Origin: Pyrodictiaceae archaeon
GTDB lineage: Archaea; Thermoproteota; Thermoprotei_A; Sulfolobales; Pyrodictiaceae
Assembly (NCBI GenBank): GCA_027036135.1
Contig: JALVSY010000016.1
Coordinates: 384,001-448,000 of the forward strand
Length of the DNA stretch: 64,000 nucleotides
Direction: 5' to 3'
The position numbers and the translations under genes are program-made. The notes beneath the pieces are model-generated. The model worked only from the letters and a program-made list of their open reading frames with translations, was not told where the DNA came from and did no database searches. Position 1 is the first letter of the stretch. Each line of letters begins with the position of its first letter. This document shows positions 1-64,000 of the stretch, piece by piece.

Positions 1-308
1 TCCAGGCCCTTGGAGCGCAGCTTCTCGATAGCTACTGGTGCCTCTGGGGAAGGATCAATGCTGCTAAAGAGGGCTTCTAGGTCCCACCTTGTTATGCCTG
101 GCCTGGCCTCTATCCAGGCCAGTGTGTCTAGGTACATCCACTCCCAGTACCTTATAGCCCCTCTCATGAAGGCGTTGTAGTTCAGTTTGCTCTCCTCAGT
201 AGTGCCTAGTTTCTCGTGTATATAGCCCCAGCTACTACGTATGGGTACTAGGACTCCGTCAACATCAAATACTACTAAGCGTATGCTGCAAGTCTTACGT
301 GGGTTCAT
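1..308 (-). CDS. HAD-superfamily hydrolase (phosphoserine phosphatase-like); 3' end runs off the window
   Basis: Manual translation from ATG at 308: MNPRKTCSIRLVVFDVDGVLVPIRSSWGYIHEKLG..., with HAD motif I (DxDGVL). Confidence 0.8.
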   Translation of the reverse strand, partial: MNPRKTCSIRLVVFDVDGVLVPIRSSWGYIHEKLGTTEESKLNYNAFMRGAIRYWEWMYLDTLAWIEARPGITRWDLEALFSSIDPSPEAPVAIEKLRSKGL

Positions 309-362
309 GTAGTGTTCCTCCCACGGGCTCTGACGAGGGATGATTGAGCCAAGGCTTCTTAG

Positions 363-1271
363 TTACTCTGGCTTGTGGAACGATATGGCGGCATAGCCTA
401 CGGCTATGTCTTCTTCCCCGGTTAGCTGGGCCGAGTTGTAGTACTTCAGCAGCCTTGGCTTGGCTCCAACGCTCTTAGCATACTCCATTAGTGCCGCTAT
501 GGCTCCATAGCCGCATACTGTTGCCCCGGTATCAGTTAGGCGTTTGTAGAACCCCTCGGTGTCTAGCTCGAGGATGCGCTCTATTATTGAGAGGTCGAGC
601 TTCGCTACATTCTCTGCAATGTTCTCGCTGAACACTATGTAGCCGTACATGTAGCCGTGGTGAGTGAAGTCAGAGGATGCTAGGAATACTATCCTTCTAC
701 CAAGCGCCTTAGCTGCCTCAAGAATAGCGCTTGCCATGTCGCGGGCCATGCTGGGCGTGGCGTCCCGGACAGTTATTGGGACTATGGAGAACCCGTCGCC
801 ATAGATGTATTGGAGGAAGGGTAGCTCCACCTCGATGCTGTGCTCCTCTAGGTGGGCTAGGTAGTCGTCAACCACGCGGCTAGTCCTCTTCATAATCTCG
901 TCTATCAGCTCAAGGTCAACAGGAATCTCGCCCAGCGGCGTAAGCCACTTGGCAAACCGCTTAGTAGTCGTGAAGAATCCTCCGTAACCAGTGTGGTTAG
1001 TACCCAGTATAACAAAGGTATCCGGCGCAAGTGTGGTCTCAGCTAGCTCTAGGTAGAAGTGAGCAGCACATGGCCCGGAGTAACTATAGCCAGCGTGGGG
1101 CACGACGCCCCCTACTACGCAGCACTGGTCTCTCCGTGATAGAGGCTTGGGCAGCCTACCTGGACCGAAGCCTTCGCGGAGAAAGCTACTCTCAATAGCT
1201 CTTATCAATTCTCCACGGTCACTGGGATAAAACCCTATCATCGCAGCGTAGGGCTTCCTTACCTCAGTCAA
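363..1271 (-). CDS. amrB: MEMO1 family protein (AmmeMemoRadiSam system protein B)
   Basis: GFYP, VVPHAGYSYSG, GTNHTG, EHSIEVELPFLQ, SSDFTH and TVCGYG motifs. Confidence 0.92.
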   Translation of the reverse strand: MTEVRKPYAAMIGFYPSDRGELIRAIESSFLREGFGPGRLPKPLSRRDQCCVVGGVVPHAGYSYSGPCAAHFYLELAETTLAPDTFVILGTNHTGYGGFFTTTKRFAKWLTPLGEIPVDLELIDEIMKRTSRVVDDYLAHLEEHSIEVELPFLQYIYGDGFSIVPITVRDATPSMARDMASAILEAAKALGRRIVFLASSDFTHHGYMYGYIVFSENIAENVAKLDLSIIERILELDTEGFYKRLTDTGATVCGYGAIAALMEYAKSVGAKPRLLKYYNSAQLTGEEDIAVGYAAISFHKPE

Positions 1272-1366
1272 TGCAGAGTCACCTAGCTCCTAGTCCCCGA
1301 GGATAGTATTGTTCAGTGACTTGTTGAAAATAGTTACTGGGAAGAGGATTACTCCTAGAGGAATAG

Positions 1367-2503
1367 CTACTCGTAGATCCTGCCCTTGTCTAGCTCGCCT
1401 AGTAGCTCGTCTAGGTTCAGCAGCCCTATGCCCACGAAGGTGTCGCTAGCCCCATAGGATATCACGTAGTTCCGGCCCTCCAGCGGCCATATGCCGCACG
1501 GGAACACCACGTATGGACGGTCGCCGAATATCTCCCAGAGCCTCTGGGGAGCCATTATGTAGTGAGGCGTAACGGCCTTTACGACTACTTCATCGGGTTT
1601 TAGCTCTAGCTCGGCGGCGAATACGCGGTAAGCCTGTAGCTCCTCGTCAACCCCGTGGATCAGTACGACGACGCTATCCCGCCCAGTCCTTATGGGCGGA
1701 GTAGCCCAGCCAATCTTTGTCTCGAACCCAGCGGGGCGGAGGACCTCGAACCCATCGCTCACCTCTACCCGCTCCGGGCAGTCATCATCCCTCCTCTTTT
1801 CCACGATGTTGCTTGGCAGCTTGCTCACTACTGTGAAGAACTCCTCGCTGTCCATGTGGAGGCGCTGGAATAGGTACAGCTCATCGCCCTGCCTGTATAG
1901 GAAGGCGTCCTTGTTGCTCACGAGGTGCTTTTGCAAACCCCCGGCAAGCGTGTAAGCGTGTATCTTGACCCACCTGGGCTGCCCATCGTCTCCCTCTTCC
2001 CGTACAGCTGTTACTGGTAATGTGCGCTCGTTCCCGGGCCGGAAATAGTTAACAGTGCGCCCCGTGTACGTCATGTAGAGCCGCTTGTCTCCCTCTAGCT
2101 GGTAGACCCTGGGATCCTCAGCCCCCCATAGGTCGTAGCGGGTTGATGGGTAAATAACAATCCTCCCAGTATAGATGTTAAGGTTTATGTCACCGTTATG
2201 TATATCCTCGAGGGGAATAGGTATCTCTATCACACTGGAGACGTACATGTAGTACCCGGCCACTATCCTGGCATAGAGTACGAGGAATTCTCCCTCCTCT
2301 GTTCTCTCAACGGTGACAGCTGAGTTAAACACTGTGACAGGATGATGCACGGGATAACCATTAATGACTACGTGCTCCCGGTTAAGAACGCCCAGTCGCC
2401 TAACAATGTCGCGCGTCTCGAACCGCCTAAGCCTAGAGGCATCCCACATACCAGTTGCTCTCCTGAAGAGCGAGGAGTAGCCAGGAGAAGCAGGCCTAGT
2501 CAT
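1367..2503 (-). CDS. GH130-like glycosidase/phosphorylase (DUF377 beta-propeller)
   Basis: VFNSAV, GAEDPRV, NKDAFL, KIGWATPPI, LIHGVD, VVFPCG and SYGASD motifs. Confidence 0.8.
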   Translation of the reverse strand: MTRPASPGYSSLFRRATGMWDASRLRRFETRDIVRRLGVLNREHVVINGYPVHHPVTVFNSAVTVERTEEGEFLVLYARIVAGYYMYVSSVIEIPIPLEDIHNGDINLNIYTGRIVIYPSTRYDLWGAEDPRVYQLEGDKRLYMTYTGRTVNYFRPGNERTLPVTAVREEGDDGQPRWVKIHAYTLAGGLQKHLVSNKDAFLYRQGDELYLFQRLHMDSEEFFTVVSKLPSNIVEKRRDDDCPERVEVSDGFEVLRPAGFETKIGWATPPIRTGRDSVVVLIHGVDEELQAYRVFAAELELKPDEVVVKAVTPHYIMAPQRLWEIFGDRPYVVFPCGIWPLEGRNYVISYGASDTFVGIGLLNLDELLGELDKGRIYE

Positions 2504-2646
2504 GGTGAATTACTCCTCCCAATTACCAAGCCATTCTTCATGATTACTGGGGGTTAATAGATAGAAGGGTCTTGGTAAACAAAACACGGCTAAGGAGCCA
2601 CGAAAAGGCCTCAGCGAGGAGAGCCGGGTTGCGCGCCCAGTGGAGA

Positions 2647-3447
2647 ATGGTAGAGTTCGCTGACTACCGAGAACCAAGTGGGAGAGCCTTATCAAGGATA
2701 GCTATAGTCTATGGGCCCCTGCACTCAAGACGCAGAGGCTTCTCACTCGGAATAAACCTGTTCCCGGGACCAAGTATCTGTAGCTTTAACTGCATATACT
2801 GTTTCCGCGGCGGAGCTCAGCGCCACTTGGCCAGCGTTGAGAGGGACGAGGCAGGCCTAGACCCGGACAAGGTGATTAGAGCCATTAGCTACGCGCTCCG
2901 AAGACTGGGCAGCGATGCTGAGAAGCTACGAGCAATAGATTTCTCTGGCAACGGCGAGCCAACTCTTCATCCACGTTTCGCTGAGATAGTGAGAGCAGTA
3001 CGAGAATACATAGATAGTAAAGGGATGGGGATAAGCCTTGGTCTCTTCACTAACTCTTCGAGGCTCTGTGGCCCGGCGGTGCGCGAGGCTCTCCCATACC
3101 TTGACCACGTAGAGGCCAAGCCGGACACAGTGGTGACCTGGAAGTTCCGCGTAATAAATCAGCCAGCACCCGGCGTAGAGCTACACGATATGCTGGAGTG
3201 CCTAGCTATGCTCCGTGGCCTCTTCCACGGCACCGTAGCTCTACAAGTAATACTGCTCGAGACGGACGGCTTCGCTAACTACTGGCCCTGGGACGCGGAA
3301 CAATTAGCAAGCCTAGCTGAGAAGATTAGCCCGGACAGAGTCAATCTCTACACCGTATACGCGCCACCCCGACAAAAAGCTGTGAGAAAAGCACCCAAGC
3401 CGCAAATGGAGAGATACGCCGCCATACTAAGGGGGCACGGGCTATGA
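2647..3447 (+). CDS. Radical SAM protein (COG0731, wyosine-synthase-related Fe-S oxidoreductase)
   Basis: YGPLHSRRRGFSLGINL, CSFNCIYC and FSGNGEPTLHP motifs. Start refined to ATG 2647 (ORF track begins at 2572). Confidence 0.82.
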   Translation: MVEFADYREPSGRALSRIAIVYGPLHSRRRGFSLGINLFPGPSICSFNCIYCFRGGAQRHLASVERDEAGLDPDKVIRAISYALRRLGSDAEKLRAIDFSGNGEPTLHPRFAEIVRAVREYIDSKGMGISLGLFTNSSRLCGPAVREALPYLDHVEAKPDTVVTWKFRVINQPAPGVELHDMLECLAMLRGLFHGTVALQVILLETDGFANYWPWDAEQLASLAEKISPDRVNLYTVYAPPRQKAVRKAPKPQMERYAAILRGHGL

Positions 3448-3865
3448 GTACACATCTACTCTGAATAGCAGTAGGACAAATCATATTGTGGTTAAGGACT
3501 GTTTAATCTTACTCGTTCAAATCGCGGTAATTAGGATTTCTCGTTCTTGGCGTCGTTCCTAGGATCACTGTGCTCTAGATCTTTTAAGACAGCCTCGGAC
3601 TAAGCCGCAGTAACTTCACGATATTAGTTACTTGTTGCAGCCTCATAAAATGTTAGAAATTGAAAAGCGGCTTCTCGAGAATCTTTCTGTGTGAGTTCTC
3701 TAGTCACACTCTTCATGATATTATGTGATACATGCTCGTCGCAGTCACTTAGTGTTACTAAGCTACCAAGAGCTTATGAATATTTGTCGTGGCACAATAT
3801 TATATTCGACGCTAACATTTTACTACTACACTACCCTAGTAAACTCGACAAGAGGGGCCCCTAGC

Positions 3866-4225
3866 TTGGCTGAAGAGGCTGTATTGTCTACTGTACTCAG
3901 CCAGGTCTCTAAGAAGATATTGGAGAAGCTAGAGAAGGGAAAGCGGCTTAGCACGGAGGATCTACTATTGTTATATCTCGACCTCATGCACAAGGAGATG
4001 CGAGAAATAAGAGAGGAAATAAGGGAGACCAATAGGAGAATAGATGAGACCAATAAACGAATAGACAAAGTGCAGGAAGTATTATCTGCGAGAATAGACA
4101 AGGTACGGGAGTCTCTATCGGTAAGGATAGACCACGTACAGGAGACGCTCCTAGCAAAGATAGAAGAGGTTAATAAAAGGATAGACGAGCTATACAAGTT
4201 ATATGCAGAGCTAAAAAGACCATAG
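3866..4225 (+). CDS. paREP15-like coiled-coil repeat protein
   Basis: TTG start after GAGGGG; IDETNKR-type repeats; N-terminus nearly identical to 47549..48046. Confidence 0.7.
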   Translation: MAEEAVLSTVLSQVSKKILEKLEKGKRLSTEDLLLLYLDLMHKEMREIREEIRETNRRIDETNKRIDKVQEVLSARIDKVRESLSVRIDHVQETLLAKIEEVNKRIDELYKLYAELKRP

Positions 4226-4672
4226 TACTGGCTAGCAATGGTTCACGGCTCGTCACAAATTACTTAGCAAGACCCCAGCATAAGGGGACACGGTTAGCTC
4301 TAGGTAGTTCCGAGCAGGATTGGTACGGAAAAGTGGTTCTGCAACCTCTTCATCGTCCATCTCAGCATTAGCTCTTTCTATGGTCTCTGTGCTCTAAGGT
4401 TCCCTTGCGAAGTTCCTGGTATCCGGCTTCACGCCGCGCTTTCCCCGGCTATGCTGTTGCTTATTAGAACGCAACCTATGTTATGCCTGGTTGCTTACTA
4501 AGCCATGGCTAAGAGAGAACTATGTATGTTAGTAATGGGGCTCTAAATCATACAGTTAAGGCCATGCGGTGTCCTTCTTGGAGCACATAGCTATTATTAA
4601 GCAAAATACGTATGGACGCTACAAGCAATAGTACCTTTGCACCCCTATTCTGAGTACACGGGTTCCCTAGGG

Positions 4673-5383
4673 ATGCCCGAAATATACATCGGTACATCTG
4701 GCTGGCTATACGACTGGAACCTAGGCGGCAACCTAGACTGGTATGTACAGCATAGTGGGCTTAACGCGGTTGAGCTTAATGCTTCCTTCTATCGCTTCCC
4801 ATACCCGAGCCAGGTCAGATCGTGGGCTAGGAAGGGCAGGAAGCTAAGGTGGAGCATAAAGATCCACCGCTCCATAAGCCATACGAGGCGCTTGAACGAG
4901 AAAGCCCTGCCGATATGGAACCGTTTCTACGAACTCTTCGCGCCAATGGAGAAGGAGAGGATAATTGATTTCTACTTACTGCAGCTCCCCCCGAGCTTCG
5001 ATACCAGAAAAGAATACGTGGAGAGATTGAGGAGGTTTGCTAACTATACGGGGCTCGGCGAGAGACTAGCGATCGAGTTCCGCCACTCATCGTGGCTCGA
5101 TACCGGGAAGGGCGTGGAGCTGTGCAGGGAGCTAGGCGCCACCTTTGTCTCCATAGACGCTCCTATAGGAACGTACATAGAGCATAGCAACGGCACAGTG
5201 TATCTCAGGATACATGGGAGGCTGTACTGGTACGCCCATGACTACAGTATAGAGGAGCTCGCCGAGCTAGCGGAGAAAATCCTGGGCCTGCATTCCCGCC
5301 GCATCTACGTCTTCTTCAACAACGATCACTGGATGCTCGAGAACGCGAGAACAATGAAACAGATATTGCTAAAAATGAGCTAG
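4673..5383 (+). CDS. DUF72 family protein
   Basis: IYIGTSGW, AVELNASFYRFP, LLQLPPSF, AIEFRH, YLRIHG and VFFNND motifs. Confidence 0.9.
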   Translation: MPEIYIGTSGWLYDWNLGGNLDWYVQHSGLNAVELNASFYRFPYPSQVRSWARKGRKLRWSIKIHRSISHTRRLNEKALPIWNRFYELFAPMEKERIIDFYLLQLPPSFDTRKEYVERLRRFANYTGLGERLAIEFRHSSWLDTGKGVELCRELGATFVSIDAPIGTYIEHSNGTVYLRIHGRLYWYAHDYSIEELAELAEKILGLHSRRIYVFFNNDHWMLENARTMKQILLKMS

Positions 5384-6747
5384 TGCGTCTCCATCCACTT
5401 AATAGCTTTTATGAACCAGCCTATGTCGTGGTAACCCATGGATATCAACATGTATTTACTGCCTTGCCTCCATATTACAATACCTGGTGTACCACGTATA
5501 CCTACGTCTTGCGCGTGTTGAATTGATAGCTCAACGTATTTTGCAGCTGGGCAGGATGGTGTAATGTTGAATTCTTTTTCCAATTTCTTTATTATTGTTG
5601 CTAGTTTTTGCTCGGCTTTCCCGCTTAATATATAACTATATATCTCCTTATATGTTGAATATAATATATTGTAGTAACTCCAAGCATTGTGTGTCTTATT
5701 ATAGTAGCATAGCATAAGTTTATGGAATTCAAATTCTACTTGAGAGTTGTGTACAGGTAGATCAAGTATGTGAATTGTTATTGTGTTGTTTTTAGCGTAT
5801 TGAATTAGCTTAGGCATGACACTAATGTAGAGCTTTGCACAGAAGGGGCACATTATGTCGTCGAAGATGGCTATATGTATCTTGCCGTGTCCTAGCGCAG
5901 GGTGCTTGTCTAAGTAAGGTATCGGCTTGTACTTTATTAGTGCGGCCGGTACGAGGCCTAGCCCAGCTAGTAGCTCTGCAAGGCTATCCTTGTAGTCATA
6001 GTATATGCCTGGCGCTACTTCCCGGAGGTCGGGATTATACTTTGCTAGGTCGGCGTCGCTTTCTGCATAGACAGCAGGATACTCGTCTGGTACTATGTTT
6101 GCGGGCGGCTTGTTGACTACTCGTATATCTTTTATATCGGCGACGAAGATGGCTGATAGCGCTACGGCAAGCCTACCTTTAGCGACTTCAAGGTATTTCT
6201 CGTTAACTTGCGTTCCTGGGGCATTGCCGTTAACTATTATTATCTTTGCCTCGTGGGTGTATCTTGGCGCTCCCTTGCCTAGGTACATTCCTAGCTGTGT
6301 AGCAAAGGAGGCAAAGTAGTCATATCTGAACGGTATGTAGCCGCCGGGCAACGTCTCGTTGAGGACGAAGTCCCGGAGCTTGCCTTTTATCTCACTCATG
6401 TTTATCTTGAACACTAGTGCCGGGTACATTGGTAGACTTGTTAACCCGGTCTCCTTGGCGCTGAGAGCACAGAACTTTGTACCTGGTGGTAGATTACTCG
6501 CTAATTGTTTCTCAACGTACTGGAGAAGTGTGTCCGCGAAATCTTTTTCCCCCTTCTCATATACTATTATAGCTGATGGGCCCTTTAAGCACGCCTCTAG
6601 GCTGGGTTGCTGCGTCGTTGTTGTGGTCACTTTTTCTCCCTTCGTGGCAGAGGAGCTCTTGCTCATTAATAAGTAGGCTGCTATACCACCTACAACTATG
6701 ACTGCGACTAGGACACTGATAACTAGTGTCTTGGACAGGGCTCTCAA
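5380..6747 (-). CDS. Membrane-anchored DsbA/thioredoxin-domain protein
   Basis: N-terminal TM helix and Thr-rich linker; C-terminal DIMCPFC and GIRGTP. Confidence 0.75.
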   Translation of the reverse strand: MRALSKTLVISVLVAVIVVGGIAAYLLMSKSSSATKGEKVTTTTTQQPSLEACLKGPSAIIVYEKGEKDFADTLLQYVEKQLASNLPPGTKFCALSAKETGLTSLPMYPALVFKINMSEIKGKLRDFVLNETLPGGYIPFRYDYFASFATQLGMYLGKGAPRYTHEAKIIIVNGNAPGTQVNEKYLEVAKGRLAVALSAIFVADIKDIRVVNKPPANIVPDEYPAVYAESDADLAKYNPDLREVAPGIYYDYKDSLAELLAGLGLVPAALIKYKPIPYLDKHPALGHGKIHIAIFDDIMCPFCAKLYISVMPKLIQYAKNNTITIHILDLPVHNSQVEFEFHKLMLCYYNKTHNAWSYYNILYSTYKEIYSYILSGKAEQKLATIIKKLEKEFNITPSCPAAKYVELSIQHAQDVGIRGTPGIVIWRQGSKYMLISMGYHDIGWFIKAIKWMETH

Positions 6748-6975
6748 GGCGTGTTATCCCCTTTCCCGGGATTATTCCTCGGTGAGAAACGTGCAAGTGC
6801 CCCCTCTTGTATGTTCCTCTCCTTTATTGTAATTATTTTTAGTTATTTTTGAAAATTTTTGTTTTACGGTTGTATCAGTGGGATTCGTGGCAGTATTTTT
6901 TACCTACAAAGGCTATTCAGTCTCTTTTGTCTCGGGGTACAAAGATATAATAGGTTTAAAAGGTGTGTTTATCTC

Positions 6976-8505
6976 TTGCCTATTGGGGAAATATTTAGAC
7001 ATGATACAATCAAGAAGATAATATTAAAGTATAAGACTATTTGGGCGCTTGGACATGCAATGGCGCTAATGGGCTGGGATTTAGAGACTTATATGCCCCA
7101 AGATGGTATAAAAGACAGATCAGAAGCATTTGCGGAACTTGAGGCGCTACGGCAGAGATTGGTGAAGGACCCAGAGTTAGAAAAATTGGTAAACGAGGCA
7201 GAGAAGGATAGTGGCTCCCTTAACGATTATGAACGCGGCGTAGTTAGAGTTATGAAGAGAACTATAAGGATAGCTAAGGCTATACCAGAGGAACTCATAA
7301 GGCGCGAGGCAAAGGTGACTAGTGAGGCTACGGTTGTTTGGAAAAGAGCTAAAAGTAAGGCTAACTTTGACCTATTTAAGCCGTACCTAGAACAGATAGT
7401 TGAGATACAGAGAGAAAAGGCGGAGAAATTAGGCTACGAGGAGCATCCCTACGATGCATTACTGGATTTGTATGAGGAGGGTCTCCGTACTAGAGATGTT
7501 GAGAAAATTTTCAACGAACTAGTCCCTGCAACAAAGAAAATACTAGAAGCTATACGTTCTATGGGTTTCTATCCAAGTCACCATCCATTAGAAGATAGAG
7601 AGTATGATATTGACGCAGCGCAGCAGCTTATAAGAGACATACTTGTCGGATTCGAGTGGCCGTGGAACCGAGGCAGGGTAGACGAATCAGCACACCCATT
7701 CACTATAGAGATGGGGGTAAACGACATCAGGATAACAGTTAGATACGAAGGCCGCGACATCAAGCGAGCAGTCTATAGCCTAGTACACGAGTACGGCCAC
7801 GCACTCTACGAGCTACAGGTAGACCCAAGGCTAGCACACACCCCGATAGGCGGCGGCGTGAGCATGGGGATACACGAGGGCCAGTCAAGGTTCTGGGAAA
7901 ACATAGTAGGCCGCGGACCATGGTTCATCAAGTGGCTCAAGGAGAGACTAGACAAGCACATAGGCTACACAAAGAGCTACGACCCAGTAGAGATCTACCG
8001 CTACGTAAACACTGTTAGGCCAGATCTCATAAGGGTAGATGCAGACGAGGTCACCTACAACCTCCACATATACCTACGCTTCGACATAGAGAAGAAACTA
8101 ATAGAGGGAACACTACACCCATCAGAAGTACCAATGTACTGGGACAACAAGATAGAAGAACTACTAGGGGTAAGACCAAGAAACGTCGCAGAGGGAGCAC
8201 TACAGGATATACACTGGAGCCACGGAAGCATAGGATACTTCCCAACCTACACCCTAGGCAACGTAGTGGCAGCAGCAATGTGGACCCGCATGGGAGGTCC
8301 CGATTCAGAGCTTTTGCGAAAACTAAAACTACGAAGCATACGCAACTGGTTAAAAGAGAGAATACACCAATGGGGAGCAACCTATGCCCCTAAGGAACTA
8401 CTGCGGAGAAGCCTAGGAGTAGAACTAACAGCAAAATACCTAGTAGAATACCTCGAATGGAAATACCTAGAGTTGCCAAACAAGCTCAATGAATATATAG
8501 CATAG
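6976..8505 (+). CDS. Thermostable carboxypeptidase, family M32
   Basis: HPF, HEYGH, IHEGQSRFWEN, LIRVDADEVTY and QDIHW...GYFPTYTLG motifs. Start refined to TTG 6976. Confidence 0.95.
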   Translation: MPIGEIFRHDTIKKIILKYKTIWALGHAMALMGWDLETYMPQDGIKDRSEAFAELEALRQRLVKDPELEKLVNEAEKDSGSLNDYERGVVRVMKRTIRIAKAIPEELIRREAKVTSEATVVWKRAKSKANFDLFKPYLEQIVEIQREKAEKLGYEEHPYDALLDLYEEGLRTRDVEKIFNELVPATKKILEAIRSMGFYPSHHPLEDREYDIDAAQQLIRDILVGFEWPWNRGRVDESAHPFTIEMGVNDIRITVRYEGRDIKRAVYSLVHEYGHALYELQVDPRLAHTPIGGGVSMGIHEGQSRFWENIVGRGPWFIKWLKERLDKHIGYTKSYDPVEIYRYVNTVRPDLIRVDADEVTYNLHIYLRFDIEKKLIEGTLHPSEVPMYWDNKIEELLGVRPRNVAEGALQDIHWSHGSIGYFPTYTLGNVVAAAMWTRMGGPDSELLRKLKLRSIRNWLKERIHQWGATYAPKELLRRSLGVELTAKYLVEYLEWKYLELPNKLNEYIA

Positions 8506-8615
8506 AAGTTAGGAAACTCAACGCCTAGAGCACCACGGCCTCTCAACGATATGTCTACCGGTGTATTGTTTTTATAACACATCTTCCACAATATACTCAA
8601 TATATGCGTGTAATC

Positions 8616-9081
8616 ATGAGCGCGAAAGAGGAGATTAGAAAGCTAGGTGGAAGATTAGATATGTCCCTCACGAAATTATCCAGGACTTCAACGCCTGCTA
8701 CAGAGTCAAGTACAAGGAGGAAATAATCTATCCTCCAGCAGCAGATAGACTCGACATACCATTAAACGAGATATGGCTATCCGAGCGGCTAAGAGACTAC
8801 GAGGAATATGTACTGTTTCACGAGCTTCGAGAAATAATGCATAGGTATCAAGGCTATGATACTAAGGAGGCACATCTTAGAGCCAGAATAGATGAGGCAA
8901 AAAGGTTCCGCAACGAACCTAAATGGATAAAGATACTTTGAAGGATTCCCGGATTATAGCGTCCCTCTTCGCTGCCTAAAGAACTATGCGAAGCTATAAG
9001 AAGCGGCATAAAGACCTCAAACGTGCTCTTCAAAATACTAGTGAAATGTATTAAGAGACCAAAGGAGGTCGCTGAGCCATA
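8616..9081 (+). pseudogene. Frameshifted hypothetical gene with HELRE (HExxE) motif
   Basis: ATG 8616 gives MSAKEEIRKLG; a frame switch near 8648 gives WKIRYVPHEIIQDFNACY...VLFHELREIMHR; further breaks after 8940; 3' end approximate. Confidence 0.55.
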
Positions 9082-9228
9082 AATAACCCGGGGGTTCTTA
9101 GCAAGTTCTTTGCAACAAAAATGCAACTCATTATACTTTGCTATTTAGTGTTCCACGGGAAGGGCGTCAAACCATCGCCTCTAGGGCGGCAATGCAATCT
9201 ATATGTAGCGTCTAAGAGGATATTAGTT

Positions 9229-9486
9229 ATGGAGTTTACAGCTAAGTACCTGGGTACTAGAGCCTTGTCGGCCTCAACTAGTAGAAGTATAAAGCTGGTC
9301 AAGCCTGGTGAGCTGGACCGGGTTCCACCCGGTTATTGGGCTGCTATTATTGATGGCAAGGTGGTTGCTTGGGCTAAGAGTCTTCAAGAGCTATTAATGA
9401 TCATGGAGAGCAAGGGGTACAAGAAAGGCGAGTATGCAGTAGTAAAGGTTCCACCAGACGAGCTATTAGTGGCCGTAGCAGGTTAA
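9229..9486 (+). CDS. DUF5678-like small protein
   Basis: GYWAAIIDGKVVAWAKSLQELL pattern; lies directly upstream of a retropepsin gene. Confidence 0.6.
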   Translation: MEFTAKYLGTRALSASTSRSIKLVKPGELDRVPPGYWAAIIDGKVVAWAKSLQELLMIMESKGYKKGEYAVVKVPPDELLVAVAG

Positions 9487-9502
9487 GTAGGAGATAACAG
9501 CT

Positions 9503-9905
9503 ATGGCTGTGCAACTAGTATTCGACTATGTTGAAAGGCATGGCAGGCTGTATCCATTAATACTTGTGACTCTAAAAGCCCGGGAAGAGCTAACCTTATA
9601 TGCTCTCGTCGATAGTGGTGCCGTTATAAGTCTCTTCCCAGAAGATGTTGCGCATGCTATAGGACTAGACCTTAGCAGAGGAGAGACACTATACTTAACC
9701 GGGGTAGGAGGATATATAAAGGGGAAACTCATCCCGAACGTAAAGGCCATAATAGGGGAATTTAAGCTGGAAATCCCGGTAGTATTTGTGCCATATACCC
9801 CTATAGAACTGGCAGTTCTTGGGAGAAAAAGGCTTCTTTGAAGCCTTTGAGATAACGTTCAGGGAGTGGGAGAAAAAGCTAATAATAAAACTAAGAAGTG
9901 CATAA
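9503..9905 (+). pseudogene. Retropepsin-like aspartic protease with a C-terminal frameshift
   Basis: ALVDSGA catalytic motif and LGR. An extra A in the A5 run near 9826-9830 shifts the natural tail (GFFEAFEITFREWEKKLII) into another frame. Confidence 0.7.
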
Positions 9906-10018
9906 GCCATATATTTCTTTAATAGAAGACTTGATACGGACTAGCCGTAGGGGCTAGTTTTAGAGACTCCCATTATGCCTCTGTACGTAGGGTGATCCTA
10001 GTAGGAGAGGTTGTTACG

Positions 10019-10243
10019 GAGAAGTTGCTGAAGAGAATTGTTAGCGATCCATGAGTGATGGCTGGTAAACCACTTATCCGTGGTACAAGGATAACCGTTG
10101 ATATGATACTTGAGCTTCTTGCTTCGGGTATGAAGCCCGAAGAAATAGCTGAGGATTATGGTTTAAGTCTCGAGGACATTAAGGCGGCGCTGCTCTATGC
10201 TGCCAAGGTTCTCGGGAGAGAGGAGATAATAGTTGAAGCTTGA
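10019..10243 (+). pseudogene. DUF433 antitoxin with an in-frame TGA at 10052-10054
   Basis: EKLLKRIVSDP*VMAGKPLIRGTRITVDMILELLASG...EDIKAALLYA; 5' boundary approximate. Confidence 0.75.
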
Positions 10244-10610
10244 ACTTAGGTTGCTCCTTGACGAGAACATCGGGCTGAGAGTGTACCAAGAGCTTAGGAA
10301 ACAAGGGTACCACGTACAGTCAGTTCTTGCAGAACGTAGAGGAGCCTCTGACGAGGAGGTCGTTGAGATGGCTATTAGCCGTGGCAAAATAATAGTGACT
10401 ATGGCTAAGGATTTTTGGATATCTTGCTCAAGCATATAGGCCGCTCGGAGTAGTTATCCTAAGATTAAGAGACCCGAGGATACCTAATAGGCTTAAGGCC
10501 ATTCTAAGGGCACTCCGGCTCAAAGAACAACTATAGGGGCATATAACTATAGTAACTAACTATAGTAACCGACACGAAGATATGGAAACGACCAATCATG
10601 CCACAGTAGT
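10233..10610 (+). pseudogene. DUF5615 PIN-like toxin, degraded
   Basis: LLLDENIG...SDEEV...IVT.KDF, then a frameshift in the T5 run near 10411, a later stop and a short tandem duplication (aactatagtaac). Confidence 0.7.
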
Positions 10611-10793
10611 AAGAGAGCATGAGCTCTTGTCATAGCACTTTAAGAGTGCAGCAAGGCTCGCGTCTTGATAATTTCCATAATAAGGCTGGATTCATCTAAC
10701 TAGGGAGGCTATATAAGTAAAGGAAGCGTTAGTCTATCGATGAGTTTCCTTTAGTTATATGAAGCACTAGGTTACAGATTTTTCATTATTTCA

Positions 10794-11042
10794 TTATGCA
10801 TTGTCTAGCATCTCTGCTACTATCTTTTTCGCGTCAATAACGACTCTAACTCGTTTGCCCTCTAGGTCTTCGAGGATTTCCAAGAGGCTTAGCCCTGCAG
10901 TACCATTCCAGGCCTCGCTATGGATTCTCGTTAGCTCTCTCCAATTCCTCGTATCGATTTTCTCGGGATAAATGAACACGTCGTCACCAGCATATGGATA
11001 TATGTACAGATAACCCTCCACGACCTCAGCTCTGCGCCTCAT
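10794..11042 (-). CDS. Hypothetical protein
   Basis: 82-aa ORF with plausible composition. Confidence 0.55.
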   Translation of the reverse strand: MRRRAEVVEGYLYIYPYAGDDVFIYPEKIDTRNWRELTRIHSEAWNGTAGLSLLEILEDLEGKRVRVVIDAKKIVAEMLDNA

Positions 11043-11142
11043 ACGTCTATAGCCCCAAGAGGATTTGGAATAATAAAGGTAGTACTTATCGTTAGCCTTT
11101 TTGTACAGTACTGCATCCTTACAGTTCTTTTCTGGAGCTTAT

Positions 11143-11220
11143 CTTCTACTCTTTTACATGCCTCCTTTACAAGGATTATAATACGCGAAGAAAAACCCCG
11201 GTATCAACGAGAACAGTCAC
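11143..11220 (-). pseudogene. VapC (PIN) toxin N-terminal remnant
   Basis: GTG ACT GTT CTC GTT GAT ACC GGG GTT = MTVLVDTGV, directly after the antitoxin; sequence then degenerates. Confidence 0.5.
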
Positions 11221-11221
11221 C

Positions 11222-11463
11222 TTAGCCCTCACCGTAGAGTAGCCTGTCCACCTCTTCAGCGTTTGTCTCTTCTATGTCCCGTGCATAGCGTAGAGAGCCT
11301 AGAACAGTCTCCATGTCGCCTTGATGCTTTTCCAGGAACTCCTTCTCGGAACCTCTATAGCCCGTCTAAGGGTCTCGCTAAGACTCCACCCCATGAGCTT
11401 AGCTAGTCTCTCTAACCTCTTCTTATCCTCGATAGAGACCCTGATAGTCGTATACCTAGGCAT
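11222..11463 (-). pseudogene. VapB-type RHH antitoxin, frameshifted
   Basis: MPRYTTIRVSIEDKKRLERLAKLMGWSLSETLRRAIEV, then a shift to EKEFLEKHQG...EEVDRLLYGEG*; GGAGGT RBS. Confidence 0.65.
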
Positions 11464-11674
11464 CGTGACCTCCTCGAGAAGTAGATATGTTCTCCTTTAA
11501 GAATAAACACTACTATCTATATACATGTCAGGGTAGTAGTACGACACGACCACAAAACGGTGAAAGCCACCTCCTTTCCCAGATACAACGACGTATCAAG
11601 CCAAGAGTAGCTATAGGTACCATATAGGCTTTACTATTAGATAATGCCGCTCCTTTGTTTTCTCAACTCTCGTT

Positions 11675-11932
11675 CTACGAGGTGTTATGCTGTAGTACTT
11701 TCTCCAGGTCGTTTCTGTGGAAGTAGTAATAGGTCTTGCCAGCGACTAGTACAAGCTCCCTGAACCCCGCTCGGAGAACCTCCTCTATGAACTCACGGGG
11801 CAAGTCCACCAAGACAACATCATTCCTATCTGTCTCAACATAGATGCTCTCCTCCCGGATATCGACGCGGAACCCTCTGGCCTCGAGCGACCTGGCTAGC
11901 TCGGCTAGCCTTTCTCGAGGAGTACTACTCAA
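11675..11932 (-). CDS. Hypothetical protein, divergent from the RiPP-like cassette
   Basis: 85-aa ORF with TTG start, GGAGG upstream and a TATA-like TTTATAAA near 11970. Confidence 0.65.
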   Translation of the reverse strand: MSSTPRERLAELARSLEARGFRVDIREESIYVETDRNDVVLVDLPREFIEEVLRAGFRELVLVAGKTYYYFHRNDLEKVLQHNTS

Positions 11933-12017
11933 TGTTTCCGAGCCTCCAGTTGCTTACTGTTTACTATTTATAAAAATATGAAGCGAAGTATAATTTATTA
12001 TTCCTTATCCTTGTAAT

Positions 12018-12260
12018 TATATAATATATTAAATGGTGTGATATTTCGATTCTATAGAAACATATTATTTTATTAACAAATATATTGTATTTCTTATGAT
12101 TGCGTTTTAGCCTTATAGTGAAGTAGTAAACACACCTCTAACATTGTTTGCTGAATTCTCTTATACAACTCTTTTTATTGGTACTCTTTTCTATACTAGA
12201 GTGGTCTCTTATATATGTTTCTATAGAATCGAAATATCACACCATTTAATATATTATATA
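12018..12260. repeat. Perfect 48-bp inverted repeat (12018-12065 and 12213-12260) with a 147-bp AT-rich spacer
   Basis: tatataatatattaaatggtgtgatatttcgattctatagaaacatat is the exact reverse complement of atatgtttctatagaatcgaaatatcacaccatttaatatattatata (checked base by base). Confidence 0.95.
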
Positions 12261-12272
12261 CATATCTACTAT

Positions 12273-12306
12273 CGCTCTTCTTCTAACGAAGAAAGCGGCT
12301 GAGGGA
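12273..12306 (+). promoter_or_regulatory. Putative 5'-UTR hairpin followed by the RBS of the precursor peptide gene
   Basis: cgct-c-ttcttc/taac/gaagaa-agcg stem-loop, then GAGGGA at 12301-12306, 6 nt before ATG 12313. Confidence 0.5.
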
Positions 12307-12312
12307 TGTGTA

Positions 12313-12417
12313 ATGAAGGTCTTAAAAACCGAATATAAAAATCCCCAAATTCTAAAAGGAATGGAATTGTGTAGTGGAAAAGGAATTATATGTGGTGGTA
12401 ACGCAAGCGTCTACTAA
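12313..12417 (+). CDS. Putative RiPP precursor peptide (34 aa: MKVLKTEYKNPQILKGMELCSGKGIICGGNASVY)
   Basis: Manual translation; RBS present; ends 23 nt before the rSAM start; YxxPxI motif; Cys/Gly-rich C-terminal half. Confidence 0.75.
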   Translation: MKVLKTEYKNPQILKGMELCSGKGIICGGNASVY

Positions 12418-12440
12418 GAAGGTTAGAGAGGTGTGGCAGA

Positions 12441-13928
12441 ATGGCAAACCAATCCATTCTTTTTTCTTCAATAAAATATGTGGTTCATGTACCTTCTCTA
12501 CAGATACAGAAAATGCTTGATCCACAAGTTTTTAAGAAAGAGGTCTCTTTTATTTTCCATCCGTATTCTATGTCGTTTATAGAGGCTTCGTTACAAGAAG
12601 CTGAGATAATTAAACTTCTCGAGGAAGGTGTACCTCTTAATAAAATTAAAGAATTATATGGTGCCGATTCTTTAAGAGTAATTAATGAAGTTGAAGAAAT
12701 AATTAAGGATCTTTATCCCAAAGAAATCATTAAATTTAACAAGCCAACAGTACTATGGTTACTTACATCGCCGTTTTGTAATTTAAGATGCCGCTATTGT
12801 TATACTGCTTCTGGCTCTGCCTTTTGGTCGTCTTCAAGAATATTAAATATTGATGAACTCGTTAAAGCGGTTGAGAAAATACTTGATGCTTTTCCAACAA
12901 TAAAACATATCGCTTTCTTTGGAGGAGGAGAGCCATTATTAAGGCTAGATATTATTAAAGTAATAACTGAAAAATTTGAAAATAATATAGAGATATTCTC
13001 TATTACTACTAATGGTACATTAATTAATAATGATATTATTGAGTTTATAGAAAACTATAAAAATAAGTTTATATTAACTTTGAGTATTGATGGTCCAAGG
13101 ATAGTTAACGACATTAATAGAATATATCCTGACGGTAGAGGCACTTTTAACGATATAGTAAAGGGCATAGAATTGCTAAAAGAGCATGGGCTCATGTTTG
13201 ATATACAGGCGACGTATACAAGAGAAGCTTTCATGTTAGGGTATTCAATGAGCGATATAGCATATTTCCTGAGTAGATTTTCTCCGTATATAATGCTTAG
13301 ACCTTCTGATTACGTTGCAACTCTAGGTGCTGGTGAAAGATTTGAGGATGCTATGTTAGGTTTCATGCTTGCTGATTATGTAGATAAATCAATAATGGAA
13401 ATGCTCAAAAGGGATCCCACATATTATGACCTTGTCATAGCCATGAATATCGCGCAAATTGGTAGACGAGTAATTAAACTCCAGGCTTGTCCGTATACAA
13501 GCTTTATAACCCTTAACGCTGATGGCAGAATTTATACTTGTCATATGTTGACAGATTTTGTTATAGGAAATATTTTAAAAACGTCTAAAAAGGATATTAA
13601 AGAAAAATATGAAAAAGCATTAAAGATTCTAGACATATATACTCAGAAGCTTGACCCTCGCCTTTTCTGGATGCTTACGATGCAAGATATATGTCCAGCA
13701 GAGCTTTATGGCGGGCTAAGCTATGTAAGTAAGGGTGGAAATAAGAAACTCGGCCTTAGACCGTATATAAGGTCCGTCTTAGAGAACTATTGGGACGCCT
13801 TACTTGTTAAAATTTTCAGCTCTGCACGCAATGGAGACCTAGATAGGCTATATGAAAACGTCGGCAAGATGCTTATGGCACGGCGGCAAGGAAGAGAGGG
13901 ATTAAGCCGACTGGTGAATGCATATTGA
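12441..13928 (+). CDS. Radical SAM peptide maturase with putative N-terminal RRE and reduced SPASM/twitch domain
   Basis: CNLRCRYC, FFGGGEPLL, ITTNGTL, LSIDGP...ND..R....GRGTF (anSME/SPASM-type core); C-x16-C (GRIYTC)...IGNI...CP; about 100-aa N-terminal extension; GAGGTG RBS. Confidence 0.88.
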   Translation: MANQSILFSSIKYVVHVPSLQIQKMLDPQVFKKEVSFIFHPYSMSFIEASLQEAEIIKLLEEGVPLNKIKELYGADSLRVINEVEEIIKDLYPKEIIKFNKPTVLWLLTSPFCNLRCRYCYTASGSAFWSSSRILNIDELVKAVEKILDAFPTIKHIAFFGGGEPLLRLDIIKVITEKFENNIEIFSITTNGTLINNDIIEFIENYKNKFILTLSIDGPRIVNDINRIYPDGRGTFNDIVKGIELLKEHGLMFDIQATYTREAFMLGYSMSDIAYFLSRFSPYIMLRPSDYVATLGAGERFEDAMLGFMLADYVDKSIMEMLKRDPTYYDLVIAMNIAQIGRRVIKLQACPYTSFITLNADGRIYTCHMLTDFVIGNILKTSKKDIKEKYEKALKILDIYTQKLDPRLFWMLTMQDICPAELYGGLSYVSKGGNKKLGLRPYIRSVLENYWDALLVKIFSSARNGDLDRLYENVGKMLMARRQGREGLSRLVNAY

Positions 13929-15640
13929 GGAATATGGGAAGACGTTATGTTAAATACGTACTGGGCTTTGCGTACCGGGTTACGCGGAGATACTCGTTAC
14001 TCGTTAGCCTAGTGGCGCTTGTTGTTTGGATTGTTTTGCTCCTTGTCTTCTTCTACTACACACTTGTTATGAAGGGCTTCATAGACTACCTCGTGTCCCT
14101 CCTCCAGGCTACTAGGACTAGCTGGTTCTATGGAATCCTTCGCTACGCTGCTATCTTGCTCGGGTTATGGGGCCTGAAGTATGGCTTGAATATTCTTGGA
14201 GAGTACTCGTTGAGGCTTACTGGCTTAGCGGCTCTAGAGGGCTTGGCTACCGAGTTTATTAGGAGCCTTGCCTGGGCTAGGCCGAGCAAGCTCCCCGAGA
14301 GAGGTGATATTGTTGGCCGCTTCATGTCTGATCTTAGCCGTGTATCGGAGCTGGGAGGTTTTCTTGCCTCCCTTGGAGTCCAGGTAGCTAGGATAGTTAT
14401 TGGCTCGGTGCTCCTCTATGTTCTCAGCCCAGTTCTCTTCGCGGTCACCTTGGTAATTGTGCCGATCTATTATGTTGTGTTCAGGGTTAGTAGTGGGAAG
14501 CTAGCAGCTGTCTCCGAGAAGGAGAGACGAGCCTTCTCGAAATTATCGATGGTTTTCCGGGAGTTTGTTGAGGGTATTCTCCACGTGAAGACTCTGTCTC
14601 GTATGCGTAGTTATCTTGGCTCGGTTTCGGAGAGGAATGTTCGCTCGTGGGGGTCTAGGCTCCGTAGCGTGTTCTTCTACGATGTGTTCTTTAACCAGAG
14701 CTTTAATAGCCTATACGACATAGTGAGGCTAGTTGTGCTGATAATCGGCGGCTTCCTGGTAGCGAGGGGCGAGACAACTATTGGCAGCGTAATAGCGTTC
14801 ACGAATGCTGTCTACAACGTATTCGAGCCAATAGCGAACATATCGTACTCCTTCGCAGCCCTCGGCGAGCTCTATCCCTATGTGAAGAGAGTTGAGGAGA
14901 TACTAAGACTAGAACCTGAGCGCGATACTGGTGAGAAACTAGGCCGTGTAGACAGCATTGAGGCACGCGATGTCGTGGTAGAGGTGGATGATCACGTACT
15001 ACTCAATGGGGCATCGCTGACCGTGAAGAGAGGCCGCATATACGCGGTTATGGGGTCCACGGGGGCCGGGAAGACGACGCTTCTCCTAACTCTTATCAGG
15101 CTCTATGAACCCGGCAAGGGAGTGATAAGGATAAATGGTCGCGATTATCGTGTCTATAGTGTTTCCTCTCTCCGCGAGAAAATAATCTACTTGCCTCAGC
15201 AGCCCCTCGTGCTCCGAGCAAGTATTAGAGACAACATAGCTCTCGGCGAGCCCTTGCCAGACGATGCAATTTGGCGTGCACTAAGACTAGCAGCCGTGGA
15301 CTTCGTCACGAGCCTAGACGAGGTCGTGGACCCATCGAAGCTGAGTGACGGGCAGAAGCAGAGACTGGCACTAGCCCGGGCCCTAGCCCATAGCCCGGAG
15401 GTGTTGCTCCTGGATGAGGCGTTGAACGCTGTGGATGAGCAGACAGAGGCGCGTATACTAGCGAGCCTGCGCAACGAGGTGGCAAGTGATAGGCTGGGGG
15501 CAGTAGTGATTGTAACGCATCGCTCAGCAACACTGAGTAGCGTTGACCATGTATACGTGTTGGAGAATGGAAGGGTGATGTGTGAGGGGGAGCCGCGAGG
15601 AGTGCTCGGAAAATGCAATAGGGCAGCGCTGCATGTGTAG
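13925..15640 (+). CDS. ABC exporter, fused permease and ATPase
   Basis: N-terminal TM domain; Walker A GSTGAGKT; signature-like LSDGQKQR; Walker B LLLDE; overlaps the rSAM stop. Confidence 0.9.
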   Translation: MRNMGRRYVKYVLGFAYRVTRRYSLLVSLVALVVWIVLLLVFFYYTLVMKGFIDYLVSLLQATRTSWFYGILRYAAILLGLWGLKYGLNILGEYSLRLTGLAALEGLATEFIRSLAWARPSKLPERGDIVGRFMSDLSRVSELGGFLASLGVQVARIVIGSVLLYVLSPVLFAVTLVIVPIYYVVFRVSSGKLAAVSEKERRAFSKLSMVFREFVEGILHVKTLSRMRSYLGSVSERNVRSWGSRLRSVFFYDVFFNQSFNSLYDIVRLVVLIIGGFLVARGETTIGSVIAFTNAVYNVFEPIANISYSFAALGELYPYVKRVEEILRLEPERDTGEKLGRVDSIEARDVVVEVDDHVLLNGASLTVKRGRIYAVMGSTGAGKTTLLLTLIRLYEPGKGVIRINGRDYRVYSVSSLREKIIYLPQQPLVLRASIRDNIALGEPLPDDAIWRALRLAAVDFVTSLDEVVDPSKLSDGQKQRLALARALAHSPEVLLLDEALNAVDEQTEARILASLRNEVASDRLGAVVIVTHRSATLSSVDHVYVLENGRVMCEGEPRGVLGKCNRAALHV

Positions 15641-15667
15641 TACTGTGCTGAGCGGAAGCAGTAATGC

Positions 15668-16486
15668 TTATCTCGTCTTCGGCTTTATGACTAGCTTGTC
15701 GCTTATCCCTACTCCTAGCTTCTCGGCTGCGCTGCCAAGGTTTATTGCTAGCTCGGGGAACCCTAGGCTATTAGTGTAGAATACTAGCTCGCCTGGCGAA
15801 GCGGCACTGAACACTGGCAGGCACTTGGCCTCGAACCTGCCAGTACTTGTGATTACTTCTACCCTGCTGCCTCCCTTGCTGCATAGTTTCTCTATGCACT
15901 CTTCCTCTAGGCCTAGTGCAACGTTGCCGAAATGATCTATGTAGACAGCCTCTGCCTCAACCTCCTCGCCTCTACAAGGCTTTCTAAGGCTCAGCTTGAC
16001 TAGCTCGTCCCTGGGCAGCTCGTGGCCCAGCGAGGTTATTGGTGTGCCTAGTGCTAGGAGGGTCGCTGCGGGCGCGAACACGTCTCTTCCATGGAAGCTC
16101 CTTGAAACGGGTTTGAGGAATACCGCCTCATTATCAATCACGTGTGCTCTTTCTATCCCGTCGCTGCTAGCTGCTGGGTAAAGCACACCGTTATCCGGCC
16201 CGACGAAGTAATAGTTCCTAGTAGCAATGGCTACTGCTTTACGCTCAGTACCTACCCCGGGATCCACGACGACAAGGAAAACAGTGCCTCGTGGAAAGTA
16301 CTTGTAGCTCGTATAGAGCACATAGGCCCCAGCTACAATGCTGAAGGCTGGCACATCGTGAGTAATATCAACTACGCGTACTCTCCCCCTACCAATGCGC
16401 TCAATAACAGCCCTTACTATCCCCACGTAGGGGTCACGCCACCCAAAATCAGTCATGAAGCCGATTAGCGGCTGTGGATTAATCAC
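15668..16486 (-). CDS. SAM hydroxide adenosyltransferase (DUF62, SAM hydrolase/halogenase family)
   Basis: TDFGWRDPYVG, VVDPGVGTER, GPDNGVL, SFHGRDVFAP and YIDHFGNV motifs. Confidence 0.93.
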   Translation of the reverse strand: MINPQPLIGFMTDFGWRDPYVGIVRAVIERIGRGRVRVVDITHDVPAFSIVAGAYVLYTSYKYFPRGTVFLVVVDPGVGTERKAVAIATRNYYFVGPDNGVLYPAASSDGIERAHVIDNEAVFLKPVSRSFHGRDVFAPAATLLALGTPITSLGHELPRDELVKLSLRKPCRGEEVEAEAVYIDHFGNVALGLEEECIEKLCSKGGSRVEVITSTGRFEAKCLPVFSAASPGELVFYTNSLGFPELAINLGSAAEKLGVGISDKLVIKPKTR

Positions 16487-16531
16487 CTCGGGGTCACCAC
16501 TTAGTATCCTGGGGCAGTGCCCCTCCTTGTA

Positions 16532-17002
16532 CTATGCCCTGGCCGAGGCGAGGAGTTTAGCGAATCCCGCTATCTTCACCGTATTCCCTGCCAGGGGCAG
16601 AACAGCGAGCCTATGATCAACCAGCACCAGTGCGAGGGTTAAGACGAAGAACGACACACCTACCAGGAACATTGCTGCCCCGGCCCCGTCTACCTCGGCG
16701 AAGTCCCTTGAGAGCGGTATACCAACTACTAGCTCAACATAGTAGGCAGCCACTATGAATAAGCCTGCTTCCCTTACACCGAGTAACCCTAGATAGGCTG
16801 CTGCAATACCTATACCCGCTAATAGGAGTGCCAGCGGCGACACAGTCTCCATAACTCTCTTGGCGCGCTTCGTACCCCTGCTATAACCTATGTACGCCAC
16901 CAATCCAATAGGAAACAATGATGCTAGGAGAGCTATGGTGCTGGATCCAAACAAATACCGTATATCGTTAAGGTATATGCCCAGCAACAACGCCTCTATC
17001 AC
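16532..17002 (-). CDS. Hypothetical membrane protein
   Basis: Multiple hydrophobic segments; start may lie further upstream. Confidence 0.65.
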   Translation of the reverse strand: MIEALLLGIYLNDIRYLFGSSTIALLASLFPIGLVAYIGYSRGTKRAKRVMETVSPLALLLAGIGIAAAYLGLLGVREAGLFIVAAYYVELVVGIPLSRDFAEVDGAGAAMFLVGVSFFVLTLALVLVDHRLAVLPLAGNTVKIAGFAKLLASARA

Positions 17003-17422
17003 AAAGCCAGCAACCAGGCTCGCTACATTACCTAGGAAGAGGTAGAACTCAGTGCTTCTTAGAACCCGTACCAGGTTCGGTACCCGCGAACAAGAGAGGA
17101 CACAACCACATATTTAACACTTGTTTAAATCAGCGAGTGCAAGGGCTCCACATAGACGAAAAACACCTTCGGAAGGCTCAGGCGCTCATCACCTAGCCAC
17201 CCGAGGACTATAGCCTAGTCTTCAGCGGATTTCAGTATAACGGGTCGCCGGAAGACAATACTTCTCCCGGGTTCATGAAGCATCAGACGCGTGTCTCCTC
17301 TATTAATGCTAGTAGGAAACATGGGTGAAGTGAGAGCGCTCAGAAAAGGGCCTCTTAGTCTCTAAGAACATAGTAAGTACTAAGAGGTTCTGCTTTAATC
17401 CATATAACGCGGGTACGAAGAT

Positions 17423-17587
17423 ATGCCTAGCAGTGCTGTAAGACTGCGACTATCTAAAAACGCCATGGAAAAACTCTTTGGTTCCAGAAAAGCCGGCATA
17501 TCAAAAGGTATCGAGAGAGTTCTTGAAAAGTACTCAGAGAAAGTCGAAGATGATATGTTAAAGGAGTTTCTCAAGGAGAGGAGGTAG
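17423..17587 (+). CDS. Putative antitoxin (54 aa) upstream of VapC
   Basis: Manual translation MPSSAVRLRLSKNAMEKLFG...DDMLKEFLKERR*; the ERR C-terminus is typical of archaeal VapB; 9 nt before vapC. Confidence 0.6.
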   Translation: MPSSAVRLRLSKNAMEKLFGSRKAGISKGIERVLEKYSEKVEDDMLKEFLKERR

Positions 17588-17596
17588 CCTAGATCA

Positions 17597-18052
17597 ATGA
17601 ACTTGGTGATCGATGTATCGGTTTTTATTGATAGGCTATTCATCTATGACGAAGAACGTAGCCTTAGAGCACGTACCTTATTCAGACTAGTTGATGATAG
17701 AGGTTTAAACATCTTTGAACCTCCGGTATTTGGCATAGAGCTTGCTTCACAGCTTGTCCGAAGAAAACCTCGAAGCCTGGCAGAAGAATTGTATAACGAG
17801 ATAATAGACAGAGTCGTCATCATAGACGACATAGATTATGACCTTCTCCTAGATATTGCTTTGTCTACTGCTTGCAGAGCTATAGATACATACTATATAG
17901 CTGTTGCCCACATGTTCTCCGGCATACTAGTCAGCGCCGATAAAATAATGATTAATAACGCGAGAAAATATGGAGTAGAAGCATACTACATACACGACAT
18001 AAATGATTATAGCTCATTAATATCAAGAATTAGCCAGGATACAAGATGGTAA
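17597..18052 (+). CDS. vapC: VapC family PIN-domain toxin
   Basis: LVIDVSVFI, E, RAIDTYYIAVA and LVSAD acidic PIN motifs. Confidence 0.85.
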   Translation: MNLVIDVSVFIDRLFIYDEERSLRARTLFRLVDDRGLNIFEPPVFGIELASQLVRRKPRSLAEELYNEIIDRVVIIDDIDYDLLLDIALSTACRAIDTYYIAVAHMFSGILVSADKIMINNARKYGVEAYYIHDINDYSSLISRISQDTRW

Positions 18053-18112
18053 TAGGCACCAACCTAGGCTCACTTAGTAATAAGATACGGTATAGAAGCC
18101 AATCTATGCATG

Positions 18113-18652
18113 CTAGCATGGCTTTATCTTCCTGGGTGCTCTACTACGTCTATGGCTAGGGCTATTCCTATTGCCACAAATGGGTGTAGCCTTTCCTTGT
18201 CTAGCATCATTATGGTGTATGAGTCTCTTATGCTGAGCCATTTTCTCCCCGACCTCTGCCAGCACCTCGTCGCTCACATAGTCTAGTATCTCGTAGTTGT
18301 GGCACGTGAAGTCGCCTTTAACTCTGTACTTTTTCTTGTCGCTCGTGTCTTTGAACCAGTACTCGGAGCCGATGAACTTCAATACTTTCTTCTTTAGCGT
18401 GCCTCTGATAGCCCCCTGCAAGTCAATGAACGCTATGTCTCAGCGAAGGCTTAATGCTTTGCCCTCGAGTCTCTCTACGATGTTTTCCTCAGAGCCAGTA
18501 ATGGTTACCTTTGGGCCGAAGCTTAGTAGCTTCCTAGTAGCCCTGCCGAGCTCGGTTCCATCAAAGTCCTTTATGATATAGGTATCGCGGAGAGCTAATA
18601 GCTTCTGATCAATTATGTACTTATCGAGAGTGAAAATATAGGGAGTTAACAT
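18113..18652 (-). pseudogene. LURP-one/scramblase-like gene, broken
   Basis: YIIDQKLLALRDTYIIKDFDG...KLLSFGPK and KKKVLKFIGSEYW...VKGDF..HNYEI fragments are split by a stop and frameshifts. Confidence 0.6.
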
Positions 18653-18944
18653 AGTATGTTACCCGGTGCCATTATACTACTTGTATAAGGAGCAAAATAT
18701 ATTACGTAGCATAGCTAGCCTAAGGGATTCCATTATTACCATGTGCTGTTTACGGAGCTTATCATGTAGTGCTACTCTTGTTCCTTATCCCTGGGAGGCT
18801 AAAATAATCACGTGCATCGAACCCAGCCCGTTGCTCGACATGTACATAGTATCCTAGCCCAAATGTTCTAGTAACTCTTTTAGTACTAAGGTGTCCTATT
18901 AAAGGAGGAAAAGTGAAGTACTGTATCTTGGTGGGTGTAGGAGC

Positions 18945-19127
18945 GTGAGTGTTAGCGTTGAGGAGCTTAGAAAAATAGTGAGAGAGGAGGTCAGGAGAGC
19001 CCTTCTTGAAGCCTTAATCGAGTTGCTCCCCTATGTGGACGAGGAGGAGCAAAAGGAAGTGGAGAAGCTTGCTGGCAAGCCTAGCGATTATAAGGAGGAG
19101 GATTTTGTGGAATGGAGTGGTCGGTAA
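18945..19127 (+). CDS. Putative antitoxin partner of RelE
   Basis: 60-aa acidic protein overlapping the relE start. Confidence 0.65.
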   Translation: MSVSVEELRKIVREEVRRALLEALIELLPYVDEEEQKEVEKLAGKPSDYKEEDFVEWSGR

Positions 19128-19393
19128 AGATACACCGTAAGGCTAATCGTTTCTTAGAAGAATTATCTATGAATGAGAGGAAAGAGTTGAGGAGAAGATA
19201 AGGGGAGCTCGTGGAGGCGCTTAGGGAAGGCGTCCTACCCTATCGCAGGCTTGATATTCGCAGACTTAGGGGTGAATGGAGGGGATTTCTCCGATTACGT
19301 GTAGGCGATATAAGAATAATATTCAAGCTTGATTTCGAGACCAAGACAGTATACATTTACCATATTCATCGCAGAGAAAGCGCCTATAAATAA
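19112..19393 (+). pseudogene. relE: RelE/ParE toxin, frameshifted
   Basis: ATG 19112 gives MEWSVKIHRKANRFLEEL; a shift near 19180-19205 leads to IRRLRGEWRGFLRLRVGDIRIIF...IHRRESAYK. Confidence 0.75.
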
Positions 19394-19436
19394 CAATCCT
19401 CTACCTATTCGATAACATGAGATGAGGCTATCTGTG

Positions 19437-19892
19437 CTATTCTCCTTCTTTTAGTAGTGAGTGTATGGCTTTGTACGAGTCTATTGCTTCGTGTAGGGAT
19501 ATGAGTGTTGCGAGCAGGAGTACGGTTACTGCGACTGGGTCGTGGCCTGGGAGGATCGAGTAAGTGATGGTCGCGGCTCCCAGGAATGCTGTTAGTGCGA
19601 GGCTCCGGGGAACTAAGCGCCCATGTAGTATTAGGTAGGCCTTTAGGAAGCCTCTTCTAGGTGGTACTGCTACGTAGCCGCCCTGCTCCCTTTTCACGAG
19701 GCCTAGTTGCTCTAGTCTCTCGAGGTGGTGTCTAGCGGTGCTGGGGCTTCTGAGCCTGAGTGCTCTCTGTAGCTCCCTTACCCCCATGGGTTTACGGGAG
19801 CGTAGGAGGACGAGGTAGGCTCTAAGCGCTGTACCGCTAAGCTCTAGTAGTGGGTCGAGGCTCCTAGTCTCTAGCCTATCTTTATCCTCCAT
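19437..19892 (-). CDS. Winged HTH regulator with two C-terminal TM helices
   Basis: GVRELQRALRLRSPSTARHHLERLEQLGLV followed by a hydrophobic C-terminus. Confidence 0.75.
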   Translation of the reverse strand: MEDKDRLETRSLDPLLELSGTALRAYLVLLRSRKPMGVRELQRALRLRSPSTARHHLERLEQLGLVKREQGGYVAVPPRRGFLKAYLILHGRLVPRSLALTAFLGAATITYSILPGHDPVAVTVLLLATLISLHEAIDSYKAIHSLLKEGE

Positions 19893-20569
19893 GCCATGTA
19901 CACCAGCACGGCGGCAGCAATAGCGGAGCCAAGGACTACACCGAGGCGCTCGCTAGGGCTAAGCCCTGCTCCCCGCCCAGTATGCTCTGCACCAGGCATA
20001 GATACTGGTGTCGCTGTTGATGCCGAGGCACTACTATACCGTGTTTCTCGTGCCGTTGTAGCACTCTTCGTCGCTTCCGCGGTCGTCATGGTCGGGGTAA
20101 TAGTTGTCCTAGTTACCTTCGCTACCAGTCTCGTGGTCGTCGTGGCTACTTGGCTAGAGAGCCTCTGAGTAACATTATTGATACTAGTGATGATGCTCTC
20201 CTTCTCAATGGTTTTCCTCGGCGAGGCCTTGGCCTGCGCAACTATGGTAAAGCCTAGTGGCAGGTACATGGTGCCAGGGCTCTCCCCGATTATTTTTCCG
20301 AGGCACTGCGCGATACTAGCCCTGCTATACTCGGCGCCACGGGGTGCATAGATTATTACGAGGCTGGGCCCCTTAGTATGGTTAGAGGCGTAGATAGCGG
20401 CTTTAAGGGAGCCATTGCACTCAATGGTCTCTACGAGGTCTAGGTGCTTAGCAGACAAGTTCCCCGCCATATAGATAGCAACGGCTCGGTATCCTTTCTC
20501 GGCATGGGCTATTGCGTAGAGCGTGCCCAGGACTAGTAAAACAGCGACAATGACTAAGCCTCTCTGCAA
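19871..20569 (-). CDS. Surface protein with signal peptide, Thr-rich stalk and C-terminal TM anchor
   Basis: Hydrophobic N- and C-termini with a T/S-rich linker. Confidence 0.7.
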   Translation of the reverse strand: MQRGLVIVAVLLVLGTLYAIAHAEKGYRAVAIYMAGNLSAKHLDLVETIECNGSLKAAIYASNHTKGPSLVIIYAPRGAEYSRASIAQCLGKIIGESPGTMYLPLGFTIVAQAKASPRKTIEKESIITSINNVTQRLSSQVATTTTRLVAKVTRTTITPTMTTAEATKSATTARETRYSSASASTATPVSMPGAEHTGRGAGLSPSERLGVVLGSAIAAAVLVYMAWRIKIG

Positions 20570-20706
20570 AATAGTGTCGCCTCCCCAAGTACTACTAGCC
20601 AGGGACTAGGAGGCCCTATTAGTCTAGGGTATCGAACACCTCGTTCTACTCCCTTAGCTTTAGAGGAACAAGTCCCCCAGTATAGCCTGGAGAAGGTGAA
20701 ATCGTT

Positions 20707-23028
20707 ATGAGTAGTCCACAACCCCAGCTAATGGTTGCACTCGTTACCATAGTAGCGCTTGTAGCAGGGATAGTCATTGGAGGCCTCTACTTCGGGGCAC
20801 TAAGCAAACCCAGTACAATAACTGTGCAGGGAAGCAGTACCTATACTAGCACAGCTACCGCTACAGGCCAAGCACGGACCAACGCCTCCGTATCTGGTAT
20901 CACGGAGGCATCGTTGCCGGGGTTATCATTGTCCTGGAATCAGGTAGAGAAGCTAGCAAGCATACTAGGCGCAGGGAGAGAGACGCAGACACCAGTATAC
21001 GTGCCAGCTGTAACAGTTGCTACGCCTACGTTTACATTTATCCCGGCTTATGCCTCGGGGATCGCCCCCTTAAAGGGTGCCGAAACGTCGACGTCTCAGA
21101 TAGCTGAGGTACAGCAACAGCTATCCGAGCTAGTAATGCAGCCAGCAGAGGTAACGTTACCGAGCGGCGCTCGTCTCTACTATAGTGGTACTAATGTTCA
21201 GGTTAGTGGCGTGGATGAACCAGACATAGTCAAGACTAATGGAATACACATATTCATTGCTCGGGGCCAGCTGGTTGAGATATACCGTGCTTATCCCGCT
21301 AAGGAGCTAGCATTACTAAACACTATTAATATCAAGAAGATAGTTGAGGGGCTTGCTGGCAAGGAGTACTTAGCACTAGTAACTAATAACAAGACGCAAA
21401 TAATAGCGCCTATAAAGAGAAGCGTCTACATACCAGGACTCTTCACGAAAGGCGACAAAGTCATAGTAGTGGCGACTGAGACTCGTTGGCCCGGCCCACT
21501 ACAGCCAAGAACCTGGATCCTAGTCCTAGATGGTAGCGGTAAGGTGGTCCACTACGCTGTTATGGATGGCTACTTCTACGACGCGAGGCTAAGCAATGAG
21601 ACACTCGTGCTGGTAATGAGCCTGGGTAACATAGTCCGCCCAATACTCTTCCTAGGCCCCTCTAGAGCCATAGCGCCGGCACCGGTGCTCGTCGGTGCAC
21701 CCACGGTTCAGACAGTGGTCGCGAGCATAGACCTAGAGACATGGAATGCCTCAACAATCTCGCTGGTAGGTGCTACGCCCTCCTCGCTATACATGACTCC
21801 TAGCGGCGATATCTACGTAGTACTACCTGGCTCGATAGAGGAGCTACAGAAGCTGGCCTCGATGAGCCCCGAGGAGGCGGCGAAGAAGCTTAAGGAGCTA
21901 GTCATGCGCAGATACTATGAGAACTCAACAATACTGCACCTAAGAGTAAGCAAGGGCGCCGGGCTAGAACTAGTAGCAACAGGCAGTGTTCCCGGGCGTA
22001 TATGGAAGCAGTGGATGCTAGACGTGTACAACAACACCTTACGGATAGTCACGGAGAGCTGGGAGGGAGGCCTAAGAGTAAGCCTCTACATACTAGACGC
22101 CGAGACACTAAAGCCCATAGGTATGCTGAGAAACATAGCCCTCAACGAGAGAGTGTATGCAATAAGATTCATCGGTGACACCTTGTACCTCGTGACCTAT
22201 CGCAGCATCGACCCCTTGTTCGCGATAGATCTAAGCAACCCAGCCAAGCCGCGAGTAATAGGCTACGTGAAGTCACCCGGCTTTGACGAATACCTACACC
22301 CCGTTACGAAGAACTTGCTGATAGGCGTGGGGCGAGAAAAGGGATGGGTAAGACTAACACTCTACCAAATAATGAGTAACCGCAGCGTAGCGATAACAGA
22401 GAGGCTCTACCTAAAGGGCTACACGTGGAGCCCAGTACTAGATACTAGGAGAGGACACAGAGCCTTCACTCTAGACCCGCTACACGGCTACATACTGATA
22501 CCAGTGAGGATATGGAGATGCTACTCGGCACAGGAAGGCATAGCAGTGGTAAAACTATACACAAAGAAGCCCGACATAAGACTAGTAAGAGTTCTCCCGC
22601 ACAGGTACCCTGACCGCGCACTATTCATAAACGATACAATATACAGTGTCTCTTCTACAAACCCCGTTGAGAGAGTAAAAGCCTTCAACGCGAAGACGCT
22701 GAAGGAGATAGCCTCAGCGCCAAAGCCCCTAGCAGCGACAATAGCACAGATAACAAGTAACCCAGAGAACTTCCAAGACAAGGCAGTAATTATCAGGGGC
22801 AAGTCGCTGCTCTGGAAAGGCCTAGACTACGCACCACCCGTCTCGAAGAGCGACTGGGTACTCGACGACAGCACGGGCAGAATATACGTGGCAGCTTACT
22901 CGCCATACCAGTGCAAAGGCACAGCACCCCCCGAGGGAGCAGAGGTAGAGGTAGTAGGGATAGTGAAGATGAGCTGGACAAAGCACCCCTACATAGTACC
23001 AGTCGAGGTAAAAATAGTCAGGAAGTAA
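20707..23028 (+). CDS. Secreted beta-propeller domain protein with a C-terminal OB-fold-like domain
   Basis: TNVQVSGVDEPDIVKTNG, ERVYAIRF..YLVTYRSIDPLFAIDLSNP and PGFDEYLHP motifs. Confidence 0.85.
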   Translation: MSSPQPQLMVALVTIVALVAGIVIGGLYFGALSKPSTITVQGSSTYTSTATATGQARTNASVSGITEASLPGLSLSWNQVEKLASILGAGRETQTPVYVPAVTVATPTFTFIPAYASGIAPLKGAETSTSQIAEVQQQLSELVMQPAEVTLPSGARLYYSGTNVQVSGVDEPDIVKTNGIHIFIARGQLVEIYRAYPAKELALLNTINIKKIVEGLAGKEYLALVTNNKTQIIAPIKRSVYIPGLFTKGDKVIVVATETRWPGPLQPRTWILVLDGSGKVVHYAVMDGYFYDARLSNETLVLVMSLGNIVRPILFLGPSRAIAPAPVLVGAPTVQTVVASIDLETWNASTISLVGATPSSLYMTPSGDIYVVLPGSIEELQKLASMSPEEAAKKLKELVMRRYYENSTILHLRVSKGAGLELVATGSVPGRIWKQWMLDVYNNTLRIVTESWEGGLRVSLYILDAETLKPIGMLRNIALNERVYAIRFIGDTLYLVTYRSIDPLFAIDLSNPAKPRVIGYVKSPGFDEYLHPVTKNLLIGVGREKGWVRLTLYQIMSNRSVAITERLYLKGYTWSPVLDTRRGHRAFTLDPLHGYILIPVRIWRCYSAQEGIAVVKLYTKKPDIRLVRVLPHRYPDRALFINDTIYSVSSTNPVERVKAFNAKTLKEIASAPKPLAATIAQITSNPENFQDKAVIIRGKSLLWKGLDYAPPVSKSDWVLDDSTGRIYVAAYSPYQCKGTAPPEGAEVEVVGIVKMSWTKHPYIVPVEVKIVRK

Positions 23029-23099
23029 GCCCGGTAAGAAACGCTCCCTTAGTTATTTTCACGGATAAGCCCTTTTTCAGCGGAGATGGTGATACGTTC

Positions 23100-23507
23100 T
23101 TACTCCTTTTTCTGGCCAAGCTCCTCCCTTAGTCTGGCAAGGAACTCTTCCCGGTCAACAATAGCCCTCTCGTGCACACCGTGCCCTATCTTCTTGCCAT
23201 TCCACCACGCTTCTACCCAGAACAAGAGCCTCCTGCCATCAACGCTTAGGAGCTCTGCACGCACCTCCACCTCGGCCCCAATTGGAGCAGCCCTCAGATG
23301 CCTCACATCAACACCTATCCCAACCGTGGTCTTTCCCTCTGGCAGGTACTTCTGCGCGAGCTCCAGCGCAGTAGACTCCATGAAGAGTATCATGGAGGGA
23401 GTAGAGAGGACAGCGACATCTCCAGAACCTAGGTGGCTAGCAGCATGCTCCTCCCTAACCACAAACCTCTTTGTGTGAGCCAGTCCCTTCACGAGCCCAG
23501 AAGCCAT
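23100..23507 (-). CDS. FlK-like hotdog-fold thioesterase
   Basis: GSGDVAVLSTPSMILFME, TTVG..V.HLRAAPIG and G.HER motifs. Confidence 0.88.
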   Translation of the reverse strand: MASGLVKGLAHTKRFVVREEHAASHLGSGDVAVLSTPSMILFMESTALELAQKYLPEGKTTVGIGVDVRHLRAAPIGAEVEVRAELLSVDGRRLLFWVEAWWNGKKIGHGVHERAIVDREEFLARLREELGQKKE

Positions 23508-23761
23508 GGCTCTGCAACCCCCGTCTTATCCGGGGAAACCATGTACTAGTATTGCCGGTAGGGCTATACAAGGCCAATGTCGCTGATAATCAGCCTCGTT
23601 TTCTCCTCATCTAGGGGGAGAAATAAGGCTCTTCAGCGAGGAGATAATAGGGTTAGCATGGGAGGCCCCGCTGACAGGGCCGAGGAGGGCCCATTTTCCG
23701 GGGAGGAGGCGGGGCCGGGATCTTCTCGCCCCATCATTGTCTTCGAGGAGATGGTGGAGCG

Positions 23762-24160
23762 GTGGAGGGCTTGGATGGCTACGAGGCTGGTTTGCGTGCC
23801 TATGCAGTGTTGCTTATACTGGGGGGGAGTGCCGAGGAGGCGTTGAGGCGGTTATCCGAGTACTATGGTGTTCCTGCTCCGCGCCTAAGGGTTGGGCTGC
23901 CTAAGAGGCATGCCCGTGCACTTGGGTGCTACGAGCCGGGGCGTAGGCTGATATGTTTGCGTAGCTCCCGTGAGTACCGTGACCCCTTCGTGGTTCTTCA
24001 CGAGTTTTATCATCACTTGCGTAGCGCTAGGGCAGAGTTCGCTGGGAGCGAGAAAAGCGCCGACAACTATGCTCTTAGCTCGATAAGGCTTTGTCTCCAC
24101 ATATATGGCGAGGAGTGTAGAAAAGCCCTTCGTGAGGCTAGGGAGCTAGGCCTTGTATAG
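23762..24160 (+). CDS. Hypothetical zincin-like protein
   Basis: ALGCY...VVLHEFYHHL...EKSADNYA. Confidence 0.7.
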   Translation: MEGLDGYEAGLRAYAVLLILGGSAEEALRRLSEYYGVPAPRLRVGLPKRHARALGCYEPGRRLICLRSSREYRDPFVVLHEFYHHLRSARAEFAGSEKSADNYALSSIRLCLHIYGEECRKALREARELGLV

Positions 24161-25186
24161 CCAGCACGCTACCCAGTGATTAGTCTCCACCTCTACTAGT
24201 GGCGGCTCTTCTCTCCGGCAGCGATCAAAGGCCTTGGGGCATCTTGGGTGGAATCTGCATCCGGGCGGCGGGTTTATCGGGCTCGGTGGCTCGCCTATAA
24301 CCTTTATCGCTGGCTTCCTCTTGGCCAGCTCTGGGTCTGGTATCGGTATCGAGGCTAGCAGCATCTGTGCATATGGGTGGAGTGGTTTCTCGAATACCTC
24401 CTCGGCTGGGCCTAGCTCAACTATCTTGCCGACGTACATCACGGCTATGTAGTCGCTCATATACCTTACAACGCCTAGGTCGTGGCTTATGAATAGGTAT
24501 GTGAGGTTCCTTGAGCGCTGTAGCTCCTTGAGCAGGTTCAGTATTTGCGCCTGCACTGATACATCGAGAGCAGAGGTTGGCTCATCTAGTACGAGGAACT
24601 CTGGGTTAACAGCTAGTGCCCTAGCGATTGCTATTCTCTGTCTCTGCCCGCCACTAAACTCGTGAGGATACCTATAAACATGTGTCTCGTTGAGCCCTAC
24701 CTCCTCGAGCAGCTTCACTATGTAGGAGTAGGGGTCGTCGGGGACCATGTGGTGTACCTTTAGGGCCTCCATTATTATGTCGTAGACTGTTTGTCTCGGG
24801 TCAAGGCTGCCATAGGGGTCCTGAAACACCATCTGAGCCTTCTTGCGGAACTCCTTGAGCCTCTTGCCACGGAGCTTTGTTATATCCCGGCCCTCGAAGT
24901 ATATCTTGCCCCCAGTTGGCTCAATGAGCTTTAACAATAATCGTCCAACAGTTGTCTTACCGCTACCACTCTCCCCGACCAAGCCCAGCGTCTTACCCTT
25001 CGGAATCATAAACGATACGTCATCAACAGCCCTCACGTAGCCAACTACACGGAATATACCTCTCACCGGGAAGTACTTCTTAAGATGATAAGCGATTACT
25101 AGGGGCTCCTCGCCCGGGAAGAGCCTGCTAAGCGCATTAGCGGCCTCCATGTATTCCCCACTATACTGTTCCGAGACGAGAGCCAA
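24146..25186 (-). CDS. dppF: Oligopeptide/dipeptide ABC transporter ATP-binding protein
   Basis: GESGSGKT, FSGGQRQR, LDEPTSALDVSVQAQ and PPPGCRFHPRCP motifs. Confidence 0.92.
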   Translation of the reverse strand: MALVSEQYSGEYMEAANALSRLFPGEEPLVIAYHLKKYFPVRGIFRVVGYVRAVDDVSFMIPKGKTLGLVGESGSGKTTVGRLLLKLIEPTGGKIYFEGRDITKLRGKRLKEFRKKAQMVFQDPYGSLDPRQTVYDIIMEALKVHHMVPDDPYSYIVKLLEEVGLNETHVYRYPHEFSGGQRQRIAIARALAVNPEFLVLDEPTSALDVSVQAQILNLLKELQRSRNLTYLFISHDLGVVRYMSDYIAVMYVGKIVELGPAEEVFEKPLHPYAQMLLASIPIPDPELAKRKPAIKVIGEPPSPINPPPGCRFHPRCPKAFDRCRREEPPLVEVETNHWVACWLYKA

Positions 25187-25205
25187 GGGCCTAGTTCACC
25201 CCCTA

Positions 25206-26225
25206 TTACCCAGGTAAGCTCGCTTTCCCGGTATACAGGTGGCATGCTACGCGGTGGCTCTCGTTGACCCATATCTCGGGTGGTCTCTCTTCCCTACAGA
25301 TATCCATGGCGTGTGGACATCTTGGGTGGAATCTGCATCCGGGCGGCGGGTATATCAGATTAGGCACCGTTCCCGGTATCGACTCGAGCTTATCCATTCT
25401 CCTCAACGGATTAGGCACTGCTCTCAACAATAGCCTCGTGTACGGGTGTAATGGGTTCTTGAATAGCTCCTCTGTCGGTGCCTCCTCAACAATTGTTCCC
25501 GCGTACATTACTGCTACTCTGTCACACATCTCAGCGACGAGGCCCATGTTATGGGTTATCAATAGTATGGTGAGTCCTTCCTCCTTCTTGAGCTTGCGCA
25601 GTAGCTCCATTATCTGTGCCTGCACAGTAGCGTCAAGGGCGGTTGTGGGCTCATCGGCTATTACTAGCTTCGGGTTATTCGCAAGAGCAGTAGCTATCAC
25701 CGCTCTCTGCTTCATACCGCCACTGAGCTCGTGCGGGTAGGCCTTTACGCGTCTCTCTGGGTCTGGGATGAGGGTTTTCCGGAGCAACTCCACAGCATGT
25801 GGTATGCCTTCCTTGATCCTCCTAATCCTGCCGTGTACCAGCATTGTCTCGGCTATCTGGTAGCCAATAGTGTAGAGTGGGTCAAGAGCTGTGCCGGGGT
25901 CCTGGAAGATATATGTTATCTCGTTGCCGCGTATCTTCTTAACCTCTTCCTCGCTAAGCGCTAGGATATCGATACGCCTACTCGGCTCAGGGTAATAGTA
26001 GACCTTGCCCTTCTCGATCCTACCTGGTGGAAGTATTAGCTTAGTAAGGGCGCGTGATGTGACGGACTTGCCGCATCCCGTCTCGCCCACGAGGCAATAG
26101 GTTTCGCCGCGCTCGATGCAGAAGCTAACACCCTCAATAGCACGTACCACGCCAGCATATGTGTAGAAATATACATAGAGATCGTGCACCTCTATTATTG
26201 GGTCATTACAGCGTAGCTCAGTCAT
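25206..26225 (-). CDS. dppD: Oligopeptide/dipeptide ABC transporter ATP-binding protein
   Basis: GETGCGKS, LSGGMKQR, ADEPTTALD and GCRFHPRCP motifs. Confidence 0.92.
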   Translation of the reverse strand: MTELRCNDPIIEVHDLYVYFYTYAGVVRAIEGVSFCIERGETYCLVGETGCGKSVTSRALTKLILPPGRIEKGKVYYYPEPSRRIDILALSEEEVKKIRGNEITYIFQDPGTALDPLYTIGYQIAETMLVHGRIRRIKEGIPHAVELLRKTLIPDPERRVKAYPHELSGGMKQRAVIATALANNPKLVIADEPTTALDATVQAQIMELLRKLKKEEGLTILLITHNMGLVAEMCDRVAVMYAGTIVEEAPTEELFKNPLHPYTRLLLRAVPNPLRRMDKLESIPGTVPNLIYPPPGCRFHPRCPHAMDICREERPPEIWVNESHRVACHLYTGKASLPG

Positions 26226-26237
26226 GGCCCCGTCCCC

Positions 26238-27416
26238 CTAGGCCTCTTGCGCCTCCTCCTTGGCCACGATTTTCTTCACCTTGAACTCTATGCTCCTCCT
26301 AGTCCTCGGATCAAATGCGTCTCTCAATGCATCGCCGAGAAGGTTGAACCCGAAGACTGTCAAGAATATGAAGAGAGTTGGAAATGCTACTAGCCACCAT
26401 GCATATGGGAAATACTGGGAGCCATCGTAGATTATGCGGCCCCAATCAGCTAGTGGCGGTACAGCTCCAAGACCGAGAAAGCTTAAAGCAGCCTCTGTCA
26501 GTATGGCACCGCCCAAATCCATTGTTATATATGCCAGTATCGGCCCGATCATATTTGGTAGTATGTGCTTAAGCATTATGCTTAAATCTGATACTCCAAG
26601 GGCCTTAGCAGCCTCTACGTATGTATTCTCCCTCACGCTTAGCGCTGAGCCTCTGACAAGCCTAGTATACCCAGGCCACCATACAGCCCATAGCGCAATT
26701 ATGACTGATAAGAGGCTCGCCAGAGCAGGATAATCTATTCGCTTTACCGCAAATAAATAGCCTAATATCTCGGCTATTTCCATGTGGCGCTTAAACCATC
26801 CCTGGATAGCATAGGGTAATGTAGCTGATAACGCCATTGCGAGGATTAGGCCAGGAAATGCTAGGAACATGTCGGTTATCCTCATTATTACTTCGTCAAC
26901 AATGCCGCCATAGTAACCAGATATTAATCCAAGTATTATGCCTATACCAGAGCCTATGCTAACAACAAGTATTGAAACAAGAAGACTAGTCCGTGCACCA
27001 TAAAGTATTCTGCTCCATAAATCTCGTCCATAGTTATCGCTACCAAGCAAGAACTTAAACTTGCCTGGATGGACACCCATACGTATGCAATAGTCTTTAT
27101 GAGGTATGGTTATTACTGTGCCTGGAGGTGCTAGACGTGCCTTAAGATCGCATAGTACTAGCCCGGTCCTATAGCTTAGCGGAGCTAAATATGGTCCGAA
27201 AATAGCTAGAAATATAAAGAATGCAACGAGAACAGCCCCTGCTATACCGAGCGGCGACCTGTTCAGCGTATAGAACATTAGTTTCCATTCTTCTATACGT
27301 CCTCGGTTTTTGCTTTTCCATCCAGGTTTTACTTTATCCATAAATGATGCATAGGCGTCGATAATAGCATCACTTAGCTTGTCTAGGGGATTCTTTACGT
27401 AAACGTACTCCGGCAT
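26238..27416 (-). CDS. dppC: Peptide ABC transporter permease
   Basis: LLGSDNYGRDLWSRILYGARTSL, YVEAAKALG and NLLGDALRDAFDPR motifs. Confidence 0.92.
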   Translation of the reverse strand: MPEYVYVKNPLDKLSDAIIDAYASFMDKVKPGWKSKNRGRIEEWKLMFYTLNRSPLGIAGAVLVAFFIFLAIFGPYLAPLSYRTGLVLCDLKARLAPPGTVITIPHKDYCIRMGVHPGKFKFLLGSDNYGRDLWSRILYGARTSLLVSILVVSIGSGIGIILGLISGYYGGIVDEVIMRITDMFLAFPGLILAMALSATLPYAIQGWFKRHMEIAEILGYLFAVKRIDYPALASLLSVIIALWAVWWPGYTRLVRGSALSVRENTYVEAAKALGVSDLSIMLKHILPNMIGPILAYITMDLGGAILTEAALSFLGLGAVPPLADWGRIIYDGSQYFPYAWWLVAFPTLFIFLTVFGFNLLGDALRDAFDPRTRRSIEFKVKKIVAKEEAQEA

Positions 27417-27439
27417 GACAAGTCACCTGTTCAAGAACT

Positions 27440-28438
27440 TTAATACCTTACACGTGGATCTATTACACCGTAAAGTATATCTACTAGGAGATTCACCGTG
27501 ATGTATATTATTGCTACGAAGAACACGCCTGCTACCAATGTTAAATAATCAAAGTTGTAGATGGCTTGGAGTAGATAGCGTCCAAGACCCGGTAACCCGA
27601 ATATGGTCTCAATTATCGGGGCCCCTGCAAGAAGTCCACCAAACATTAAGCCAAGTATTGTTATTACTGGTGTTAATGAGTTCTTGAGAATGTGCATGTA
27701 TATTCTACGCTTAGGGAATCCTCTCGCTTCCATAAAGACAACGTACTCGCTGCTCATTGCGTCAAGGAAACTATTTCTCGTGACCCTTGTTATGACGCCT
27801 ATGCCTGCAAGGGCTAGGAGGAATGCGGGTAGCCACATCCTTTTTACGAAGATTAGGAGATAGTGGCAGTCGCATTTGAGGAGGGCATCTATTGGAGGAA
27901 TACCAGTTATCTTATATTTTGGTAAAGGCATTCCAGCGAGGGCGACTAAGCCGTGTGGCTGAAGCCAGAAAATCAAAATATAGGCTATCCCGAATATGGG
28001 CGTCGATATACCTATTAATGCAAATGCTCTTGCTACGTTATCTATCCATGTGTTCCTCTTTATGGCGGACAGTACGCCTAAGGGTATGCCTATTGCAACT
28101 ATTAATATGAACGAGAATAATGTTAATGGGAGTGTTACTTGGAGAAGTCTTGTGGTTATGGATTTCCATATGTTCGTATTTGTTACTGGGCTTATTGCTT
28201 TCCCGGACAATATGTTCTTCATAAAATAGTAGTATTGCACATACCATGGGGAATTTAAGTGGTATTCTTTTATAAGTAACTCTACGGTTTGCTTAGATGC
28301 TTTTATACCACCAGCCCATAGCTGTGCAGGATTACCGGGAATCATTACTGCTATTATAAACACTATGAATGTTGCGCCAATTAGCGTCGGAACGAAGGTC
28401 AGTAATCTTCTTATTAGGAACTTCTTCAGCTCAGCCAC
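27440..28438 (-). CDS. dppB: Peptide ABC transporter permease
   Basis: FLIRRLL, IETIFGLPGLG and NLLVDILYGVIDPRVRY motifs. Confidence 0.92.
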   Translation of the reverse strand: MAELKKFLIRRLLTFVPTLIGATFIVFIIAVMIPGNPAQLWAGGIKASKQTVELLIKEYHLNSPWYVQYYYFMKNILSGKAISPVTNTNIWKSITTRLLQVTLPLTLFSFILIVAIGIPLGVLSAIKRNTWIDNVARAFALIGISTPIFGIAYILIFWLQPHGLVALAGMPLPKYKITGIPPIDALLKCDCHYLLIFVKRMWLPAFLLALAGIGVITRVTRNSFLDAMSSEYVVFMEARGFPKRRIYMHILKNSLTPVITILGLMFGGLLAGAPIIETIFGLPGLGRYLLQAIYNFDYLTLVAGVFFVAIIYITVNLLVDILYGVIDPRVRY

Positions 28439-28573
28439 ACTATCACCGCTGCCCAGGGAGTTTCTTTATATGGTTCTCCTTGCCTCTCCTCTCCTACTGG
28501 CCCCCTATTAGTACTTCCTCGGCTCAGTGCCCTAGCGATACAGATTGTTTATATTCTGCCAAGCGGCGCCGAA

Positions 28574-28581
28574 TATTTAAG
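28574..28581 (+). promoter_or_regulatory. TATA box candidate for the substrate-binding protein gene
   Basis: TATTTAAG about 50 nt upstream of the ORF start in a divergent intergenic region. Confidence 0.4.
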
Positions 28582-28629
28582 GGGGTTCTATTAGTGGTTG
28601 CAATAGTGAGGCTGTAAAGAGAGTGAAAG

Positions 28630-30915
28630 GTGGGTTATATGGCTTCTCGTGCGGCATGGATCTCGGCAATAGTGATTATTATAATAATTATAGGCGCAGC
28701 TGCCTATTACTACTCTAGTAAGAGCGGTAAGAAAACGACAACCACAGCCATGACAAGTACAACTCCTTCAACAACCGCTCCGATGACAACAACAACGTCT
28801 AAGCCATCTACAACAAGTACGTCTCCGACAACAACTTATACGACAACTAAGACTAGCACAACACCCCCACCAACGACTACCACGAAGACAACGACGACAA
28901 CTACACCGCCAAAACTGCCCAAAGGCGTACACGTAATAGAGGTTAGCAAAGCAGTGATCGTTGTAGCGCCCAAGGGCGTGCAGATACCAAAGATACCCAC
29001 GCATGGCAAGAAACTAATCATAGTAACATACCAAGTGGATACGAAGAAAACGAAGCCCGTATCACAGTGTACAGCGTTTACGTCAATAGATCCAGCATTC
29101 TATAGGAATGTAACCATTGATGCACTTATAATAGCTGGTAGGGAGGTAACTAATCCACAAGTAAGAGAAGCCATCTATGAGGCTGTGTACAAGCTCAGCA
29201 ACGAGGAGGTACCAATACTATGGCTAGGCCAGTACATATTCGTTAGAACAGAGTGGAGCTGGGTACACGGCCGCTACTACAACCCAGTACTTGCAGAGAG
29301 ATTCGACCTACTATGGGAAGACAAAGACGCCCCATCAGTAAGCCTCGGTTTCGGAGGCTACAAGAACAATGCAACAACCTTCGTGGATGCAACCTTTGGC
29401 TGGCCGCAGTCCTTCGATCCAGCGGCAGATTACGAGACATTTGGCTGGGCGATATTCCATAACATAGGTGACACACTAGTAACCTATTGGAAGTCTGATA
29501 CAACACACGTGATACCCGATCTAGCAGTGGCATGGGTGCACGACAAGACTGGTACTACATGGTACTTCGTCATAAGGGGCGGCGTCAAGGCATATGATCC
29601 ATGGCACCACAAGGTCTACCCAATAAATGCTACCGACGTACTATTCAGTATATGGCGTATAGCGAGACTAGGCCTAGACCCAAGCTGGATGATAACAACA
29701 TTCATCAATGTAAACGCAAGCAAAGTATACACCGAGAAGGAGTTTAACCAAATACTAGCCAAGGGCGGGCTATACGCAACATATCACGGTAAGACTATTG
29801 AGGTTAAGAGCCTAAGCCAACTACTACAGTTCTTCGGCTACAATGGCCCAACAGCTGGAGTTGTCATGCTCAAGCTATACAAGCCTTACGCAGCCATCCT
29901 AGCCATCCTAGCGGATCCATTCACGATGGTAATTCCGATGAAGTACCTATTTGATAACGTGCCTCAGCTAAAAGGCAAATACGCAGAAGCTCTCAAGGAG
30001 GCACAATACGGTAAGAACCCAGCAGCTTGGGCAAAGTACATACAGCCTGGCTCGCATGACCCAACACATCTATACCTTAACCAGTACCCTGTAGGCACAG
30101 GACCCTATTATGTCGCAAGCTACAAGAGAGGTAGCTACATAGTCCTCAAGTATAACCCGTACTACTGGAATAAGACACTATGGAATACACCGCCATATGG
30201 TAGCAATGGCGTGCCCAGCCACAAGATAGCAATCTACTTGATTGTAAGCGACCCAGTAACGCGTATACAGATCTACAAGGCTGGACAAGCAGACATAGCC
30301 GCTGTGCCGACCGATAGGCTAAAGGAGGTAGAAAACTACCAGAACCCGCAGCTAGGCAATAAGTGGAAGATAATAGTTGAGAAGGGTGGCCTAACACTAG
30401 ACATAGTATACATAGTGCTAAACACTATGAAGCCGCCATTCAACAACAAGCTAGTAAGACAAGCACTCATGTACGCCGTGCCCTTCAAGCAGATAGCACA
30501 AGTGGTCTACAGCGGCTACCTAGCACCGCTATACGGTGTCATCCCAGCAGGCCTAATAGGCCACAACGACAACATCGTTATACACTATCACTTCGACCTA
30601 GACAAGGCGATGCAGCTAATCAAGAAGAGCGGTATTAATCCATCACAGTACAGTATAGAGATATGGTACAACCAGGGCAACTCGCAGCGCGAGCAAATAG
30701 CAACACTACTACAGCAGACTTGGAGCCAGCTAGGCTTCCAGGTAAGCGTGAAAGCACTGAGCTGGCCAACACTCTTGCAGAAGACAGACAAGGGCGACTT
30801 CCAAGTATACATAATTGGATGGGCGCCAGATTACCCAGATCCAGACGACTACGCTGGCCCACTACTATGGGGTGGAACATACTTCAGCTACCTACATGTA
30901 ACAGTTCAGAGCTAA
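28630..30915 (+). CDS. dppA: Peptide ABC transporter substrate-binding protein (family 5), circularly permuted, with Thr-rich linker
   Basis: SFDPA, PDLAVAW, PVGTGPY, PPFNNKLVRQAL.YA and GWAPDYPDPD motifs; N-terminal TM anchor and poly-Thr linker. Confidence 0.9.
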   Translation: MGYMASRAAWISAIVIIIIIIGAAAYYYSSKSGKKTTTTAMTSTTPSTTAPMTTTTSKPSTTSTSPTTTYTTTKTSTTPPPTTTTKTTTTTTPPKLPKGVHVIEVSKAVIVVAPKGVQIPKIPTHGKKLIIVTYQVDTKKTKPVSQCTAFTSIDPAFYRNVTIDALIIAGREVTNPQVREAIYEAVYKLSNEEVPILWLGQYIFVRTEWSWVHGRYYNPVLAERFDLLWEDKDAPSVSLGFGGYKNNATTFVDATFGWPQSFDPAADYETFGWAIFHNIGDTLVTYWKSDTTHVIPDLAVAWVHDKTGTTWYFVIRGGVKAYDPWHHKVYPINATDVLFSIWRIARLGLDPSWMITTFINVNASKVYTEKEFNQILAKGGLYATYHGKTIEVKSLSQLLQFFGYNGPTAGVVMLKLYKPYAAILAILADPFTMVIPMKYLFDNVPQLKGKYAEALKEAQYGKNPAAWAKYIQPGSHDPTHLYLNQYPVGTGPYYVASYKRGSYIVLKYNPYYWNKTLWNTPPYGSNGVPSHKIAIYLIVSDPVTRIQIYKAGQADIAAVPTDRLKEVENYQNPQLGNKWKIIVEKGGLTLDIVYIVLNTMKPPFNNKLVRQALMYAVPFKQIAQVVYSGYLAPLYGVIPAGLIGHNDNIVIHYHFDLDKAMQLIKKSGINPSQYSIEIWYNQGNSQREQIATLLQQTWSQLGFQVSVKALSWPTLLQKTDKGDFQVYIIGWAPDYPDPDDYAGPLLWGGTYFSYLHVTVQS

Positions 30916-31277
30916 TACCGAAACTAGATAGATAAACTATCCTACAATGTTTTTTATTGTAACAATAGCTGTCCTCGTCACGCCTCCACGTATTCTTGAT
31001 CTAGTCTCTCGACTTGTCCTAATTGCTACGAGACTATGTGTCTTATCCCTTGTCCGGAGAAGCCGTAGCTCCTTGTTGATGATTTCTTTGTTTTTGCGCA
31101 ATAAAGGATACTTAGCAGAGAGCCCCATTGCTCAATAGATATTCTTTTCCAGGTGCTGGCATTGGAGAGGTTATGTGTTATCTGGGGTAAAAGTTATCTC
31201 TATCCCCTACACTTTATTTAAACAAGAGTGGAAGACATAACAAGGTATCCCAGTAAAATAGAGGTGATGGAGTCCAA

Positions 31278-32876
31278 TTGAGTATTCACAAGAAGAAAGT
31301 GCCTAAGAAGCCTCTCAGAGTCGATTTCGTCATCAGTGTTGATAGGTGCATGATGAGTAATCATCACGGCAAGGAGTTCATAGGGTTTATGGCGACGGGT
31401 CCAGCTATTGGTGTACCAGAGAAGGTGTGGCGCTGGATAGCTTGCCCTGATATGCGCGTCGATGAGCATGGTAGGCCTTGGCAGGCTCCATACGGGTTGC
31501 GCAAGATCGAGGCCGCGCTGCAAGACGCTGGATTTAATGCCCATGTTATCGACCCGGACTACGTTGCTTACTACGTGACCCATGGCGCTAAGGCTCTTAT
31601 GATAGGTCATCATGATTACTTCGCCTTTGGGCCACCTAGTAACGAGTGGTGGATGGTTAGCGGTAAAGAGCCTATTAATAGGAAGAGCTTCATAGAGTTC
31701 ATAAGCATACCGGAGATATGGAAGGCTAAGCGGGAACATGGTCTCCGGATAGTTGCTGGAGGCCCAGCGGTGTGGCAGTGGGAGGTCTGGAAGGAGGCTC
31801 TAGAGCGCTGGCCAATAGACACGTTGATCGATGGTGAGGCTGAGAAGGTCGTCGTAAAGGTTGCTGAGAAGATCCTCAACGGGGAGGAGCTTCCAAAGAA
31901 AATAGTTGTGCCTCCCAAGGAGAGCCCAAGGATAGAGGAGATACCTCTCATAAAGGCTCCCAGCGTTAATGGCCTCGTGGAGATAATGAGAGGGTGTCCA
32001 CGTGGCTGCAAGTTCTGCAGCGTTACTCTGAGACCCCTACGCTTCATACCGCTTGACCGAATAGAGGCAGAGATAAGGCTCAACCTAGAGAACGGCACTG
32101 GCGGCTTCCTCTTCCATAGCGAAGACGTGTTACTCTATGGAGCAGACGTGGTTAAGCCGCGCGAGGAGCCCCTCATAAAGCTCCATAGGCTTGCTGCGAG
32201 GTATCTCGAGAAGTACGAAGCTGGGTTCGGCTGGGGCCATGCAAGCCTAGCGGCCGTTAAGTACGCACAGGAGCATGGAAGAATAGTGTCAAAGATAACA
32301 GAGCTAGTACTTGACAGCGATGTGAGAAAGATACTGGGCGTAGAGGTTGGTCTCGAGACGGGCTCGGTTAGGCTTGCTAAGAAGATAATGCCTGCGAAGG
32401 CAGCGCCCTATCCCGCTGAGAAGTGGCCAGAGGTTGTGGAGGACGCGTTCGCGATAATGGCTGATAATAATATCATCCCGGCTGCGACCTTCATACTAGG
32501 TTTGCCGGGGGAGACCGAGGACGATGTCTATGAGACGATAGAGGTTATTGAGAGGCTAAGGCCTTACCCGAGCCTAATCGTTCCAATGTTCTTCGTCCCA
32601 ATGGGTATGTTGAGGAATCTTGAGGGCTTTAAGAGAGACTATATACGCGACTACCACATAGATGCGATGAAGGTGGCAGCTGATCACACCATATACTGGG
32701 CGAGGCACATTATATCAAAGGGCTACCTCGATAAGCCTCAACACGCACCGCTAAGAGCAGCATTAAAGCTATTCCTCTGGTATGCGGAGAAGAAGATAAG
32801 AAAGAGCTACGAGTACTACCGTGAGCTCTTCAGTGCTCCGAGAGCAGAGACTAAGATAGCAGCTATAGAGGCGTAA
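31278..32876 (+). CDS. B12-binding-type radical SAM protein, probable GDGT ring synthase (Grs family)
   Basis: VEIMRGCPRGCKFC, APYGLRKIEA, AGGPAVWQ and GLETGS motifs. The N-terminus DRCMMSNHHGKEFIGF resembles my recollection of Sulfolobales Grs proteins. Confidence 0.75.
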   Translation: MSIHKKKVPKKPLRVDFVISVDRCMMSNHHGKEFIGFMATGPAIGVPEKVWRWIACPDMRVDEHGRPWQAPYGLRKIEAALQDAGFNAHVIDPDYVAYYVTHGAKALMIGHHDYFAFGPPSNEWWMVSGKEPINRKSFIEFISIPEIWKAKREHGLRIVAGGPAVWQWEVWKEALERWPIDTLIDGEAEKVVVKVAEKILNGEELPKKIVVPPKESPRIEEIPLIKAPSVNGLVEIMRGCPRGCKFCSVTLRPLRFIPLDRIEAEIRLNLENGTGGFLFHSEDVLLYGADVVKPREEPLIKLHRLAARYLEKYEAGFGWGHASLAAVKYAQEHGRIVSKITELVLDSDVRKILGVEVGLETGSVRLAKKIMPAKAAPYPAEKWPEVVEDAFAIMADNNIIPAATFILGLPGETEDDVYETIEVIERLRPYPSLIVPMFFVPMGMLRNLEGFKRDYIRDYHIDAMKVAADHTIYWARHIISKGYLDKPQHAPLRAALKLFLWYAEKKIRKSYEYYRELFSAPRAETKIAAIEA

Positions 32877-32883
32877 GTCTGGG

Positions 32884-33606
32884 CTATTTTTCTGCGCCGA
32901 ACTTCTCTACTAGTCCCAGTTCCTGTACCTGCCTAGCAGCCTCCTCTAGGTCCTTTACCGTGTCTATGCTGCGCCAATAGACGTCGCGGAACTTTACCCC
33001 CAGTAGCTTCTTCTCCTCAGCTAGCTCCGGGAAGCCCTGCCTCTCTATATCGCCCTTGTCTGGTAGGTAACTGAATATGGTTGGTTTCATAGCATATACT
33101 CCTGCGTTTATCCAGTACTCGAGCATCGGTTTCTCTATGAACCGTATTATCCTGTCCTCCTCGTCTACCTCGACCACGCCGTAAGGGCTGCGAAGCGGGA
33201 CAAGAGCTATGGCAGCTACAGTGTTGCTCTCAGCCCTTATCTTGTCGAGTAGCTTGTTTACATCTAGGTCGGTTATTATGTCGCCGTTAAGGACTATGAA
33301 GACATCTTCTCCTTTGAGCAAGTGCTCAGCATTCTTAATAGCCCCGCCGGTACCCAGTGGCTCATCCTCGACGACGTATGCTATGCTTACTCCTAGCCTC
33401 TTGCCGGAACCCAGGTGCTCGACAAGCTTCTCCCACTTATAGCCAGCAGCTACTATGAACTCTCGTATACCATGGCTTCGTAGCCACAGTATCTGCCACT
33501 CAATAATAGGCCTACCCGCGACCTCGACGAGGGGCTTAGGCCTATCAATAGTGAGAGGGCGTAGTCTTTTACCAAAGCCTCCTGCGAGTATAAGGGCTTT
33601 AACCAA
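32884..33606 (-). CDS. Sugar-phosphate nucleotidyltransferase
   Basis: [28 protein letters not shown] and NGD motifs. Confidence 0.92.
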
Positions 33607-33684
33607 GGCTGGGTACCCGCCTCCAAGTATTATTGTTCCAGGGGCTAGTGAAAATCTGTGACTCGCTCGTGGGCTAGCCGGGCT

Positions 33685-35217
33685 CTATGGCAGTACTTTT
33701 ATCAGCATGCCCTCTACCGCCACGGGGCTCATGGTTGCTAGTACCTGGAGGGCCTCCTTGAGCTTGGTTTTACTATTCGCATAGATTGTTAGGAGTGGGT
33801 CGCCTTTCGAGACGCGGTAACCTACTTTGACGTGGAGCCTTATCCCTGCTCTCTTATCCTGTGGCGCGCCAGCTGCGCGGGCAGCCATGGTTATGACGTG
33901 GTTATCTACGTGCGTCACTGTCCCCTCGCTGGTTGACTCGAGGGTGTAGGTGTACTTCCCTAGCTCTATGTCCTCGGGCTTGATATCTGGGTCTCCCTCC
34001 TGGGCTTCTAGCATCTCGCGGAACTTCTGGTAGGACTTACCGCTACGAAGTATCTCGCATGCCTTGTCGAAGCCCTTGCCGGGGCCACTTACACCCCCCA
34101 TCTCTAGCAGTAGCCCTGCTATGCTACAAGCCTTTGTCACGAGGCTTGGGCTGCCACCGCCCTTCATTAGGGTTTCTAGGGCTTCTCGGGCCTCTAGCGC
34201 GGGGCCAACAGTGAATCCTATTGGTTCCCCGCCGTAGGTCAGGGCTATTCGTAGCTTTATCCCGAGTCGCCCAGCTTGTTGCAGGAACATGCTTGCTAGC
34301 CTCTCAGCCTCGGCTTCTGTCTCAACCTTGGCTCCCTTCCCCATTGGTATGTCGAGTACTAGTGTTGAGACGCTCATAGCCAGTTTCTTAGCCAATATGC
34401 TCGCAACTAGTTGTACTGGTGGGTCAAGGCCTAGCTTTCTCTCAACACGTACAAATATGTCGTCGGCTGGTGCCAGGTTTAGGCTACCGCCCCAGGCGAG
34501 GACTCCTCTAACCTTCTTGGCTATGTCCCGTATCTCATCGGGGCCAAACGCGACTCTCGCCAAGACCTCCATGGTATCGGCTGTGCCGGCTGGGCTGGTT
34601 ATAGCCCGGCTACTAGTCTTTGGGATAAGCAGCCCTGTTGAAGCAACTGTTGGTACAGCTAGTAGCGCGACCTTACTATTACCCGGTACCCCTCCGATGC
34701 TGTGCTCATCGAATACGGGCTCGCCGAACTCCACAACGGTGCCTGTCTCCACCATTGCTCTTATGAGGTACTCTAGCTCCTCCTCATCCATGCCCCTCAT
34801 GGTCTGAGCCGAGAGGAACGCAGCTATGCCAGCGTCGTCATAGTAGCCCTGCACAATATCAGCTATAATAGCCTTAATCTCCTTGGGTCCCAGTTTCTCG
34901 CCTCGGAGCCTGCGCTGGAGGAATCCTAAGCTACTGGGCACACCTAGTGGAACCACATGGACGGATTCGCAGCCAGTAATCTTTATCTTCTCATAGATAC
35001 CCTCGGAGACAACAACTGTGCCTGGCTCAACATCCCTTGACACGAGCAAGGCGGCTCCACAGCCGCAGTGAGCACATATGAGCTGGACACGTTCCCCGGG
35101 CAGGACTCCCAGAGCAGAGGCGTCGCCAGGGCTTAGCATTACTACGTCAAGGCTACCAGCGCGGAGCTTAGAAGCTACGACACGGAACCTCTTATGCACA
35201 TGGAGCTCCTCAGCCAA
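33685..35217 (-). CDS. deoA: AMP phosphorylase (archaeal thymidine phosphorylase family)
   Basis: HSIGGVPGN, PKTSSRAITSPAGTADTMEVLA and WGGSLNLAPADD motifs. Confidence 0.93.
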   Translation of the reverse strand: MAEELHVHKRFRVVASKLRAGSLDVVMLSPGDASALGVLPGERVQLICAHCGCGAALLVSRDVEPGTVVVSEGIYEKIKITGCESVHVVPLGVPSSLGFLQRRLRGEKLGPKEIKAIIADIVQGYYDDAGIAAFLSAQTMRGMDEEELEYLIRAMVETGTVVEFGEPVFDEHSIGGVPGNSKVALLAVPTVASTGLLIPKTSSRAITSPAGTADTMEVLARVAFGPDEIRDIAKKVRGVLAWGGSLNLAPADDIFVRVERKLGLDPPVQLVASILAKKLAMSVSTLVLDIPMGKGAKVETEAEAERLASMFLQQAGRLGIKLRIALTYGGEPIGFTVGPALEAREALETLMKGGGSPSLVTKACSIAGLLLEMGGVSGPGKGFDKACEILRSGKSYQKFREMLEAQEGDPDIKPEDIELGKYTYTLESTSEGTVTHVDNHVITMAARAAGAPQDKRAGIRLHVKVGYRVSKGDPLLTIYANSKTKLKEALQVLATMSPVAVEGMLIKVLP

Positions 35218-35416
35218 GACAAGGTCATCCTCCAGCCACGTAGGTATGCTAAGGCCTCCTAGTTCCCCGCGATGAAGAGGTTGGGTCTGACCCTCGGTGA
35301 ACGTTTTTAGGCAAGAACTAGTAAGTCTTCCCGGTTTCTAATAAGCCTTACCAGGTCCGCTTACGAGTGATGACCAATAATCTCTGCAGAGAAGTAAGCC
35401 TCCTCTTCCTCTACAG

Positions 35417-36040
35417 CTACATGCTAGTCGAGCCAGCGAGTAGCGTCGCCACTATCGCTGTGAGGAGTACCACCTCAGCCAGCTCAGCTAGTAGAGTACC
35501 AGATTTAAGCCCAGTAAAAACTATTATAGATGACATAGTTAGCCTCGCAGCGAATAAGTTAGCTGCTTTGATTCCAAAGCTCTTAGAGGGTACTAGGAGC
35601 CTTAGCCCGATATAGGTGGCTAGTATCTTTGAGGGATAACTAGCAATGAGAAGCACCAATGCTATCGGCCAGCACCTAGACAGCTCGGCCACAGCCACAT
35701 CCATCCCGGCCGTGACGAAGAATATCGGGGCTAGGAAGCCAAAGATCACTGCGCCTATCTCGTCCATCGCCTCTGTTCTCTTAGACACTGTCTCTGCCAG
35801 GGCTAGCCAACTATGAACGAGAAGAGAACAGCATGTATACCAACAGCCTCGGAGAACAATATGACGCTTAGCAACAAGGCAAGCATTATACGGATCTATG
35901 CCTCGTGCCTCAGCCAAGGCGCTCTCGGGACAGAAAGCCTAGGAGTGGAGGCACTAGCACGAGAGCAGCGATGTACATTACTAGCAACGGTATTCATAAT
36001 GCTAGCAGAAAGACCCTTGGATAGCTACTCTGTGCCTTAA
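35417..36040 (-). pseudogene. Cation:proton antiporter remnant
   Basis: IGAVIFGFLAPIFFVTAGMDV...SKILA C-terminal CPA-like segment; the upstream part is deleted or broken; boundaries approximate. Confidence 0.55.
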
Positions 36041-36168
36041 CGGGATAGGGTTTCCCTCAATCACGTTATGCCATATCTTTATATAGTTGTCCTCCCCTCC
36101 TAATAATATAATGAGGGACAAGCACGGCTAGGAGCATAGCTCCTTATCTCAATTGGGGGTGAGGCCTC

Positions 36169-36747
36169 ATGGTAGCGCAGGAGACCCCTCTCAAGATCAG
36201 AGAGGTAACGATACCAGTCGAGGTGCCGGTAAAGCCTGTATCCAAGAGGGAGATTAAGCAACTAGAAGCAGTACTGATAATAGGCACGCTATTCCGCCCA
36301 GACGTGCTCCAGGCAGCGCTCAGCAAGGAAGAGTTCCTAACATGGGTCGATAGCCTCGCTGTCGCAGCAGCAGCACTAGCGATGGAGAAGGCAGGGTACA
36401 CAGTCTCACAGATAGCTGAGGAGCTCGGCAGAACAGAGGCAACAATAAGGAGACACCTAAGAGGCGAAACCAAGGCTGGCAAGCTTGTCCGCGAGACCTA
36501 CGATATGCTTGTCCGCGGCGAGCTAAAGATGGCAGTACCAATCGTTAGCCCAGAGGCAGAAGAGGAGCTAAAGAAGCTACAGGAACAAGTAAAGCAGCTA
36601 GAAGAAGAGGTAAAGAAGCTAAGAACAGAGAACATCGAGATCAAGGAGAAGCTAGAAAAACTAGAGGAAGCCCGCAAGAAGGCCGCAGAGGAAATAGCCA
36701 AGGCCATAGAGAGCCTCAACAAGGCAAAAGAAGCACTCGCGTCCTAG
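36169..36747 (+). CDS. HTH transcriptional regulator (COG1318-like) with C-terminal coiled coil
   Basis: TWVDSLAVAA..LA.EKAG.TVSQIAEELGRTEATIRRHLRGETKAG. Confidence 0.85.
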   Translation: MVAQETPLKIREVTIPVEVPVKPVSKREIKQLEAVLIIGTLFRPDVLQAALSKEEFLTWVDSLAVAAAALAMEKAGYTVSQIAEELGRTEATIRRHLRGETKAGKLVRETYDMLVRGELKMAVPIVSPEAEEELKKLQEQVKQLEEEVKKLRTENIEIKEKLEKLEEARKKAAEEIAKAIESLNKAKEALAS

Positions 36748-36771
36748 ACCCTCCAAGCACCTCCGACAACG

Positions 36772-36782
36772 TTCTTTTTATT
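36772..36782 (+). terminator. Oligo-T terminator candidate
   Basis: TTCTTTTTATT about 25 nt after the stop of 36169..36747. Confidence 0.4.
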
Positions 36783-37007
36783 CCTTCCTTGATAAGGCTA
36801 GTCGGTATTTTCACGCCTCTGCGCAGACTTCCTAACTATATTACTTCTACTCAAAGTAGTATAGTGTTTTGAGTACACGTACTCTCCTCAACCTATAGCG
36901 TAAAGCATAGAGAACCATGCCTAGCCTATAGTGTAGTTTCTTAGCAGGATAACCTAATCTAAATAGACCTAGAATAAGGAAATAGAGACAGCTAGGGGAA
37001 CGCTCTC

Positions 37008-37605
37008 TTGGCCCAAGATATTGTAGAGCTCCTCGAGAAGCCGCTGCCTCGGCCCAAGCGAGATCTTGTAAGCTATGCTTCTGCCCGCGTCCTAGAGGCG
37101 TTGCTGGAGGCATTGCTCGCTCTTGAGTTCCTCGCAAGGGGCTATACCAGGAATGCCGCTGGTAAGGCCTTCCAGGCGTGGCGGGCCCTTACAGCAGCGC
37201 TACTAACACTCGAGAAAGACAAGATAGCTAATGCGCTAGGAAGGGAAGAAGAGAAGAAATGGCTAATAGAAGTAGCGATACCCCGCGCACCTAGTAGTAG
37301 GCTCAAACCATTAGCAGGGCTATTGGAAGGAAGTAGCCGGGCTACCCTATTACTACCCTCTTACAGACAAGGCACTAAGTCTCCACGATTACCAGTACCA
37401 TGGCCCTGATCCTTCCGGGGAGCTAAGCAAGCATCCGGATCGCGAGGAAGCAGTCCACGATATACTCTACCTAGCGGCAAGGCTAGCGGATATGGTGGAA
37501 GAGCGAGTAAAGCCGAGGCTAAGAGAAATGGGTAAGTGGACGCGCGACCATGAGGAGTCTCTGCGAAGGCTACGTGAGAGACTCGCGTCTTGGAGCCAGC
37601 ACTAG
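37008..37605 (+). pseudogene. PaREP1 family (HEPN-like) protein, one frameshift
   Basis: RGYTRNAAGKAFQAWRA; a shift near 37328 restores TDKALSLHDYQYHGPDPSGELSK...RLASWSQH*. Confidence 0.8.
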
Positions 37606-37701
37606 CGGCGAATAGTTCCTTGCGCCCTACTAGGGCTTCAATTTGGCTCCTTAATCGTCCCAAATACATATAAAGTAACTGAGTATCTCGTTATGTTTCC
37701 T

Positions 37702-38691
37702 CTAATCGCATAGCCTTAGCAGGGCTCCACGATTCCTAGGGCTTGTCACGAAGTATTTCTCAACGCTTATGCCCATTGCTTGTAGCTTCTCGAGCGCGTG
37801 TCTAGCTATTTTTTCTGCGTCATTGAGGGGGGCTACTGCGTAGGCTGCTGGTCCCCAGCTGCTCTGCCCTGCTCCTAGCCCCCCAGCCTCCCTTAGAGCC
37901 TCGACGGCTGCCTCTGTTTGTCTACAACAATACCTAGCGCTTTGTTGCTTTGAGAAGTACTCGCCCGTAACTCTGTCTATGAGGGATAGTGTGTCTCCGA
38001 AGGCCTCTATATCGTTGTGTGCTACGGCTCTTAGAAGCTCTATGAGTGCTACATACAGTTCTCGTTGCTTATCCTGGCTAAGGGGCTGTGGCGCCTCTAG
38101 CTCTCTTCTCTCCGCGGGGCCTTCTGGTAGTCCGCGTGGAGCCCTGGGCAAGATGACTATGAATGCCCAGTCGCTGGGCACCTCTAGCCTGGCAATAGCC
38201 CTCGGGAGCTCAGTGACGTTACTAGGTGGCCTAATGACGCCGTTCCTAGCAGGCCTACCGGAGTCAACGACTAGCCCGCCTCTCCGGAAAACCTCTATTC
38301 CTATCCCGGAGACGAAGCCCCTATGAGTCCGTAGTGCTAGCTCATAGATGCTCGGAGTCTCTCCTCGCAGTAGCGTAGCAGCTAGGCTTATTGAGAGTCT
38401 TAGCTGGGTAGTAGAGCCAAGCCCAACGTGTCTCTCGATGAGGCTTAGCACTTCTATACCTATATTGTCTCCTAGGAGTCCCTGTCTGCGCAGAAACTCT
38501 ACATCACGCTCAGCACCGCTTGGCACACGGGACGAGCCATTAATGCATAGGCGGACTCGTAGCCGTGGCTCCTCTAGCCCAACACCGATGCTTCCATAGG
38601 CAATTCCCGTGCCAGGGTCGTAGAAGTTGTAGAAGCCTAGGTGAAGCCTTGCACCCGTCTCAATCACTATGCAGCGAGGCGTAGAGGCCAA
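37702..38691 (-). CDS. Beta-ribofuranosylaminobenzene 5'-phosphate synthase family (GHMP fold)
   Basis: ARLHLGF, HVGLGSTTQ, SGIG...F..GGLVVDSG and GQSSWGP motifs. Confidence 0.85.
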   Translation of the reverse strand: MASTPRCIVIETGARLHLGFYNFYDPGTGIAYGSIGVGLEEPRLRVRLCINGSSRVPSGAERDVEFLRRQGLLGDNIGIEVLSLIERHVGLGSTTQLRLSISLAATLLRGETPSIYELALRTHRGFVSGIGIEVFRRGGLVVDSGRPARNGVIRPPSNVTELPRAIARLEVPSDWAFIVILPRAPRGLPEGPAERRELEAPQPLSQDKQRELYVALIELLRAVAHNDIEAFGDTLSLIDRVTGEYFSKQQSARYCCRQTEAAVEALREAGGLGAGQSSWGPAAYAVAPLNDAEKIARHALEKLQAMGISVEKYFVTSPRNRGALLRLCD

Positions 38692-38738
38692 GCAAGGGCT
38701 CCCGCGAAGAAGAGAACAAGAACTGCTTGGATAAACCC

Positions 38739-39260
38739 TTAGCCCGTGAACTCTGTGAGGCTCGGCACCTTCTCGGCCCCGGTCTTCCGGGCTCTTCTCT
38801 TAGCCCTCCACTCCTTCTTTGCCCTGATTACCCCAGGTAGCCATTCTAGTAGGTCTAGCCTGCCACGCTGGTAAAGCACAACGGCGGCCGCGAGCTTATG
38901 GATGCAGAGAGGGTCCCCGGCTAGCCTCGTAGCTGGGCACTGGCAACTAGCCCCGTCCCTCGTGACATGTACTAGGTATACTTGTTGCTCCCCGGGTAGC
39001 TTGCCAATCTTTGCAGTAGTTATCCGCGTCTCCTTGCCTTTCAGCAGTGCCTCTAGGTCACGGTGGCTAACTATCCTTTCTGGGCTAAGTGAGCCCAGGC
39101 GCTGACTAGGTACAGCTATAACAGCTTCGTCTTCTCCGAGCCTCACTAACGTGGCTCTCCTGGCTAGTCTTAGTGCGCGCCTAGCATCTTCGTCGCTTAC
39201 GCCTAGCTCCCTTAGCCACTTGTACTCCTTGCCAGCCCTTAGTGCCTGCACAGCTCTCAC
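38739..39260 (-). CDS. SWIM zinc-finger protein
   Basis: YLV...SCQCP...LCIHKLAA. Confidence 0.75.
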   Translation of the reverse strand: MRAVQALRAGKEYKWLRELGVSDEDARRALRLARRATLVRLGEDEAVIAVPSQRLGSLSPERIVSHRDLEALLKGKETRITTAKIGKLPGEQQVYLVHVTRDGASCQCPATRLAGDPLCIHKLAAAVVLYQRGRLDLLEWLPGVIRAKKEWRAKRRARKTGAEKVPSLTEFTG

Positions 39261-39407
39261 CCTCCATATACTCCTCAGTATTACCTATACCCGTTTATAT
39301 TCCTAGGGCAAAGCACTACCCCTGGCAACAGCGATACCATTGGAAGAAGATTAATGAGAGGCCATATACTCATACACATATTCACCGGGCTAGAGAGGCG
39401 AGAAGAT

Positions 39408-39992
39408 ATGCCCAAGGCGCTCTTCATAATAGAGGAGGGCTTTGACGACCTAGAGTTCTTCTATGCCTACCACAGGCTAATAGAGGAAGGCTTCACACCA
39501 GTCATCGCGTCCTCAAGGAAGTACGACGAAGTACCAGCCTACGACCCCGACACGGGTAAGCTAAGCCCACGCCCACGCAGAGTCAGGGGAAAGCACGGCC
39601 TAGAAGTAACCACTGATATCTCGTTCAAGGAGGCACTTGAGAGACTAGACGAATTCGACGTACTCGTAATCCCTGGTGGCCGAGGCCCCGAGCGCGCACG
39701 AAGACACAGAGAGGCACTCGAGATAGTGCGAAGAATGGCGGAGGCAGGCAAACCAATACTCGCTATCTGTCATGGCCCTCAGCTCCTAGTATCAGCTGGA
39801 GTAGCCCGTGGCAAGAAGATGACAGCTTACTGGGGCATAAGAGACGACATAGAGAATGCCGGGGCACAGTACATAGACGAGGACGCGGTACGCGATGACA
39901 ACATAGTAACAGTTAGGCACACTACAGTCCTAGGCAAGGGTGCCAAGCTGTTCATAGAACTACTACGCGAGAAAGGCCTAGTAAAGAGCTAG
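39408..39992 (+). CDS. pfpI: PfpI/DJ-1 family intracellular protease/deglycase
   Basis: GFDDLE, VIPGGRGPE and AICHGPQLL motifs. Start refined to ATG 39408. Confidence 0.88.
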   Translation: MPKALFIIEEGFDDLEFFYAYHRLIEEGFTPVIASSRKYDEVPAYDPDTGKLSPRPRRVRGKHGLEVTTDISFKEALERLDEFDVLVIPGGRGPERARRHREALEIVRRMAEAGKPILAICHGPQLLVSAGVARGKKMTAYWGIRDDIENAGAQYIDEDAVRDDNIVTVRHTTVLGKGAKLFIELLREKGLVKS

Positions 39993-40906
39993 CCTTGTTC
40001 GCAGACAAGGTCTTTTTCTTGGCACTTGTTTGTCTCCAGCTGTATCGTTGCATGTGTTACTCCTATCCTTCGAAGCCTGGCCTCGATCTCGTTTATTATC
40101 CCTTGTGCCTTGCTAAGAGGCATATCCTTAACCTCTACGTGGCATTCAAGCAGCACATCTTTCTCGCCAAGACGCCAAGCATGGCAATGATGCACGTTAA
40201 GCACCCCCGGAACTGATTCGATCTCTCTACGCACCTTCTCTAGGTCAATAGGAGCAGCCTCCATGAGTATCTCGGCGCTCTCACGAAGCACACTAACAGC
40301 TTCTACAACGATATACAAGATAATAATGATGGAGGCTAAGGGATCGAAGAAGTATAACCCTGTATACTTTACCACTAATGCGCCTAGTACAACGATTACG
40401 GATGAGAGCGTATCGCTCAATAAGTGGAGATAAGCGGATCGTATATTCAGGCTCCCTGACGCATGCTCTCTGAGAAGCAATGCCGATACAAGATTACCTA
40501 CTAGTGCTACAAACCCCACAAAGCCAATAACCCTCGCCTCTACGATAGCGGGGTGAAAGAGTTTTGAAACAGCCTCTACAACAACTATTGCCGACAAGAC
40601 GAGGAGAAGCGTTGAGTTAAAGAAGGCAGCTAGCACCTCTGCTCTACGATAACCAAACGTGTAGCGCAGAGAAGCTCTTCTACCAGCGACGAGCTTAGCT
40701 ACATAACTTACACCGAGGCTAAGAGTATCACCAAGATTATGAACAGCATCACTGATTAGCAGCATACTACCAGTAAGAACACCTATGACTAGTTCAATAA
40801 CGGTAATAGCGCTATTAATGACGATGGAGTATAGTAAGTGCCTCGAGGCAGAACCTATACCCCGGACTCGGCGAGCCACCACGAGTACACCAATTCCACA
40901 TAGCAT
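39989..40906 (-). CDS. Cation diffusion facilitator (CzcD/ZitB-like) transporter
   Basis: SDAVHNLGD, YTFGYRRAEVLAAF, NIRSAYLHLLSD and HATIQLE motifs. Confidence 0.92.
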   Translation of the reverse strand: MLCGIGVLVVARRVRGIGSASRHLLYSIVINSAITVIELVIGVLTGSMLLISDAVHNLGDTLSLGVSYVAKLVAGRRASLRYTFGYRRAEVLAAFFNSTLLLVLSAIVVVEAVSKLFHPAIVEARVIGFVGFVALVGNLVSALLLREHASGSLNIRSAYLHLLSDTLSSVIVVLGALVVKYTGLYFFDPLASIIIILYIVVEAVSVLRESAEILMEAAPIDLEKVRREIESVPGVLNVHHCHAWRLGEKDVLLECHVEVKDMPLSKAQGIINEIEARLRRIGVTHATIQLETNKCQEKDLVCEQG

Positions 40907-40929
40907 ATCCTAGTTAATCGCTGCTTTCC

Positions 40930-41322
40930 TTAACTCTTAATCTCGATCATTCTCCGATAATGCTCCCTTGCTTTCTCGAACTCTTCTTCGCTGTAGAGGT
41001 GTATATCTACGGGGTAGTCCCATGGGAGCCCGTAAAGGGTTACAGCTCTATCCTTTATATCGAGTCTCAGGTAGAGTTTCTTTCTCTCGTCACGGGGCAC
41101 GTTCTTGGAAACTACCACGATGTCTATGTCGCTTAGCACTGTTAAGCGGTTCTCAGCAGCACCGCCAACCACGTAGACCCTTGTATCCGGTCCCAGTAGG
41201 TCCCTGGCAGCCTTAGCGACAGCCCCGACATATAATCGCCACTGGCGAAGCCTCCGGTATAGCTCTACGAGTAGCTTCTCCAGGCTAGGCTTCCTTCTCA
41301 AGGCCTCTTCGCGCCTTCTCAA
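40930..41322 (-). CDS. MNT minimal nucleotidyltransferase antitoxin
   Basis: YVVGGAAE...SDIDIVV...PVDIH; overlaps the HEPN gene. Confidence 0.85.
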   Translation of the reverse strand: MRRREEALRRKPSLEKLLVELYRRLRQWRLYVGAVAKAARDLLGPDTRVYVVGGAAENRLTVLSDIDIVVVSKNVPRDERKKLYLRLDIKDRAVTLYGLPWDYPVDIHLYSEEEFEKAREHYRRMIEIKS

Positions 41323-41725
41323 TGAACTCTATTACCTCCTTTGCAGCCTCTATGCATTTCTCGGCTTCCTCGCCGCTATAGTCTATGTATCCGTAGCGGC
41401 CCCGATAGTACGCGTCGTTAAGAAGCCAGAGGTCCTTACGACGCTTCTTGGCAAAGTCAGCAACAAGACCCGCTAATTCGCCTAGGCCACCCTCCTCTAG
41501 AACCCTGTACAAGAGCCCTAGCAGTTCATGAAGATCATGTATTCGGGGAGCGGAGCCTAATACCTCGTAGAGAAATGACTTAATAGCTAGCTGCGCAGCC
41601 TGCTCAGCCTCAAAACATGCAAGATCATACTCTCCTCTACCCATGCGCCACTTGGCACCCTCCAGCATTGCTAGTGCTCGTCTCCAGAGCTTGGCTACTA
41701 GCTCGCCACTAGACACCAAGAGCAC
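41285..41725 (-). CDS. HEPN domain protein
   Basis: YDLACFEAEQAAQLAIK, PRIHDL.EL and AYYRGRY motifs. Confidence 0.88.
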   Translation of the reverse strand: MLLVSSGELVAKLWRRALAMLEGAKWRMGRGEYDLACFEAEQAAQLAIKSFLYEVLGSAPRIHDLHELLGLLYRVLEEGGLGELAGLVADFAKKRRKDLWLLNDAYYRGRYGYIDYSGEEAEKCIEAAKEVIEFIEKARRGLEKEA

Positions 41726-41855
41726 ACCGAGAAGTGATTATGCCTCTTAAGCATAATTTACTCTATATGCCTCGTTACCAGGAGCGTGATAAGCAAAGCA
41801 ATGTATGGAGAGAAAACAGCTCTAGCCTCTATTGCCTTGGTTTGAGCGCCCTGGC

Positions 41856-43763
41856 CTATATCGTCTTATCAACGAGGGATTCGGGTACCTCTATTATCTC
41901 TGTTAGCCCTAGCTCGATGAGCTTCGTCTTTGTTGGTTTGCCTTGGGGGCTCCAGCCCCTCGCAGCATAGTACTCGTTCTTCATTGCTTCTAGCTCCTCT
42001 GGGCTTACTACGCAGCCCTCGCATGGCCCACGCTTTATCGGTTCACGGAGCAAGCGCTCCGGAAGCGTATCGTCCTCACGCCTCAGCCCCCATCTGAGAT
42101 TGATTAGCCTCTCCAGGTTAACTACCCGCTCGCCTGCCAAGAGGAGGTTGCCGGGCGTTATCTCTTCTCCTAGAAGGGCTGAGACGAACTCCGCTAAGGG
42201 CTCCGGGGTTAGCGCGTATCTACTGAACTTGCAGACCCCCGTTATGTCATAGACTGCCATGAGGTCCTCCATCTCCTTGACAAGTACGCCCTTACCCCTA
42301 GGGCTCCTAGCATTAATGCCCTCGTAGACCCATAGCTTCCCGGGAAGCTCAACAGCGTAGGCGCCGCTGGTCAAGTGGTCGCCGCCGCGGCTCGAGACAG
42401 CGAAGCCAAGGGCCATCCCCTTGAGCCCGCGGGCATCGTAGGCTGGTAGCTCGAGGCCCTTAACCTGGATAGCATAGCCAAGCCCTCGCCCGATTCTCTC
42501 CGCGGCTCTAGGGGAACCATCTGCTAGTAGCTTGCCGAGCCTTCCTTCGCGCAGCGCTATCCTCTTCACAGCCTCCATGAACGTGTCTAGGTCTCCCCAT
42601 CGAAGAACAAGGCCGCCGAGATCCTCCGGGCCCAGGTCCCCTCTCTCGAGAGCCTCTATGGCCCAGGACAGGGTAGCCCCAAGGCTTATCGAGTCCAGCC
42701 CGTACTCGTCAGCCAGGTAGTTGAGAACAGCTACGGGGTCCACGTCGCAGAAGCCTAGGTTAGAGCCAAGCGCGTACTGTCTCGTACTCGGGGCCATCAA
42801 CCCTTACCCTGCCATGCCCTGGCACATCTGCCTCAATGACTTGGCTGCATACACGGTTACAGTATGGGCATGGGTTCCTGCCAACACGTTTCCCTGGGGC
42901 CCAGAAGCCGAGCCTCTCCATAGCCTTCTCGCCGTCGCCGCACCAGTCAAGCGTGCTCTCTCTCCAGTTGAGCCCGGGGAAGACTCCGTGAACCTTATTG
43001 GTGAGCGTGATTATGGCTGGGGCACCATACTCTATTAGGTTCTTGCTGCCGGGGTGCCGGGGGAGCCCCGTAGCCCACTTCCTCACAAGCTCCCTGGTCT
43101 TCTCGGGCATAGCTGGCCTAGGCTCCCTGTAGCCCCTCGCAACCACGGCTTTCAGCCGCTTAGAGCCCATAACAGCTCCTAGCCCTGTCCTCCCAGCCTG
43201 CCTCCCATTACAATCTATGAGAGCCATGGCAGAGAGCCTCTCCCCGGCGGGGCCAATAACGCAGGAAGAGTACCCGGGGAACCGCTTAGCTAGCTCGCCC
43301 CGAGCCCTACCAATCAGCAAGCCCCACAGCTCCTCCGCGGGCTCGACACGCGTGCCATCCTTGTCGAGTACTAGTACCCCGGGCTCCTCGAGCGCGCCAT
43401 GGATTACTAGGGCGTCGAAGCCTAGGCGGCGAATCTCAACACCTAGCCGGGCACCAACAGAGGAACGCCCAAGGAACCTCGTCAAGGGGCCCGAGCCGCA
43501 ATAATAGTCTTCGAAGCAGTACTAAGCCCGCTACCAAGCAGCAATCCAGGAGCAAAGACAAGCACATTACCGGGGCCAAGGGGCCCAGTATTCTCACTCG
43601 TGTACTTATAGATAAGGAGGCTCGCTAATCCTCTCCCGCCGAGGAGAAGACGGTAAACCTTTTCATGTAGCCCCTCAACCCAGCTTCTCCCAGTAGATAG
43701 ATCGTAGTGAAGAACACGGCCACTAACCCAACTAAGCTGGCTAAACAATAGCTGGGACACCAA
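41856..43763 (-). pseudogene. Tungsten aldehyde:ferredoxin oxidoreductase family gene split by two frameshifts
   Basis: Three consecutive ORFs (43482..43763, 42760..43485, 41856..42800) carry LGGRGLA, GRTGLGAVMGSKRLKA, GPEYET, DEYGLDSIS, VKGLELPAYD, RGGDHL and EYYAARGW. Confidence 0.85.
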
Positions 43764-43814
43764 GTATAAAGCATAAGGAGTTGGAGACCTTTATCAATAA
43801 TCTCCCAGGGATCC

Positions 43815-44741
43815 TCATCGTCTATTAGTGGATCGCTCAAGATAAGTATAGATCCTTATTCCAAGTGGCCCTGCCTTCTTCCTAGCCTTCTCGGATACGA
43901 AGCCGCCAACGATTACGAGTTGTGGCCTATATCCTGTCTTCTTCTGGTATAGCTCCCCTATCCTGCTAAGCTCTAGTACATCGCCAGTATCAACCCTGCT
44001 CTTCACCTCTACTAATATATGCACGCCATCCTTGATAACTACATCCACCTCAACCTCCGAGGGATGATCATAGACGTAGCCCTCCTCGTCATAAGTTGTC
44101 CAGTGCTCCGCGGTAGCACCAAAGTACTCCTCCAATATCCCTTTCATAGCCTCTCTGAACGCCTCCTCGCTGAGCACACCGAAGCGATGAGCAACAGTCT
44201 TCAACAATACCTCAAACTCATCCATGCGCCTCTCCAGTCCCGTAACCCTCTCCTCGAGGCGAGTCACTCTCTCCTCTAGCTGTGCGAATCTTTCTTCGAG
44301 CTTAGCGAAGCGTTCTTCTAGTTGTGCAAAGCGTTCCTCAAGCTTCGCCACTCTCTCCTCTAGTCTCTGATACCTCTCTTCTAGTTCTTGATACCTTTCC
44401 TCTAGCCTCGTGAATCTCTCCTCTAGTTTTGCGAAGTGCTTCTCAAGTTCTTGCTGCCTCTCCTCGATCCTAGCAAATCTCTCCTCTAATTGCGCAAATC
44501 GTTCCTCGAGCTTCTGTTGCCGCTCCTCGATCCTAGCGAATCGTTCCTCCAGTTTCCTGAACTCCTCTTCTAGCCTTAGCTGCCTCTCCTCTAGCTTCTG
44601 CTGGCGCTCCTCAAGCCTACTAAACCTCTCCAAAAGCTCCCGGAAACCCAGGGCACCAAGCAACATATAACGTAGCTCACGATCCTCCTTAATAAGGTCT
44701 AGTAGCGCTTCCTTCAATGCCTTCTTATCAATAGTGCTCAA
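43815..44741 (-). CDS. DUF3782 / PD-(D/E)XK nuclease with heptad-repeat coiled coil
   Basis: About 20 LEERFAx-type heptads, followed by SEEAFREAM and EVDVVIKDG.HILVEVKS. Confidence 0.85.
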   Translation of the reverse strand: MSTIDKKALKEALLDLIKEDRELRYMLLGALGFRELLERFSRLEERQQKLEERQLRLEEEFRKLEERFARIEERQQKLEERFAQLEERFARIEERQQELEKHFAKLEERFTRLEERYQELEERYQRLEERVAKLEERFAQLEERFAKLEERFAQLEERVTRLEERVTGLERRMDEFEVLLKTVAHRFGVLSEEAFREAMKGILEEYFGATAEHWTTYDEEGYVYDHPSEVEVDVVIKDGVHILVEVKSRVDTGDVLELSRIGELYQKKTGYRPQLVIVGGFVSEKARKKAGPLGIRIYTYLERSTNRR

Positions 44742-44807
44742 TGCTCCCCAGCTCCTCTCCTAGAAAACAATGGGGAGAGGGTAACATCTTATCAAGCTTC
44801 CTATCTC

Positions 44808-45596
44808 CTAGCCTAGGCTAATAGTTACACCCTCCTCGGCTAGCTCGAGTAACCGCTTAGAGATGAAGCGCAGCGCTTCCGCTAGCACCTTCTCGTTATC
44901 GTATTCCTTGAGCAGCTTCTCTAGTCTCTCCTCGTCCCAGGTTCTCATCTCTTCTACGTACTTCGTTATCCTTGGCAGTGCCCGTACCACGTTATCAACA
45001 ATGGTTATGCTCGCAGCCCGCGCTGTGTGGCTCAACGGGTTCAGATCAATAGCTATCACTGTCTTACCCATGCGGCGAAGAGCCTCCGTGCGATCACCAT
45101 CCTCCAGCGCGACAAGCACCACGTCAGCCACGTAGATGCCTCGTGGGCTCACCCTGCCCCTTGCGTGCTCAAGCCCAGGAATAACAGCAGTAGCGTCATC
45201 AACCCCAAGCACCTCGCGAGCACCATTCCTCCTCAACAGCTCAGCTATTTTCCGAGCCCTTTCCTCTGTGCGGTAGAATAGATTAACCTCGATGAGGGCA
45301 TTAGTAGCCATTGCTAGTTCCACGACCTCGCGGGCAGCGAGAGCAGCCGTGTTACCATTTACACTGATAACGGGGCGCCTAGCAAGGAGGAGTACAGCAG
45401 CTGCAGCCCGCTCAGCCTCCTCAGCGAAAAACTGGGTCTCCTCGCCGACTAGGTAGTCAAAGCACTCGCCACGGCCATGAGCAATAAGCCCCTCAGGAAC
45501 AACAATCCCCTCACGACAAGCCTCAACAACCCTCTCACGGAGCAAGAGACTCCAATAACGCGGATGACTACGCGGAACCCGCCACCCACCAGACAC
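44808..45596 (-). CDS. pps: 4-phosphopantoate--beta-alanine ligase (archaeal phosphopantothenate synthetase)
   Basis: SHPRY.SL, GLIAHGRGE.FDYL.GE, ISVNGN, LEDGDRTEAL and IDLNPLS motifs. Confidence 0.93.
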   Translation of the reverse strand: MSGGWRVPRSHPRYWSLLLRERVVEACREGIVVPEGLIAHGRGECFDYLVGEETQFFAEEAERAAAAVLLLARRPVISVNGNTAALAAREVVELAMATNALIEVNLFYRTEERARKIAELLRRNGAREVLGVDDATAVIPGLEHARGRVSPRGIYVADVVLVALEDGDRTEALRRMGKTVIAIDLNPLSHTARAASITIVDNVVRALPRITKYVEEMRTWDEERLEKLLKEYDNEKVLAEALRFISKRLLELAEEGVTISLG

Positions 45597-45884
45597 GGGG
45601 CCTCACCCAGCGACCTAAACGAGTATAATCAACACGTGATAACAACTACTACACAGCCTATTACCCTATCCGGTGCACCGGGTAGAGCGGAAAGAAGTCA
45701 TGACGGGAAATATACCCATAGAAGACTAGTATAACCACAAAGAGAGAAAACAAAATATAATCAATCACAAACACTACTTATATACACTGCGAAACCAGGC
45801 ACAGCCTAAACCCGACATAAGAACTTAAAAGGGCAACAAATTATCAACACTATAACGGCGAACAAAAAGAGAGGGGAACCCTAG

Positions 45885-46349
45885 ATGCCCAGGAAAATGA
45901 GAGGTATAAGCCCAATAATAGCAACAGTAATCATACTAGCAGTAACAATAGCCATAGCAATAGCGGTAGTAGGATGGGTAATGGGGCTGTTCAGAGGCGC
46001 TACTAAATCCAGTGCGCAACTACAGATACTTCCTGATAGCTATATTAATACTAGCGGATACGCGCTCTGTCTACACGTAATGAATAAGGGCTCTACTACA
46101 GCGAAAATAGTAAAGATATCGATAGGTGGTATAGGAACATATACTAATACAAACGGTGTATTAGTTAATGCTGGTAAGTCTATCTGGATAGCTATTACCA
46201 ATACTACTGTTACTACGAGTTGTAAGAATGCTGAAAATCCACAACTATTTAGTAAGGATGGGGTATCCGCGGTTCCAAGTGTTACTTATAGTGTCAATAT
46301 ATACACCGCTGATGGCAGCGTATTCCCCGGCCAGGTTACTGCCAGTTAG
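45885..46349 (+). CDS. Archaeal type IV pilin (class III signal peptide)
   Basis: MPRKMRG/ISPIIATVIILAVTIAIAIAV cleavage and hydrophobic motif. Confidence 0.9.
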   Translation: MPRKMRGISPIIATVIILAVTIAIAIAVVGWVMGLFRGATKSSAQLQILPDSYINTSGYALCLHVMNKGSTTAKIVKISIGGIGTYTNTNGVLVNAGKSIWIAITNTTVTTSCKNAENPQLFSKDGVSAVPSVTYSVNIYTADGSVFPGQVTAS

Positions 46350-46371
46350 CTTAGAATCTAAGATTTTTAAG

Positions 46372-47436
46372 TTATTTTTTAGCTACTATTACCGTTCTTG
46401 TTAGGCTTCCGTGTACTCGCATGTAGTGTTTTTCCTGGATTTTTAGCCCGGCTTGTTCTGTGTACTTGGTTGCTTTGTTTTCGGCCCAGTGTGGCGTGGC
46501 GTAGGCTATGTGTTTTCCTGGTTTGAGTACTCGGGCTGCTTCTGTTAGGAATTGTTCTAGTAGTTGGTCTAGTGGTTTGCCTCTTGTTGAGGTGCTTCTT
46601 CCGTAGGGCGGGTCTGTCCCTATGCTCTGGATGCTGTTGTCTCGTAGTGGTAGCCTGGTTGCGTCCCACTGGATGTTCTCGGCTAGGTAGTCGCCGGGGT
46701 AGGCTCGCGTGTTCCTTTTTGCCCCCTCTGCTAGTTTCCGGGCTAGCTCGCCGCAGAGCGTGGGGATCCCGAGTGTTTGGGCTTCTATGGCGAAGCCCCC
46801 GGTTCCGCAGAAGGGGTCTAGGTATGGGCCTGGGGGCGTTGCTCTTGCTAGGTTTATGAATAGTCTTGCTAGGCGTGGATCTAGGCTCCCTGGGTGGAAG
46901 AAGGGTCTCTTCTGGGGCCGGTGGCTCTCTATTAGTTTCTTTGGCTGCTTGTCCTCCACGAGGCCTATTATCGCTGTTCCCTGGGTGACTATGAGGTGTA
47001 CCAATCTTGTTGGTTCTCTGGGGGTTGCTTCGGCTCCGCAGCTTCTTAGTAGGGGCGCTATTTTCTCTGCTAGTTTCCTCGCGGTGTTGTCTGGTACCTG
47101 GTTCTTCGCGTAGCCCTTGAGCCTAACCATTTCTACCCTGACCCGATCCCCTGGCGAGACGTGGCTACACCAATCAATGAACAATGATTTCTCTAGTATC
47201 GCTGCCTCCTCGGCCTCCGTGGCGGCGAGTACTCTCCCTGTCTCGTGTATGAGCCCAGCTCTCCATGCCACGCCACAGCTACTCGGGGCAGTTGCTTCGT
47301 AGACGGCTACCTGGTCCAATACCTCAACTAAGCGGTAGCGATGACCGAGAGCCTCCAGTATTCCACGTAGCTCGGCAAGCGGTAAGCTGGCGTGGAGACC
47401 GCTGAGCAATGCATAGAAGAGTCTCGTTGATGCCAA
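46372..47436 (-). CDS. tRNA (guanine(10)-N2)-methyltransferase Trm11/TrmG10 (THUMP + MTase)
   Basis: RPFFHPGSLDPRLAR, LDPFCGTGG, TDPPYGRS and RVHGSLTR motifs. Confidence 0.9.
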   Translation of the reverse strand: MASTRLFYALLSGLHASLPLAELRGILEALGHRYRLVEVLDQVAVYEATAPSSCGVAWRAGLIHETGRVLAATEAEEAAILEKSLFIDWCSHVSPGDRVRVEMVRLKGYAKNQVPDNTARKLAEKIAPLLRSCGAEATPREPTRLVHLIVTQGTAIIGLVEDKQPKKLIESHRPQKRPFFHPGSLDPRLARLFINLARATPPGPYLDPFCGTGGFAIEAQTLGIPTLCGELARKLAEGAKRNTRAYPGDYLAENIQWDATRLPLRDNSIQSIGTDPPYGRSTSTRGKPLDQLLEQFLTEAARVLKPGKHIAYATPHWAENKATKYTEQAGLKIQEKHYMRVHGSLTRTVIVAKK

Positions 47437-47548
47437 CTCTCCTCAGCCAATGAGTGCTCTATATAAACTGCTTATTCAAGGAGAAGTGGTTACGCCTTGA
47501 GCCGCAGATGTACTATGTGAGGGGCTGGGTTTGTAGCCTAGCCTTGTT

Positions 47549-48046
47549 TTATGCCCTTGTCTCGGCTCTGAGCTCCGTGTACAGCTTGTATAGCTCGTCG
47601 ATTCTCTTGTCGATTTCATCGATCTTAGCCAATAAGGTCTCTTGTACCTTGTCTATTCTCTTGTTTGTCTCTTCAATTTTGGCCAGCAATGTCTCTTGTA
47701 CATGGTCTATTCGTTTGTTAGTCTCCTCAATCTTTGCTAATAGGGTAGCTTGGACAGAATCTATTCTCGCTGATAGAGTCACTTGCACACTATCAATCCT
47801 CTTATTTGTTTCATCTATTCTCTTGTTTGTCTCGTCTATACGTTTATTTGTCTCGTCTATTCTTCTGCTAACCTCTCTTATCTCCTCTCTTAGTTCTCTC
47901 CTTGTCTCCCGCACCTCTTTGTGCATGAGGTCTAGGTAGAGGAGTAGTAGCTCCTCTGTTGAGAGTTTCTTCCCCTTCTCAAGCTTTTCCAATATCTTCT
48001 TAGAGACCTGGCTGAGAAGCGTTGAGAGAACAGCCTCCTCGGCCAA
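47549..48046 (-). CDS. paREP15-like coiled-coil repeat protein
   Basis: Tandem IDETNKR and IDxVQxTLLAKIEETNKR repeats; paralog of 3866..4225. Confidence 0.75.
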   Translation of the reverse strand: MAEEAVLSTLLSQVSKKILEKLEKGKKLSTEELLLLYLDLMHKEVRETRRELREEIREVSRRIDETNKRIDETNKRIDETNKRIDSVQVTLSARIDSVQATLLAKIEETNKRIDHVQETLLAKIEETNKRIDKVQETLLAKIDEIDKRIDELYKLYTELRAETRA

Positions 48047-48322
48047 AGCTCAGAACCCCTAATATTGAGAATAGCTTGGTAGGCGAAAACAGTTGCGCCC
48101 AGGATTGTGTAGCTATTGCTGCGCATCTAGCATGGCCTCTCTATGGATTTGGTAGGCATTTTAACCTCAGGGTAATCAGTAGTGGCGTTCCTGGGTCAAA
48201 AAGCTTTTAAAGAAGAACTAGTCTCACCTAGCAGGGGCTCTGCACCACTCCTCCTAGCCCTATAGATAAGGAAGCCTCGCCGAGGCCCCTAAGCCTCCCA
48301 GCTCCATGGAGGTGGATCTGCC

Positions 48323-48463
48323 TTGAGAAAAGTGGAGACTAGGGAAGAGACTGCAGAAAAGAAGGAAATTAGGCTAAGTATCTATGAGGAGCTAGCACAC
48401 CTATCCGAGCAGCTTGGTAGGCCAATGGGCTCCCTGCTAAGAAAGATACTAGAGAAGATCTAA
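48323..48463 (+). CDS. Small ribbon-helix-helix protein (46 aa)
   Basis: GGAGGTGG RBS; TTG start; MRKVETREETAEKKEIRLSIYEELAHLSEQLGRPMGSLLRKILEKI*. Confidence 0.6.
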   Translation: MRKVETREETAEKKEIRLSIYEELAHLSEQLGRPMGSLLRKILEKI

Positions 48464-48507
48464 GACCCCTGGACAAGTTAGCTGCGACCACTTCATTCTT
48501 TTCTAGA

Positions 48508-49641
48508 TCAATTGGTGTTATAGCTTAGCTCGGCTTTCCCCTCGTGCATCTCCTTAGCAGCTAAGTAGACTTGTTCGACGTGGTAGTTTCTTGGTAGGAG
48601 TCTCTCTGCTTTCCTCGTAGTCTCTTCCCTTAGCCTCTCAGCCTCTCTTAGTGAGGGGGTACTCCACTTGGCATCCGCGACTATTGCTTTCTTTCTCTCC
48701 ATGTCGAGTATGGCTATGTCTACTTCTTCTCCCTTGTGCTCGAGGGAAGCCAACTACGTTGTAGCACATCGCCGCGCACTTGGTAAGGAGGTAGCCTCGT
48801 ATGAACTCTTCCCATACAGGGGCTGTGTACGTGTCTATTTTCTCGAGTATCCTTTTCTCGGCCTCACTTGTTTCTCCCAGCTCGCTATCGCGGCTAGCAC
48901 GGCGTTATATGTATGTGGATCTCTTAGTTCCCCATGTAATATGAAGTCCTTCTCGTAGAGAAGAGGCGCTGCAGGGGATAGGACTAGCTCTCTAACAACT
49001 TGCTCGAGACTAGTAGCGCCGTGTACTAGGCAGAGGTAGAAAGGTATCCCACCCACTAAGGCATAGAGCCGGACACGGTTACTCGGGCTGAGCTGGGGCA
49101 CGAATTCCCGGAGGTAGCGATAGCTGAACAGGCCTAGGCGGAGACGAACACTAGCACGCCCTAGAGCAGCGAGCCTCCTCCGAGAACACTTCTCTCCATA
49201 ACACCTACTAGGCTACCCAAGACTACGAGAAAGGCTACGGGTACCCGGTGATTCATGGTCAATGAAGTATTGTAGTTCGCTTAGCACACGAGGCGCTACA
49301 CGAACCCAGTAAGTAAACTCATCGATAACTATGACATCTGCTCCCATCCTCGTCACTAGTTTTAGAAGGGAGTCAAGCCTACGGGGCGCAGGTCACGTAG
49401 ACTAGGTTCTCCTAGCTGCTCGGCAGCCAAGGAGCCTAGCTCGAGGAGATTATGCTCGTGGCTACTCAGCTGAGCTACGAAGTAAACATAGCGAGCACCC
49501 AGGCCTCTAAGCCACTCACGTACCAGCCTTGTCTTAGCTATATGCCTATGCCCCATACAGTACTTCAAAGCCTGGCCGCTTCGTAAACGCCTCGCTAAGA
49601 GCAGCTAGTTCTCTCACCCCATCAGCGAATCTGCACTGCAC
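48508..49641 (-). pseudogene. Archaeal ATPase (AAA/DEXX-box with DUF234-type C-terminus), heavily degraded
   Basis: Fragments: degenerate Walker A GHRHIAKTRL, VIVIDEF, LVGGIPFYL, and EEVDIAI...DAKW in several frames. Confidence 0.75.
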
Positions 49642-49730
49642 CTAGAGTACCCTACCCTAGAAGCCTGGCACCCAGAGTATAGATATTACAAAGCACTACT
49701 AGTGCCTCTCTTGAACACGTTCCGGGGGCC

Positions 49731-49868
49731 CTAGGCCTTCTCAAGGAGTCGTCGGAGTAGAGTACCTATCGGTATACCCAGCTCCTCGGACATTCTCTTA
49801 AACTCCTCGTATATATCGACCGGGATCTCTATGCAGACCTTCTCCTTCTTCTCCTTCTCTTCCGGCAA
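49731..49868 (-). CDS. Small ribbon-helix-helix protein (45 aa)
   Basis: GGAGG RBS; MPEEKEKKEKVCIEIPVDIYEEFKRMSEELGIPIGTLLRRLLEKA*. Confidence 0.65.
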   Translation of the reverse strand: MPEEKEKKEKVCIEIPVDIYEEFKRMSEELGIPIGTLLRRLLEKA

Positions 49869-50033
49869 GGGAAAGATCCTCCGGGATACTAGACAAATAA
49901 TATCTGGATATTTGTTAGGTGGCTCGGACTAGTACTGCAAGGCTATAAATAGGGATAATGACCTGGGATGCTGCTTTTCCCGGCAGTGCGTATATGGAGC
50001 GCATATCTATTCTATTATCTTAGGTGCCCTTGC

Positions 50034-50918
50034 TTGGCTCGGGCGATTAGTGCGAGGCTCGTATTCCTAGCCGACGAGGCTGCCGGGTACGAGGCACGTG
50101 GCTTGCTTGGCCAGCACGGTCTCTCGGTCCTTGTCGAGACGGTTGATGAGGGGGGCCAGGTTCACCGAGTATTGTTTGACACTGGGCAGTACGGGGGAGC
50201 AGTTGTTCATAACGCTAGGCTCCTCGGCCTAGACCTCGCTAGCGTAGAGGCTATTGCGCTTAGTCATCACCACTATGACCATACTGGTGGGCTAAAGGAA
50301 GTCCTGGAGGCAATAGGTAAGAGCACACCGGTAATCGGGCATGTCGACTTGTTTAAGCCCTCCATATACATAAGGGATAACAACATTAGGCTAGACATAG
50401 GCATTCCCTACAACCGTGGCGAGCTCGAGGCCCTCGGAGCCAAGTTCCTGCTGCTCCGCCGCAGCATAGAGGTGGCTCCGGGTATCTATTGGCTTGGCGA
50501 GATTCCCCGCGAGTACCCCGAGCTCGCCCCAGGGCTTCCCGGGAACTACACGATAAGTTATGATGGCGAACTAGTGCCTCATACCCTGCGAGATGATACG
50601 GGCCTCGCAATCATGGTTGAGGGCTATGGGCTCATAGTTATAGGGGGTTGTAGCCATAGTGGCATAGTAAACATAGCTGCATATGCATCCAGGCTGCTAA
50701 ACGAGGCACCCAGGCTAGTTACTGGCGGCTTCCACATGGTATCCATGAACGAGGAGAAGATAAGGGAGGCGGCGAGGGCGCTACGCGAGCTAGGTGTTGA
50801 GGAGGTTCATACCGGGCACTGTACCGGGCTAAGAGCAGAGTGCATGTTACGCGAGATGTACCGGGACAAGTTCAACAAGATACATACAGGGTACGTGATA
50901 GAGATTAAGGGCGAATAA
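50034..50918 (+). CDS. MBL-fold metallohydrolase (COG1237, MJ0301/MptH-like)
   Basis: QHGLSVLV, LFDTGQ, LSHHHYDHTGG, GGCSHSG, GGFH and GHCTG motifs. Start refined to TTG 50034. Confidence 0.85.
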   Translation: MARAISARLVFLADEAAGYEARGLLGQHGLSVLVETVDEGGQVHRVLFDTGQYGGAVVHNARLLGLDLASVEAIALSHHHYDHTGGLKEVLEAIGKSTPVIGHVDLFKPSIYIRDNNIRLDIGIPYNRGELEALGAKFLLLRRSIEVAPGIYWLGEIPREYPELAPGLPGNYTISYDGELVPHTLRDDTGLAIMVEGYGLIVIGGCSHSGIVNIAAYASRLLNEAPRLVTGGFHMVSMNEEKIREAARALRELGVEEVHTGHCTGLRAECMLREMYRDKFNKIHTGYVIEIKGE

Positions 50919-50967
50919 TGTTCTCGGCTTCTCCGAGGAGGACATGTATTAAGGCTGGGTAGTGATG

Positions 50968-51219
50968 CTAGCTGGCATGCTCAAGGGTATCGGCTGCTAG
51001 GACGAGGCTATACCAGTCCAGGCATCCCTGATAGCGCAGAGTGTCAGCGGCGTCGCGTAGGAGCTGGGCAGCGTACTCTAGATCGCTCTCGAAACCGCCA
51101 TAGCTCAGTACTTCTTCTAGGACGCGTAGCGCTTCCTCCATCTCTGGCAGTGTTCCACAGCTCTTGGCGACGCTCTGGACTATAGAGTATGCCTCCTCTA
51201 CTTGTCTTCTGTAAACCAT
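50968..51219 (-). CDS. Hypothetical protein
   Basis: 83-aa helical ORF co-oriented with its neighbours. Confidence 0.65.
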   Translation of the reverse strand: MVYRRQVEEAYSIVQSVAKSCGTLPEMEEALRVLEEVLSYGGFESDLEYAAQLLRDAADTLRYQGCLDWYSLVLAADTLEHAS

Positions 51220-51243
51220 AGCCTGGGTACCCTGTCTCTTGGG

Positions 51244-51876
51244 CTAGTGTCCTCCTAGGAGTGCTGAGCGGAGCTCCTGGACGAGTATATAGTTTATCGT
51301 GTTCTCGACGTAGTTCTGTATAGGTGTCGGGTCATTGTTCTTTAGTGCCTTTTCGAATATCTTTATTGTTTCCTCTGCCTGGGTTACATTCATCGTCTTG
51401 AGCGTATGAACTACTTGTGCTATAGTGGAGCCTGGGATCTCCTTTGCTGGCTTATTGAGAGCTATCTCTGCGAGTATCCTTGCAGCCTCCTCAGCGTTAC
51501 CAGTGCATTGATAGTACCTCTCCGCAGCGTAGTAGGCCTTCTCTATGCCTAGCACTAGGTTTGCTACATCCCGCCAATACTTCTCGGCTAGCACTGGCAC
51601 AGCATTATTTATCTCGGAGAATGGGTTAGACGAGTTAAGAGCCTTGGTTACTACTGGTCTTGTGGCGTCGCGTAGGAGGCGGAACTCGTCACGAATAGTG
51701 CTATTGTACTCTACTAAGAGGGCTCTTAGCTGCTCCGGGTTCTTGATACATGTAGTTGAGAGGCTCTTTACAACGGGGTGCTGATAAACTATGATAGGCG
51801 TCACGAGAGCGACTCCTATGAGTATGATAGCTAGTGTAGTGGCGTAAAGTGCTCTGCCCAAGCCACCATTCCCCAA
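51244..51876 (-). CDS. Hypothetical membrane-anchored protein
   Basis: N-terminal TM helix with a helical ectodomain. Confidence 0.7.
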   Translation of the reverse strand: MGNGGLGRALYATTLAIILIGVALVTPIIVYQHPVVKSLSTTCIKNPEQLRALLVEYNSTIRDEFRLLRDATRPVVTKALNSSNPFSEINNAVPVLAEKYWRDVANLVLGIEKAYYAAERYYQCTGNAEEAARILAEIALNKPAKEIPGSTIAQVVHTLKTMNVTQAEETIKIFEKALKNNDPTPIQNYVENTINYILVQELRSALLGGH

Positions 51877-51906
51877 GTATATGGTTAAGGACCTTGTCTT
51901 CCAGGG

Positions 51907-53070
51907 CTAAAACGTCTTCCCTTTGCTTAGTCTCCCTCTAGAGGCCTGGCTGTGTAGGCTCCAGACACCGTATTGTGAGATGAGGTAGTTGGCTAGGAAG
52001 CCCACAACTATCCCTGTGAACCCGGCTAGTAGGTAGTTGACCCCTAGCTTTGTGAGCCCAATACCTATTACCAGGTAGCTCGTCATCGAGCCTAGTGCTG
52101 CCCCATGGTACCTAGCCCAGTAGCGAAGCCAGCCCCTTAGGCCCGGCTCTCTCCGCTTTCCCCGAAAGGTCCAGCGGTCGTGGAGAAAGAAGTTCCAAGT
52201 CAAACTAGTCTCGAACGCGGCTGGGAATGCGGCGTAATCTGTTATGCCGAGCACGCCCTTGAGTAGCCAGAGAACAGCTAGGTTCACAATAGTACCTGTA
52301 GCCCCCACGGTGACGAATTTCAAGGCGCGGTACTCGCCTAGCCTCAGAAGATCAAAGACATAGTCAAGCATAGCCCTGGGGCCTAGCTTGCTCTCGCCGC
52401 TATGCCTTTGCTCAAAGACGTAAGGCACCTCGGAGACCCTTGCACCCGGGGCCTTGGCGAGAATCTCTAAGAGAACCTTCCAGCTCCTTCCCTCGAGCCA
52501 TAGCCTCTTAACAAGGCTCCGCCTTACTAGGAAGAAACCACTCATGGGGTCACTTGTCCGCCGGGACTCAGCTAGCAAGACGTAGGCTAGGAGGCTTGCT
52601 ATACGTGAGATGAGCAACCTTATGCGGCTCCACCCTTTAACGCCTCCCCCCCTTGTATATCTCGAGGCAACGACGACGTCGGCCCCGCTCCTCAAAGCCT
52701 CCTCATATAGCCTGGGAACAACCTCGGGCGGATGCTGGAGATCAGCATCCATGATAACGATGAATTCTCCCCGGGCCTCGCGGAGTCCTCTAACAATAGC
52801 AGTGCCTAGTCCTCTCTCGCCTATTCTGCGAATAACACGGATAGGATACCCCTTCCTAGCTAGCTCTTGTGCTACTCTCCAAGTACCGTCGGGGCTATCA
52901 TCGTCAACAACTACTATCTCGTAGCTTATCCCCCTAAGAACCCTCGCTAGCCGATCAATGAGCAACTTTATGTTCTCTGCCTCGTTAAACGTAGGAACAA
53001 CGATGGATAATGTTACCGAGTTGCTCTTGACCTCGGTAGCCTGGCGGCTCCCCTTATCCTCGCTTTTCAT
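51907..53070 (-). CDS. GT2 polyprenol-phosphate mannosyltransferase-like enzyme with GtrA domain
   Basis: SIVVPTFNEAENI, VDDDSPDGT, MDADLQHPPE and DPMSGFF motifs; C-terminal KF..VG..GT.VN...WTF. Confidence 0.9.
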   Translation of the reverse strand: MKSEDKGSRQATEVKSNSVTLSIVVPTFNEAENIKLLIDRLARVLRGISYEIVVVDDDSPDGTWRVAQELARKGYPIRVIRRIGERGLGTAIVRGLREARGEFIVIMDADLQHPPEVVPRLYEEALRSGADVVVASRYTRGGGVKGWSRIRLLISRIASLLAYVLLAESRRTSDPMSGFFLVRRSLVKRLWLEGRSWKVLLEILAKAPGARVSEVPYVFEQRHSGESKLGPRAMLDYVFDLLRLGEYRALKFVTVGATGTIVNLAVLWLLKGVLGITDYAAFPAAFETSLTWNFFLHDRWTFRGKRREPGLRGWLRYWARYHGAALGSMTSYLVIGIGLTKLGVNYLLAGFTGIVVGFLANYLISQYGVWSLHSQASRGRLSKGKTF

Positions 53071-53088
53071 TTCATCTGCTCCTCGGCA

Positions 53089-54503
53089 CTACCTCTCGGC
53101 TCCATGCCTGGCATAGAGCAGTGAGTTAGCAAAAAGCCTTACAAGGCTAATAGCCTCCTCTCGGCGAAGAATGGATAGCGTGTATAGCTGCAGCACTGAT
53201 AGTGGCGGCAATGAACCCTGCTAGTAACTCGGCTAGAGGACCTAGGCCCAAGAGATAGGTAGGGGCGAAGAGGAGCTGCAAGCCCCACGTAGCAAGGATT
53301 ACCCTTGAGCCGGTGCCTAGTATGCGCAGAGCAAGAGCAGCGCAGCTAAGTTGGCTAGGAGAAACGCTAAGGCAGCACCGTTTAGCCCGAGAGGCCTAGC
53401 TAAGACAATTATCGCGGAGACCAGCACTGCTAGGCGAATGGCTCCTATAACTACTAGTCCTCTTTCATCCCTACGCTTATTAAGAATATTGACAGCAGCC
53501 TGGATAGCGACAAAAGGGACGATACTCAGAGGCATTACTAGGAACGCCGTACCTGCTAGGCCTGCTAGCTCGGGCTTTACCAGCCTAAGGGTAAACCGGG
53601 GAGCCACCACGAAGAACACAACAATAGGTGTTGACAAGCCAAGACCTATGCGTAACTGATCCTCTATCACGGCTTCCTTCCCGCTCTCAACGCTTATGGG
53701 CAAAGCAGCGGTCATTAACGCATTGGGTATCATTGAGAGAGCTAAGACAGCCATTAGGCTTATGTAGAGGGCCCCGGTGTTCACTGGCTTCCCGACTATT
53801 AGCGCGAACAAGTATATGCTAAGGACGCTCATAAGCTGCAACGAGACAGCTTGTGGATAATTAGAAGCAGTTAGGCCAAGTACTCTCTTCACATACCTTA
53901 CCGCCTTTGCAAGAGAGGCCTTCCTTCCCAGCCTAAGTAGCACGGTTGCGGCGAGGGCGAGCAAGACAAGGGGATAAGCAATGTACCCTGCAAGGGCTGC
54001 TGCTAGGCCGTAGCCCAGCACTGCGAGTAGTGTTCCTAGGAAGAGCTTTGTGAGAGAACCAGTGAGCAATGCACGGAAGTACGTGTTGAACTTCTCGAGG
54101 CCCACGAGGCCCTGGATTAGGGCATAGACGACAAGCTGAGAAAGGCCAGGAGAAACGAGAAGAACGAGTACCCCTGGTAGCCGAGCAAGGAGGCAAGCCC
54201 AGTAGCGAGTCCTCCAGCAAGCACGGCTAATCCAAAGCCAGCAATTGCGGCGGCCACGTAGCCGTCTTCTCGGAGTTCTGCTACCTCGCGAATAACTGCT
54301 AGCGGTAGCCCAGCCGATACCAGCGTGGTAGCGAGCATGGCGGCACTTATGATCTCCGATGCCTCGCCCAGGTTACGTAGCCCTATTAGCCGGGGCATAA
54401 TGAGCCAGAAGAGTAGCCCGGTAAGAGATACGCTGAGGTTTCCCAGCACTATCCAGGAGCCACCAACAAACGCCTTTACAGATTCCCTGCTTAACTCGCT
54501 CAC
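53089..54503 (-). pseudogene. Oligosaccharide flippase family gene, multiple frameshifts
   Basis: Hydrophobic ORFs 54117..54503 and 53317..54105 join by a shift near 54130; the tail continues in other frames to TAG 53089. Confidence 0.65.
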
Positions 54504-54674
54504 ATCGAGACACCCGCTGATCAGAGAGCCCTACTGGTCAAGAGCTGTTGGGGCAGCAGGCCACTTGTCTCAGCGACACAGCTTGGTTTGAAGAGAAAGA
54601 ATAGTTTTCTCCCAGCATAGACCCAGAGGCTTGTGGAGCAGTAGTAGATGAACCTAATGGGAGGCACAGTAATT

Positions 54675-55778
54675 ATGCCTAGTCTCCGCTGCACTAAGTG
54701 CGGCCACGAATTCTCCCTGGACGATGCCAGGCTCATAGTGCCTCGTTGTCCTCGCTGCGGTGAAGTACTAGAGATAATCGGTGAGGAGCCTGTTTGGAGG
54801 CCCCGGGGCTCCGGGCTTGCTCGCTACTCCTCCATGCTCGTAATTAAGCCCGTGATGTACCGCGGCGAGGGAGGAACACAGCTCGTAGTTGAGGAGTACC
54901 GGGGTCTACGCCTATGGTTCAAGCTCGAGTACACGAACCCATCTGGTAGCTTCAAGGACCGCGGCTCCGCCCTAGCGCTTTCACACGCATCTATGCTCGG
55001 GGTTAGCTGCGTTGTCGAGGACTCCTCGGGTAATGCAGGACTAGCGGTTGCTAGGACAGCCCGCATCAGCGGAATGGAGGCCCTAATCGTTGTCCCCAGG
55101 GATGCGCCGGAGGGCAAGAAGCGCGCCATAAGGCTCCTCGGCGCAGGGCTCGTGGAGGCCGAGACGCGTGCTGCCGCAGCTTCTCTAGCCTCTAAGCTGG
55201 CTAGGGAGAAGAACTGCTACTATGTATATCACCTGGGCAACCCGTTCTTCATCCAGGGTCTCGAGACAATAGCCTACGAGGTCTATGAGCAGGAAGGTGT
55301 GCCAGACGCTGTTATAGCTCCATTTGGCTCCGGTGGTCTCTTCCTCGGCATAGCCCGGGGCTTTGAGAAGCTAAGAAGCCTGGGACTAGCGAGGAAACAG
55401 CCAGTAATGATAGCTGTCCAGGGCGTTGAGGTCCACCCCTTATATGATGCTGTTCATGGCTCAGTAGTGGCTAGTGGCTCCTCGCAGCTAGCTGACGGGA
55501 TACGTGTCCCCGATCCACCGCTGCTTAGCCAAGGAGCCAGGGTTGTCAAGGAATCTAGGGGCAGAGTAATCCTGGTGAACGATGAGGAGATTACTAGGGC
55601 GCTTCAAGGGCTCGTGGATAGGGGCTTCATAGTGGAGCCTACATCAGCTTCTGCGTTAGCAGCCCTAGACAAGATTATTGATGAGCTAAGAGAGAATGGT
55701 GTCCGCGACGTCTTGTTACCGTTGACTGGTAGCGGTCTCAAGGTTCTCGACGAGCTCGTAAAGCTTCTTGGAGCCTAG
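54675..55778 (+). CDS. Threonine synthase-like PLP-dependent enzyme
   Basis: N-terminal CxxC..CPRC; KLEYTNPSGSFKDRG, SSGNAG, GSGG, EPTSA and LTGSGLK motifs. Confidence 0.88.
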   Translation: MPSLRCTKCGHEFSLDDARLIVPRCPRCGEVLEIIGEEPVWRPRGSGLARYSSMLVIKPVMYRGEGGTQLVVEEYRGLRLWFKLEYTNPSGSFKDRGSALALSHASMLGVSCVVEDSSGNAGLAVARTARISGMEALIVVPRDAPEGKKRAIRLLGAGLVEAETRAAAASLASKLAREKNCYYVYHLGNPFFIQGLETIAYEVYEQEGVPDAVIAPFGSGGLFLGIARGFEKLRSLGLARKQPVMIAVQGVEVHPLYDAVHGSVVASGSSQLADGIRVPDPPLLSQGARVVKESRGRVILVNDEEITRALQGLVDRGFIVEPTSASALAALDKIIDELRENGVRDVLLPLTGSGLKVLDELVKLLGA

Positions 55779-57123
55779 CCTCCCTTTCCCAGGCCTCCTC
55801 GACTGCTAGGGGGTCGTAGAGCCAGGCCAGGAACGCTACGCCTATGAGGCCGAGTGCCGCCGAGAGCAAGAACACTATCTCTACCCCGGGTAACCCAGCG
55901 ACTTGCTTGCCGTAGAGATACTTGTAGAGAGGCCCACCTATCAGCGGCCCAGCAACCATCCCAGCATTAAAGAATGCTTGTTGTAGGCCGAACACCCTGC
56001 CACGTAGACGAGCAGGCACTAGCTCAGCTTGAATAGCTCTCAGCAAGGGTATAGAGATATTCATAGCAATGTTGAGCACAGCGGCTATTGCTACGAACTC
56101 CCAGTAGCCCCTAACAAGCCCCATTACTGCTAGGAAGAACCTCGCAACAAGATAGACTAGAACGAGGACCCGCTTACGCGCCACAGCATTAAGCCTATCA
56201 GCTATATGGGCAGCAGGGTATGAGACCACTAAGCCAGCTGTACCAGCAATAAGCATTATGGATGCAACCCTAGTCGGCGTCTTAGCTATGAAGTCCAATA
56301 CGTAGACAAGTACTATGCTCGACATTATGCCCACGGCTATGCCGTTCATCAAGCCATTGATGTAGAAGGCTAAGAGGCCCCGCTTAACCGCCAACGGTAA
56401 CTGGAGCAAGCCTCCATGAAATCTCGTCTTACCGCGATGTTCAGCCTCTCTACTCTCCCCGAGCGTCTCCTTGACGAGGAAGGCTAGGAAGACGCCTGGA
56501 AGAGTCGCAGCAGTTATTATTATGAAGGGCATCCGGAGCACAGCGAGCACGCCTTCACTCGCATAGAGCCTCTTGCTTACCTCGTACGCGGCCCCGCCAA
56601 TCACGGGGCCAACGATGTTACCGACATTGCTAGCTATAACGTATAGGCTTAGGGCCCGTGTCCGGAACTCTGGCCTAACACTCTCAACTATGAGGGTCTC
56701 AGCAACAGGCCATACTAGGGCAGAAGCAACGCCCTGCACGGCTCTGAGAACTATTAGTTGCCAAACACTAGTCGTCAACGCGTAGAGGATGCCGAGTACA
56801 GCGTAGAGAATCATCCCGGAAACAATCATTGCCTTCCGGCCTAGGCGGTCACTAATCCACCCCGAGACGGCTGCTAGAACAGCCCTTGTCCCCATGAAAG
56901 CCGATACAAGGACACCTATCTCCACGGCAGCGCGATAGGCGTGGAGCGAGCCAACATGCTCAGGTAGTTGTCGCAGCACGCCCTTGAGCGCAAGGATGTA
57001 GTAGGGCACGATGAGGTTAGCGGCGCTGAACCCTAACGGTATGAGAAACGATATTATCACTAAGGCCACTAGGTTGACCCTATATATGGTGGCTCCTCGT
57101 AGCCCCTGTCTCGTTCCCGGCAT
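55738..57123 (-). CDS. MFS transporter
   Basis: GWISDRLGRK motif A and LRAVQG; about 12 TM segments. Start refined to ATG 57123. Confidence 0.9.
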   Translation of the reverse strand: MPGTRQGLRGATIYRVNLVALVIISFLIPLGFSAANLIVPYYILALKGVLRQLPEHVGSLHAYRAAVEIGVLVSAFMGTRAVLAAVSGWISDRLGRKAMIVSGMILYAVLGILYALTTSVWQLIVLRAVQGVASALVWPVAETLIVESVRPEFRTRALSLYVIASNVGNIVGPVIGGAAYEVSKRLYASEGVLAVLRMPFIIITAATLPGVFLAFLVKETLGESREAEHRGKTRFHGGLLQLPLAVKRGLLAFYINGLMNGIAVGIMSSIVLVYVLDFIAKTPTRVASIMLIAGTAGLVVSYPAAHIADRLNAVARKRVLVLVYLVARFFLAVMGLVRGYWEFVAIAAVLNIAMNISIPLLRAIQAELVPARLRGRVFGLQQAFFNAGMVAGPLIGGPLYKYLYGKQVAGLPGVEIVFLLSAALGLIGVAFLAWLYDPLAVEEAWEREARLQEALRARREP

Positions 57124-57260
57124 AGCCTCGCCTGCCTCTAGTTCGCCAGCCGATGTATCGGCTCTAGATATAAGCTCCTGGTTATTAGGTTTACCCAGAA
57201 AGCAACAACACAACCCATACAAGCCACAGTATTATCTAAAATACCCCGAGGAGTCCTGCC

Positions 57261-57731
57261 ATGAGCCTCCTTAAGCCCCTTAGCCCGGCACGAGTCTTCT
57301 TCGCAAAGCTAGGGAGGGGAGCCAAGCTACCAGACGCTATAACAGAACTAGCGCTCGAAACAAGGTCAGAGTTCTTAATGGTTACGGCTATAGGTGGGTT
57401 CGCGAGAGCAAGACTAGCAGTATACGAGCAGACAACAACTACATACCACTACGTCAATGCAGAGCCTCTAGAGAACCATGTACTAGAGGTAATCACACTA
57501 AATGGTAATATAGTCTGCAAGAACAATGAGTGTAAACCACACCTACACGCAATAGTCGCGAGGAAGCCAGGCGAGCCACTAGCAGGGCACTTAGTAGAGG
57601 CCGAGGTTAATCCATTCCTAGAAGTCTTCTTCATAGACCCAGCGATACCGGGGAATGAGGCAGTAGAGGCACTTAGGCATAGATTCGAGCTAAGAACTAG
57701 TATAAAGCCCCTAGAGACAAGCGTAGAGTAA
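57261..57731 (+). CDS. PPC (DUF296) domain protein
   Basis: AIGG, EVITLNGNI, HLH, AGHL and LEVF motifs. Confidence 0.85.
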   Translation: MSLLKPLSPARVFFAKLGRGAKLPDAITELALETRSEFLMVTAIGGFARARLAVYEQTTTTYHYVNAEPLENHVLEVITLNGNIVCKNNECKPHLHAIVARKPGEPLAGHLVEAEVNPFLEVFFIDPAIPGNEAVEALRHRFELRTSIKPLETSVE

Positions 57732-57777
57732 AAATATTGAAATAAGGCTAGGCTATGTATTCTTTGTCCTATATGCC

Positions 57778-59232
57778 TTAGCCTTTTGTTACAGCTATTG
57801 GTCTTAGCCTTACTACTATCTTTGCTATGCCCACTTTCTGGGCAACGAACGCCACTCTGTCAACATCCTTGTATGCCTCCGGCATCTCTTCAACAACTGT
57901 TGCTCTATCACTCGCCCTTATCAGTATGCCCTTGGCCTCTAGCTCCCTTACTACTTGTGAGTATGTTTTCGTCCTCTTTGCTGCTGCTCTGCTCATCCAC
58001 CTACCGGCTCCATGCGGTGCAGTGTACCATGCCCTGGCTCCGCTTGGGACGCCTACGAGTATGTAGCTTGCTGTACCCATGCTACCCGGTATTAGGACTG
58101 GTTGGCCTATTGACTGGTAGTCCTTGGGCATCTCTGGGTGCCCTGGCGGGAACGCCCTTGTCGCTCCCTTGCGGTGCACTATTAGCTTCATCCTCTTGCC
58201 GTCAACGTCGTGCTCCTCTATCTTGGCGATGTTGTGGGCAACGTCGTAGACTAGTCTCATGCCTAGCTGGTCTGGGTCGCGGTGGAAGACCTTCTTGAAG
58301 CTCTCCCTTGTCCAGTAGGTTATGAGCTGCCTATTCGTCCAGGCAAAGTTGGCGGCGGCAGCCATTGCTCGTATGTAGTCTTGTGCCTCCCTACTACTAT
58401 AGGGCACGCTTGCGAGTTCTCTGTCTGGAGGCCTTATGCCATACTTCCTCATGGCGCGCTCCATTATCATGAGGTAGTCGCTAGCTACTTGGTGGCCGAG
58501 TCCACGGCTACCAGTATGGATCATTACCGTTACCTGGCCCTCGTGGGTAATGCCCATGGCCTTGGCTATAGCCGGGTCATATATCTTGTCAACAACCTGT
58601 ACCTCGAGGAAGTGGTTACCGCTGCCCAGGGTGCCTAGCTGTGCAGCTCCTCGCTGCTTAGCCCTCCTGCTGACCTTGCTGGCATCTGCTAGCTTCCAGC
58701 TCCCCTTCTCCTCTATGTGCTCTGGGTCCTCTGGCCACGCATAGCCCTTCTCAACGGCCCAGTCAACTCCCTCGTTTAGTACGCGGTCAAGCTCCTGGAT
58801 ACTCACCCTAACCTTGCCGGTGCTGCCGAGCCCGCTTGGCACGTTCCGGAACAACTCGTCTATTAGCTCGCGTAGCTTCGGCTTAACATCCTTTATGTCT
58901 AGATCGGTGCGGATAACCCTGACACCACAGTTAATATCGTAGCCCACGCCGCCAGGGCTAATGACGCCATCCTCGTCTATGCTCATTGCAGCTACTCCGC
59001 CAATAGGGAACCCATAGCCCTGATGCCCGTCGGGCATAACGATGCTATACTTCTGGATACCATGGAGGCAAGCAACATTGGCTGCTTGTACGAGCGTTAG
59101 ATCACCTTTCATCTTCTCGAGGAGGAACTCGTCAGCGAATATTATGGCTGGTACCCTCATACAGCCCTTGGCTCCCTTAGGTATCATCCACTCATAGTCA
59201 CTTATCTTCTCGAGACGAATATTGACTACCAT
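57778..59232 (-). CDS. rtcB: RNA-splicing ligase RtcB
   Basis: MPDGHQGYGFPIGGV, GYDINCGVR, GSGNHFLE, HTGSRG, HNIAK, HRKGATR, PGSMG and HGAGR motifs. Confidence 0.97.
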   Translation of the reverse strand: MVVNIRLEKISDYEWMIPKGAKGCMRVPAIIFADEFLLEKMKGDLTLVQAANVACLHGIQKYSIVMPDGHQGYGFPIGGVAAMSIDEDGVISPGGVGYDINCGVRVIRTDLDIKDVKPKLRELIDELFRNVPSGLGSTGKVRVSIQELDRVLNEGVDWAVEKGYAWPEDPEHIEEKGSWKLADASKVSRRAKQRGAAQLGTLGSGNHFLEVQVVDKIYDPAIAKAMGITHEGQVTVMIHTGSRGLGHQVASDYLMIMERAMRKYGIRPPDRELASVPYSSREAQDYIRAMAAAANFAWTNRQLITYWTRESFKKVFHRDPDQLGMRLVYDVAHNIAKIEEHDVDGKRMKLIVHRKGATRAFPPGHPEMPKDYQSIGQPVLIPGSMGTASYILVGVPSGARAWYTAPHGAGRWMSRAAAKRTKTYSQVVRELEAKGILIRASDRATVVEEMPEAYKDVDRVAFVAQKVGIAKIVVRLRPIAVTKG

Positions 59233-59320
59233 TTAGCGGTCACCCGCCCCACTTGCTTCTCCGAAAACTTTTCTCCTAAGATATAGGCTACGATGCCCAG
59301 GGCCCGTTATAAGCGTGTGT

Positions 59321-59902
59321 TTAACTCCCCCGCTTCTTGACGACATAGAGCCCGTTATTCGTGGTAAAGGCTCTACCAGCACTATGCATTGCTATCCTCG
59401 CTCTACGTATCTCCCAGCCATAGTGCGTATTGAACAATGACTCATCAACATAGGCAGTAACTACATCAGCTACTACCAGGTAAACATCTTCGGCTAGATC
59501 ATCCAACAACCTGTGTACCTTAGCTTCTACTATCCCTATTGGCCGCGGCCTACTAAGCCTAGGAGCCCCGGTAACCGTGTCCCGGGAGACCTCTGCGCCG
59601 AGGACACTAAGCTTATTCACTCTGCGCCCACTAGTAGTCCCAGCACCATAGATGAAATCAACGTTCTCAACACCCAGGACATTAACCGTGAAGATGCCCG
59701 AGGCCTTGATGAGTTCGGTTGTATAGGCCTCCTTCTCGAGCGCAGCCACGATCCTCGGAGGCTCCTCGCTAAAGGGCATAACCCAGGAAGCAGCCATAAA
59801 GTTCACTCTCCCAGCGTGCTCGGCGAGGACGATGTACACTGGGCGTGGATGGAGAACATAGTACCACTTCTCACCCGTGTCTATGTAGCCGCGAGGCGCC
59901 AA
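59321..59902 (-). CDS. Flavin reductase family protein
   Basis: LHPRPV...NFMAASW..P....PP and GTTSGR motifs. Start refined to TTG 59902. Confidence 0.82.
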   Translation of the reverse strand: MAPRGYIDTGEKWYYVLHPRPVYIVLAEHAGRVNFMAASWVMPFSEEPPRIVAALEKEAYTTELIKASGIFTVNVLGVENVDFIYGAGTTSGRRVNKLSVLGAEVSRDTVTGAPRLSRPRPIGIVEAKVHRLLDDLAEDVYLVVADVVTAYVDESLFNTHYGWEIRRARIAMHSAGRAFTTNNGLYVVKKRGS

Positions 59903-59970
59903 GGCCCTTGCACCCTTCTTAATCACTATTAAGTAGAACCGGTCGCGCCTAAAATAGCGAGGCAGCAGGG

Positions 59971-60246
59971 ATGGGGAGGCGGAGAGGAGCCATACACGAG
60001 GCAGTCGCGGGTTACTTCCACAGAGGAACAAGAGGCTACGTAGTAATAGCCGAGAGGGGAACAACCTCCGGCACTAAGAGGATAAGCTTCAAGGAAATCG
60101 AGAGAGTCGCTGCTGATAGAATAATACTCGTAAACGGGACCGTGATCCCTCTTCACAGAGTACTCTACATAGTTGACGAGAAAGGCAATATTCTCTGGAG
60201 CCGGTATAGCAGAGAGGGACAAGCAAGTGGCGAGGAGAAAGCGTAA
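59971..60246 (+). CDS. DUF504 / MJ1316-like RNA repair domain protein
   Basis: IPLHRVLYI...GNILWSR motif. Confidence 0.7.
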   Translation: MGRRRGAIHEAVAGYFHRGTRGYVVIAERGTTSGTKRISFKEIERVAADRIILVNGTVIPLHRVLYIVDEKGNILWSRYSREGQASGEEKA

Positions 60247-60559
60247 AGCTAGGCGGAGAGCAGCGAAGAAGCCCTCTCGGCGAAGAGTAATCATTGAGAA
60301 CCTATACAAGGCGGGCCAGTTCTTCGCAGCAGTATTCATAGTACTCCTAGTAGTAGCAGCGATAGCGCTGGCCAAGGGCGATGAGCGAGACGCTAACCAG
60401 GCAGCCGAGTACGCCTACTACTCCCTGGTCATAAGCGTTGTACTCCTCTTAGCGGCTACAGCTTTAGAGGAGAGAAAGGAGGAGAGCACAGTGGAGGACA
60501 GGGAGGGTAGGAGGAGAACAGTTGCCGAGACACAGAAGACCAGGCAAAGAGAGGCCTAG
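60173..60559 (+). CDS. Hypothetical membrane protein
   Basis: Two TM helices flanking GDE..ANQAAEYAYYSLV. Confidence 0.65.
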   Translation: MTRKAIFSGAGIAERDKQVARRKRKARRRAAKKPSRRRVIIENLYKAGQFFAAVFIVLLVVAAIALAKGDERDANQAAEYAYYSLVISVVLLLAATALEERKEESTVEDREGRRRTVAETQKTRQREA

Positions 60560-62126
60560 AAGCGAGCTAGGCCCCGTAGAAGCGCTCCTCGTCGGCCTAG
60601 GTATTGGCGCGGGTTTCTCCGCGATAACGGCCTACCTGGGAGCAATACCTCTACCGGGTAGACCTGTTAGGCAAGAGCCATTTATGCATGTGGAGCCGCT
60701 TCTCCAGGTATTGGTGCTTATTCTCGGGGCCCAGGCCTCAGCCATAGCTATGCGCAGGGTGGGGAAGCTCTTCGGCGCCATAGTCCTCGGCTTATATTCT
60801 CTCGTATTGCTTCACCAGTGGTGGGCTCCTTTTCTCTCATCAATTATCCTCCTCCTCGCCTTCCCGGAGCAATTGCTAGGGCTCGGTGCATCAGCCTCTC
60901 TTCTCTCCGCCGTTCTTCTCGTGCTCAGACCACTTAGCATCGATGCCGCGCTTGCCGGCTCAGCAATAGGCTTTGGAGAAATAATTGCGGGCCTAGTCCT
61001 CGGGGTTGTTTTGGCTGCTCTGGTAGTGCTTGTTCCTCCTCGTAGACAGAGCTTTCCGGGAGGCGAGAAAGCGACTAGGAGCACAATAGGTCTGGGCCTC
61101 CTACTCGTATCGATTGTGTTGGGCTTGTTAGCTATCCTGGTTCCTCACATAAGGTATGGCTTCGATAAAATAATCTCCTATGATACATACTATAACATGA
61201 GGTTCTGTAATTTTTATCGCCAAGGCGAGTACATGAAGGCTTTCTTCTCCTGGCAACGCCCCCTCTACGTATTGGCAGTAACTGTTCCCGCTGCGCTGAC
61301 CGGGTGCAAGCCATGGTTCTTTGATGTACTGGTGCCGCTACTAGGCTTCACGCTCCTAGCAACCATCTCTTGGGTACTCGTCCTCAAGGAAACAGGGTCA
61401 GCGCTCCTGGCCGGGCTAGGCTCCATGCTAGCCCTGGGTTACTGGGCTCCATTCTTCCTCTATGCCGGGCTGCAGACAAACCTTCTTGGGCTCCCTGCTG
61501 CGCTCCTACTAGCCTACTACCTACTGGACCAGCGCAAGAGCCTCTACGTCGCGGCCACCTTGTCGCTATTCCTCGGGCTTTGGCACCCATGGACGCTCGC
61601 CTACTATACTCTCGCCGCAGCGCTAATGATAACTATACAGAGAAGAAACGTGGCCAAGCTAGCCAAGAGAACGGTTTACATCCTCGTCCCTGGTTGGATG
61701 GTCTATAGCGTTGTTGCCCTCATAGCTGGCCGCTCAGGGGTAGTAGGTGTTGCACGTGGAGGTGTCTCGAACTCGATGCCGTTCCTATGGAGCCTTAAGA
61801 TCTATGTATGGGGAGTAATGATGCGTCCTGAAGTAGTCTTGCTAGTGGTGTTGTCGCTAGCATCGCTATACTTGGTAAAGCGCGGCACAAGCCTCCCTAC
61901 ATGGCTCCTCGGCGCCTCCATACTGGGGTTCCTTGGAGCCCTCTTGCCCAACACTAAGCTTCTTGTAAGATTCCTCGTGGATGCACCCCTACCCCTCCTA
62001 TTATCGGTTCTAGGGCTTCGGGGCCGACGAGAGCTACAAGCAGTTGTTATAGCGACAGCTGCTTCAACGCTGATGCTCTTGTACTTTGTTATGAGTATCC
62101 GCCCCGTCATAAAGTTCCTGCATTAG
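60522..62126 (+). CDS. Polytopic membrane protein (possible GT-C fold)
   Basis: Many TM segments; SYDTYY loop and RPLY. Confidence 0.7.
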   Translation: MPRHRRPGKERPRSELGPVEALLVGLGIGAGFSAITAYLGAIPLPGRPVRQEPFMHVEPLLQVLVLILGAQASAIAMRRVGKLFGAIVLGLYSLVLLHQWWAPFLSSIILLLAFPEQLLGLGASASLLSAVLLVLRPLSIDAALAGSAIGFGEIIAGLVLGVVLAALVVLVPPRRQSFPGGEKATRSTIGLGLLLVSIVLGLLAILVPHIRYGFDKIISYDTYYNMRFCNFYRQGEYMKAFFSWQRPLYVLAVTVPAALTGCKPWFFDVLVPLLGFTLLATISWVLVLKETGSALLAGLGSMLALGYWAPFFLYAGLQTNLLGLPAALLLAYYLLDQRKSLYVAATLSLFLGLWHPWTLAYYTLAAALMITIQRRNVAKLAKRTVYILVPGWMVYSVVALIAGRSGVVGVARGGVSNSMPFLWSLKIYVWGVMMRPEVVLLVVLSLASLYLVKRGTSLPTWLLGASILGFLGALLPNTKLLVRFLVDAPLPLLLSVLGLRGRRELQAVVIATAASTLMLLYFVMSIRPVIKFLH

Positions 62127-62193
62127 TCTCCCCAGGGGTGAGTGGAAGGCATAATTAGTTGCATCTAGCTAGAGCCTAACGGGTATTAGCTCG

Positions 62194-64000
62194 ATGAGGA
62201 GAGAGCAGAGGCTAGCACTACTAGTACTGGTGCTCGGCGTCTATCTGGTAAGCCTTTATGCCTTATACCAGCTGGGCTTATCAAAGACAATGAGGATAAA
62301 TGACTATATAAGCGATGAGTGCTGGTACATCTCCTCCGGCATAAATGTTGCGAGGAAGGTGCTAGGCCTCAGCATAGTCCCTAGGATTAACTCCTCCTAT
62401 GCAGAGTACACTATTGTCTATAACTCTAGTTGCGGTGTCGATGGTGCCCTCGACGAGGTCATAAGGTACGCTCCCCTGGCGCTCGTGGACAAGGTGGACT
62501 ATGACAAGATAGATGCATTCACCGTGCTGGTTCCATTAAACGAGACAAGGGGGATGAATGAGCTAGTCAAGCTAGCCAGCCAGGGCAACACTAGTTGTGT
62601 CAAGGACGTATTCCCAGGCATTCTCCCCGATGCAGAGGATGTAAACACTTATCTCAATACCGAGCACCCGCCCCTCGTCAAGTATGTCTTAGGTCTCCTT
62701 GCTTGGCACTATGGTTTCCGCTTCAGTGTTTTCCGGGTAGCGAGCTTCGTTATGGGTGCTCTAGCGCTATTATCAATAGCTCTGATAGTTTATCGCTCGT
62801 TGCTTGAGTGGCGTAGAGCAGCAATAGTAGCGATAGCTGTGCCGATACTTCTAGTAATTATGGATAAGTCCATCCAGGCCATGAGTTCGGTGGCCATGCT
62901 AGACATCTACGCTGCGAGCCTAGACGCGTTAGCAGCAGCGCTCATAGCCTATGACCGTGGCCTCTCAGCAGCTATTGCAATAGGGTTAGCGGCGTCAGCG
63001 AAATATACTGGCATATTCCCTCTCCCTGGGCTTCTACTCTATGAGAAGCTGCGAGGAGGCTCAACAAGGAAAATCCTTGCCGAGCTACTAATCCCGGTAG
63101 TGATTGTTTCCATCCTCTGGGTACCTTTCGCGATAAAATATGGCCTGAGCTGGGTAATTGATCAGATAATTGGAGCGATAAGATGGGACACTACTAGCCG
63201 TCCTTTAAATGGCCCGCCTTCAACTAATCCTCTTGGCTTATTGCTTGGCCGGAACGTCTTCATACTATATTATATTGGGAATAAGCCCTTCCTAGAGGCA
63301 GCTGCTCACCCTGCAGTCACGCTCCCAGCCCTAGTGCTCTCGTTGTTCGGGCTCCCCGGGCTACTCATAGCGGCTTGTAGAACGAGGCTCCCAAGATGGG
63401 GCGCGTGGGCAGCTGGCATAGCTACGATGTACTTATCGGCTATAGGCGGTTATGTCGCCGTCTATCTCGCAGGGAACCACACGCTCTACAGCTTCTACGG
63501 CGTACAGCTCTCGGTACTAGCAGGTGCTGTGCTAGCCTCCTACTACGCGTACATGGTTGCAGCCGACGAGTTATCCAAGGAGCCTATAAGAGAGTGCGCC
63601 TGCTCCCAAGCAGCCCAGTCATGGCTCCCCGTGCTATTAGTCACGACGGGTCTTGGCCTCGGGCTATGGCTATACAGGCTATATCCCCTGAGCCCCTTGA
63701 TTCCCGGAATAGAGCCCATAAGCACCTACGTATATAGCACACTAGGTAGCAAGATAGCGAAAATACTAGTAATCGCGGCCACGTGGCTCCTCTACTCCGC
63801 GATAGCCTATAGGATAAAAGGCCCAAGCCCGTGCAGCTGGAGGAAACTAGGAGCGCAAATCGCTACCTGGATACCCGTTGGCATGGCCTCCGTGGCGTCG
63901 CCAGTAGCACTCTTCGCCCCGATAGCCGCGCTGCTAACAATAGTTGAGAAGCCAGGAATAGTAGATGGGGTTGTCTCAGGGCTACTACTACCATTACCCG
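62194..64000 (+). CDS. GT39/PMT-like membrane glycosyltransferase; runs off the window
   Basis: Manual translation from ATG 62194: YISDECWYISS, YLNTEHPPLVKY, AMLDIY and SAKYTG in one frame. Confidence 0.78.
   Translation, partial: MRREQRLALLVLVLGVYLVSLYALYQLGLSKTMRINDYISDECWYISSGINVARKVLGLSIVPRINSSYAEYTIVYNSSCGVDGALDEVIRYAPLALVDKVDYDKIDAFTVLVPLNETRGMNELVKLASQGNTSCVKDVFPGILPDAEDVNTYLNTEHPPLVKYVLGLLAWHYGFRFSVFRVASFVMGALALLSIALIVYRSLLEWRRAAIVAIAVPILLVIMDKSIQAMSSVAMLDIYAASLDALAAALIAYDRGLSAAIAIGLAASAKYTGIFPLPGLLLYEKLRGGSTRKILAELLIPVVIVSILWVPFAIKYGLSWVIDQIIGAIRWDTTSRPLNGPPSTNPLGLLLGRNVFILYYIGNKPFLEAAAHPAVTLPALVLSLFGLPGLLIAACRTRLPRWGAWAAGIATMYLSAIGGYVAVYLAGNHTLYSFYGVQLSVLAGAVLASYYAYMVAADELSKEPIRECACSQAAQSWLPVLLVTTGLGLGLWLYRLYPLSPLIPGIEPISTYVYSTLGSKIAKILVIAATWLLYSAIAYRIKGPSPCSWRKLGAQIATWIPVGMASVASPVALFAPIAALLTIVEKPGIVDGVVSGLLLPLP

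Follow-up and report, generated by a model that had tools for sequence, protein, structure and literature searches.

The thioether synthase CteB has an open iron site that binds a Cys residue of the substrate. SPASM domains of radical SAM enzymes possess, according to the accessible part of PMC10878394, seven Cys residues, including the motif CX2CX5CX3C, that bind two auxiliary clusters; three of them hold the first cluster, and the third of these is the Cys that ends the motif. The same text describes the GYW motif as unique to cyclopropyl synthases, where its Tyr ligates the first auxiliary cluster, and TigE as forming methyl-cyclopropylglycine from Ile. The leaders recognized by the RREs of lasso and LPP systems carry the motif [Y/W]xxPx[L/V/I/F/A], as stated in the available excerpts of PMC13381572 and PMC10368454. 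For archaea, RiPP clusters have been widely predicted and almost no products are known, as far as the accessible part of PMC12144867 goes, and a minimal precursor-maturase-ABC trio is described in hyperthermophiles in the available portion of a preprint (bioRxiv 10.64898/2026.07.27.741052). Our literature search found no paper on the enzyme and peptide family described here; the supplementary cluster lists of PMC12144867 may include its loci.

The locus analyzed here lies in a 64,000-nt stretch of DNA from a Pyrodictiaceae archaeon, referred to as the window. It contains a 34-aa ORF with the translation MKVLKTEYKNPQILKGMELCSGKGIICGGNASVY and a stop codon at 12415-12417. Its position and reading and the GAGGGA motif upstream were confirmed from the sequence as given in the original prediction, and the division of the peptide into a leader-like half and a Cys-rich half was upheld as well (Table 1). 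The peptide has two Cys residues in total, which are separated by six residues, and seven residues follow the second one. Inspection of the sequence also agreed with the prediction that neither a CxxxD motif nor the six-Cys pattern of SCIFF precursors is present. The 34-codon frame alone has little weight, since 138 ORFs of at least 25 aa overlap the 14 kb between positions 6000 and 20000; the case is carried by context and conservation. As to context, only 23 nt separate the peptide ORF from a downstream gene on the same strand that encodes a radical SAM peptide-maturase-like protein.

Searches with the peptide itself gave no match in Pfam and NCBIfam and only scores of at most 0.80 in the ESM Atlas, and no second copy was found in the same genome. 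The peptide had been called unannotated. This holds, since neither the window peptide nor its two counterparts described below, the L087 peptide and the G077 candidate, were found among 15 billion predicted proteins. When the whole open frame aligned with these two peptides was used as the query, the protein collection again gave no match.

Table 1. Features of the peptide locus, with positions in the window unless enzyme residues are given.
Feature	Position	Strand	Evidence or remarks
AT-rich 2.0-kb peptide and radical SAM module	11936..13954	+	blastn borders, contig junctions, GC drop
Perfect 48-nt inverted repeat	arms 12018-12065, 12213-12260		147-nt spacer; arms 100% complementary
Shine-Dalgarno-like GAGGGA	12301-12306	+	6 nt before peptide ATG
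Precursor peptide gene (predicted), 34 aa	12313..12417 (ATG at 12313)	+	leader-like half with Y8-K-N-P11 and L14-x-G16; Cys/Gly-rich half with C20-S-G22 and C27-G-G29
Radical SAM peptide maturase (predicted), 495 aa	12441..13928	+	Pfam, AlphaFold2 model, CteB best solved relative
RRE-like domain	residues ~14-90 (12480-12710)	+	AlphaFold2 model
CxxxCxxC, C113/C117/C120	12777-12800	+	within radical SAM enzyme
Single auxiliary-cluster site (predicted) C350, C367, C418	13488-13490, 13539-13541, 13692-13694	+	Cys inventory of the enzyme
Family-specific C-terminal helices	enzyme residues 441-483	+	AlphaFold2 model
ABC exporter, 571 aa	13925..15640, likely start ATG 13934	+	Pfam ABC_membrane and ABC_tran; fused membrane and ATPase domains

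The 495-aa enzyme matched the Pfam family Radical_SAM with an E-value of 7.7e-22. SPASM reached 18.2 bits, which is under the cut-off of 21.5, and PqqD gave no match at an E-value of 0.1. Among the NCBIfam matches, of which the best 25 of 88 were considered, PapB (1e-34), CcpM, ScfB-related, anSME and SCIFF models ranked highest, all of them far under their cut-offs. The PapB model NF047865, for example, scored 120.3 bits (cut-off 340) and the SCIFF maturase model TIGR03974 87.3 bits (cut-off 425). Since no NCBIfam family cut-off was reached, the chemistry of the enzyme is not transferable by homology.

An AlphaFold2 model of the enzyme, calculated from a six-row alignment (pLDDT 75.8, pTM 0.80), consisted of a domain with the order strand-strand-strand-helix-helix-helix (residues 16-89), a radical SAM barrel and a C-terminal helical region. 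With this model, Foldseek ranked CteB first (E 8e-13, 477 columns), followed by TigE, SkfB and anSME. VIA-align gave Z scores of 22.4 for ChlB and 22.1 for anSME on the core of the model. For the whole architecture, it gave a Z score of 20.8 for CteB (rmsd 5.2, 385 residues aligned, model residues 12-462) and of 20.5 for TigE (model residues 5-463). The epimerase EpeE reached a Z score of 12.5. In a sequence search of solved structures, CteB was the best match far above the others (E 5.6e-34), with SkfB at 3e-10. C350 and C367-H368 of the enzyme align with the Cys...Cys-His hairpin of CteB. Taken together, the enzyme resembles peptide maturases, most of all the thioether synthase CteB.

Binding of the peptide to the N-terminal domain of the maturase had been set as a test of the original prediction. 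In the model, the first ~90 residues form an RRE-like fold with three strands and three helices, and RREs bind the leader between strand 3 and helix 3; the first strand consists of the single residue 16, the other two span residues 35-40 and 45-50, and the helices cover residues 51-61, 66-73, and 76-89. The isolated domain was less convincing. When it was folded alone (pLDDT 68.5), its top matches were TbiB1, CteB, and SuiB, all of them weak with E-values of at least 0.055. TbiB1, a lasso RRE bound to its leader, was matched with an E-value of 0.055, and the superposition with the N-domain of CteB had an rmsd of 2.8 over 83 columns. Consequently, the assignment to the RREs rests on topology, whole-length alignments, and weak top ranks.

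The enzyme has six Cys residues, three of which are located after residue 330. In 18 family members, C113, C117, C120, and C350 were invariant, C367 and C418 were each found in 17, and neither CX2CX5CX3C nor the GYW motif of cyclopropyl synthases was found in any of them. The seven Cys residues including CX2CX5CX3C that define a SPASM domain are not all present in the enzyme. With only six Cys residues it offers room for one auxiliary cluster and not for the two of SPASM. The Cys inventory suggests that the family has kept the three ligands of the first auxiliary cluster and lost the second cluster, and we infer that it represents a SPASM enzyme minus the second auxiliary cluster rather than a relative of SkfB.

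The enzyme family proved to be small. Among 5.8 billion proteins, a word-indexed search revealed four close relatives with 60, 42, 39, and 35% identity; the next match had 102 bits. When 1.84 billion representatives were searched exhaustively with a profile, 17 proteins had at least 267 bits, followed by a smooth fall into generic radical SAM enzymes, and 589 proteins in total had an E-value of at most 1e-30. The members originate from a Thermoprotei MAG, a Pyrobaculum sp., Thermococcus litoralis DSM 5473, other Thermococcus and a Methanomicrobia-labelled MAG. The protein of T. litoralis (P0281; OCC_06651 / WP_004067621, 490 aa) shares 39% identity with the enzyme. In whole genomes, the family was detected in one of 61 relatives, two of 401 genomes of a phylum sample, two of 351 of the class and, around the Pyrobaculum-like genome G077, in one of 62 of its order and one of 120 of its class. 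A search of 325 whole genomes gave two close enzyme matches. These genome sets overlap, and the only carriers found in them were G000, G529, and G077. Scans with the enzyme alignment identified one close locus, L087, among 80 metagenome loci listed, and no close locus among 80 genome loci or 79 viral loci listed. The peptide and the enzyme probably represent a rare peptide-natural-product system of hot-vent archaea.

Three loci with the enzyme family were recovered, namely the window, L087, which is the same contig as in genome G529, and L167, the locus of G077. A small ORF, the enzyme gene and an ABC exporter gene were grouped in all three. In L087, a 35-aa ORF with the sequence MNIKYVETTYKNPEALVGIMLCSGFIGCGGKASPL is located 142 nt upstream of the enzyme gene on the opposite strand, and AGGGTG stands 5 nt before its ATG. 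A tblastn search of the 5-kb L087 locus with the window peptide gave a match with an E-value of 2e-8 and 56% identity in a 32-residue alignment. In a six-frame Smith-Waterman comparison, the highest score was 82, compared to 31.6 ± 3.8 for shuffled sequences, none of which (0/300) reached 82. Y-K-N-P, L-x-G, L-C-S-G, and C-G-G-x-A-S are common to both peptides. The peptide is better conserved than the enzyme between the two loci, with 56% versus 35-37% identity. Conservation of the Tyr, Pro, and Cys positions at homologous loci had been set as a test of the original prediction, and the L087 peptide, the sole clear ortholog among the loci recovered, has retained all four residues, Y8, P11, C20, and C27. 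The window and L087 both show the generic hallmark of a RiPP locus, a conserved small precursor gene beside a maturase gene. We conclude that 12313-12417 is a real, conserved small-peptide gene.

In L167, a 33-aa ORF occupies the same divergent position as the ORF in L087 and encodes a peptide with C-C-G-x3-C-G-G, but without Tyr. In shuffle tests, its score was reached by 103 of 2000 shuffles against the window peptide and by 24 of 2000 against the L087 peptide. From its sequence it may be a third peptide of the family, which we regard as tentative. In the alignment of the three peptides including this tentative candidate, the Cys pair represents the most conserved residues of the core and Ile25 is invariant. 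Two details of the original prediction were not borne out by these comparisons. The core had been described as C-x6-C, but the gap of six residues in the window peptide is reduced to five in the L087 peptide and the G077 candidate, so that the conserved pattern is C-x-G-x(3,4)-C-G-G. The C-terminal Tyr had been considered as a partner in the cross-link. However, the window peptide ends with Val-Tyr, the L087 peptide with Pro-Leu, and the G077 candidate with Lys-Thr, and the replacement of Tyr by Leu and Thr makes a Tyr-based cross-link unlikely for the family. Another sequence in L167, an off-frame 40-aa ORF at 572-694 (-) within the ABC gene that contains L-C-S-G-x-G-C-x-x-C-x-G, matched the window peptide with an E-value of 0.038 and was judged to be a chance match.

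The genome G292, sister to G077, shows a decayed form of the cassette. In its locus L263, positions 2873-2885 correspond to 1377-2487 of L167, which means that the ends of the enzyme gene are kept and 1.1 kb of its interior are lost. The candidate peptide ORF has no start and no intact frame, and the flanks are 87-94% identical to those of G077. The cassette of G077 predates the split from G292 and is under loss in the latter. The joint decay of the enzyme gene and the candidate peptide ORF fits a linked function.

The interaction of the peptide with the enzyme was modelled using the alignments of the enzyme (six rows) and the peptide (three rows), both of them shallow, with two 4Fe-4S clusters and SAM as ligands. 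The complex had an ipSAE of 0.77 (0.77, 0.76, and 0.80 in individual runs), whereas the best of three controls had 0.00. The runs shared at least 63% of the contacts, and the pLDDT of the partner was at least 58. Of 80 solved complexes, 58 reached the mark used for calibration of such scores, as did 2 of 110 mismatched pairs; this calibration is only rough in the present case because of the shallow custom alignments and the ligands included. Since the structure of CteB with a peptide (5WGG) has been solved, the pass may reflect likeness and not binding by the window copy. The interface comprised residues 1-9, 11, 13-20, and 23 of the peptide. On the side of the enzyme it included residues 37-38, 44-49, and 80-94 of the RRE, the helices 331-343 and 458-479, and residues 351, 354-355, 367, and 416 beside the Cys residues of the auxiliary cluster. 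Residues 1-5 of the peptide lay on the RRE strand 45-49 and helix 80-91, with residues 2-4 pairing with enzyme residues 45-48 and 87 in the RRE groove. Residues 6-8 and 14 contacted enzyme residues 338-341, 458-471, and 474-475.

Modelling of the peptide with the maturase had been suggested as a check of the RRE-leader hypothesis, and the outcome was mixed. The modelled complex was clearly separated from the controls, but residues 1-5 and not Y-K-N-P were placed in the RRE groove; Y8 and L14 contacted enzyme residues 338-343 and 458-479. The match of YKNPQI to the RRE-binding leader motif was upheld, and YKNPEA of the L087 peptide fits it too. The motif [Y/W]xxPx[L/V/I/F/A] is thus present in both clear peptides of the family and absent from the G077 candidate. 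In summary, the model supports a leader-type binding of the peptide by the enzyme.

The peptide and enzyme genes form an accessory module. When the window was compared by blastn with the congeners G001 and G002, homology ended at 11935/11953 and restarted at 13955, at about the tenth codon of the ABC gene; the first ~9 codons of this gene belong to the inserted segment. At the site of the module, G001 and G002 possess ~230 nt of unrelated intergenic DNA with normal GC content. Across 12000-13500 of the window, the GC content is 0.31-0.34, compared to 0.45-0.57 in the flanks. GC3 is 0.31 for the peptide gene and 0.29 for the enzyme gene, compared to 0.59 for the ABC gene and 0.47-0.59 for the neighbouring genes. 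A GC3 step was also found in L167 (0.24 and 0.23 for the peptide and enzyme genes versus 0.63 for the ABC gene) and, in a milder form, in L087 (0.31 and 0.34 versus 0.46). In these three distant genomes, the step in codon usage coincides exactly with the junction of the enzyme and ABC genes. The ABC gene is resident in the genus; its copies in G001, G002, and G004 are 94, 91, and 74% identical, and none of the three has the enzyme gene upstream. For the ABC gene of G529, the other genomes of its family contained only 36%-identical matches (2 of 62 genomes), so that an insertion boundary cannot be drawn there.

In vent-metagenome contigs of three studies, the module was nearly unchanged, with two variant sites listed, neither of them in the peptide. 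In the runs X3 and X5, contigs joined 11934/5 to 13955/8 and had loose ends matching sequence of the G001/G002 type. These contigs lack the module but come from samples in which it is also present; the module is therefore found in some and missing from other close relatives that co-occur. Judged by composition and by the three congeners, a gain of the module in the lineage of the window is more probable than its loss from the sister species. The module may not be under steady selection, as it was missing from almost all of the relatives that were searched and is decaying in one lineage.

Within the module, the right arm of the perfect inverted repeat ends 53 nt before the ATG of the peptide gene and has TATA-like runs inside. 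The repeat occurs as a single copy in the genome and is absent from 28 other genomes of the family and from viral contigs, for which reasons we did not adopt an interpretation as a MITE. Contigs from the runs X4, X5, and X8 reverse their direction at the repeat. With arms of this length, it is doubtful whether contigs can show how the spacer is oriented, and we do not regard them as evidence for an inversion of the spacer. Rfam and tRNA scans of the window gave no match. Upstream of the module, the ~1.2-kb region 10436-11674 has a normal GC content and no ORF of at least 90 aa on either strand.

The ABC exporter contains no peptidase domain, and no gene for a leader protease is present in the module. 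The other neighbours, encoding an M32 carboxypeptidase, a DUF5678 protein, a retropepsin-like protein, a SAM hydroxide adenosyltransferase, and a PIN protein, are all located outside the module. Two of them, the genes for the DUF5678 protein (121 aa) and the retropepsin-like aspartyl protease (112 aa), are small and adjacent to each other (9121-9841). The SAM hydroxide adenosyltransferase gene at 15668-16486 (-) is oriented convergently to the ABC gene. Since G002 (93%) and G004 (73%) have it as well, it is a resident gene.

The best explanation for these data, to which we assign a probability of about 0.55 as a whole, is a RiPP pathway in which the 34-aa peptide is the precursor and would be co-transcribed with an RRE-containing radical SAM maturase. 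That the peptide is the substrate of the adjacent enzyme appears highly probable, whereas thioether formation as the type of chemistry is a tentative proposal with somewhat less than even odds. According to this explanation, the N-terminal half of the peptide would dock to the enzyme, with residues 1-5 in the groove between strand and helix of the RRE and the conserved residues Y8 and L14 packing on the conserved enzyme helices 331-343 and 458-479. Docking would feed the Cys/Gly-rich half into the active site. Two clusters would take part in catalysis, namely the SAM cluster and one auxiliary [4Fe-4S] cluster, which is bound by only three Cys residues and thereby keeps an open iron site as in CteB. 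The most likely products would be one or two intramolecular thioether bridges starting from Cys20 and/or Cys27. The modified peptide would presumably leave the cell via the adjacent ABC exporter.

A substrate role of the peptide is also compatible with another chemistry, such as a carbon-carbon or cyclopropyl-type linkage at the Ile preceding the second Cys, epimerization or Cys oxidation. We consider this somewhat unlikely. TigE and CteB fit the whole enzyme model almost equally well (Z 20.5 and 20.8, respectively), ChlB and anSME reach Z 22 on the core and EpeE 12.5, Ile25 is invariant in the alignment of the three peptides, and no cut-off of a thioether family was reached. On the other hand, the two Cys residues are the most conserved ones of the core, the closest sequence relatives of the enzyme are all Cys-thioether maturases, and the lack of the GYW motif in all 18 family members speaks against a cyclopropyl synthase. 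A mycofactocin-like modification of the C-terminal Val-Tyr, resulting in a redox cofactor instead of a secreted peptide, is barely credible. Mycofactocin precursors end with Val-Tyr as does the window peptide, but the L087 peptide (Pro-Leu) and the G077 candidate (Lys-Thr) do not. Furthermore, no mycofactocin maturase model was present in the best 25 of 88 NCBIfam matches, and an exporter gene follows the enzyme gene in all three loci.

Other explanations would deny a function of the module or of the peptide in this host. The module might be a passenger, either acquired recently or in decay, with genes that are intact but unexpressed or non-functional. Its GC3 of 0.29-0.31 compared to 0.47-0.59 in the neighbouring genes, its absence from all three congeners that keep the ABC gene, the contigs without the module from the same samples and the deletion of the homologous enzyme gene in G292 are in line with this idea. 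It appears nevertheless improbable, as both reading frames are intact and preceded by ribosome-binding sites, the copies of the module in runs of three studies are almost the same (two variant sites listed), and the motifs of the peptide have been retained although the enzymes are very distant from each other, which speaks for functional selection. The possibility that the ORF is a chance frame and that the enzyme has another substrate gains something from the abundance of small ORFs (138 of at least 25 aa in 14 kb) and from the lack of a match to any known family. We regard it as very improbable, because L087 has a counterpart at the equivalent position (E 2e-8, 0/300 shuffles) and the modelled complex passes the controls.

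Judged from sequence, the system described here, with the peptide as a RiPP precursor and the enzyme as its maturase, would operate in the manner of a thioether-type radical SAM RiPP pathway, although it falls under none of the existing family definitions. It is testable, as it offers a conserved precursor motif, a cluster inventory fixed by six Cys residues and a family member from an organism in culture, Thermococcus litoralis DSM 5473. It raises the question of whether thioether-type chemistry can run on the first auxiliary cluster alone. The absence of the peptides from the collection of 15 billion proteins means that such precursors escape gene callers entirely, and the genes for the peptide and the maturase come and go together beside a stable exporter gene. 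A broader scenario, which as a whole we consider doubtful, is that a two-gene cassette, consisting of the 34-aa precursor and a maturase without the second auxiliary cluster, is mobile among hyperthermophilic archaea (Thermoprotei, Pyrobaculum-like, Thermococcus, and Methanomicrobia-labelled MAGs), docks directly upstream of resident ABC genes and makes use of these for export. In this case it would provide the first RiPP described from Thermoproteota, with two rings formed on C-x-G-x3-4-C-G-G by an enzyme with a single auxiliary cluster, a pattern unseen in sacti- and ranthipeptides.

Comparison with known systems sets the family apart in different respects. Mycofactocin differs in that the C-terminal Val-Tyr is found only in the window peptide and not in L087 or G077. 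With lasso and LPP leaders the peptides share the motif, as seen in YKNPQI and YKNPEA, and the best match of the isolated N-domain, although weak, was TbiB1 (E 0.055). However, the complex model places residues 1-5 and not Y-K-N-P in the RRE groove, and genes for a lasso cyclase (C) or a leader peptidase (B2) are not present in the module. The CrpC/CrpA system of Methanococcus voltae, as described in the accessible part of PMC13692751, likewise has an archaeal host, an RRE-bearing radical SAM enzyme and a Cys-rich product, but CrpC is reported there to have three clusters and to modify a large protein. The sboA-albA-albC genes of Thermococcus are reported, in the source as far as it is accessible, to be close homologs of those for bacterial subtilosin, with three Cys residues and Phe acceptors. 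Compared to this description, the window peptide is shorter and has two Cys residues with seven residues after the second; no AlbA-type model was among the best 25 of 88 NCBIfam matches of the enzyme. Twitch-domain enzymes (SkfB, BtrN, MoaA) resemble the enzyme in having one auxiliary cluster and a shortened SPASM-like domain, and SkfB, a RiPP maturase, likewise contains an RRE and forms thioethers; its structure (6EFN) matched the enzyme model with a Z score of 14.9. In sequence, SkfB is nevertheless a much weaker match than CteB (E 3e-10 versus 5.6e-34). The CteB/SCIFF-type and PapB-type maturases of sacti- and ranthipeptides share the N-terminal RRE, the radical SAM barrel, the auxiliary Cys...Cys-His hairpin and a short Cys-containing precursor gene adjoining the enzyme gene. 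In contrast to SCIFF and PapB precursors, the window peptide has two Cys residues instead of six and no CxxxD motif, and in contrast to these maturases, the window enzyme possesses three auxiliary Cys residues without CX2CX5CX3C, is missing the second auxiliary cluster, and is characterized by family-specific C-terminal helices and hyperthermophilic archaeal hosts.
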